Shown here: piece by piece, positions 1-28,529 of the stretch | Layout of the letters: each line of letters opens with the position of its first letter | How positions within the stretch are numbered: the stretch's first letter is position 1 | DNA from: Candidatus Bathyarchaeia archaeon | GTDB lineage: Archaea; Thermoproteota; Bathyarchaeia; Bathyarchaeales; Bathycorpusculaceae | DNA length: 28,529 bases | Reading direction: 5' to 3' | Assembly (NCBI GenBank): GCA_038894255.1 | Contig: JAWAPV010000001.1 | Coordinates: 1-28,529 of the forward strand | Translations under genes and position numbers: made by a program | The notes under the pieces: generated by a model | Database searches by the model: none | What the model was told of the DNA's origin: nothing | What the model saw: the letters and a program-made list of their open reading frames with translations, nothing else

Positions 1-1595
1 AAGGTGCTGTCTTTTTCGTTTTCACTCACTGCATCATAAAGGCAGTTTTTTTCTTCATTCCAGAAGTTCTCTGTAAAGCTTTTTTTGGCTTTTTCTGCCA
101 TGCGCGCATATTCTTCAGCTTTTCCTGCTTCCTTGAATTTCTTTGCAAGCAACTCCATTATCTTTAAACTGTTAAACCACAATGCTTGAATTTCAACAGC
201 TTTTCCGCTTCTTGGAGTAACTGGTTTGTCATCTACAACTGTGTCCATCCACGTTAGTTGTGGTCCATGGGAGAGAAGTCCATCGCTGTCTACATGGATG
301 TTGAAGTCTGTTCCTTTCATGTGGCTATCAACGATGTCTTTTAGTGTATTCCACAAGTGGTCTTGCACAAACTTATAGTCACCTGTGTACTTCAGATATT
401 GGAGTAGTGCATGCAAAAACCATAGGGTTGCATCAACAGAATTGTATATTAGGGTTTCTTGAGCTGAATCTGCTATAATGTTTGGGATCAATCCCGCTTT
501 ATAATGGTTTTTGAAATTGAGAAAGATTTTTCTTGCGTTTTCGAATTTTCCCGTAACTAGCGCAAGTCCCGGCAGTGATATGAAGGCGTCTCTGCCCCAG
601 CTTTCAAACCAATGGTAGCCCGCAATTACCGAGTTGTATTCTGGGTTTTTGGCTTTGACGATAAACATGTCAGTGGCGATGGCAATTAGGCTTAGCCACG
701 GGGAGGCGTTTAATTTGCTGTGTGTTTCGTAAAAGTGCGTGAGGAAGTTTTCGTGTCGCGCCATCTCTTTTTCGTATAAGCCTTCCATGTCATAGATGTT
801 GGCCGGCATCGTGTCGATGGTGTTTTGAGCAGTTTCTTGGTTTTCGTGGGCGGCTGCGGCTACAGCGAAGGCTTCCTTTCTATTTGCTTCTACTGCGACT
901 TCGAAGAATCCTGGTTGGTAAGCATCATCTAAGCAGCTTTCGCCGCGTCTGGCTTCTTCTCGATAGTATATTTTTTCAACCCATTTTCCTTCCTGACAGT
1001 ATTTACCGTCAATAATTCTTAATATCAAGGCGAATTTGGGTTCGCTTAAAGTTATGCGCGTTTCGTTTTTTTCGCTTTGCTGGATTGGTTCAGCTGAGAT
1101 TTTCCATCTGCTCGTGACCGAGTGGAAGTGCCTCCAGTTTACGAGAGGGAAAACCCGCATACGAATGTTTAAATTGTTTTTGTTCTGAACTTTGTAAAGC
1201 GTTACAACCGCGTTTTTTTCGCGCGGCATGAAAACTGTTTTTTCTATCTCCACATTCTGCACCGTGTAAACGTATCTTGGGAAAGGCGAAACTGTCACTT
1301 CTGTTAGAAACTGATGTCCTTTTGGGAAGATGTCGTTTTGGTAGTCGTTTGCTCCAAGCGGATAGATGTTGCTTTTTATTTCCACTTCCTCGTCAAGCTT
1401 TTCGAGGCACACTCTTCGGTCGGCAGGCGGGTGAAAAGCTGCAACCAGCAGTCCATGATATTTTCTGGTATTTATGCCCAGTACGGTGGAAGACGCGTAG
1501 CCGCCGAGACCGTTTGTTATAATCCATTCTCTTCTTATCGAGTCTTCAAAGCAGCAGAGCACTTCTCTACTAAGGTTAATGATGGGTACCTTCAT
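1..1595 (-). CDS. Glycogen debranching enzyme (amylo-alpha-1,6-glucosidase, archaeal type); 3' end lies outside the window
   Basis: Not in the ORF track because there is no stop in the window. Manual minus-strand translation from ATG at 1595, abutting the TAG of the DUF89 gene, is open to base 1: MKVPIINLSRE...EEWIITNGLGGYASSTVLGINTRKYHGLLVAA...IAGYHWFESWGRDAFISLPGL...YNSVDATLWF...HGPQLTWMD...GKAVEIQALWFN. Confidence 0.93.
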   Translation of the reverse strand, partial: MKVPIINLSREVLCCFEDSIRREWIITNGLGGYASSTVLGINTRKYHGLLVAAFHPPADRRVCLEKLDEEVEIKSNIYPLGANDYQNDIFPKGHQFLTEVTVSPFPRYVYTVQNVEIEKTVFMPREKNAVVTLYKVQNKNNLNIRMRVFPLVNWRHFHSVTSRWKISAEPIQQSEKNETRITLSEPKFALILRIIDGKYCQEGKWVEKIYYREEARRGESCLDDAYQPGFFEVAVEANRKEAFAVAAAAHENQETAQNTIDTMPANIYDMEGLYEKEMARHENFLTHFYETHSKLNASPWLSLIAIATDMFIVKAKNPEYNSVIAGYHWFESWGRDAFISLPGLALVTGKFENARKIFLNFKNHYKAGLIPNIIADSAQETLIYNSVDATLWFLHALLQYLKYTGDYKFVQDHLWNTLKDIVDSHMKGTDFNIHVDSDGLLSHGPQLTWMDTVVDDKPVTPRSGKAVEIQALWFNSLKIMELLAKKFKEAGKAEEYARMAEKAKKSFTENFWNEEKNCLYDAVSENEKDST

Positions 1596-2477
1596 CTACC
1601 GCATCAACTTTGCAATGTTCTTCTCCCTTGCCACGCCAAAATAGTTGGCGACAGGGTTACATTTGGTTCTAAGAAGCAGCACGTGAGGCTTCTTTAATTT
1701 GTGTTCTGTCAAAGTCTCCGCGTAACCCATGCCCTTAGCAAAAACCAAATCTGCAGACTCGTATGCGTTCATGAATTCGGCTGAAACCTCTTTGGCGGCA
1801 AGCCCAACCGCGTCAGTTCCCGTGGTCACCACTCTGTCTGCAATTTTGCTTATTCCCGAAGCCTCCGCATCTTCCATAGTCGCGTCATTTATCACGGGGC
1901 TCCCTTTAACGGCAACCGTGACTTTTGCGCCTACGTCTTTCAGCTGCTCAACAAGCAACGTGTCAAAAACTATTTCGCCCGCATTGTCTGTTAGGTACAA
2001 AATAGTACGTGCATTTTTTACTAGTTCAAAGATGCTTATGGTGTCATCTATCACCAAATCTTTCTTTGCGTCCCGAAAGCTCTTCTGCAAGCCTTTAAAC
2101 GTGAATTTGTGGCCTGGTATGTCAAACTCCATTATGTTGCCTACTATCGCGCATAAACACGCTTTTTTGAACCGTTCCTGCTGAGTGTAGCCTTCTTCCA
2201 CGATTTTTCTCGCGTAAGGCAGCAGTTTAGCGGCTTTTTCGTTGCTTATGCGCTTATTTCTCTTGTAGGGGTCGCTGTTGCCCGTTACACGCTTTATTAT
2301 TCGGTCTCTCTGCGTGCCCAAGTCAGCCGCCACAGCGGTCGGTCTAAACTCTTTGTGGAGAAAGCGTAAAACCTCTTGAACCGCTCTGAACCGCAGTGCA
2401 GGGTTCATCGTGGCTTCTGCGGCTTCGGCTGAAGCGCGGCTTAGTATGCACGCGGCACATTCGGGCTCTACTTTCAA
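1596..2477 (-). CDS. DUF89 / ARMT1-like damage-control metal-dependent phosphatase
   Basis: N-terminal CxxC (CAAC), AIVGNIMEF, YLTDNAGEIVFD, KGMGYAETL and LRTKC motifs; 293 aa. Confidence 0.88.
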   Translation of the reverse strand: MKVEPECAACILSRASAEAAEATMNPALRFRAVQEVLRFLHKEFRPTAVAADLGTQRDRIIKRVTGNSDPYKRNKRISNEKAAKLLPYARKIVEEGYTQQERFKKACLCAIVGNIMEFDIPGHKFTFKGLQKSFRDAKKDLVIDDTISIFELVKNARTILYLTDNAGEIVFDTLLVEQLKDVGAKVTVAVKGSPVINDATMEDAEASGISKIADRVVTTGTDAVGLAAKEVSAEFMNAYESADLVFAKGMGYAETLTEHKLKKPHVLLLRTKCNPVANYFGVAREKNIAKLMR

Positions 2478-2483
2478 GGTTTC

Positions 2484-3173
<690 letters not shown>

Positions 3174-3305
3174 TCAACTTTCACCTGCAACTGAGGATTT
3201 TAGGGGCAACTGCCTATTACTGTTTTGGCATAAAAAGGTTAGTTTTTTGGCTTTAGGGCGTTTGTAAGGCGTTAAAGAAAAAGGATGGTGTTTGGTCGAG
3301 TTTTA

Positions 3306-3896
3306 TTATCTGTGTCGTCTTGTTTCTTTTTTCCGTTCTCTCTGCTTGGCTTGGCCTGGAACAAAAACGGCTGCAGCTATCGTTGTGGTCCAGAGTCCGT
3401 CCTTGTCTCCCGTGGCTGACTGGGTTACGTTTCGGGTTCGGATTATCATGCCGCTGGCCTTAAACAGTTGTTCTTTTTCGCGCCAGGCGCTTTCGGGGTC
3501 GAAGCGTATGCCCATGGTCGTGGCCAGCATAGACGCGGCCAAGTCTTCAGCATAGTCTCCTGCTTTGTCATCTGGCTGTCCGAACGAGTGGTGTTCCGAT
3601 AGGTAGCCGTAGTTATTTTTTCCCGAGGGGATGGCGACGCCTATTGAGGACGCGACTAGCCTGTGTGGCTCGTTGGTGGAGTTTCTGGCTAAGACTAGGT
3701 AGGTTATTTGTCCGGGTTTCAGCATTTCCAGTCCGCGTTCGCGCGTGATGAGTTGGCAGCCTGGTGGAATAATGCTTGAGACGTTGACGAGGTTTAGGTG
3801 CTGGATTTTTGCGTCTCGGAGTGCTAATTCGAAAGACTGCAGTTGTTCCTTGTGTTTTCCGACGCCTTTTGTTAAGAAGAAATATTTTGGAATCAT
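3306..3896 (-). CDS. pdaD: Pyruvoyl-dependent arginine decarboxylase
   Basis: [20 protein letters not shown] (self-cleavage SS site), [17 protein letters not shown]. Confidence 0.92.
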
Positions 3897-4022
3897 TTTG
3901 CAAATAAAAAGAATAGCTATACTTATTAGTCTTTTGATTTTGTGTTCTTCGGAAAGCTTAATGGCTAACTTGTAGAAGAGAGTAACAGCGTCTTACCTAA
4001 GCCTCTTTGGAGTTTAAGCCCC

Positions 4023-5207
4023 ATGTCAACGTACAGAAGCCTGTTCTTGGATGAGTCGAAGCTGGACATAAGCTATGTCCCGCATAGGCTTCCGCATCGA
4101 GACAAGGAACTGCGGCTTCTCACAGAGTTTTTCAGTTTTTTGCTGCGTTTTCCAGAGAAGATGTCTCAGAGGGTGCTGGTTGTAGGCGATGTTGGCACGG
4201 GCAAAACTGTGCTTGCTCAGCGGTTCGGAGCAGACATAACACATGAAGCAGGCAAGCGCCCGTTGAACGTTCGTTACGTTCACGTTAACTGTCGTGAGTA
4301 TGGCGGAAACTTTTTCCTTTCTCTACAGCACGCAGTGTCTGCGTTTCATCCTAGCTTTCCGAAGCGGGGATACTCGGCTGAAGAGCTTCTTTGGGCGCTG
4401 GTGCAGATGCTTGATGAGGAGGAGGCTCATTTGATTTTGGCTTTAGACGAGTTTGACAGTCTGATTGAGAGAGAAGGCTATGAGGCTGTTTATAAGCTGA
4501 CGCGCGTGCAAGAGGCAAGACAGAACAAACCGCAGAGGCTTTCACTGTTATGCATCATGCGAAGCTTAGCCACGCTGAATAAGCTGGATGCTAGTAGCAG
4601 AAGCACTTTGCAGTCAAACGTGATTAACCTTGAGAAATACTCAAAACAACAGCTTGTAGACATACTAAACGACCGTGTTGAACTGGCTTTTAGACCCGCT
4701 TCGGTGCCTGAAGACACTGTAAGCATGATTGCTGAACTTGCAGTTTCCGAGAATGGCAACGCGCGTTTCGGCATCGAATTATTGTGGCGAGCTGGCAAGT
4801 ACGCGAGCGCCGAAGGATTGGACATGGTCACGCCTGAATGCGTTCGGAAAGCAGTCTCAAGCGTAGCGTCCACAATGCGGAAAAGCGAACTGGCATCTTT
4901 GGGTTTGCATGAAAAACTCTTTTTGCTTGGCATTGCAAGACTTTTCAAGCATGAGGCAAAAGCTTTTTGTTCTCTTTCGGAAGCCGAGCAGGCTTACGCT
5001 GTGGTTTGTGAAGAGTTCGGCGTTAAGCCCGTTAGTCATACTCAGTTGTGGAAGTACTTGAAGCGTTTATCGAGTGCCCAAATTGTTGAAACAAAGGTTT
5101 CTTCTTCAGACACGCGCGGTAGGTCCACGCTGGTTTGTCTACAGCGGGTTTCTGCGTACGAACTAGAAAAGGCGCTTTTAGCTTTGCTTGGGAAGGAGGC
5201 TGGTTAG
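4023..5207 (+). CDS. cdc6: Cdc6/Orc1 replication initiator AAA+ ATPase
   Basis: LDISYVPHRLPHRD, Walker A GDVGTGKT, YVHVNC, Walker B LALDEFD, GNARFGIELL, C-terminal winged helix. Confidence 0.95.
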   Translation: MSTYRSLFLDESKLDISYVPHRLPHRDKELRLLTEFFSFLLRFPEKMSQRVLVVGDVGTGKTVLAQRFGADITHEAGKRPLNVRYVHVNCREYGGNFFLSLQHAVSAFHPSFPKRGYSAEELLWALVQMLDEEEAHLILALDEFDSLIEREGYEAVYKLTRVQEARQNKPQRLSLLCIMRSLATLNKLDASSRSTLQSNVINLEKYSKQQLVDILNDRVELAFRPASVPEDTVSMIAELAVSENGNARFGIELLWRAGKYASAEGLDMVTPECVRKAVSSVASTMRKSELASLGLHEKLFLLGIARLFKHEAKAFCSLSEAEQAYAVVCEEFGVKPVSHTQLWKYLKRLSSAQIVETKVSSSDTRGRSTLVCLQRVSAYELEKALLALLGKEAG

Positions 5208-5211
5208 CTGA

Positions 5212-5478
5212 GTGAAGATTGAAGAGGTTTTTTCCTCCAAGTTACGGATGAAGATTTTGAGGATGCTTGCGGAGGTTGGAGAGCTTAACGTTTCCGAAAT
5301 CACTCGGAGGCTTGGAGCCAACTACGAGACCACGAGCAGCCATCTGAAGGTGCTGGAGGAAGAGCAGCTTGTCAAGCAAAAGACGTTTGGGAGAATTAGG
5401 CTTTACAGATTAAATGAGCAATCGCCCCGAACGCGGGCGCTTAAAATTCTCTTGGAGTCTTGGGAAAAAGAATGTTAG
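5212..5478 (+). CDS. Small ArsR-like winged-helix protein
   Basis: EVFSSKLRMKIL..L...GELNVSEITRRLGANYETTSSHLKVLEEEQLV...FGRIRLYRL; GTG start 4 bp after the cdc6 stop. Confidence 0.85.
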   Translation: MKIEEVFSSKLRMKILRMLAEVGELNVSEITRRLGANYETTSSHLKVLEEEQLVKQKTFGRIRLYRLNEQSPRTRALKILLESWEKEC

Positions 5479-5535
5479 GAAACGCAACAGAAAAGAGGCA
5501 GTTACGCCTTAAGCAAGGCTTGCATGGTGATTGCT

Positions 5536-5976
5536 ATGGCGATGGTTGACATCTCTGAAAAGCGCGTAGTTTTTCGAGAAGCAACTGCAAAAGGGACAAT
5601 CAGGCTAAAAGCCGAGACGATACGTTTGATAAAAGAAGGAAAAATCGCCAAAGGCGACCCTCTTTACACCGCAAAGATTGCAGCGGTTCACGGAGCAAAA
5701 GAGACAAGCAGCTTAATTCCACTCTGTCACCCTCTGCCGCTGACAAACGTTGAAGTTGAAACGCGAATTTTAGATGACTCTGCAGTTGAAGTCACCGCCA
5801 CAATCAAAACAAAAGCTCAGACAGGAGTCGAAATGGAAGCGCTGACCGCCGTCTCCACCGCACTTTTAACGATTTGGGACATGACTAAACAATATGAAAA
5901 AGACAAGCAGGGACAGTACCCGACCACATCCATCCAGAACATCCATGTGGTTCAGAAAATCAAGAGGGACGCATGA
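5536..5976 (+). CDS. moaC: Cyclic pyranopterin monophosphate synthase
   Basis: MVDISEK..VFREATA, LIPLCHPLPL, TGVEMEALTA, WDMTK. GGTGA at 5526-5530 favours ATG 5536 or 5542 over 5524. Confidence 0.95.
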   Translation: MAMVDISEKRVVFREATAKGTIRLKAETIRLIKEGKIAKGDPLYTAKIAAVHGAKETSSLIPLCHPLPLTNVEVETRILDDSAVEVTATIKTKAQTGVEMEALTAVSTALLTIWDMTKQYEKDKQGQYPTTSIQNIHVVQKIKRDA

Positions 5977-6509
5977 AAATGAGCAGAAGCACAAAGAAGC
6001 ACAAGGCTGAGGCCCCTGAAAAACTGAGTTTTGCCGTTTACACCGTTAGCACTTCACGTTTTGAACAGCAAAAAAACAATGAAGCTGTGGAAGACCTTTC
6101 AGGAGACCAGATTGAGAAAATGCTTAAAGCGGCAGGGTACACGGTCACCGTTCGCAGGCTAATTTCTGACAGCAAAGGCATGATAGAAGAGGCCATGCAG
6201 GACATGCTGTTTTCGCCTGATGTTGACGCGGTTGTTTTCTGTGGAGGCACAGGCGTTGCCCGACGAGACTTGACCATCGAGACGGTTACGCCCTTCATGG
6301 AAAAGGTTCTTCCAGGATTTGGCGAAATTTTCAGACGCTTAAGCTATGATGAAATTGGCTCTGCCGCCGTCCTTTCGCGGGCCATGGCAGGCGTTGCTAA
6401 GGGAAAAGCCTTTTTCTGCGTTCCAGGTTCTCCTGACGCTGTTAGGTTGTGTTTTGAAAAGCTTATATTGCCCGAAGCGGGTCACATCGTTAAGCATGCT
6501 CGGGAATAA
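5973..6509 (+). CDS. moaB: Molybdopterin adenylyltransferase MoaB/Mog family
   Basis: TVSTSR, DLSG, GGTGVARRDLTIE, LPGFGEIFR, LSRAMAG, PGSPDAV; ATGA overlap with moaC. Confidence 0.92.
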   Translation: MKMSRSTKKHKAEAPEKLSFAVYTVSTSRFEQQKNNEAVEDLSGDQIEKMLKAAGYTVTVRRLISDSKGMIEEAMQDMLFSPDVDAVVFCGGTGVARRDLTIETVTPFMEKVLPGFGEIFRRLSYDEIGSAAVLSRAMAGVAKGKAFFCVPGSPDAVRLCFEKLILPEAGHIVKHARE

Positions 6510-6511
6510 CG

Positions 6512-7453
6512 ATGGTTCTTGTTGACGGTTACGGTCGTCCGCTTCTCAACTTGCGCATAGCCTTGACTAGACATTGCAATCTGCGCTGCGAGTATTGCCA
6601 CATGGAGGGAGAAGAGAACGGTGAGGAGTCTTCTGCGACTATGTCGGTTGACGAGGTTGTGCGCATTGCAAGGATTGCGGTGGAACTTGGGGTTTCTAAA
6701 ATCAAATTGACAGGTGGGGAGCCTCTTGTCCGCAAAGACATTCTTGAAATCGTTAAGGGAATCGCGTCAATAGACGGCTTAAGAGACCTTTCGATGACGA
6801 CAAACGGCGTTTTGCTCTGCTCTTTGGCTCAAGGTCTGCGCGCCGCGGGTCTGCAACGCGTGAACATCAGCCTTCCGACGTTGAGCGCGGAGCTTTACAA
6901 CAAGCTTACAGGAGGCAAATTGCAAGACGTGCTTGAAGGAGTTAAGGCCGCGGTGGACGCTGGCTTTTCTCCTGTTAAACTTAACATGCTGGTTTTAAAG
7001 TGCGTTAACGAAGAGGATTTTGGCGAGATGATTAGTTTTGCGCGTGAAGCCGGCGCGGTTCTGCAGTTGATTGAGCTTGAGCCTGTTAACGTCTCATGGC
7101 CGTATTATATTGCGAACCATAAGGCATTGGATGGTTATGAGGTTCTGCTGAGCCAGAAAGCCTTGAAAGTTGAAACTAGGCGTTTCATGCAGAACAGGCG
7201 GGTTTACTACTTGCCCAGCGTGCAGGTTGAGGTTATACGGCCTTCAGAGAATGCTGAGTTTTGTGCTGGTTGCACGCGTATGCGGGTGACCAGTGATGGG
7301 AAGCTGAAGACATGCTTGATGAGAAACGATGACCTTGTTGATTTTCTTACGCCTATGCGGAACGGGGCAAGCGACAGAGAACTGGCTAGGCTTTTCGAGG
7401 TTGCCAACGCCAAGAGAAAGCCGTACAATAGCAGCAAGTGCGTTGAAATATGA
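6512..7453 (+). CDS. moaA: GTP 3',8-cyclase (radical SAM)
   Basis: DGYGRP..NLRI, CNLRCEYC, LTGGEP, MTTNG, C-terminal FCAGCTRMRVTSDGKLKTCL. Confidence 0.96.
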   Translation: MVLVDGYGRPLLNLRIALTRHCNLRCEYCHMEGEENGEESSATMSVDEVVRIARIAVELGVSKIKLTGGEPLVRKDILEIVKGIASIDGLRDLSMTTNGVLLCSLAQGLRAAGLQRVNISLPTLSAELYNKLTGGKLQDVLEGVKAAVDAGFSPVKLNMLVLKCVNEEDFGEMISFAREAGAVLQLIELEPVNVSWPYYIANHKALDGYEVLLSQKALKVETRRFMQNRRVYYLPSVQVEVIRPSENAEFCAGCTRMRVTSDGKLKTCLMRNDDLVDFLTPMRNGASDRELARLFEVANAKRKPYNSSKCVEI

Positions 7454-7568
7454 GGCTGCGCCGTTTACGCCAAGGCCGAACGCAGAGTCATATAGGTAGA
7501 ATGCTTGTGCAGACCGCTTTCTTTATGTTTCTTATACGAAGGTAACGAAAGAACTCGAAACTTGTTTT

Positions 7569-7946
7569 TCAGAAGAGTTCTATCCAGTTTCCGTCTGGGT
7601 CTTCGATGTAGGCCCACTTGCCTTCTGGGCTTTCCATTTTCAGTACAGGCGGATGCCCAGCCTTGCTCGCTTCTTTCAAAGCTTCTTCAAGATTTTCAAC
7701 CTTGAAAGCTAAATGGTCGAGTCCTTCACCCGCAACATATTTCGTGTTGTACGGGCTGTTCTTCTCATAATAGTTTAGTTCAAGAACAGATCCGCCTTCT
7801 TCGCCTTGCAAAGCCACGGTCTCGCCCTTGGTTTGCTCGATTCTGCCCCTGTTTATGACTTTCATACCAAGAAGTTTCGTGTAAAACGCAATAGACTTCT
7901 CAAGGTCGGTCACTCTAATCCCAACGTATGTGAATTTTGCTTTCAC
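7569..7946 (-). CDS. VOC / glyoxalase I-like protein
   Basis: YVGIRVTDLEKSIAFY..LLGM, LELNYY, GLDHLAFKV, YIEDPDGNWIEL. The likely start is GTG at 7946 after GGTG; the ORF-track extension to 8051 is non-homologous and runs through the promoter and repeat array. Confidence 0.9.
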   Translation of the reverse strand: MKAKFTYVGIRVTDLEKSIAFYTKLLGMKVINRGRIEQTKGETVALQGEEGGSVLELNYYEKNSPYNTKYVAGEGLDHLAFKVENLEEALKEASKAGHPPVLKMESPEGKWAYIEDPDGNWIELF

Positions 7947-7978
7947 ACTTAAACACCAACCAAACATCAACAACAGCA

Positions 7979-7986
7979 CATATATA
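7979..7986 (-). promoter_or_regulatory. Putative TATA box of the VOC gene
   Basis: TATATATG on the minus strand, ~33 bp upstream of GTG 7946. Confidence 0.55.
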
Positions 7987-8009
7987 CTTACCTCACACGC
8001 AAAAAAACT

Positions 8010-8048
8010 ACTGTACTGACAACTTGTATAGACAAACTGTATCAACAA
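8010..8048. repeat. 3x13-bp tandem pseudo-palindromic array, copy 1
   Basis: + strand ACTGTACTGACAA / CTTGTATAGACAA / ACTGTATCAACAA; matches the reverse complement of 16752-16790. Confidence 0.85.
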
Positions 8049-8078
8049 CAAAAGAGGGGGCCTAAAACCTTCGCACAG

Positions 8079-8576
8079 TCAAAGCTCAACGATGCTGGCT
8101 TCACGCTTAGCAGTGTCCAACACCGCAATCGTCGATTTTCCAGTCAGATAACCGCAAACCTCGCCTGGATTCACAACAAGCGTTTTTCCCTTGCGATAAA
8201 CTTCAGCATTGTGCGAATGCCCGTAGACTACAACGTCAAAGAACCCGCTGTCAACTAAAGCCTCCAAAAGCTCGCTGTTGCTTCCATGCAACAAAACCAT
8301 CCTCAAGCCGTTAACCGTCAAGTTGGCAAACTCGCCTCTGATTTCCAGCTTCGGATTTTCGCTGAACTTTTTCTTTAAAAACTCTCTTTCGCCATCGTTG
8401 TTTCCGAAAACTCCAACAAGCCTTGCCTTCAACTTCATAAACCGCGGAACAACAAAAGGCGCAACATAGTCTCCTGCGTGAAGCACAAGCTCAACGCTCA
8501 AACTGTTAAACTTCTCAACCGCCTTATCAACCATTGGCAAATTATCATGCGTATCTGACATCACACCAACAAGCAC
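8079..8576 (-). CDS. Metallophosphoesterase, YfcE/MJ0936 family
   Basis: SDTHDN, HAGD, GNND, LLHG, YGHSH and NPGE motifs. Likely GTG start at 8576 after GGTGA (the ORF track starts at 8606). Confidence 0.92.
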   Translation of the reverse strand: MLVGVMSDTHDNLPMVDKAVEKFNSLSVELVLHAGDYVAPFVVPRFMKLKARLVGVFGNNDGEREFLKKKFSENPKLEIRGEFANLTVNGLRMVLLHGSNSELLEALVDSGFFDVVVYGHSHNAEVYRKGKTLVVNPGEVCGYLTGKSTIAVLDTAKREASIVEL

Positions 8577-8757
8577 GCCTTTTTCACCAAAACAACCATA
8601 TTCCAACCATAGACAAATAAAACCTTTCCATCATTTTAATGCGAATTTTCCAGCGGATATTTTGTTTCTCGACATATTTGCCTTCGCGAAACACCGCTTA
8701 AAACGCGCCGATGAGGTTTCAATTATAGAAAACACTTCTAAAAGAGGAATATAGAAA

Positions 8758-9102
8758 ATGAATCCACAAAACCCAGCAACCTCGTCAAAGCGAAGAGACA
8801 AACTTTTCATAATCGCTGAAATCCTTGAAATCGCCAAGGAAGGCACCCTCAAAACCCAAGTCATGTACCGAGCCAACCTTAGCTTCGCCCAACTCAACGA
8901 CTACCTTGACTTCATGCTAAAAATAGGACTTCTTGAAAAAACCGAAACAAACGGAAAAGAAGTCTATAGGGCCACTGAAAAAGGACTAAACTTTCTACAA
9001 CGCTACCACGAAATAAATCAGCTTCTCCGAACAAATGAAGGCTTAACAAACGGCAAAAACAACGTGAAAGTGCCTCCTCCACACCTTCTTAAAAAGATTT
9101 AA
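8758..9102 (+). CDS. Winged-helix transcriptional regulator (HTH_45/DUF4364-like)
   Basis: RRDKLFIIAEILE.AKEG.LKTQVMYRANLSFAQLNDYL.FML..GLL...YRATEKG..FL pattern typical of this archaeal family. Confidence 0.85.
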   Translation: MNPQNPATSSKRRDKLFIIAEILEIAKEGTLKTQVMYRANLSFAQLNDYLDFMLKIGLLEKTETNGKEVYRATEKGLNFLQRYHEINQLLRTNEGLTNGKNNVKVPPPHLLKKI

Positions 9103-9176
9103 GCCTCCAACTTGGTTGCAGCCCTGCAGCGAAATCGGGTTTTTTAACAGACAAGCTGCCTAAAAAGTCAGAATTG

Positions 9177-9296
9177 TTATTTCTTGTTTTGGTTGTCCAG
9201 ATATTCTCTTATCTTCTCCTTCAGCGTTGGGAACTCTTCAAGCATGGCTATTATGACCTGTTGGCGGATTTTCTCGTTTTTTTCTTCAACTTTCAT
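9177..9296 (-). CDS. Hypothetical 39-aa small protein
   Basis: MKVEEKNEKIRQQVIIAMLEEFPTLKEKIREYLDNQNKK*, with SD-like GTGAGG (9312-9307) and BRE/TATA-like AAAAGCTTATATTA (9344-9331). Below the ORF-track length cutoff. Confidence 0.65.
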   Translation of the reverse strand: MKVEEKNEKIRQQVIIAMLEEFPTLKEKIREYLDNQNKK

Positions 9297-9330
9297 TAGC
9301 TTAAAACCTCACATATCATATAGCAAGATA

Positions 9331-9344
9331 TAATATAAGCTTTT
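9331..9344 (-). promoter_or_regulatory. BRE + TATA promoter of the 39-aa ORF
   Basis: AAAAGCTTATATTA on the minus strand, ~35 bp upstream of ATG 9296. Confidence 0.6.
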
Positions 9345-9350
9345 ATTTCC

Positions 9351-9390
9351 ACAAAACACAACAACAAAAAAAGGAAAAAGGAAGGAAGCG
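9351..9390 (-). terminator. Oligo-T terminator region of the 450-aa gene
   Basis: Minus strand reads CTTCCTTCCTTTTTCCTTTTTTTGTTGTTGTGTTTTGT a few bases after the stop codon. Confidence 0.55.
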
Positions 9391-9394
9391 AATA

Positions 9395-10747
9395 TCATCG
9401 AACGCCAACGATGTTAACTGTTTTCTTGCGCAGCTTAACAGCGGCAACGGCCACAGCAACAATGGCAGTGACTCCCAGCAGAACCAGCAGTAGCCCTACT
9501 GGCAACCAAAGAGAGACGTTTTCAACGCCTATGGAAGGATCATGCTCAAGTGTGCTATCTCCAAAATAGGGATAGCCCAAAAACAGGCGCATGTGGTTTC
9601 CAGCAGGCTTGTAAGCAGCAGTAACGTTAACCACAGTTTTTTCTCCACTAGTCGAGTTTATGACTGTTGCGACATCAACGAAGTCAAAGAAGCCCGCCAA
9701 AGTTTGACTACCCTTTGCAAACTGCAGCCTGAAACGGTTTCGCAAGCGGTTGCGCCAGCCCAAAGCCTCTGCCTCATTCGCAAGTCTGTTCTGAATTCGA
9801 AGCCTTCTGCCCTCCGCAATCATGTCTGAAGTGCCCGAGCTAGCTTCAACAGGTTCTAAGATGTCGTCTGAACTTTTCTCTGGTACTGTTTGAGCTGTCA
9901 AATTCAAGTCTTGCTCGGCAACTGGGATATCCGTTATGTTTATTGAAGCGAGGTCTATCCACAAAGCCAAACCTGAACGCAGTTTCGGAGCGGTTATGCC
10001 GTAGTTTTTTTCTAGATCGCTAAAAAGTGCATCGAGCTTGTCTATGTTCCAAACCCAGCCGCCCACAACAAAGTCCATTTTGAGTTCACCAGCCTTCACA
10101 GTGTAATTATACAGCCCATAAACGTCTTCAACAGCGTCAGTACCGTAAAACCTGCAACGAATCACTACATTGTTTTCTGCAAAAGCAAACTTTGCTGGTG
10201 CGTCTTCGAGCGTAAAGTTGAAAGACAAGTACCATACTCCGTCAGGCCTAGACACGTTTGTTGGGCCCGAAAGTTTCCATTTGCACGCGCTGAAAGGCAA
10301 ATAGGCTGGATGCAAGCCGAGCATTGCAAGGCCGATGTGGTAGCGGATTCGGTTTTCTATCATAGTTCGGTGCTGGTGACCCGCGGCGTACTTTGCCATT
10401 AACCGTTCCTGCAGCGTAAGGCCGTCTGCTTCCCACTTCTGCGTGTAGTAGGCGTAGTCCAGCGTCAAATACTCGATTAAGCCCTTGTACTTTACGACGT
10501 ATATGTTGTCTGTGTCGTTTGCGTACCACCATAGAAACATAGGCTTCTTTCCGCCTGCTGGAAACAGTATGGTGATCAAGTCCGTTTGGATCTTGTACCA
10601 CATCCCGTTTCTGTATGGCTCGCAGATTACTTCTCCAGATTGGCTGTTTTCTGCATTTGCGTTGGATGCAAGCAAAGTTGGCATGGTTATTGAAAGCAGT
10701 AGAAACGCCAAGGATGCCGTTATTAACGAATTTTTCGTCTTTTTCAC
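9395..10747 (-). CDS. Secreted, C-terminally membrane-anchored surface glycoprotein of unknown function
   Basis: Signal peptide ending in ANA, beta-rich body with nine N-x-S/T sequons, HDPSIGV just before a C-terminal TM helix and a basic tail (KLRKK). GTG start after GGTGG. Confidence 0.8.
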   Translation of the reverse strand: MKKTKNSLITASLAFLLLSITMPTLLASNANAENSQSGEVICEPYRNGMWYKIQTDLITILFPAGGKKPMFLWWYANDTDNIYVVKYKGLIEYLTLDYAYYTQKWEADGLTLQERLMAKYAAGHQHRTMIENRIRYHIGLAMLGLHPAYLPFSACKWKLSGPTNVSRPDGVWYLSFNFTLEDAPAKFAFAENNVVIRCRFYGTDAVEDVYGLYNYTVKAGELKMDFVVGGWVWNIDKLDALFSDLEKNYGITAPKLRSGLALWIDLASINITDIPVAEQDLNLTAQTVPEKSSDDILEPVEASSGTSDMIAEGRRLRIQNRLANEAEALGWRNRLRNRFRLQFAKGSQTLAGFFDFVDVATVINSTSGEKTVVNVTAAYKPAGNHMRLFLGYPYFGDSTLEHDPSIGVENVSLWLPVGLLLVLLGVTAIVAVAVAAVKLRKKTVNIVGVR

Positions 10748-10827
10748 GCTTTTCCACCGAAAATAACTATGGAAAACTGGCTATTAAGAAAATCGCTTCG
10801 ATAAAACTCGAATATTCCACTTCTAAA

Positions 10828-10845
10828 GTTCTAGAAATCTAGAAC
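10828..10845. repeat. Inverted repeat GTTCTAGA-aa-TCTAGAAC
   Basis: Perfect 8-bp arms with a 2-nt spacer, immediately after the Lrp-gene stop. Confidence 0.6.
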
Positions 10846-11370
10846 TTATTGTTTCTCGTCTTTCGCGTTTGTCTCAGCCAAATACTTGAAATGAAAGTCT
10901 TTCATAATAAGTCCCGGGTTTATGTCTGCTATGAAACTCTGGCTTTCTTTGATGTAATCTGAAAGAGCCATGTCATGTCTCCGCAGAAAATTCATATAGT
11001 CCGAGTAGTTTTTGTGCATCGATATGCTTACTCCGTCCCAGCCCATTCCCTGTCCGCTAATGGCTAGAATCACGTTTGGCTGGCTCATGAACCACTCTTT
11101 TGTAGCTTGAAGAGCTTTCTGCCTTTCCTTGTCTTTTCCATACCTAGTTCGGCTTTTTACAAAAGTGAAAGCCACAAGCTCGAAGCCAATCTTGTTCCAT
11201 TTTGGTACGGCAGTGTACCCTTCAATAATTTCCTTTTCCAATCTTATTCTCTTTCTTGTTATCGTAGGTTGAGAGCTTTTCAGATTTTTCGCGAGTTGTC
11301 TGTCGCTTCTTCGGCTATCTTTGATTAGCTCCCAAAATAGCTTGTAATCTAAATCTTTTAGCTTGCCCAG
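10846..11370 (-). CDS. Lrp/AsnC family transcriptional regulator (N-terminus extended relative to the ORF track)
   Basis: The frame is open upstream of TTG 11241 and encodes the HTH: GKLKDLDYKLFWELIKDSRRSDRQLAKNLKSSQPTITRKRIRLEKE. The best start candidate is CTG at 11370. A RAM-type C-terminal domain follows. Confidence 0.85.
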   Translation of the reverse strand: MGKLKDLDYKLFWELIKDSRRSDRQLAKNLKSSQPTITRKRIRLEKEIIEGYTAVPKWNKIGFELVAFTFVKSRTRYGKDKERQKALQATKEWFMSQPNVILAISGQGMGWDGVSISMHKNYSDYMNFLRRHDMALSDYIKESQSFIADINPGLIMKDFHFKYLAETNAKDEKQ

Positions 11371-11392
11371 TGCCTTTCTCCCCCCATTTACT

Positions 11393-11407
11393 CGTATAAG
11401 CCTTTTT
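11393..11407 (-). promoter_or_regulatory. BRE + TATA promoter of the Lrp gene
   Basis: AAAAAGG-CTTATACG on the minus strand; typical archaeal spacing puts the TSS near 11370. Confidence 0.55.
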
Positions 11408-11439
11408 GATTTAGCAAGATGCTTTTAACTCTTTAGTTT

Positions 11440-12264
11440 CTATGAAAAGCGTCCTAGAAGGAACAATGCTGCAATGTTAAAGTATATCGCGGTAAGCGTA
11501 ATAACTATGGCTTTGTCCAGCCGCAAACCCTTGCCAAAGCATAACGCTGCCGAGGTCAAAAGAAGACCCCATGCTTGTAGAACTATTAGGGCATACTGCC
11601 TTACCATGTCTAAATCAGCTAAGCGCAAAATTGGCAAAAGTGATGGCACTGCCATGTACACATAAGGGAAAATGGCGAAAGGCAGCGATGCCAACCCTAT
11701 GCAAGCGAAAAGTTGAAGGTCATTCCCAACTCGCTTATACAGAAAGTAACTCAGGAGTTCCACAAAAAGGAACAAGCCTATCCAGTTAAAAACGTAAAGC
11801 AAAGCAATTTCGGAAAAATCGTAAATTGAGTATGGAAAATAGAAGAACAATGCTGAATCCAAACCAGCAAACGCTGCGCCCACAGCACCCAAAGCAAGAA
11901 CAAGAACCGCAATAGGCAAAGCTCTCCATGGTTTAACAGTTTTTGCAAAAACAGGTGAAAGAAAAATCCATCTGCCTAGCCGATGGCTAAATGTTTCGCT
12001 AAGTTCCAAGGTTGCAGGGACAGCTCCCTCTTTCAAGCTCTTATAGAGCATTTGCCCACGTTCATTGAGCCTATACTTCCGTTGCTTGTCCTGTACCAAA
12101 AAATCTGATAGCATGTCCAAATGGTAATAAACGGTGCCGACTCCCACGCCTAAAATCTGGCGTAGCTCCTTAAACCCTATCTTTTCTTGGGTACCAAGAA
12201 TTTCAATTATCTTTCTGCGTGTCGGGTCTTTCAGCAACGTGTAGTATTTTGATAAATCTTGCAT
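11440..12264 (-). CDS. Membrane-anchored ArsR-type HTH regulator (HTH plus ~5 TM helices)
   Basis: LKDPTRRKIIEIL...FKEL..ILGVGVGTVYYHLDML..FLVQD...KYRLNERG, followed by several ~20-aa hydrophobic segments. Confidence 0.82.
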   Translation of the reverse strand: MQDLSKYYTLLKDPTRRKIIEILGTQEKIGFKELRQILGVGVGTVYYHLDMLSDFLVQDKQRKYRLNERGQMLYKSLKEGAVPATLELSETFSHRLGRWIFLSPVFAKTVKPWRALPIAVLVLALGAVGAAFAGLDSALFFYFPYSIYDFSEIALLYVFNWIGLFLFVELLSYFLYKRVGNDLQLFACIGLASLPFAIFPYVYMAVPSLLPILRLADLDMVRQYALIVLQAWGLLLTSAALCFGKGLRLDKAIVITLTAIYFNIAALFLLGRFS

Positions 12265-12357
12265 GGTGCCTCTCTTTTGAGTTCAAGAATATTACCTTTA
12301 TGAGAATATTTGCTTTATCTTCTAAACCATTCATTTTCCAAGTAGAAAGGAGAAGGC

Positions 12358-13779
12358 TTGCCTAACCAGAACACAAGGACAGGTTTGTTCATGAAGCTTG
12401 CGCCCATCAAGAGTTCCAAGCTTGCTTACTTAGCATTCTGCATACCTCTGATTCTGGCTTTCTTATCATGGTACTATTTTCCACTTTTCGTTGAATGGCT
12501 TGTAACAGTAGTCTTCAACTATTCTCTATCATACGAGTCAGCTAACTGGCTTTGGTACTGGGCAATTCGCTTCTTCTACACTTGGTACACTTTTCTGGCT
12601 ATTGGAATCGCGGGTATATGGGCGATTGCCGCGCTAATCGCGAGAAAAAAGCATGACACGGCAAAGCAAGTGTTCTACCCAATGGTTTCTCTCATCGTGC
12701 CAGCATATAACGAAGAAAAGAACGTCTCTCGTTGCATAACCAGCTTATTCAAGTGTTCAGAGAAATATTCAGGTTTAGTTGAGATAATAGTTGTGGATGA
12801 CGGTAGCACGGACTACACTTACGAGTTTGCTTGGGCAACGCTAAGCACACATCGCAAAATGCATCCTCACGTTCGTGGTCGGGTAGTTAGGCACTGCGCG
12901 AACCTTGGTAAGGTTGAAGCAATCAAAACAGGCGTGAACAACGCTTTAGGCAGCATAATCGCTATTGTTGACGCTGATTCGTGGTGGTTGCCTGACACGC
13001 TTACGAAGCTTGTTGATTATATGCTTTCCAATGGGAAGAAAGCGGTAACAGGTTATGTGCACCCTTCTGACGGCGATTCTGAGCTAAACCCATATGTGGT
13101 TTTGCAGCAACTTGAGTACAGCCAAGGTTTAGGCGTGATCAGACATGCTCAAGCTTTGGGCAACAATGTGCTGGTGGTTTCTGGCACCATCGGGCTTTAC
13201 GATGCTGAAACATTGCGCGGTATCCTTAACGACGTAAGCATACGTTCTGTGACTGAAGACCTTGAGATAACCTTGGAAATGCACAAGAGGGGAGCCAAAG
13301 TTGGCTACGCAAAAGATGCTGCAAGCATAACAATCGCTCCAGTATCTTTCAATGTTCTCTGGCACCAGCGGCTTAGATGGTTTAGCGGGTGGCTCCACAA
13401 CACTTTGAAAATTCACAGAGGCCTCTTTCTCAAGAAATCTTGGTTGACACTGTTATTGTGGTATTGCTACATATTCGAGTATGGCGGAGCATTTGTTGAT
13501 CTAGCTGCAATGTTCACGTTTCCGCTTCTTTTCTGGTTTTCTCCTGATCGCGTTTTCTTTTCTGTCAGCTTGCTTGTCTTTGTTCCTTACAGTTTGTTGA
13601 TTGGCGCCGTTAACCAATCTATAGCCTTAAAGTTTGCCTATGACAAGCATAATTACCGCGACCTAATATTGTACACGCCGTTTTACTCGGTTCTGAGAAT
13701 AATCAACATTATTGCCCGTTTAGTAAGCTATTTCAAGTTTCTTTTAGGCAATAATGGAAGTTGGCATCATAAGAAATAG
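12358..13779 (+). CDS. Processive GT2 glycosyltransferase (cellulose/PNAG/hyaluronan synthase-like)
   Basis: IVPAYNEE, VDDGSTD, GKVEA, VDAD, VTEDL and QRLRW motifs, with N- and C-terminal TM helices. Start is TTG 12358 or ATG 12391. Confidence 0.9.
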   Translation: MPNQNTRTGLFMKLAPIKSSKLAYLAFCIPLILAFLSWYYFPLFVEWLVTVVFNYSLSYESANWLWYWAIRFFYTWYTFLAIGIAGIWAIAALIARKKHDTAKQVFYPMVSLIVPAYNEEKNVSRCITSLFKCSEKYSGLVEIIVVDDGSTDYTYEFAWATLSTHRKMHPHVRGRVVRHCANLGKVEAIKTGVNNALGSIIAIVDADSWWLPDTLTKLVDYMLSNGKKAVTGYVHPSDGDSELNPYVVLQQLEYSQGLGVIRHAQALGNNVLVVSGTIGLYDAETLRGILNDVSIRSVTEDLEITLEMHKRGAKVGYAKDAASITIAPVSFNVLWHQRLRWFSGWLHNTLKIHRGLFLKKSWLTLLLWYCYIFEYGGAFVDLAAMFTFPLLFWFSPDRVFFSVSLLVFVPYSLLIGAVNQSIALKFAYDKHNYRDLILYTPFYSVLRIINIIARLVSYFKFLLGNNGSWHHKK

Positions 13780-13841
13780 CTTCGCCCTACAAATATACGT
13801 GATTTCGCGATGGCTACACGTGGAAAAAGGTTTGGAAGACG

Positions 13842-15077
13842 CTAGCTTTCCCAGTCCAGCAGTCTTTTTTCTCCTTCAATTTTCTTTAGTTCAGTAAGGT
13901 TCTGCGTGACCTCCAAGGTTCCTAAGTATTTGCCTTCTTTGTTTCTTATGGCAAAGTATCTAATATGAATCAGCTGCTCGTTAAGCGTAATCCAGAATTC
14001 AGCCACGTTTTTCTTTCCGCTTTTGAAAGCTTCTATTATCTTGTTAACTATGTGGATGCTTTTTTGTGGGTGGCAAAGCTGGACTTTTCTGCCCAGAACG
14101 GCTTTGGTTCTGACAAAAATTCTCTCTTCTGCCTTGTTGAAATATTTGACTTCGTCTTTTGCGTCTACAAAGGACATGTCTATAGGCAACGTGTCCAATA
14201 TGGCTTCAACTTCTTCTTTTGTTAGTTTTCCAGTTTCAAATTGCATTTCTTCTTTCGGCATAGCTTCACCCTTTGCTTCTTCCTTGAAGGTTTCTGTTAC
14301 CTCAGAAGTTTCTATTAACTGTGGCGGTGTAAAGCAGCAGTAGCCGATGTCGTCAAACTCTTTTCTTATGGCAACCCATTCCTCTTTTGTTGCAACCTGC
14401 ATGGCGGTGGGAAAGAGTATGTTGTTTTCCTTGAAAAAGTGGCTCTGCAACATCTCGTTTAATGCTTCTGCAATGTGGAGTAGCTCTTCTTTGAAGTCGT
14501 GAAATCCGGTGGCGTTGTGCTTTTTGACTAGGTTGTTTAGTTTCTTTTTTTCTTCTCTTATGTGGTTGTGTTCTGTCCACATTATTGCTGGCGGCTCGGT
14601 GATTCCATGCTTCTCAAGTATCGGGAAAAGCACGTTTTCCTCTCTCAAATAGTGTTTCTCAGAGTCCATGAAGTCTCTTGCTATGTGTTCAAGCCTGTGG
14701 ATTTCGTCGCCCAAGTAGCTTTTGTCGCTTGCCAACTGCACTTTTCTGGCAATTGTGCCGAGTTTTTCGGCAAGTTGAAGCATGATTTTGTGTTCTTCTA
14801 AAAGAATGTTAAGCGGGTGTCCAGTTGGAACTTCAAGTTTTTGTTTCTCAAGTTTTTCTCTGAAAACTGCCAGATGCACATCGCACAGTCTCTGTATCTC
14901 TTCTCTCGCCATGCCTTCTTGTACAAGCTCCTGTTCTATCCTCGCAATGTCTTCAGAACTGACGTTTTCTAGCACTTGCTTAAACTTTTCTTTAACCTCT
15001 TCTGGCCTGCGGCCAGCATGCAACTGAGCAATTATCTCCTTCAATACTCTTTTCTTATCCAACATTTCGCTCATCAA
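13842..15077 (-). CDS. DUF438 + hemerythrin-like + PAS domain protein
   Basis: N-terminal KK..LKEII..LH.G...EEVKE.F, LCDVH, GHPL..LLEEH, HYLREENVLFP, MWTEH, HFFKENNILFP, IGYC; PAS part LPIDMSFVD..YFN..RIFVR..LGRKVQLCHPQKS. Confidence 0.88.
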   Translation of the reverse strand: MMSEMLDKKRVLKEIIAQLHAGRRPEEVKEKFKQVLENVSSEDIARIEQELVQEGMAREEIQRLCDVHLAVFREKLEKQKLEVPTGHPLNILLEEHKIMLQLAEKLGTIARKVQLASDKSYLGDEIHRLEHIARDFMDSEKHYLREENVLFPILEKHGITEPPAIMWTEHNHIREEKKKLNNLVKKHNATGFHDFKEELLHIAEALNEMLQSHFFKENNILFPTAMQVATKEEWVAIRKEFDDIGYCCFTPPQLIETSEVTETFKEEAKGEAMPKEEMQFETGKLTKEEVEAILDTLPIDMSFVDAKDEVKYFNKAEERIFVRTKAVLGRKVQLCHPQKSIHIVNKIIEAFKSGKKNVAEFWITLNEQLIHIRYFAIRNKEGKYLGTLEVTQNLTELKKIEGEKRLLDWES

Positions 15078-16261
15078 GACGCCTCTTTGATTTTTCTGGC
15101 CAGGTTCTTTCCAATCTCCACTATCTGCACAGTGTCAGCTTCCGACGGTGGACCATTTATCTCAACTGCCCCCACCACTTCCATCTTTGTTGCTCCCAAA
15201 ACTTCTTGGATTTGCTTTATTGCTCCACCACCCCAGCCGTAAGAGCTTAACACTACGCCAAATTTGAGTGGCGGGCGAAGCGCTTTTGTTAGGTAAGCGG
15301 CGTAGACGGCAAGCGGGTGCGCGCCTCCTAGCACGGTTGGAGCGCCTAGTACGATGGCTCTGGAGTCTACGAGGTCTTTGGCTATATCGCCTATGTCTGC
15401 GATGGCAAGGTTGTGTTGCGCGATTTCGATTCCTTCTGTTGCTAGTGTGTCCGCGATTGTTTTTACCATTTTTTCTGTGTTGTTCCACATGGTTGCGTAG
15501 ACTATGATGGCTTTTTGTTTGGTCTCTCCCCTTGTCCATTTTCTATATGCGTTCAAAACGCGTTCGGGGTTGCGGTAGATTGGTCCGTGGCTTGGCGCTA
15601 TAATGCTGATTTGCAAGCCTTCGAGTTTTTCAATTGCTTTTTGTCCCATGACCGCAAAGGGCATCATTATTTCGCCGAAATAGCGTTGAGCGTAGACAAG
15701 AAGGTCTTCAACCTCGTCGTCGTAGAGCCCTTTAGCCAAGTGTGTGCCAAAAAAGTCGCATGGAAATAGGATTTTGTCCTCTTTCAAGTAGGTAAACATG
15801 GTTTCTGGCCAATGGAGCATTGGCGCTTCTATAAATTGCAGAGTTTTGTCGCCGAGGTCTATAGAGTCTTTGTCTTTGACGATTATAATTCTCTCAGGCG
15901 GCACTTTGTAGTAGGTTTGAGCCATCTTGGCGCCTTTCTGGGTTGTAACCAGCTTGGCTTTGCTGTTTAGCGCCATTACGTGGGGGATGGCTCCCGCGTG
16001 GTCGGGTTCAGCGTGGTTCATTATTACGTAGTCGATGGTTGTTGGGTCTGTGATTTTGCTGATTTTTTCTTCAAGTTCTTTTTCGAAGCCGGGGTTTACG
16101 GTGTCTATGAGGGCTTTTTTGTTTTTTCCTATGATTAAGTAGGCGTTGTAGGTTGTTCCGTTTGGGAGTGGGATTAGGGCGTCGAAGAGTTTTCGGTTCC
16201 AGTCTCTTGCGCCTACCCAGTAAACGTTTTTTGTGATTTCAGGTGTGTTTCTCCAGTTCAT
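15074..16261 (-). CDS. fprA: Flavodiiron protein (metallo-beta-lactamase + flavodoxin; O2/NO reductase)
   Basis: GTTYNAYLI, NHAEPDHAG, LHWPETM, CDFFG, APSHGP, flavodoxin YATMWNNT and SSYGWGG. Confidence 0.95.
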   Translation of the reverse strand: MNWRNTPEITKNVYWVGARDWNRKLFDALIPLPNGTTYNAYLIIGKNKKALIDTVNPGFEKELEEKISKITDPTTIDYVIMNHAEPDHAGAIPHVMALNSKAKLVTTQKGAKMAQTYYKVPPERIIIVKDKDSIDLGDKTLQFIEAPMLHWPETMFTYLKEDKILFPCDFFGTHLAKGLYDDEVEDLLVYAQRYFGEIMMPFAVMGQKAIEKLEGLQISIIAPSHGPIYRNPERVLNAYRKWTRGETKQKAIIVYATMWNNTEKMVKTIADTLATEGIEIAQHNLAIADIGDIAKDLVDSRAIVLGAPTVLGGAHPLAVYAAYLTKALRPPLKFGVVLSSYGWGGGAIKQIQEVLGATKMEVVGAVEINGPPSEADTVQIVEIGKNLARKIKEAS

Positions 16262-16280
16262 GTGCGTTCACCATGAAACG

Positions 16281-16298
16281 TTATTACAATTGTAATAA
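16281..16298. promoter_or_regulatory. Perfect 18-bp palindromic operator candidate TTATTACAATTGTAATAA
   Basis: An exact inverted repeat in the 83-bp gap between divergent fprA and the HTH regulator, adjacent to TATATTTAT (16301-16309). Confidence 0.8.
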
Positions 16299-16344
16299 AG
16301 TATATTTATGCCTTTCCCCATAATAAACACAGGAGCAACATAAA

Positions 16345-16740
16345 ATGTCGCTACCTTGCGAAATCGCACTCAAATGCCTTCTTCCCCCAGTCCGCGCCAT
16401 GCTAGCCAAAGAACTTATGGAAAAGCATAAGTTGAATCAAGCTGAAGTGGCGAAGATTCTTGGGGTCAGCCAACCCGCCGTCAGCCTTTATTGCAGAAAA
16501 CTGAGGGGCGTGTCTCTGAATTTAGATGAGGACGAGAAGATTATGGGGTTGGTTAAGGATTTTGCTGATGATTTGGCACGCGAGAGCATCCCGAGGAAGG
16601 TTTTCATTTTGAGGTTTTGCGAGATTTGCCGCGCGGTACGTGCTGAAGGTTTTCTTTGCGAGATTCATAAAAAAATTGATCCCAGCATTGCAGTTGAGGC
16701 GTGTGAGCTTTGCAAAACTGTTGGTGCGAGGTGTTTTTGA
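16345..16740 (+). CDS. Cys-rich HTH transcriptional regulator (COG2522-like)
   Basis: PCE..LP.VRAMLAKEL...LNQAEVAKILGVSQPAVSLY..KLRG; C-terminal FCEIC...CEIH...CELC. Confidence 0.82.
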   Translation: MSLPCEIALKCLLPPVRAMLAKELMEKHKLNQAEVAKILGVSQPAVSLYCRKLRGVSLNLDEDEKIMGLVKDFADDLARESIPRKVFILRFCEICRAVRAEGFLCEIHKKIDPSIAVEACELCKTVGARCF

Positions 16741-16751
16741 GGCCCTAGTGT

Positions 16752-16790
16752 CTGTTGATACGTTTTGTTGATACAACTTGTCTATACAGT
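16752..16790. repeat. 3x13-bp tandem pseudo-palindromic array, copy 2
   Basis: + strand CTGTTGATACGTT / TTGTTGATACAAC / TTGTCTATACAGT; an inverted match of 8010-8048. Confidence 0.85.
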
Positions 16791-16832
16791 GGATTTGACG
16801 TGCGATGCTGGAGAGAGGTTTTTGTGGTAGTG

Positions 16833-16840
16833 TTTATATG
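16833..16840 (+). promoter_or_regulatory. Putative TATA box of pfdB
   Basis: TTTATATG ~40 bp upstream of TTG 16881. Confidence 0.5.
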
Positions 16841-16880
16841 GTTCTTTGTGTTGTTGCTGTGCTGAATGGAAGGGTGCAAT

Positions 16881-17255
16881 TTGAGTGACGAACTTTCTCA
16901 GCTTCCTCCGCAGGTTCAGGAGCGGTTGTTGCGGTTGCAGCAGCTTCAGCAGACTCTTCAGTCGGTTTTGGCGCAGAAACAGCAGGTTGAGATTGAGTTG
17001 GCAGAGGTTAATCAAGCTTCAAGCGAGCTTGAGAAGCTTTCTGATGACGCTGTTATCTATAAGGCTACAGGTTCGCTTATGATAAAAGCGGAAAGACAAA
17101 AAGTGCTTGCCGAATTGAACGAGCGGAAGGATCTGCTGAACACGCGCGTGGGTATTCTGACCAAACAGGAAGAACGGATGCGGGTTCAGATCAAGGAAGT
17201 GCAGACTAAGCTTCAGCAAGACTTAAACCCTGTTCAGCCTTCCACACAGCCTTAA
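16881..17255 (+). CDS. pfdB: Prefoldin beta subunit
   Basis: LPPQVQE.L..LQQLQQ.LQ, VIYKATGSLMIK beta-hairpin, coiled coils. TTG 16881 after GGAAGGGTG is preferred over ATG 16866. Confidence 0.93.
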   Translation: MSDELSQLPPQVQERLLRLQQLQQTLQSVLAQKQQVEIELAEVNQASSELEKLSDDAVIYKATGSLMIKAERQKVLAELNERKDLLNTRVGILTKQEERMRVQIKEVQTKLQQDLNPVQPSTQP

Positions 17256-17276
17256 GCTGTTCTGGAAGAAAACCTC

Positions 17277-17579
17277 ATGGAAGAAATTGGCATACAAGAG
17301 CTAACAAGCGAACAAGTTGAGCAGTTATGCGTCGCGGCTGAAGAAGCGGCAAGAAAACACGTGTATTCCATTGTTCCTAAAAAGAACGTGGAAACGTTGA
17401 ATATAGCGGCTGAAGTTGAAGGCACAAAACCTGTAAACTTGGCGGTTGACGTGGAAATAATTCTCAAGCCAGCTTCTGAAGGCATTGACGTGCAGAAACT
17501 CGCGGACGAAGCTGTAAAAAAAGCCTTTGAAGCAGCTGAGAAATACTTGAGGGAACAAGCTTGTCATTCGAAGAAATAA
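17277..17579 (+). CDS. DUF3194 family protein
   Basis: L...QVEQL..AAEEAARK.V...V, V.VDVEI, LADEAV..AF.AAE.YL; this family typically sits next to archaeal pfdB. Confidence 0.75.
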   Translation: MEEIGIQELTSEQVEQLCVAAEEAARKHVYSIVPKKNVETLNIAAEVEGTKPVNLAVDVEIILKPASEGIDVQKLADEAVKKAFEAAEKYLREQACHSKK

Positions 17580-18559
17580 CAAAAATCATTGACACCCTAA
17601 ACGCTAAATACGTGGTTCTGCTTTGTCACCACAACGCTGACCCTGACGCGCTCTGTTCAGCATACGCCTTTCAAAGTCTTCTCAAAAAGCAGAGATCCTC
17701 TTTAGAAGTTGAGATTGGCGCTGCGCACGGAATAAGCAGGCTTTCAAAACATTTACTGGAACACCTACCAATAGACGTCAAAACACAGCCTAACATCGAC
17801 CGCTCAAACATAATAGTTTTGCTTGACACAAACACTATTCAGCAGCTTGACAGCCTAGCAGAAAAAGTAAAAAACTACAAAGCACCCATCATCGTTATCG
17901 ACCATCACTCAGTTCACCCCGAAACCATGAAGCAAGCAACACTTTGCATAACCAATGAAGAATCTTCCTCCACATGCGAAATCGTCTACAACTTCTTCAA
18001 ACAAACAAACACGAAACCTGACCCAACAGTGGCTAAAGCCCTTTTTCTCGGCATAGCTTTCGACACGCGCCATTTCGTCCTAGCAAGCTCCTCCACGTTA
18101 AAAAACATTGCAGATCTAATAGAAGCAGGCGTGAACGCTCAAGAAACATTACCCCTGCTCTCTTTACCAATGGACTTCTCAGAACGCGTCGCTAGGCTGA
18201 AAGCTTCAAGAAGAGTTAAGCTTTTCAGAATAAAAGACTGGATAATTGCGCTGTCGCATGTCAGCGCGTATCAAGCTTCAGCCGCACGCTCTTTAATCGA
18301 CTTAGGAGCGGACGTGGCGGTTGTTGCTGGCCAAAAAAACCAAGAAATAGAAGTGAGCCTACGGGCTACACGCGAGTTCCATGAAAAGGCTAAAGTGCAT
18401 TTGGGCAGAGACATTGCAAAACCTCTAGGCGAATACATACATGGGATGGGCGGTGGGCATTCTACTGCCGCAGGAGCCAATGGTGTGGGCGAGTTGGAAA
18501 GCACGCTTAAGCGTTGTTATCTGATTTTGAAAGAAAAAATCGTTACCAATAATAAGTAG
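17561..18559 (+). CDS. DHH/DHHA1 family phosphoesterase (NrnA-like)
   Basis: CHHNADPDA, LLDT, VIDHH, SSTCEI, GIAFDT, GGGHSTAAG. Confidence 0.92.
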   Translation: MSFEEITKIIDTLNAKYVVLLCHHNADPDALCSAYAFQSLLKKQRSSLEVEIGAAHGISRLSKHLLEHLPIDVKTQPNIDRSNIIVLLDTNTIQQLDSLAEKVKNYKAPIIVIDHHSVHPETMKQATLCITNEESSSTCEIVYNFFKQTNTKPDPTVAKALFLGIAFDTRHFVLASSSTLKNIADLIEAGVNAQETLPLLSLPMDFSERVARLKASRRVKLFRIKDWIIALSHVSAYQASAARSLIDLGADVAVVAGQKNQEIEVSLRATREFHEKAKVHLGRDIAKPLGEYIHGMGGGHSTAAGANGVGELESTLKRCYLILKEKIVTNNK

Positions 18560-18610
18560 CTACTCTTAAATGAAACAAGTTTCGCTTTAAACACGGCAGG
18601 CAACAAAGCC

Positions 18611-19465
18611 ATGGCAATCATCGAAACAAAAAGCCTCACCTACACCTATTCAGGTTCACAAAAACCCTCAATCGCAGACATCTCCATAAACATAGAAAAA
18701 GGCGAGTTTGCACTGATAACTGGACCAAGCGGATGCGGAAAAACCACGCTGTGCCGATGTTTCAACGGGCTCGTCCCACATTTCTATCCTGGAGACCTCC
18801 AAGGTACCATAACAGTCGCAGGTTTAAACGTGGCTGACCACCCCATACAGGAACTTGCCACGCACGTCGGAATGGTTTTCCAAAACCCCGAAAATCAGCT
18901 TTTCGCGTTGTCCGTTGAGAAGGATGTGGCTTTCGGGCTTGAAAACCTCGGTGTCCCTAGGGAAGAGATGCGTAGGAGAGTAGATGAGGCAATGAGGCTC
19001 ACGGGAACATACGGGCTAAGAGAAAGACCTCCTCATGAGCTTTCCGGCGGGCAACAGCAGCGAGTAGCAATAGCCTCGGTTCTGGCGATGCAGCCTGAGG
19101 TCATGGTTCTCGACGAACCAACAAGCTTCCTTGATCCTTTAAGCGCCAAGAAGATTTTTGAGGTGATTGCCAACCTCAACCGAACCATAGGCATAACCGT
19201 CGTGCTTGTAGAGCACAGACTAGACTTAACCGCGAAATATGCCGACCACATTATTGTGATGGACGAAGGAAAGGTGGTTCAAGACGGAGACCCCCGGGAG
19301 ATACTTCGTTCTGAAGAAACACGGCTGATAGGAGTAGGCATCCCCAAAGCAACCATACTCTACCAGATTCTGCAAAAAGACGGCTTAAACCTCAACAGCA
19401 AGATCCCCCTCTCATCCGAAGAGCTTGCAGCACTAATAAAGGAGGCTCTCAAAAAAGGTGATTGA
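18611..19465 (+). CDS. ecfA1: ECF transporter ATPase subunit 1
   Basis: GPSGCGKTT, VFQNPENQ, LSGGQQQR, LDEPT, VEHR. Confidence 0.92.
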   Translation: MAIIETKSLTYTYSGSQKPSIADISINIEKGEFALITGPSGCGKTTLCRCFNGLVPHFYPGDLQGTITVAGLNVADHPIQELATHVGMVFQNPENQLFALSVEKDVAFGLENLGVPREEMRRRVDEAMRLTGTYGLRERPPHELSGGQQQRVAIASVLAMQPEVMVLDEPTSFLDPLSAKKIFEVIANLNRTIGITVVLVEHRLDLTAKYADHIIVMDEGKVVQDGDPREILRSEETRLIGVGIPKATILYQILQKDGLNLNSKIPLSSEELAALIKEALKKGD

Positions 19466-20294
19466 AGCAAGAGACGTCTACTTCACTTATCCCAGCGGGG
19501 TTGAAGCACTAAAGGGAGTATCCACCACCATAAAAGACGGCGAGTTCGTAGCAATAATGGGACAAAACGGCGCGGGAAAAACAACATTAGTAAAACACTT
19601 TAACGGGCTACTGAAACCAACAAAAGGCCAAGTCTTGGTTGACGGAACCGACACAACAAAAACCAGCGTGGCCACCTTAGCCCGAAACGTAGGCTTTGTC
19701 TTTCAAAACCCTGACAGCCAGCTTTTCAGCGTGTCTGTTGAGGAAGAAATAGCCTTTGCCCTCAAAAACTTTGGGTTCGAGCCGGAAGTCATCGAAAAAC
19801 GCATCACTTGGGCGTTGAACCTCCTTGCTTTAAGTCAATACCGAGAAAGCTCACCTTTCATGCTAAGCGGTGGAGAAAGAAAACGCGTTGCTCTTGCTTC
19901 TGTTTTAGCTTGGGACCCAAAAACGCTCATCCTTGACGAACCCACAATTGGGCAAGACTATCAGCAGAAAGAAAAACTTCGCCAGTTCATTCTACAGTTG
20001 CGCACTCAACAGAAAACAGTCATCATGGTGACGCACGACGTGGAGTTTGTCGCAGAATGCAACCCACGAGTCTTGCTTATGCGAGAAGGAAAAATAATTG
20101 CTGACGGAGAAGCAAGAAACATTTTAACAAATCCCGAAATTCTAACAGAAGCCTCAATAGTTCCCCCTCAAGTTGCCCAAATCTTCCTTGAACTCAACCC
20201 TCAGATGCCCGGACTCGAGTTTCCAAGAAACATAATTGACGTTTACGAAGCCCGCGAAACGTTGCGCAAGATTTTGGAGAAAAAAGCAAGATGA
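19458..20294 (+). CDS. ecfA2: ECF transporter ATPase subunit 2
   Basis: GQNGAGKTT, VFQNPDSQ, LSGGERKR, LDEPTIGQD, VTHD. Confidence 0.92.
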   Translation: MIEARDVYFTYPSGVEALKGVSTTIKDGEFVAIMGQNGAGKTTLVKHFNGLLKPTKGQVLVDGTDTTKTSVATLARNVGFVFQNPDSQLFSVSVEEEIAFALKNFGFEPEVIEKRITWALNLLALSQYRESSPFMLSGGERKRVALASVLAWDPKTLILDEPTIGQDYQQKEKLRQFILQLRTQQKTVIMVTHDVEFVAECNPRVLLMREGKIIADGEARNILTNPEILTEASIVPPQVAQIFLELNPQMPGLEFPRNIIDVYEARETLRKILEKKAR

Positions 20295-21085
20295 GCGTCT
20301 TTGAAGGGTTAAGGTTTCGAAAGGTATATTCGCCAATTCACAACCTAGACCCTCGAATAAAATTCATCTACGTTTGCGCCATCTTCGCCGTCGCCATCCT
20401 CTACTGGGAAATTCTTCCTCTGGTTTTCCTGTTTTTCATGCAAATTCCCTTCGTTTTTTTAGCGGGCGTAAAGCGACAGTGGCTCCGTTCGATGCGCGGC
20501 GCAACCTTCCTTGCCACAATAATCTTTTTGACAAACTTCATTTTTTCCTACATAGGCGCTGGCTACATAGTCACCGCAAGAAACCTCGAGAACGCGGCTG
20601 CCATGACGCTACGCTTCATAGTTCTAGTGGAATCCTTTTCAGTATTCTTCCTAACAACCTCGCCAGACCACCTCGGCTTAGCCCTAGAACAGACACGCAT
20701 GCCATACGAGCTTGTTTTCGCGTTCACCACGGCCGTCCGCTTTGTTCCCGTCTTGGCTGAAGAAGCCCAAACAATAATGGACGCTCAAAAAGCCCGCGGT
20801 TTGGAGCTTGAGAAAGGCAACTTTCTGAAAAGAATCCGAAACTATATCCCAATCCTGATCCCCCTCATTGTCAGTGCCATCCGTCGAAGCCTAGAACTGG
20901 CTGAAGCTATGGAGTCACGCGCATGGGGTGCAACCAAGAAACGTACAAACTTGTACGTGTTAAAGGTGCATAGGGGAGATGTAGCTTTGCTGTTTTTGAC
21001 TGTTTTAATCGTGGCAGTCGCTGTTTATGTTAGACTTTACTTGCAGATTCCGACGGTAAACGAGTTATTGCCGCGTTTTCCTTAA
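20291..21085 (+). CDS. ecfT: ECF transporter transmembrane T component
   Basis: IHNLDPRIK, AVRFVPVLAEEA..IMDAQKARG, LAEAMESRAW (two Ala/Ser-Arg-Gly-like coupling motifs). Confidence 0.92.
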   Translation: MSVFEGLRFRKVYSPIHNLDPRIKFIYVCAIFAVAILYWEILPLVFLFFMQIPFVFLAGVKRQWLRSMRGATFLATIIFLTNFIFSYIGAGYIVTARNLENAAAMTLRFIVLVESFSVFFLTTSPDHLGLALEQTRMPYELVFAFTTAVRFVPVLAEEAQTIMDAQKARGLELEKGNFLKRIRNYIPILIPLIVSAIRRSLELAEAMESRAWGATKKRTNLYVLKVHRGDVALLFLTVLIVAVAVYVRLYLQIPTVNELLPRFP

Positions 21086-21243
21086 AACCGATGTGTTTAC
21101 TGGCGTTTAAAGGGCGTTTTTGCGGTGTCTTGTGGCGTGGTTTATGTTAAAGATGCTAAAGATTAGCCATGCATATCGCTTATTAAGACTTGCTACACAC
21201 TATATACTGAAAAACGCCACCACAGAAGGGGGACCGCCAACCC

Positions 21244-22809
21244 ACGGTCAGAAAAACCACAAAAAGAACAGCAAACGCACTCGAAAAGCCAGCGGAGCCC
21301 ATAATCATAAGAGAAGAAGGAAAAAAACCAACAATATTCAGAGAAGTCTACCCCATCCAAGAACCATACGTCTACGCCGCAATCATAAAAGAACCAGAAA
21401 CCCAAAAAATTCGCTACGAAATCATCGAACCAACCCTCCAACCCGAAGAAGAAAAACAGCTCCAAACCATCAAAAAATTCCTCATGGAAGAACTCGACGT
21501 AAACCTAAAAGACATAGAAACAAAAGAAAAAGCAGAAAAATACCTCAAAGACAAAACCAAAGAAACAATCAAAAAATACCACATAAAAATCCAACCCGAA
21601 GCCACAGACAAACTCGTGTATTACGTGCTCCGCGACTTCATAGGCTACGGCAAAATCGACCCACTAATGAAAGACCACCTAATCGAAGACATATCCGCCG
21701 ACGGCGTCGGCATCCCCATATACGTCTGGCATAGACTCTACGAGTCTCTACCCACAAACATCCTCTTCAAAGACGCAGCAGAACTCGACTCCTTCATAAT
21801 ACGGCTGGCTTACCTCGCGGGAAAAAACATCTCCATCGCCGCTCCAATCCTCGACGCTTCGCTCCCCGAAGGCAGCCGAGTACAGCTAACTTATGGGAAC
21901 GAGGTGACAAGAAGAGGCTCCACATTCACAATACGAAGGTTCAAAGTAGACCCCCTAACAATCTCCGACCTAATAGCCTTCAAAACACTCTCCTCAGAAA
22001 TGGCCGCCTACTTGTGGTACATAATTGAAAACCGCGCCTCAATAATGGTCGCCGGCGGCGTGGCTGCTGGAAAAACCACTCTTCTAAACTGCCTCTCCAT
22101 GTTCATTAAGCCAGAAATGAAAATAGTAAGCGTCGAAGACACCCAAGAACTGAATCTTCCACACGAAAACTGGATTCCATCCGTTGCCCGCACAGGCTTC
22201 GGGCACGAAGATAGGAAAAGCGGAAACATAACCCTGTTTGACCTGCTGAAAGCTGCGGTGCGGCAAAGACCCGACTACATAATCGTAGGCGAGGTTCGAG
22301 GAGAAGAAGCCTACACGCTTTTCCAGGCCATGGCAACAGGCCACCTCGGCATGAGCACCATCCACGCCGAGTCAGTTGAAGCCGTAATCAACAGGCTAGC
22401 ATCTGAACCCATGAACATACCAAAAACGCTGATAGCCATGACCGACGTCATCATGGTAGTCACCCGAACCGAAATCGAAGGCAGACCCTCTAGAAGAACA
22501 AAAACAACAAACGAAGTGGTGGAGCTTAACCCCAAGACAAGAGAAATAAAAACCAACGAGGTTTTCCGCTGGAACATTAAAGACGACAGCTTCCAATACA
22601 GCGGATACAGCGCTTTACTGGAAAAGCACCAGAAAAAACTTGACATAAGCATGGAAGAGATAACCCGCGAGCTTCGTGCGCGGAAAACGGTTTTAGAGTG
22701 GATGGTGAAACACGGCATCAGACGCCACGGCGAAGTTGCCAACGTCATCAGAGAATACTACGCAAACCCAAACCGCGTTTACCAAAAAGCCAGAGTGGGG
22801 CTGAGATGA
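21244..22809 (+). CDS. Type II/IV secretion system ATPase (ArlI/AapE/TadA-like); start uncertain
   Basis: EVYPIQEPYV..YEIIEPTL N-terminal segment, GYGKIDPLM.D..IEDIS.DG, Walker A GGVAAGKTT, SVEDTQEL, RQRPDYIIVGEVRGEE, TGHLGMSTIHA. The frame is open from 21211 and the first canonical start is ATG 21484. Confidence 0.92.
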   Translation, partial: TVRKTTKRTANALEKPAEPIIIREEGKKPTIFREVYPIQEPYVYAAIIKEPETQKIRYEIIEPTLQPEEEKQLQTIKKFLMEELDVNLKDIETKEKAEKYLKDKTKETIKKYHIKIQPEATDKLVYYVLRDFIGYGKIDPLMKDHLIEDISADGVGIPIYVWHRLYESLPTNILFKDAAELDSFIIRLAYLAGKNISIAAPILDASLPEGSRVQLTYGNEVTRRGSTFTIRRFKVDPLTISDLIAFKTLSSEMAAYLWYIIENRASIMVAGGVAAGKTTLLNCLSMFIKPEMKIVSVEDTQELNLPHENWIPSVARTGFGHEDRKSGNITLFDLLKAAVRQRPDYIIVGEVRGEEAYTLFQAMATGHLGMSTIHAESVEAVINRLASEPMNIPKTLIAMTDVIMVVTRTEIEGRPSRRTKTTNEVVELNPKTREIKTNEVFRWNIKDDSFQYSGYSALLEKHQKKLDISMEEITRELRARKTVLEWMVKHGIRRHGEVANVIREYYANPNRVYQKARVGLR

Positions 22810-23810
22810 AACATAAAAGCGCGCTCAGAAAAATCAAAGCACTATTCACCCAAGCAATAAACAAAATTAAGGCTAGTCGCCAGAAGCTTTTACAAAAGAA
22901 AACAGCCCCGTCGCAGCCAAAAACAAACTTTGCTTTAGGAAGCGTTCAGTCTCTGGCTTACAGCTTTTTTGGAGAAAAAATTGGACGCGTGATGCCTCTT
23001 TTTACTGGGCTGGACGTAAACTTGCAGAGGGCAAAGGTTAAGGTTAATTTTAAAGCGTACGTCAGCTTAACCGTTTTTTCTGCCTTTTTAGCATCTATTG
23101 TAGTATTTGTTTCTGTGCCTCTAATTCTCTATTTCTTTGGTATTCCTACTTTGCCTGCCGTTCTTTTTGGGATTGGAAGTGGTCTTTTCGCTTTTGCGTT
23201 TTCCATCATAGCGTTTTATGGTTATCCTGTTTATCGTGCTGATAAGCTTAAGAGGGATTTAGAAGACGAGTTGCCTTTCACGGCTGGGTATATGGCAATT
23301 CTAACAAGCGCTGGGGTTCCGCCTGAAAAGATATTTTATTCGCTTTCAAACCTAAGTGTTCCGTTGGCAGTATCCGCGGAGGCTAAGGATGTTGTTCGTG
23401 ACGTGAGCCTTTTTGGTAAGGACATAATTTCCGCGCTTGAAGAGTCTTCAAAGCGAACTCCTTCAGAAAGGTTTCGCGAGATGCTGGAAGGCTTCATCGC
23501 AACTATCCATTCTGGAAGCAACACGGCTGCTTATCTTCGCGAGAAATCTAAGGAGTACATGAAGCTTAAGAGGATAGGGTTGAAAAAGTTTTCAGACACC
23601 TTGTCTGTTTTGTCCGAGTTTTACGTGGCTATTCTTTTGACTGGGCCATTGCTTATGGTGATTATGCTGGCGGTTATGGTTATGTTGGGTGGCGGAAACT
23701 TGGGTTTGCTGAGCCCTGAGCTTTTGCTTAGTTTGCTTACTTACATTGGGCTTCCGTTGGGTGCTGTGGTGTTCTTGATAATATTGGACGCGGTTACGCC
23801 GAAGTGGTAG
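22806..23810 (+). CDS. Type II secretion system F (TadC/ArlJ-like) platform protein 1
   Basis: LEDELPF...MAIL.SAGVPPE, GKDIISALE...RTPS..F.E.LEG, TM helices. ATG 22806 overlaps the ATPase stop (ATGA). Confidence 0.88.
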   Translation: MKHKSALRKIKALFTQAINKIKASRQKLLQKKTAPSQPKTNFALGSVQSLAYSFFGEKIGRVMPLFTGLDVNLQRAKVKVNFKAYVSLTVFSAFLASIVVFVSVPLILYFFGIPTLPAVLFGIGSGLFAFAFSIIAFYGYPVYRADKLKRDLEDELPFTAGYMAILTSAGVPPEKIFYSLSNLSVPLAVSAEAKDVVRDVSLFGKDIISALEESSKRTPSERFREMLEGFIATIHSGSNTAAYLREKSKEYMKLKRIGLKKFSDTLSVLSEFYVAILLTGPLLMVIMLAVMVMLGGGNLGLLSPELLLSLLTYIGLPLGAVVFLIILDAVTPKW

Positions 23811-23816
23811 AAGGGT

Positions 23817-24632
23817 ATGCCGAAAGTAGAGAAAAAAGATAAAAAAATCGCTTGGACGGTTTCAGTTTTATTAGCGGTGGCTTTGGTTCTTTTTGCTTTT
23901 TCCAAGTTTGGCACTACCGCAATTTTTGACGAGTTTGTCTTTTTTGCAGTTATGATCGGGGTCTTTCCTGCCGCGGTTCTCAGCTATATTGAATATAGGT
24001 GGAGAAAAGCCATTGACGAGCATTTGCCTGATCTTTTCAGAAGTATCGTTCAGGCTCAAGAGACGGGTATGACGTTGCCTCAGGCTTTGGAGGAAGCTTC
24101 TAAACGTGATTATGGGCCGCTTACTCGGGAGTTGAAGAAAATGACGGCTCAGATTTCGTGGGGGATAAGCTTTGAGGAGGCTTTGGTTGCTTTGGGAAAT
24201 CGGGTTAACACTGTATTGGTGCAGAGGACTGTGCCTATGATTATTGAGGCAAGCCGTTCTGGTGGCCGTGTTGAGAAGGTTTTTGATCCGATGGGCAAGT
24301 TTATTCAGACAACGCTTATGCTTGACAAGGAACGTCGAACCCAAACGAGGCCTTACGTTGCTATAATCTACGTGGCGTTCTTCGTTTTCCTATTCACCGT
24401 TATACTGCTTTTCAACTCGTTTTTCGTGAGTGTGGAAGGTCTCCCCATTCTCGGTTCGGCGGTTGTCTCTACAGAGCAGATGCAGCGCTTGTTTTTCCAC
24501 ATGACCGCCATCCAAGCGTTCTTCAGTGGGCTTGTTGCGGGGAAGATGGGCGAAGGAACCATAAGCGCCGGGTTAAAACACAGTTTAATTCTGATGCTCT
24601 GCGGCTATCTGGCGCTAAAACTTTTCTTGTGA
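23817..24632 (+). CDS. Type II secretion system F (TadC/ArlJ-like) platform protein 2
   Basis: IDEHLPDLFR.I..A.ETGMTL..AL...YGPL..E, SWG.SFEEAL, QAFFSGLVAGKMGEG...AGLKH. Confidence 0.88.
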   Translation: MPKVEKKDKKIAWTVSVLLAVALVLFAFSKFGTTAIFDEFVFFAVMIGVFPAAVLSYIEYRWRKAIDEHLPDLFRSIVQAQETGMTLPQALEEASKRDYGPLTRELKKMTAQISWGISFEEALVALGNRVNTVLVQRTVPMIIEASRSGGRVEKVFDPMGKFIQTTLMLDKERRTQTRPYVAIIYVAFFVFLFTVILLFNSFFVSVEGLPILGSAVVSTEQMQRLFFHMTAIQAFFSGLVAGKMGEGTISAGLKHSLILMLCGYLALKLFL

Positions 24633-24641
24633 GGTGAGCGC

Positions 24642-25058
24642 ATGGCAAGGCTTAAAGAGTTTTGGAGCAACAAAAGGGCCATAACACCTGTTTTAAGCAG
24701 CCTTCTGCTAACTGTTGTTGCTGTTGCCGCCATGGCTCTTGCCACAACCGCGACTTACGTTATTACAGCTAACCTTAGGGAAACAATGAGCGAACGAGTT
24801 GTTATTGAGGACGTGTGGTTTAGCAATTCAACGGGCAACATACACGTGTATTTGCGGAACGTGGGCAAAGTTGCCATTCACGTTTCCGTCGTATACGTGA
24901 ACCACACTTCTCGGTCTTTCAATAAACCTTTCGATTTAGAGCCAAACTATCACGGGTGGCTGAACATTTCAGTCGTCTGGGCATCCAACAGCCTGTATTA
25001 CATTGACATCGTGACCACGAGAGGTACACATGTCGGAGGCTATTACAATGCGCCTTAA
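24642..25058 (+). CDS. Archaeal type IV pilin (class III signal peptide)
   Basis: NKRA|ITPVLSSLLLTVVAVAAMALA; Ig-like C-terminal part (ERVVIEDV..VYLRNVG..IHV..VYVN..IVTTRG). Confidence 0.88.
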   Translation: MARLKEFWSNKRAITPVLSSLLLTVVAVAAMALATTATYVITANLRETMSERVVIEDVWFSNSTGNIHVYLRNVGKVAIHVSVVYVNHTSRSFNKPFDLEPNYHGWLNISVVWASNSLYYIDIVTTRGTHVGGYYNAP

Positions 25059-27465
25059 AAGCGACAAACGAGCCGTCAGCAACGTAATAGTCGTTATGCT
25101 AAGCCTAGTTCTCATAGTTGTCATTGTTGGCAACGTAGTTTTATGGAGCTACCAGATGAACCAGCTTGACATTGAACGCATGCAAGAAAAAGTGCAGCTA
25201 ACCAACGTTACAAGGCTCACCAGTTCCTCGTGGTTCACAGCGCAAAACGAGTTCACCGTCGCCGCGGGCAGCAAAACAAGCGGCACTTTCGCCGACACAA
25301 GATTCATAGACGGCAGTTTTGAGTCTTTCCGAGAAGAAAAAACCCAGTCTTTCAACCCTCAAAACTACGTTTTAGGTGGTTCTACGAAGCACGTTGCGGG
25401 AACCGTTACTGATTTGGCTTCTGACGACTCTTCTTATATGAGCTTCCGCAGCTACCCCAACTACGAAATCAGATACCAAGAAAGCCTTAGCACCTCCATA
25501 ACAGCGAGCACTACCTATCAAGACAAAATTGTGATAAGCTTCACGCCCCAAGCAACTGCCAACTTTTTCATAATCGCCACCGCGGAAGTTCAAGGCTCAA
25601 GCACCTCTTACCAAACCAAAGCGCGTCTGACCGTAAACTCGTCAACACACCAAGAGCTTCTTTACAGAGTCAAGGACACGTCCGACTGGTATCCCTTCTG
25701 CGCGCTAAAACGCATTAGCATGACTGAAAACACAAACTACGAAATCAAAATTCAATACTGCACCAGCAACACAGCTGCCACATCCTCAATCAGAAACGCA
25801 AGACTAATTATTACAAGCTTAAGCTCTGAATATGCTGAAAGCGAACCCCTCTCAACCACCGCCAGCACCGTATGGCAAGACAAAATGGTTTTATCCCTCA
25901 CGCCCCCAGCAGACGGAGAATACCTACTCATAGCGTCAGCAAACTACATGGGCTCAAGCACCAATTACAACACAAGAATAAGGCTTCTTCAAGACGACAC
26001 AACAGTGCACGTAGAAACGACTGGAAGACCAGGCTCTGGAACCACGGCGAACTACTACACTTTCGGCGTTATGAGAAAAGTAAGCCTTGACGCTTCGCCG
26101 CACACTTTCAAAATCCAATACTGCACCTCAAACGCCATTGCAACAGCCGGCATAAACCACGCGCATATACTTGCCGTAAGACTTGACCAGTTTGACAACA
26201 CCCACTATGCTGAAAGTGAAGCAGAGTCGGCTCCTGCCGCTCCAAACACATGGTATGATAAAGTCACGAACACCTACCTTGCTGACGCGGCTGATTACTT
26301 GATAATAGGCTCACTTGCTTACGCCTCTGGCTCCGCGTCTTACTCGGTCGGCATAACTTTCCAAGCTTCCTCTTCTACCATACAATCACCCCTTGTGGAG
26401 CATCGTGATGCAACCACGTACGAATCCGCCTTCTTTATGACCAAACAAGCCCTAAGCGGCGGAAGCACCACTGACAAACTAAGCTGGATGGGCGAAAGTA
26501 CAAGTGCAAGGGTTCGAAACGCTCGACTAATCTCGTGTAAACTGCCCGTCTTGACGCAAACCGCCGAAATCGAATTCGTCGGCAATTCAAATACGCAAAA
26601 CTGGACCCAGCTCGAATGGACAATAGACTCTTCATACACCACGGCAGACGTCGCAACCACCTTCCAACTCTACAATTACCAAACAAGCCAATACCCAACC
26701 AGCGGAGATGGATACCTATCAAACACGATCGGCCTAACAGACGTAACAACAAACCAGACAATAACCTCTGACCCAAACATCTTCAGAGACGCCGCTGGAG
26801 GCTGGAAAATAAAAATAAAAGGAGTCAAATCCGCCGACACGCCGTTTGAGCTTAAAGTTGACTGGGTCGAATTCAAAGCAACAACCTCTGACACCTATCA
26901 ACTCAACATAGCTAACAGCTTCCTGCTAGACACCGCCACCTACCCGCTAGATTACGTAAACGGAATTGAGCTACTTATCAGATACAACGTTTCAGAAGAC
27001 GCTAAAAAATGGTTTCTGAAAATGTACAACTGGACCGCGGCAAGCTTCAGCGACACAGGATTTAACAGCACCTCAGGGAGCCAGCCGATAACAGGCGCTT
27101 GGAACGAATACGCCATCCAAATAACCGATGACTGGAAAAGCTACGTAAACGCTAACGACACGGTGCTTGTGCAGTTTTACGGCGAAGGAACCAGCCCAAA
27201 CCAGACGCTGGTCGGAGTGGATTTTGTTGGAGTAAGAGCGATCTTGGATGGCGCATGTTTTGAGCTGAAGAACTCTAGCCCGTTTACCACGCACGTAGTA
27301 TCTATTTGGCTGCTTAACGCTACGTATCATCAACGCTACGTCGCCAACTTTTTTGTTAACTCAGGCGAAACCGCGACCTACATACGTGTAGACATTAGGC
27401 TACCTAAAGATGATTTTATAGCCAAAGTAACAACCGAAAAAGGCAACGTCTCAATCTTTCCGTAG
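25048..27465 (+). CDS. Large multidomain type IV pilin-like adhesin (~805 aa)
   Basis: DKRA|VSNVIVVMLSLVLIVVIV class III signal; GGAGG at 25035-25039 supports ATG 25048. Thr/Ser-rich beta domains with internal repeats. Confidence 0.85.
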   Translation: MRLKSDKRAVSNVIVVMLSLVLIVVIVGNVVLWSYQMNQLDIERMQEKVQLTNVTRLTSSSWFTAQNEFTVAAGSKTSGTFADTRFIDGSFESFREEKTQSFNPQNYVLGGSTKHVAGTVTDLASDDSSYMSFRSYPNYEIRYQESLSTSITASTTYQDKIVISFTPQATANFFIIATAEVQGSSTSYQTKARLTVNSSTHQELLYRVKDTSDWYPFCALKRISMTENTNYEIKIQYCTSNTAATSSIRNARLIITSLSSEYAESEPLSTTASTVWQDKMVLSLTPPADGEYLLIASANYMGSSTNYNTRIRLLQDDTTVHVETTGRPGSGTTANYYTFGVMRKVSLDASPHTFKIQYCTSNAIATAGINHAHILAVRLDQFDNTHYAESEAESAPAAPNTWYDKVTNTYLADAADYLIIGSLAYASGSASYSVGITFQASSSTIQSPLVEHRDATTYESAFFMTKQALSGGSTTDKLSWMGESTSARVRNARLISCKLPVLTQTAEIEFVGNSNTQNWTQLEWTIDSSYTTADVATTFQLYNYQTSQYPTSGDGYLSNTIGLTDVTTNQTITSDPNIFRDAAGGWKIKIKGVKSADTPFELKVDWVEFKATTSDTYQLNIANSFLLDTATYPLDYVNGIELLIRYNVSEDAKKWFLKMYNWTAASFSDTGFNSTSGSQPITGAWNEYAIQITDDWKSYVNANDTVLVQFYGEGTSPNQTLVGVDFVGVRAILDGACFELKNSSPFTTHVVSIWLLNATYHQRYVANFFVNSGETATYIRVDIRLPKDDFIAKVTTEKGNVSIFP
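25474..26544 (+). repeat. Three tandem ~120-aa beta-domain repeats within the large pilin
   Basis: YQES..S.TASTTYQDK / YAESE..STTASTVWQDK / YAESE..S..A.NTWYDK; KIQYCTSN occurs in repeats 1 and 2, RNARLI in repeats 1 and 3. Confidence 0.8.
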
Positions 27466-27472
27466 AAAAGGG

Positions 27473-28453
27473 CTAGCTTGTCATGCTTTCCTTTAAGCTT
27501 CTTACGGCTTCTTTTTCGTTTTTCGCCTCTATAACCTGAATATGATAAAGCTCAGCCATTTTCTTGCCATTTTCGCTTAGCTGGGGGATAACGATTAGGT
27601 AAGCCTTGTGCGGCGAAACATCAAAAATCTTGGCAAACAACGCAATGACGGGCTGCTCAGACACTACGGGTTCGCTGGAAGCCGTAACATCCACCACAGT
27701 AATCTTGCGAGTCACTTCTCCCTTGCTTGCAACTATGTCAAACAAGTGGTTAGCGCCAGACTTGCCCTTAAGATAAGCCGGGCTTTCCACCTCAAACCCT
27801 TGCTCCTCAAAAAACTCCTTAATCGGAGCAATCACAATCCACCCAATCTTGGCTTCTCCCCGAGCCTCTTCACTCAAAGTGTAAGAATAAACATTCTCAA
27901 TCCTTATTTCTTCAAACGAAAAGTTTTCTTTGCAGTCACGGCAAAAATGCGAAGAAACAGGAATGTCAAAACTTCTCTTGCAATCATTACACGTACACCA
28001 CACACCCGCCTTCCTATAATCCACATCCAGCTTCCTAAGCTCATCGTGACATTTGGGACAAGAAAGTTTGGCTCCCGCGGCAAAGTTTTCTTCAACATCC
28101 ATGTACCCGCACTTGACATGTTCAATTAACGAGCTTTTTCTTATGTCAAAAGACTTGCAATAGGGGCAGCAATAGCGAACTGAAACATTAGCGGTGTTAC
28201 ATTGCGGGCAGTAAATCACCTTATCATAAAGCTTCCGTCTCAATATCCCGGCGCTGTAAAGTTTGTTCAAAAAATCGTCAGCCATCTGGCTATCGCCCAC
28301 AATGGCTTCCACTTCGGGATAGCGGTATCCAAGTTTAGGGTCAAAAACAGGGTTGAGCTCTTTAATTTCTCCATTAAGAAATTTACTTATCAAAGTCTGC
28401 GTATCGCGACCTTTATACAATTCCTGTCTTTCCACTTTGCTGGTTGCCGTCAT
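27473..28453 (-). CDS. TackOD1-like multi-Zn-ribbon domain fused to a C-terminal PD-(D/E)xK/Mrr-like fold
   Basis: CPQC..CCPYC..IEHVKCGY..CPKC..CTCNDC..F..P..FCRDC, followed by GFEVE...LKGKSGANHLFDIVA. Confidence 0.75.
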   Translation of the reverse strand: MTATSKVERQELYKGRDTQTLISKFLNGEIKELNPVFDPKLGYRYPEVEAIVGDSQMADDFLNKLYSAGILRRKLYDKVIYCPQCNTANVSVRYCCPYCKSFDIRKSSLIEHVKCGYMDVEENFAAGAKLSCPKCHDELRKLDVDYRKAGVWCTCNDCKRSFDIPVSSHFCRDCKENFSFEEIRIENVYSYTLSEEARGEAKIGWIVIAPIKEFFEEQGFEVESPAYLKGKSGANHLFDIVASKGEVTRKITVVDVTASSEPVVSEQPVIALFAKIFDVSPHKAYLIVIPQLSENGKKMAELYHIQVIEAKNEKEAVRSLKESMTS

Positions 28454-28529
28454 TTTTTCCCCATTCTATTCTCGAGGTAACGATACTTCAACTGTTCTTA
28501 AATTACACTCTTTGTTCTTTCTTGAAGTA

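Follow-up and report, generated by a model that had tools for sequence, protein, structure and literature searches.

A dispersed array of three 13-bp direct repeats in a hot-spring Bathyarchaeia genome, probably an orphan operator of a small protein family of its relatives

The window, meaning the whole 28,529-nucleotide stretch of DNA analysed, is contig 1 of a metagenome-assembled genome (MAG) of a hot-spring Bathyarchaeia (1.29 Mb in 183 contigs, 91% complete). It carries two inverted copies of a short element, at 8011-8067 (minus strand) and 16734-16789 (plus strand). Copy 1 is preceded by a gene for a calcineurin-like metallophosphoesterase (8079-8606, minus strand; Metallophos_2, E = 1.6e-35) and followed by a glyoxalase/VOC gene (7569-7967, minus strand; E = 1.1e-19), which has its own TATA-like box, GTATATAT, at 7980-7987. 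Copy 2 lies between the genes for an HTH_3-type regulator (16345-16740, plus strand; E = 1e-5) and for prefoldin beta (16866-17255, plus strand; Prefoldin_2, E = 1.1e-18), the latter again having its own TATA box (16833-16839). The layout common to both is a TTTT(T/G)AGGCCC tag, a spacer of 6-7 nt and three TTGTnnATACA units with a period of exactly 13 bp.

In copy 1, all on the minus strand, the tag occupies 8056-8067 (GGGGGCCTAAAA on the plus strand, TTTTAGGCCCCC in gene direction) and is separated by a 7-nt spacer (8049-8055) from units 1 to 3, which read in element orientation TTGTTGATACAG (8037-8048), TTGTCTATACAA (8024-8035) and TTGTCAGTACAG (8011-8022; 6 of 7 core positions). The GT-rich stretch and purine run on the 5' side of the tag (8068-8090, minus strand; ..CTGTGCGAAGG) are loosely common to other copies and to a second repeat family, class 2, and overlap the stop codon of the upstream gene. 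That stop (8079-8081) is about 30 bp ahead of unit 1, and the TATA-like box is 23 bp past unit 3. In copy 2, on the plus strand, the tag (16734-16745; TTTTTGAGGCCC) contains the TGA stop of the regulator gene (16738-16740) and a 6-nt spacer leads to the units CTGTTGATACGT (16752-16763), TTGTTGATACAA (16765-16776) and TTGTCTATACAG (16778-16789), with about 43 bp between unit 3 and the prefoldin TATA box. Neither copy has a TATA box directly at unit 1. An earlier note, made by reading the letters of this DNA, had described the triple units, tag and stop and TATA spacing of copy 1 just as they are found here; the inverted second array that it matched to copy 1 at 22 of 24 positions is likewise returned by a repeat finder (arms 8025-8048 and 16765-16788, 24 nt, 92% complementary). 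It had seen no further copy in the window, which is correct, and loose 12-mers of the form TTGTnnnnACAA show no enrichment there (20 observed against 19.6 expected), yet 13 more copies lie elsewhere in the genome.

A profile derived from five copies and applied to the whole assembly detects 15 copies on 14 contigs, with E-values from 5e-16 to 0.02. Seven strict triple arrays exist genome-wide, where 50 local shuffles give 0.02 on average, and successive good units are found as 18 pairs at 13-bp spacing compared with none or one at each other spacing from 9 to 19. Three units are present in ten of the 15 copies, while the remaining five have lost unit 3; between five and ten copies retain all three units with 6-7 of the 7 core positions and an exact 13-bp register. 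The tag is conserved in every copy. Across the set, unit 1 is mostly TTGTTGATACG and unit 3 mostly TTGTAGATACA or TTGTCTATACA, and such array-position-specific variants point to common descent of the copies. At least one more array, differently flanked and absent from the MAG, is present in the DNA run of the source sample (loose end at 16753). Taken as sequence, this regularity supports the view that the several units make up a genuine site, not a random one, and of a type to which a protein would bind cooperatively.

The matrix of 39 units reads T-T-G-T-(T/C/A)-(G/T)-A-T-A-C-(A/G)-n-T. Its positions 5 and 6 are variable while the mirror positions, A7 (38 of 39) and T8 (37 of 39), are near-fixed, and the units stand head to tail, which implies an oriented direct repeat rather than a palindromic operator. 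The units had been taken for pseudo-palindromes in the earlier reading, whereas the matrix is asymmetric. The accompanying comparison with GntR/HutC operators fares no better. The central unit TTGTATAGACAA does resemble the TGTATATACA-type pseudo-palindrome that is the consensus of HutC/GntR operators, but those are single inverted repeats as opposed to direct repeats at a 13-bp period; furthermore, no GntR-family gene (PF00392, E ≤ 0.01) was found in the 91%-complete genome, while 14 of 14 control genomes were matched. Direct repeats at a fixed period, here three units at 13 bp, are also a feature of iterons and of parC/parS-like centromeres, but none of the 15 copies has a partition or replication gene beside it, be it a replication initiator or a partition ATPase, the flanks being housekeeping or unrelated. 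The description of the site as iteron-like and cooperative thus fits its architecture, whereas the centromere or replication role suggested along with it is not supported.

The element is strictly intergenic, but its orientation relative to the flanking genes varies. Relative to the gene upstream, eight of the 15 copies are co-oriented and start 0-70 nt past its stop, and four are divergent. Two copies sit in antisense orientation between genes arranged in tandem. On the downstream side, a convergent gene is found in seven cases and a co-oriented gene start within about 130 nt in roughly half. The neighbours, among them genes for an RNase Z-like protein, rpl3/pyrE, SecE, aCPSF1, an M48 peptidase, a HIT protein and a cupin, have no functional theme. 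In the case of the cupin (contig C43, minus strand, about 8010-8065), the array has two units and stands 5' of the gene with the spacing and GAGGT box seen at the P0001 genes described below, and the cupin itself begins MKAF.., resembling the P0001 N-terminus; either it has captured a P0001 5' region or this is coincidence. A literature search on the unit sequences returned nothing relevant.

The exact triple pattern was scanned over 185,579 genomes, one per species. Bathyarchaeia are where such arrays concentrate: among the 80 loci listed, 37 have titles of the Bathyarchaeia or Bathyarchaeota type, the remainder being isolated single cases from various bacteria. In the array-bearing MAGs of this class, the copies have in common a core of about 70 bp, consisting of a GC palindrome and three units, with the palindrome varying between genomes by paired substitutions (CCGACCGGTCGG, CCTACCGGTAGG and ACCTATAGGT). 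Many of these copies are followed, some 11 nt later, by a 112-aa gene beginning MPKMFKAFRF, here called P0001, and the decayed remains of a P0001 N-terminus follow other, solo arrays. Inspection of A-type P0001 loci from at least 14 lineages, at 45-100% identity, reveals a C-rich or palindromic tag and an array of three units, reduced to two or irregular in a few. The last unit usually ends no more than about 20 nt before the P0001 start codon, and 8-16 nt before it in most; in L054 the distance is about 20 nt, measured to the start used in the family alignment. The surroundings of P0001 vary, comprising an integrase, a serine recombinase, a methylase with a Csa1-like nuclease, a HEPN/MNT pair or housekeeping genes. 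One locus elsewhere adjoins a ParB_N protein, but this pairing is not recurrent. A viral origin of the arrays was rejected, the ten viral pattern matches examined being unrelated exact tandem repeats, and no relatives of P0001 were found in IMG/VR. Three phage contigs carry intergenic exact triple 13-bp repeats (L203:1689-1722, L209:2708-2741 and L201:10805-10838; CTGGTATATACTT x3, CGTGTATACGTCT x3), which are analogous operator-like arrays, not homologues.

The distribution of arrays among relatives is patchy (3 of 31 genomes, then 5 of 301). Of 300 further genomes drawn evenly from the class, G016, G209, G303 and G019 have arrays, and all four encode P0001, compared with five of the 296 genomes without strict arrays (Fisher p = 3.8e-7, a value uncorrected for kinship, such that related genomes overstate the independence of the observations). 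Two of the latter, G111 and G236, have degenerate arrays or arrays with a 12-bp period. A divergent subfamily B comprises the proteins of the other three, G003, G262 and G280, and of the second gene of G303, with an N-terminus of the type ..QIGVWVD.. or similar in place of ..KAFRF... Upstream of these genes, ahead of the start codon, are three GGTAA(C/T) units at a period of 12-14 nt, and the C-rich or palindromic tag is retained in G003, G262 and at the second gene of G303. Subfamily B having a unit type of its own, protein and site covary. This joint change is the strongest argument that P0001 reads the units, and also argues against the units being merely TATA boxes. The earlier note had staked the reality of the element on more arrays and conservation being found; the outcome favours a real family, with a different partner, the P0001 gene, from the one that it proposed.

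The P0001 proteins are 111-118 aa in length. The family has 87 relatives, all unnamed, and the named organisms among them are Bathyarchaeia; no Pfam domain is detected at threshold. The N-terminus follows an alternating strand, helix, G-x-T-x-T turn and helix pattern, as in ribbon-helix-helix (RHH) proteins. Neighbours in a language-model atlas include RHH_5, NikA-like, RHH_3 and RHH_1 clusters, and a few members have sub-threshold Pfam matches to RHH_5 (E = 0.11) and FitA-like RHH (E = 0.15). Alignment with hhalign to RHH_1 proteins of relatives places helix A and the turn in register (P = 0.02). The AlphaFold monomer (mean pLDDT 76.5) has residues 1-8 disordered, two helices around an NGYT turn and a helical C-terminal domain, and its best Foldseek matches are Arc, CopG, DinJ, CdbA and NikA, all non-significant (E = 0.2-5). 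Profile comparison with single RHH proteins of the source genome gave no signal, and a sequence search of the PDB with the P0001 profile returned nothing relevant. These leads agree with one another but are weak, none being significant alone, and an RHH fold of the P0001 N-terminus is a likely candidate. The idea that the gene is the left end of an IS200/IS605 element, MPKMFKAFRF being a TnpB-like start, was rejected, as the gene is only 112 aa long and neither Y1 nor TnpB was found. Both the P0001 family and the family of array elements appear to be undescribed.

At some P0001 loci, a predicted core promoter coincides with the array. Unit 1 of the G019 locus is TTTATATAA, with the ATG inside unit 3, 31 nt downstream, as expected of a leaderless promoter, while in L158 and G280 a TATA box stands directly ahead of unit 1. 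With TATA at or directly before unit 1, the units fill the interval between TATA and start. The element of the window is read, with reasonable though not high confidence, as an orphan copy of an autoregulatory operator array of P0001-type proteins. In this module a T-run and a tag that is C-rich or palindromic are followed, after a short spacer, by three 13-bp units TTGTnnATAC(A/G)nn in head-to-tail order. P0001 would bind the three units cooperatively through its RHH-like N-terminal part and, by covering the stretch between TATA and start, block recruitment of RNA polymerase, resulting in negative autoregulation. Orphan copies would have arisen where the cassette was duplicated or relocated and the P0001 gene subsequently lost, and the approximately 15 in the intergenic DNA of this genome would be bound in trans only if the cell makes a P0001-type protein. 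As the two window copies lie 23 and about 43 bp on the 5' side of their neighbours' own TATA boxes, the repressor geometry is inapplicable to these two.

Tandem-repeat operators are known from small RHH autoregulators and centromere-binding proteins, such as CopG of pMV158, omega of pSM19035, ParG/ParR and Arc/Mnt. The arrays resemble these in that a packed set of repeats lies directly over the promoter of a small-protein gene (at the P0001 loci of relatives), in the strand-helix-turn-helix pattern of the P0001 N-terminus, in a repeat period that is not a whole helical turn, and in the joint change of protein and repeat (KAFRF with TGTnnATAC, QIGVWVD with GGTAAY). They differ in that P0001, for which the RHH fold is a candidate assignment, has an additional, unmatched domain of about 65 aa at the C-terminus, has no partner ParA, toxin or replication gene, and is accompanied by a tag, C-rich or palindromic, that is conserved; orphan copies are numerous and spread across the chromosome, and only orphans were found in this genome. 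Among archaeal repressors, MDR1, LrpA, Phr and NrpR bind between TATA and start site and block polymerase recruitment. The units at P0001 loci occupy the same interval, but those repressors are helix-turn-helix or winged-helix proteins acting at one or two palindromic sites, in contrast to a small protein unrelated to them, with three direct repeats. Transcription control is almost unstudied in the Bathyarchaeia, an abundant and uncultured class. The association ties a small unnamed protein family to a defined site of three 13-bp units in two specificity classes, making a directly testable protein-DNA pair, and shows operator-like modules scattering through a compact archaeal genome.

Searches of the 91%-complete assembly with tblastn, phmmer and two profiles, using three to four kinds of query, detected no homologue of P0001 from either subfamily, and beside its copies no remains of a P0001 reading frame are visible. 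This leaves the copies without their proposed binder in this assembly, and they may be inert. As a further array from the source DNA lies outside the MAG, the P0001 gene of this organism may likewise be in unbinned DNA, or it may have been lost. A metagenome scan with the tag and unit pattern gave no match, but a second scan yielded contig L163, which shares synteny and about 70% nucleotide identity with contig C69 of this genome. On L163 the unit types of this genome (TGTTGATACA and TGTCTATACA) are directly ahead of a P0001 gene, and the corresponding spot in this genome holds glyA. On the 3' side of P0001 in L163 (124-3304) are a DNA methylase (N6_N4_Mtase), a Csa1-like nuclease and a gene of no known function. 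This gene content suggests a restriction-modification-like or defence-like island and raises the idea that P0001 could be a controller protein of such cassettes.

The reading that fares best among the alternatives, though considered unlikely, is that the copies are functionless debris: relics of a P0001 cassette, once mobile or duplicating, or of something MITE-like, decaying neutrally and unbound. This would account for an assembly with sites and no P0001 gene, for the graded series of copies from intact to degenerate with unit 3 lost from a third of them, and for the patchy occurrence in relatives; the orientation-independent contexts, including convergent gene ends, and the position of copies at synteny breakpoints are also in its favour. 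Neutral decay is harder to reconcile with the five to ten copies that keep three units in exact register, and the array outside the MAG leaves room for an unbinned P0001 gene. Descent from a MITE or insertion-sequence remnant is not supported: the 15-copy alignment has no terminal inverted repeats, no target-site duplication is apparent (flank score 7.7 for own against 7.8 for cross comparisons), and neither the Y1_Tnp nor the TnpB zinc-ribbon domain of a cognate transposase is found in the genome. There are seven matches to tyrosine recombinases, none of which adjoins a copy. In a size of 60-90 bp, strictly intergenic placement, multiple copies and lineage restriction, the element is like REP/BIME, BOX and RUP repeats, as it is in lying at transcription-unit edges and synteny breakpoints with no transposase attached. 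It is unlike REP sequences in not being palindromic in this genome, in which the REP-associated Y1 transposase was not found, and unlike REP and BOX in having a parent context, the 5' region of the P0001 gene family.

The tag is not confined to the arrays. In the form TTTTAG(G/C)CCCC it also heads the second dispersed family, class 2, of which there are about 18 copies in this genome and none in the window (for instance C19:9711-9732, C41:1886-1907 and C91:4897-4919). In class 2 the tag abuts TTATATATAGG and a short conserved stretch, TTCAACATTGTT, follows; read on the opposite strand, the order is TATA, G5 and CTAAAA, and in the C91 copy the ATG of an endonuclease III gene lies at leaderless distance. 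Five other genomes of the family, all without arrays, contain class 2 as well, with up to 33 copies (G009). Class 2 looks like a promoter cassette, to judge by this layout, and because the tag heads it too, with TATA and a leaderless ATG on the other strand, the tag appears as a promoter-proximal block common to the two modules.

It is conceivable, but improbable, that the units are themselves promoter elements, three tandem TATA-box variants for TBP/TFB with the C-rich tag in the position of the BRE, and the copies portable promoters. Several lineages have units that are canonical TATA boxes (TGTTTATATG, TGTATATACA and TTTATATAA), TGTTTATATGG is also the prefoldin TATA of this genome, and both the junction of tag and TTATATATAGG in class 2 and the P0001-like spacing and Shine-Dalgarno context of the C43 array ahead of the cupin gene fit a promoter. 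Against this, the window units TTGATACA, TCTATACA and TCAGTACA make poor TATA boxes, intact P0001 genes such as that of L099 stand behind arrays with no TATA-like unit, and the GGTAAY units of subfamily B are not TATA-like, yet the design of three units at about 13 nt is retained. The seven copies facing a convergent gene would also be misplaced as promoters. A proposal of much the same low probability retains P0001 as the binder and gives the scattered arrays a genome-wide function: the 39-bp pads at transcription-unit borders and synteny breakpoints might, when coated by the protein, act as a roadblock or insulator between convergent or tandem genes, or might be sites of cassette exchange, with the tag as a common docking or recombination block.

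The regulon proposed in the earlier note, in which the arrays would be the upstream activating or repressing site of a trans factor linking the VOC and prefoldin genes in a protein-damage response, now seems very improbable. Both window copies are indeed co-oriented with, and 5' of, a gene and precede its TATA box, and about half of all copies have a co-oriented gene start nearby. However, the 15 copies lie beside unrelated genes, seven before the end of a convergent one, and no GntR-family regulator was found. The prefoldin-beta orthologues and their flanks were compared from 19 relatives. The promoter GAAAATGCTTAATTAA, about 30 nt ahead of the start, is kept in these, and the four-gene operon on its 3' side is syntenic across the order; the upstream gene differs at each locus, and an array is present upstream in none of the 19, leaving the regulon unsupported. 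This implies that copy 2 lies where synteny breaks and does not belong to a conserved control region of prefoldin. Conservation was absent where it had been expected, at prefoldin, and found instead ahead of P0001 genes in related genomes. Since the sites are present in an assembly in which no P0001 gene was found, the arrays do not form a switch dedicated to the two genes beside them; for annotation, such an array beside a gene is no evidence of regulon membership. At the prefoldin locus (window 16800-16865 and loci L113-L125), GAAAATGCTTAATTAA is followed by about 30 nt to ..GCTGTGCAG ATG, conserved across the order, and synteny stops exactly at the promoter. Two relatives, L117 and L119, have a CCCCCTCCC block just 5' of it.

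An element acting at the RNA level is the least credible of these explanations, be it a small RNA, a terminator module or a motif for protein binding in the 3' UTR, UGUnnAUA being similar to Pumilio sites: the eight copies just past a co-oriented stop, the asymmetry of the unit and a contig from an RNA library that crosses copy 1 (7919-8189) at the depth of the upstream gene would suit it, but four copies are divergent from the upstream gene, two are antisense between tandem genes, no stable or conserved structure is predicted (mean z of -0.35 and -0.71; alifold energy -0.5 kcal/mol), Rfam has no match in the window or in nine related loci, and the units at P0001 loci lie at or 5' of the predicted start site, so that most of the array would lie outside the mRNA. 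The contig is compatible with read-through across copy 1 or with DNA carry-over, as the library may contain DNA, and the RNA evidence consists of assembled contigs with neither strand nor ends, from which transcript boundaries are unreadable. A PUF domain search matched nothing in this genome, nor in the control genomes, and so is uninformative. C/D-box and H/ACA sRNAs were rejected, no C/D boxes being visible by eye and Rfam being silent, and a scan of copy 1 for sigma-70 promoters and hairpin terminators gave nothing, as expected for an archaeon.

Two further observations concern other genes of this genome. On contig C104 (9-224), a 71-aa RHH_1 protein is encoded directly 5' of, and overlapping, an ftsZ-like gene, as is known for CdrS-type regulators of cell division in Halobacteria. 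In the window, the gene at 9395-10747 (minus strand), probably encoding a surface-layer protein, has an assembler depth of about 660-1100 in RNA library X5 compared with 0-12 for its neighbours, and hence is very highly expressed. Its X5 contig is a circular permutation, with the joint running from 10757 to 9608, which is most likely an assembly effect of internal repeats.

Follow-up and report, generated by a model that had tools for sequence, protein, structure and literature searches.

A probable modular type IV pilin of a Bathyarchaeia archaeon with recursively nested jelly-roll domains and a predicted single-chain C1q/TNF-like head

The window analysed here comprises 28,529 nucleotides of a Candidatus Bathyarchaeia archaeon (contig JAWAPV010000001.1 of assembly GCA_038894255.1) and contains a five-gene type IV pilus locus. 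Its products are an assembly ATPase, a pair of platform proteins and two pilins of 138 and 811 aa, the longer pilin being encoded by the last gene of the operon. All five genes lie on the forward strand, with the T2SSE ATPase and the two T2SSF genes, as assigned by Pfam, directly upstream of the pilins. The T2SSE/PilB-like ATPase occupies 21211..22809 (Pfam T2SSE, E 3.8e-37), including a conserved N-terminal region in frame upstream of the listed open reading frame (21484-22809), which shows 53–64% identity to the ATPase N-termini of relatives. A frameshift in the ATPase gene was rejected; the overlapping 204-aa open reading frame at 21120-21734 is a low-complexity spurious frame. The two T2SSF/TadC-like platform proteins are located at 22698-23810 (Pfam T2SSF, E 3e-15) and 23817-24632 (E 3e-18), the true start of the first probably lying near 22803, and orthologues in the loci of relatives comprise 318–335 aa. 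The small pilin (24642..25058, 138 aa) represents a separate pilin family and matches the solved pilin 8fk7 in a phmmer search (E 5e-5, residues 12–135). The last 29 nt of its gene also form the beginning of the large pilin gene (25030-27465, 811 aa counted from the ATG at 25030); this overlap is kept in the loci of relatives (26–29 nt), and the two pilin genes are probably co-translated.

The gene order ABC-CbiQ-ATPase-T2SSF-T2SSF-pilin-[138/294/609/811-aa pilin]-TackOD1 is kept across relatives, in whose syntenic loci the flanking genes are 62–84% identical to those of the window. The ABC and CbiQ genes upstream of the pilus operon code for energy-coupling components of the ECF type. A prepilin peptidase (PF01478) was not found in the 183 contigs of the organism's own genome, an assembly that is 91% complete, and is present in all 20 relatives searched. 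Among assembled contigs from RNA libraries, only one of 226 nt carries signal, and it could be DNA carry-over; the X8 assembled-contig pieces match only the conserved 5′ part and diverge beyond it.

In the initial annotation the large pilin started at 25048, which corresponds to Met7. The longer N-terminus is conserved in homologues, the start is placed at the ATG at 25030, and all residue numbers count from there. The N-terminus, which is nearly invariant among 66 orthologues, is of the class-III type: a basic leader ends in KRA (residues 13–15), with the predicted cleavage site between ...RLKSDKRA and VSNVIVVMLSLVLIVVIVGNVVLW, and is followed by a hydrophobic α-helix and a first β-strand (helix 2–52 and strand 55–65 in the AlphaFold2 model). 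This N-terminal part of the pilin core (residues 1–63, 25030..25218) and the C-terminal β-sandwich strands (residues 739–811 and stop codon, 27244..27465) are the segments shared with uninserted pilins. Uninserted homologues of 138 aa align to residues 1–73 with 64–70% identity and to residues 739–810 with 48–51% identity, the latter stretch corresponding to their residues 64–135.

Structural superimposition agrees with this assignment. The Pyrobaculum calidifontis pilin 8fk7_A aligns with the AlphaFold model of the 811-aa protein (pLDDT 88.5) over 125 of 136 residues in the range 8..811 (Z 11.1, rmsd 3.5), and the independent model of P0294, a 294-aa homologue, matches 8fk7 across 9..294 (Z 11.3) and 6w8u_A (Z 8.9), so that the globular part is predicted to be a β-sandwich like that of solved archaeal pilins. 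By sequence, the profile of the uninserted pilins matches 8fk7 with an E-value of 0.0054. The split pilin fold proposed at the outset is thereby borne out, as the uninserted homologues join both ends and 8fk7 spans the model from residue 8 to 811; an insert of 675 residues occupies the turn that links strands one and two of the pilin β-sandwich. The proposed likeness to the neighboring small pilin stood in part: both families match 8fk7 (small pilin E 5e-5), while BLAST between the two pilins returned nothing significant and hhalign across the join gave an E-value of 0.005, which is marginal on its own. Taken with the co-encoded ATPase and platform proteins, the class-III-type N-terminus and the small β-sandwich of the model identify an archaeal type IV pilin core.

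The insert opens with the N-terminal strands of a domain A (residues 64–103, 25219..25338) and closes with its C-terminal part (residues 620–738, 26887..27243). Enclosed between them are the N-terminal strands (residues 104–143, 25339..25458) and the C-terminal part (residues 508–619, 26551..26886) of a domain B, the module borders being taken from homologues. The motifs quoted in the initial annotation were recovered in place, namely EKVQLTNV (53–60), SGTFADTRFIDGSFESFRE (84–102), AGTVTDLASDDSSYMSFRS (123–141) and the C-terminal blocks. That the halves of each pair belong together follows from natural homologues in which they are directly joined. P0294, a pilin with A only, aligns to residues 3–102 and then directly to 620–810, and the contiguous A domain in its model is a CBM-like jelly roll; Pfam PF14741 (GH114_assoc) matches domain A at residues 611–724 with 23 bits against a cut-off of 22. 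Domain B occurs alone inside the pilin in P0203 and P0241 (~300 aa), while the non-pilin proteins P0099 and P0109 align from residues 97–105, P0099 covering 97–619. Structure alignments of the model with CBM4, CBM61, CBM16 and 9eui_D span 104..619, with 125–146 residues aligned and the 364-residue head skipped. Pfam holds no family for domain B; a module HMM for its C-terminal part detects 250 copies in 205 of the collected proteins. Both domains are thus split as had been claimed, B within A.

A and B match the same structures (9euf_H/9eui_D, Z 12.6–14.8; CBM4-2, CBM61 and CBM16, Z about 10–11) and are both predicted to adopt the β-jelly-roll fold of the CBM4/16/22/61 type (B: Z 10.4–11.2 over 125–134 residues; A: Z 9.6–10.9), where CBM-like Z-scores of 10–11 are moderate, only modestly above the quoted background of the search tool, and indicative of the fold only. 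Whether the two are also homologous, as first claimed, is less clear-cut. The sequence signal is marginal, with broader profiles giving an E-value of 1.8e-4 and a probability of 49% over 74 colinear columns, and hhalign of the C-terminal halves with the 66 close orthologues only gave no signal (probability 1–2%). Homology of A and B is thus argued mainly by the shared fold and the equivalent insertion site. In the alignments and the model the insert is recursive: B, a domain of the same fold, interrupts the jelly roll A behind strand three, and B is itself interrupted at the corresponding position, where three jelly-roll repeats follow one another in tandem.

These repeats constitute the head (25459..26550), with R1 at residues 144–265, R2 at 266–388 and R3 at 389–507. 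Three central repeats of ~120 aa had been noted before, and their outer borders are here placed at 144–507. Self-BLAST of the 811-aa protein does not find them, profile methods being needed; hhalign relates R1 to R2 with an E-value of 3e-31, R2 to R3 with 8e-18 and R1 to R3 with 3e-13, and the global identities are 42, 30 and 28% (z 19.7, 7.1 and 6.6 against shuffles). Uninterrupted runs of repeats contain exactly three units in 147 of 156 cases and never two or four.

The head model superposes on engineered single-chain trimers of C1q, adiponectin and APRIL-BAFF with Z-scores of 25–26.6 (rmsd 3.5 Å, 313–338 residues), and single repeats, with Z-scores of about 10–13 overall, reach about 13 against the TNF-like lectins PLTL and BC2L-C-nt. 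In the model, jelly-roll protomers are arranged around a threefold axis as in the C1q/TNF-like superfamily. A structure search of the ESM Atlas with the head yielded a TM-score of 0.89 to a 431-aa phage cluster, and a feature search gave 0.92 to Bc2l-C_N clusters, the latter being a lead only. The triple C1q/TNF-like jelly-roll head that had been suspected is therefore reproduced in the model, in which the three repeats pack as a single-chain pseudo-trimer. By sequence, none of the Pfam lectin, C1q, TNF or Bc2l-C_N families matches the head, and hmmscan of residues 140–510 with E-values up to 0.1 listed no more than PA14, Novirhabdo_Nv and YmaF, each of which scores under its cut-off. Since no Pfam lectin, C1q or TNF family matches, we infer binding by the head from its fold alone.

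The syntenic locus holds versions of the large pilin with 138, 294, 609 or 811 aa. Within the GTDB family, 66 of 81 genomes contain a match, with open frames of about 142 to 1067 aa, and about 41 architectures are found among 247 complete pilins. The comparison of homologues for variable central cassettes suggested by the initial annotation indeed revealed differing cassettes at the same site: in relatives it is empty, or filled by A, by B, by A[B], by a different cassette or by B copies nested as many as five deep, and the alternative cassettes of P0096, P0119, P0161 and P0155 have no family in Pfam. On a core tree of about 130 columns with FastTree supports, at least 25–45 architecture changes are required; these counts are rough and represent a soft-polytomy lower bound, which replaced hard-polytomy counts that rose on collapsing weak branches. 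These results support the anticipated swappability of the modules, with the A/B-type domain acting as a 'socket' at one site of one chromosomal locus. The large pilin thus has the look of an exchangeable, modular adhesin, with a presumed role in adhesion.

The half-modules are mirror-nested in all 247 complete family members, up to five B deep. In P0134 five bN are followed by five bC, and the order bN bC bN bC, which tandem duplication would yield, is never seen. This bears on the suspicion that the nesting is an artefact, i.e. that the protein has a linear beads-on-a-string layout whose N- and C-terminal motifs match by chance or through model bias. Such an artefact would be in keeping with the empty results of self-BLAST and of BLAST against the small pilin, and AlphaFold may favor known trimer packings. 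Contacts between half-segments were deduced indirectly, from the aligned ranges of structure matches to the model. Against it, natural proteins join the half pairs directly with 40–70% identity on both sides, two independent models (811-aa protein and P0294) agree, and the pilin and CBM folds align across their inserts in the model, contrary to the linear arrangement that the initial annotation had named as its refutation. A mere artefact is hence regarded as very improbable.

The B[RRR] unit is not confined to pilins. It is likewise found at the head of Sec-type surface proteins that contain cadherin/PKD domains and are anchored C-terminally, and such anchored non-pilin proteins are encoded next to cohesin/dockerin genes. 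Together with the CBM-like and lectin-like folds, which suit substrate capture, this occurrence fits a protein outside the pilus, held by its helix in the membrane or in a short pseudopilus and capturing polysaccharide near the cell in the manner of the sugar-binding proteins of the Sulfolobus bindosome. We consider this improbable, although less so than an artefact: the core has a complete pilin fold and matches a pilin that forms filaments, the minimal pilus operon lacks a transporter of its own for the captured sugar (the ABC/CbiQ genes being of the ECF type), and in relatives the same slot is filled by the uninserted 138-aa pilin, which has no binding domain.

A modular pilin has been defined as a polypeptide that combines a pilin module with a further functional module not specific to pili (Raynaud et al. 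2021, PMC8179133), a description that fits the pilin core with its CBM-like and C1q/TNF-like modules. The bacterial examples, S. sanguinis PilB (vWA) and PilC (lectin), ETEC CofB and V. cholerae TcpB, likewise display a bulky binding module on a small pilin carrier, occur in many architectures and commonly carry modules of the lectin type (PMC8179133); the motif used in the census of modular pilins, IPR012902, is bacterial (PMC8179133). They differ in that their module is C-terminal and attached via a linker, whereas here the modules interrupt the pilin fold itself, from residue 63 to 739, in the first β-hairpin of an archaeal pilin, and are recursively nested. Furthermore, the threefold-symmetric tip of CofB and TcpB is a homotrimer of pilins, while the threefold head described here would be formed by one chain. 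Insertion into the pilin β-sheet of the ComZ/GspK type is the exception named in PMC8179133. Thermus thermophilus ComZ and T2SS GspK, cited there, resemble the large pilin in having a discontinuous pilin fold with a domain inserted in the globular part and are thought to be located at the tip; these bacterial proteins show one insertion level, a β-solenoid or an α-domain, and are not known to use a socket domain repeatedly or to exchange cassettes at a single locus.

The best match to the core, 8fk7, is a flagellar-like archaeal type IV pilus subunit of Pyrobaculum calidifontis (Z 11.1–11.3, 18% identity) and shares motifs with it in the first two strands and in the VTxRG strand at the C-terminus; it differs in being a plain 144-residue pilin without insert. 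In the model, the repeats share their jelly-roll fold and trimer packing with C1q/TNF-like trimers and TNF-like lectins, such as the N-terminal domain of BC2L-C, Photorhabdus PLTL, Bacillus BclA/BxpB/ExsF and Chlamydia Pgp3, and many of the prokaryotic members are lectins or surface/adhesion proteins. Those are homotrimers or heterotrimers assembled from separate chains, the single-chain PDB entries being engineered, whereas here three diverged repeats are naturally fused.

In bacterial flagellin, the D0/D1 halves form the polymerising core and the variable outer domains D2/D3 lie between them. As is generally known, its split core halves thus enclose a hypervariable, exchangeable middle displayed outward, much as proposed for the large pilin, although fold and assembly system are unrelated and every flagellin subunit carries the outer domains. 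By analogy, the large protein could be a stoichiometric (major or co-major) pilin along the whole fibre, giving a thick 'bottle-brush' pilus whose outer layer of nested domains would resemble flagellin D2/D3. The uninserted version at the locus of relatives is sized like the first pilin (138 versus 139 aa), which would allow both to be co-major subunits. In addition, the genes overlap and are probably co-translated, and the insert exits via a single hairpin turn, a geometry compatible with an outward-pointing domain. However, a narrow archaeal pilus would offer little room if each of its subunits carried a 75-kDa insert, and bacterial modular pilins have been modelled at the tip because of clashes (PMC8179133). 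The insert has also been freely lost, or has grown to >1000 aa, among relatives with the machinery unchanged, which would be tolerated more easily in a rare subunit. A stoichiometric role is accordingly rated as unlikely, though it is the least implausible of the three alternatives.

Overall, we consider it likely that the gene encodes a modular, head-presenting type IV pilin from a Bathyarchaeia archaeon of hot springs. The leader of the large pilin would be removed by a class III signal peptidase. The ATPase and platform proteins encoded alongside would then incorporate the helix into a pilus that also contains the probably co-translated 138-aa pilin, with the bulky large subunit located at the fibre tip or at scattered positions along its length. 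The lectin-like head would be kept away from the filament by the nested jelly rolls, and it is predicted to bind a glycan or other surface ligand. Exchange of head and stalk between lineages may then alter binding specificity or reach. More tentatively, and with somewhat less than even confidence, we propose that the jelly-roll domain of the A/B type works as a self-similar 'socket', whose single permissive loop takes up either a further copy of the domain or any folded cassette with adjacent termini. It would allow recursive setting of stalk length (0 to at least 5 sockets) and head swapping in Bathyarchaeia. Sec-type surface proteins would use the same socket-plus-head units, and tailed viruses the same single-chain triple head.

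Hardly any adhesins of archaeal pili are known, and most of the abundant Bathyarchaeia have yet to be cultured; a pilin with a head readable from sequence may give a handle on what their cells attach to. The locus also offers a clean natural experiment on how proteins evolve through successive domain insertions, in which one chromosomal slot spans a 138-aa pilin and proteins of >1000 aa with the order of half-domains strictly mirrored. Its predicted head would be a natural single-chain C1q/TNF trimer, a form that protein engineers have built by hand, and folded domains could be displayed on filaments with the socket domains as scaffolds. If true, the recursive socket would be a natural toolkit for domain insertion and a new principle of type IV filament diversification.

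The entire arrangement is contained in one open reading frame (25030–27465, plus strand) encoding the 811-aa large pilin; the start at 25048 chosen in the initial annotation corresponds to Met7, the residue numbering used there runs from 25030, and the longer N-terminus is kept in orthologues. The motifs quoted there each occur at the position given. Its proposal of split, nested domains is borne out by relatives shorter and longer than the large pilin, which were searched and aligned to the 811-aa protein and where the half-segments of every pair are contiguous. This natural deletion series is the strongest evidence for nesting. Proteins of 138–140 aa (P0376, P0383) match residues 1–63 and 739–810 with 64–70% and 48–51% identity, respectively, the 294-aa P0294 matches 3–102 and 620–810, and P0203 and P0241 (about 290–300 aa) are pilins with the inner jelly-roll domain B alone. 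P0096 and P0103, of about 610 aa, retain the two halves of B and of the outer jelly-roll domain A, and an unrelated 162-aa domain takes the place of the three central repeats. The same A/B shell surrounds a centre of 440–600 aa in P0119 and P0115 (869 and 1041 aa), and one extra nested level is present in P0090 and P0084 (about 970 aa). Four proteins of 1250–1400 aa (P0099, P0105, P0109, P0117) match 97–619 only, thus B with the three repeats, preceded by a Sec-type signal and followed by cadherin/PKD/Ig domains and a C-terminal anchor. From these homologue alignments the module borders follow: pilin core, 1–63 and 739–811; A, 64–103 and 620–738; B, 104–143 and 508–619; head, 144–507. One source names several uninserted pilins of 138–140 aa (among P0379–P0388) 'Na+-transporting NADH:ubiquinone oxidoreductase subunit NqrC'; the hydrophobic N-terminal helix is almost certainly what misled this annotation.

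The AlphaFold2 model of the large pilin (66-sequence alignment) has a mean pLDDT of 88.5 and a pTM of 0.68, and the discontinuity of its domains is read from the aligned ranges of structural alignments. The solved Pyrobaculum calidifontis pilin (8fk7_A, 136 residues) aligns with 125 residues across 8..811 (Z 11.1). CBM4-2, CBM61, CBM16 and the phage phi812 baseplate protein align with 125–146 residues across 104..619 (Z 10.4–14.8); since the C-terminal part of B comprises only 112 residues, segment 104–143 has to contribute. A second, independent model, that of P0294, a natural pilin with A (pLDDT 91), is spanned by 8fk7_A across 9..294 (Z 11.3), and A is there a CBM-like jelly roll with best matches identical to those of B. 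Both domains have a common fold with an equivalent insertion point, preceded by strand, strand, short helix and strand. In sequence they are only marginally similar (N-strand motifs, E 3.4e-4; C-terminal parts, E 1.8e-4, probability 49%, 74 colinear columns); a common origin of A and B is probable, not proven.

The initial annotation had envisaged a C1q/TNF- or lectin-like triple jelly-roll head, and the model agrees. Residues 143–507 superpose on the single-chain engineered C1q, adiponectin and APRIL-BAFF trimers and on the Cbln1 C1q trimer with Z 24.8–26.6 (rmsd 3.5–3.6 Å for 313–338 residues). Single repeats match Photorhabdus PLTL and Burkholderia BC2L-C-nt (TNF-like lectins), Pgp3 and Bacillus exosporium C1q-like proteins with Z 10–13. 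Because Z rises from about 13 for one repeat to about 26 for all three, not only the fold but also the mutual packing of the repeats is trimer-like in the model. The repeats R1–R3 are real though diverged: self-BLAST of the large pilin missed them, hhalign with slices of the 66-orthologue alignment gives E 3e-31 (R1–R2), 8e-18 (R2–R3) and 3e-13 (R1–R3), and global identities of 42, 30 and 28% are far above shuffles. The similarity of the core to the small pilin, its 138-aa neighbour, is weak when the two are compared alone (no BLAST hit; hhalign E 0.005, colinear across the join) and holds through 8fk7 as a common relative, which is matched by the small pilin (E 5e-5) and by the profile of the large pilin's uninserted relatives (E 0.0054); the blocks common to both families and 8fk7 are those originally chosen.

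Among 388 collected proteins, module HMMs recognised 247 complete pilins, which fall into about 41 classes of architecture. In 247/247 the N-halves keep their order and the C-halves follow in reverse; the alternating halves predicted by tandem duplication occur in none. The deepest nest seen is in the distant pilin P0134 (1689 aa, KARRG-type leader), with five consecutive B N-halves (318–521), a 430-aa centre, five B C-halves (953–1522) and the pilin C-terminus. Uninterrupted runs of head repeats count three units in 147 cases, one in 9 and two or four in none, which fits a unit obliged to close a threefold ring. The central cassettes vary among homologues, with at least nine unrelated in sequence besides the triple repeat. 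The single-chain triple is not limited to the large pilin, as an Atlas structure search returned the whole head in a cluster of 431-aa proteins, mostly of tailed viruses (TM 0.89 over 357 residues), and stand-alone as well as fused triples occur among uncharacterised proteins of AlphaFold DB; it appears to be undescribed so far.

The large pilin gene stands in a pilus operon: on the plus strand it is preceded by genes for a T2SSE-type ATPase, for two platform proteins of T2SSF type and for the small pilin, the last of which overlaps it by 29 nt at its 3′ end; ECF-type ABC and CbiQ genes are located further upstream. A TackOD1-domain gene (27473–28453, minus strand; Pfam E 1e-40) follows convergently after 7 nt. 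Contigs with 138-, 294- and 609-aa versions show the same gene order from ABC/CbiQ through TackOD1, the pilin–pilin overlap and flanking proteins all 62–84% identical to those of the window, which supports the initial supposition of a swappable insert. The same GTDB family is represented by 81 species genomes, 66 of which have a match; open frames containing both core ends measure about 142–1067 aa, and the full 811-type is present in about ten genomes. On a pilin-core tree with eight architecture classes, at least 25 changes (branches with support ≥95) or at least 45 (≥90) are required, as compared to 61 and 101 with shuffled labels, counts that are rough owing to the short alignment and FastTree supports. 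These counts do speak for recurrent gain, loss or replacement and against a single ancient event.

The TackOD1 protein lacks a receiver domain and keeps its position in 3/3 relatives' loci examined, whatever the pilin length; it may be a pilus regulator or partner. The ATPase is listed from an ATG at 21484 (441 aa, plus strand), and relatives are called at 516–520 aa. Upstream, 91 in-frame codons (21211–21483) are open and 53–64% identical to the relatives' N-termini, with no ATG, GTG or TTG in that frame, only ATA/ATC/ATT codons; the start is non-canonical or lost. A frameshift, suggested by a 204-aa ORF overlapping this start (21120–21734), was rejected: when translated, this ORF is of low complexity and strongly basic, with R, K, H, N, P and T in runs, and is a spurious frame. 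The listed GTG start of the first platform gene creates a 112-nt ATPase overlap (22698–22810) and a basic, low-complexity N-terminus; since orthologues have 318–335 aa, the true start is probably near 22803. A prepilin (class III) peptidase was not found in the source assembly (91% complete) and is present in 20/20 relatives.

Named database relatives all belong to Bathyarchaeia. Hot-spring metagenomes from two studies contain near-identical DNA; the contigs of one set are identical, and those of the other carry some 40 substitutions without indels. Contigs of a second hot-spring sample, X8, match at 25019–25190 only (85–95% identity), within the conserved 5′ pilin part, and then continue with unlike sequence, as would be expected if co-occurring relatives carried different inserts after a common pilin N-terminus. 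A single 226-nt contig of an RNA library matches with one mismatch, at most a hint of expression. On another Bathyarchaeia-type contig (L008:1–10149) the same B-plus-triple-repeat unit is part of a 1346-aa Sec-type surface protein; genes with cohesin, dockerin, PKD and CARDB domains lie nearby, a hint of a cellulosome-like assembly at the surface.

Among bacteria, modular pilins are well documented, and two of them, ComZ and GspK, have a domain set into the sheet of the pilin fold (PMC8179133). The large pilin likewise harbors its extra domain within the sheet; unlike them it is archaeal, its insert is nested through a reusable socket domain and its head is modelled as single-chain and C1q/TNF-like. 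The literature searched contained no archaeal pilin of such architecture, no insertion recursing through a reusable socket, no natural single-chain C1q/TNF-like head and no such length polymorphism at a single orthologous slot.

From family knowledge, the large pilin would be processed by a class III peptidase and would join the filament together with the small pilin. A location at the tip, or sparsely within the filament, is favoured by analogy, as bacterial modular pilins are modelled at the tip owing to clashes (PMC8179133). A flagellin-like fibre with every subunit decorated is unlikely, and a bindosome-like surface anchor still more so. At the tip or sparsely along the filament, the predicted head would be displayed outward and would bind a ligand, which, given the lectin-like and CBM-like folds, is most likely a glycan.
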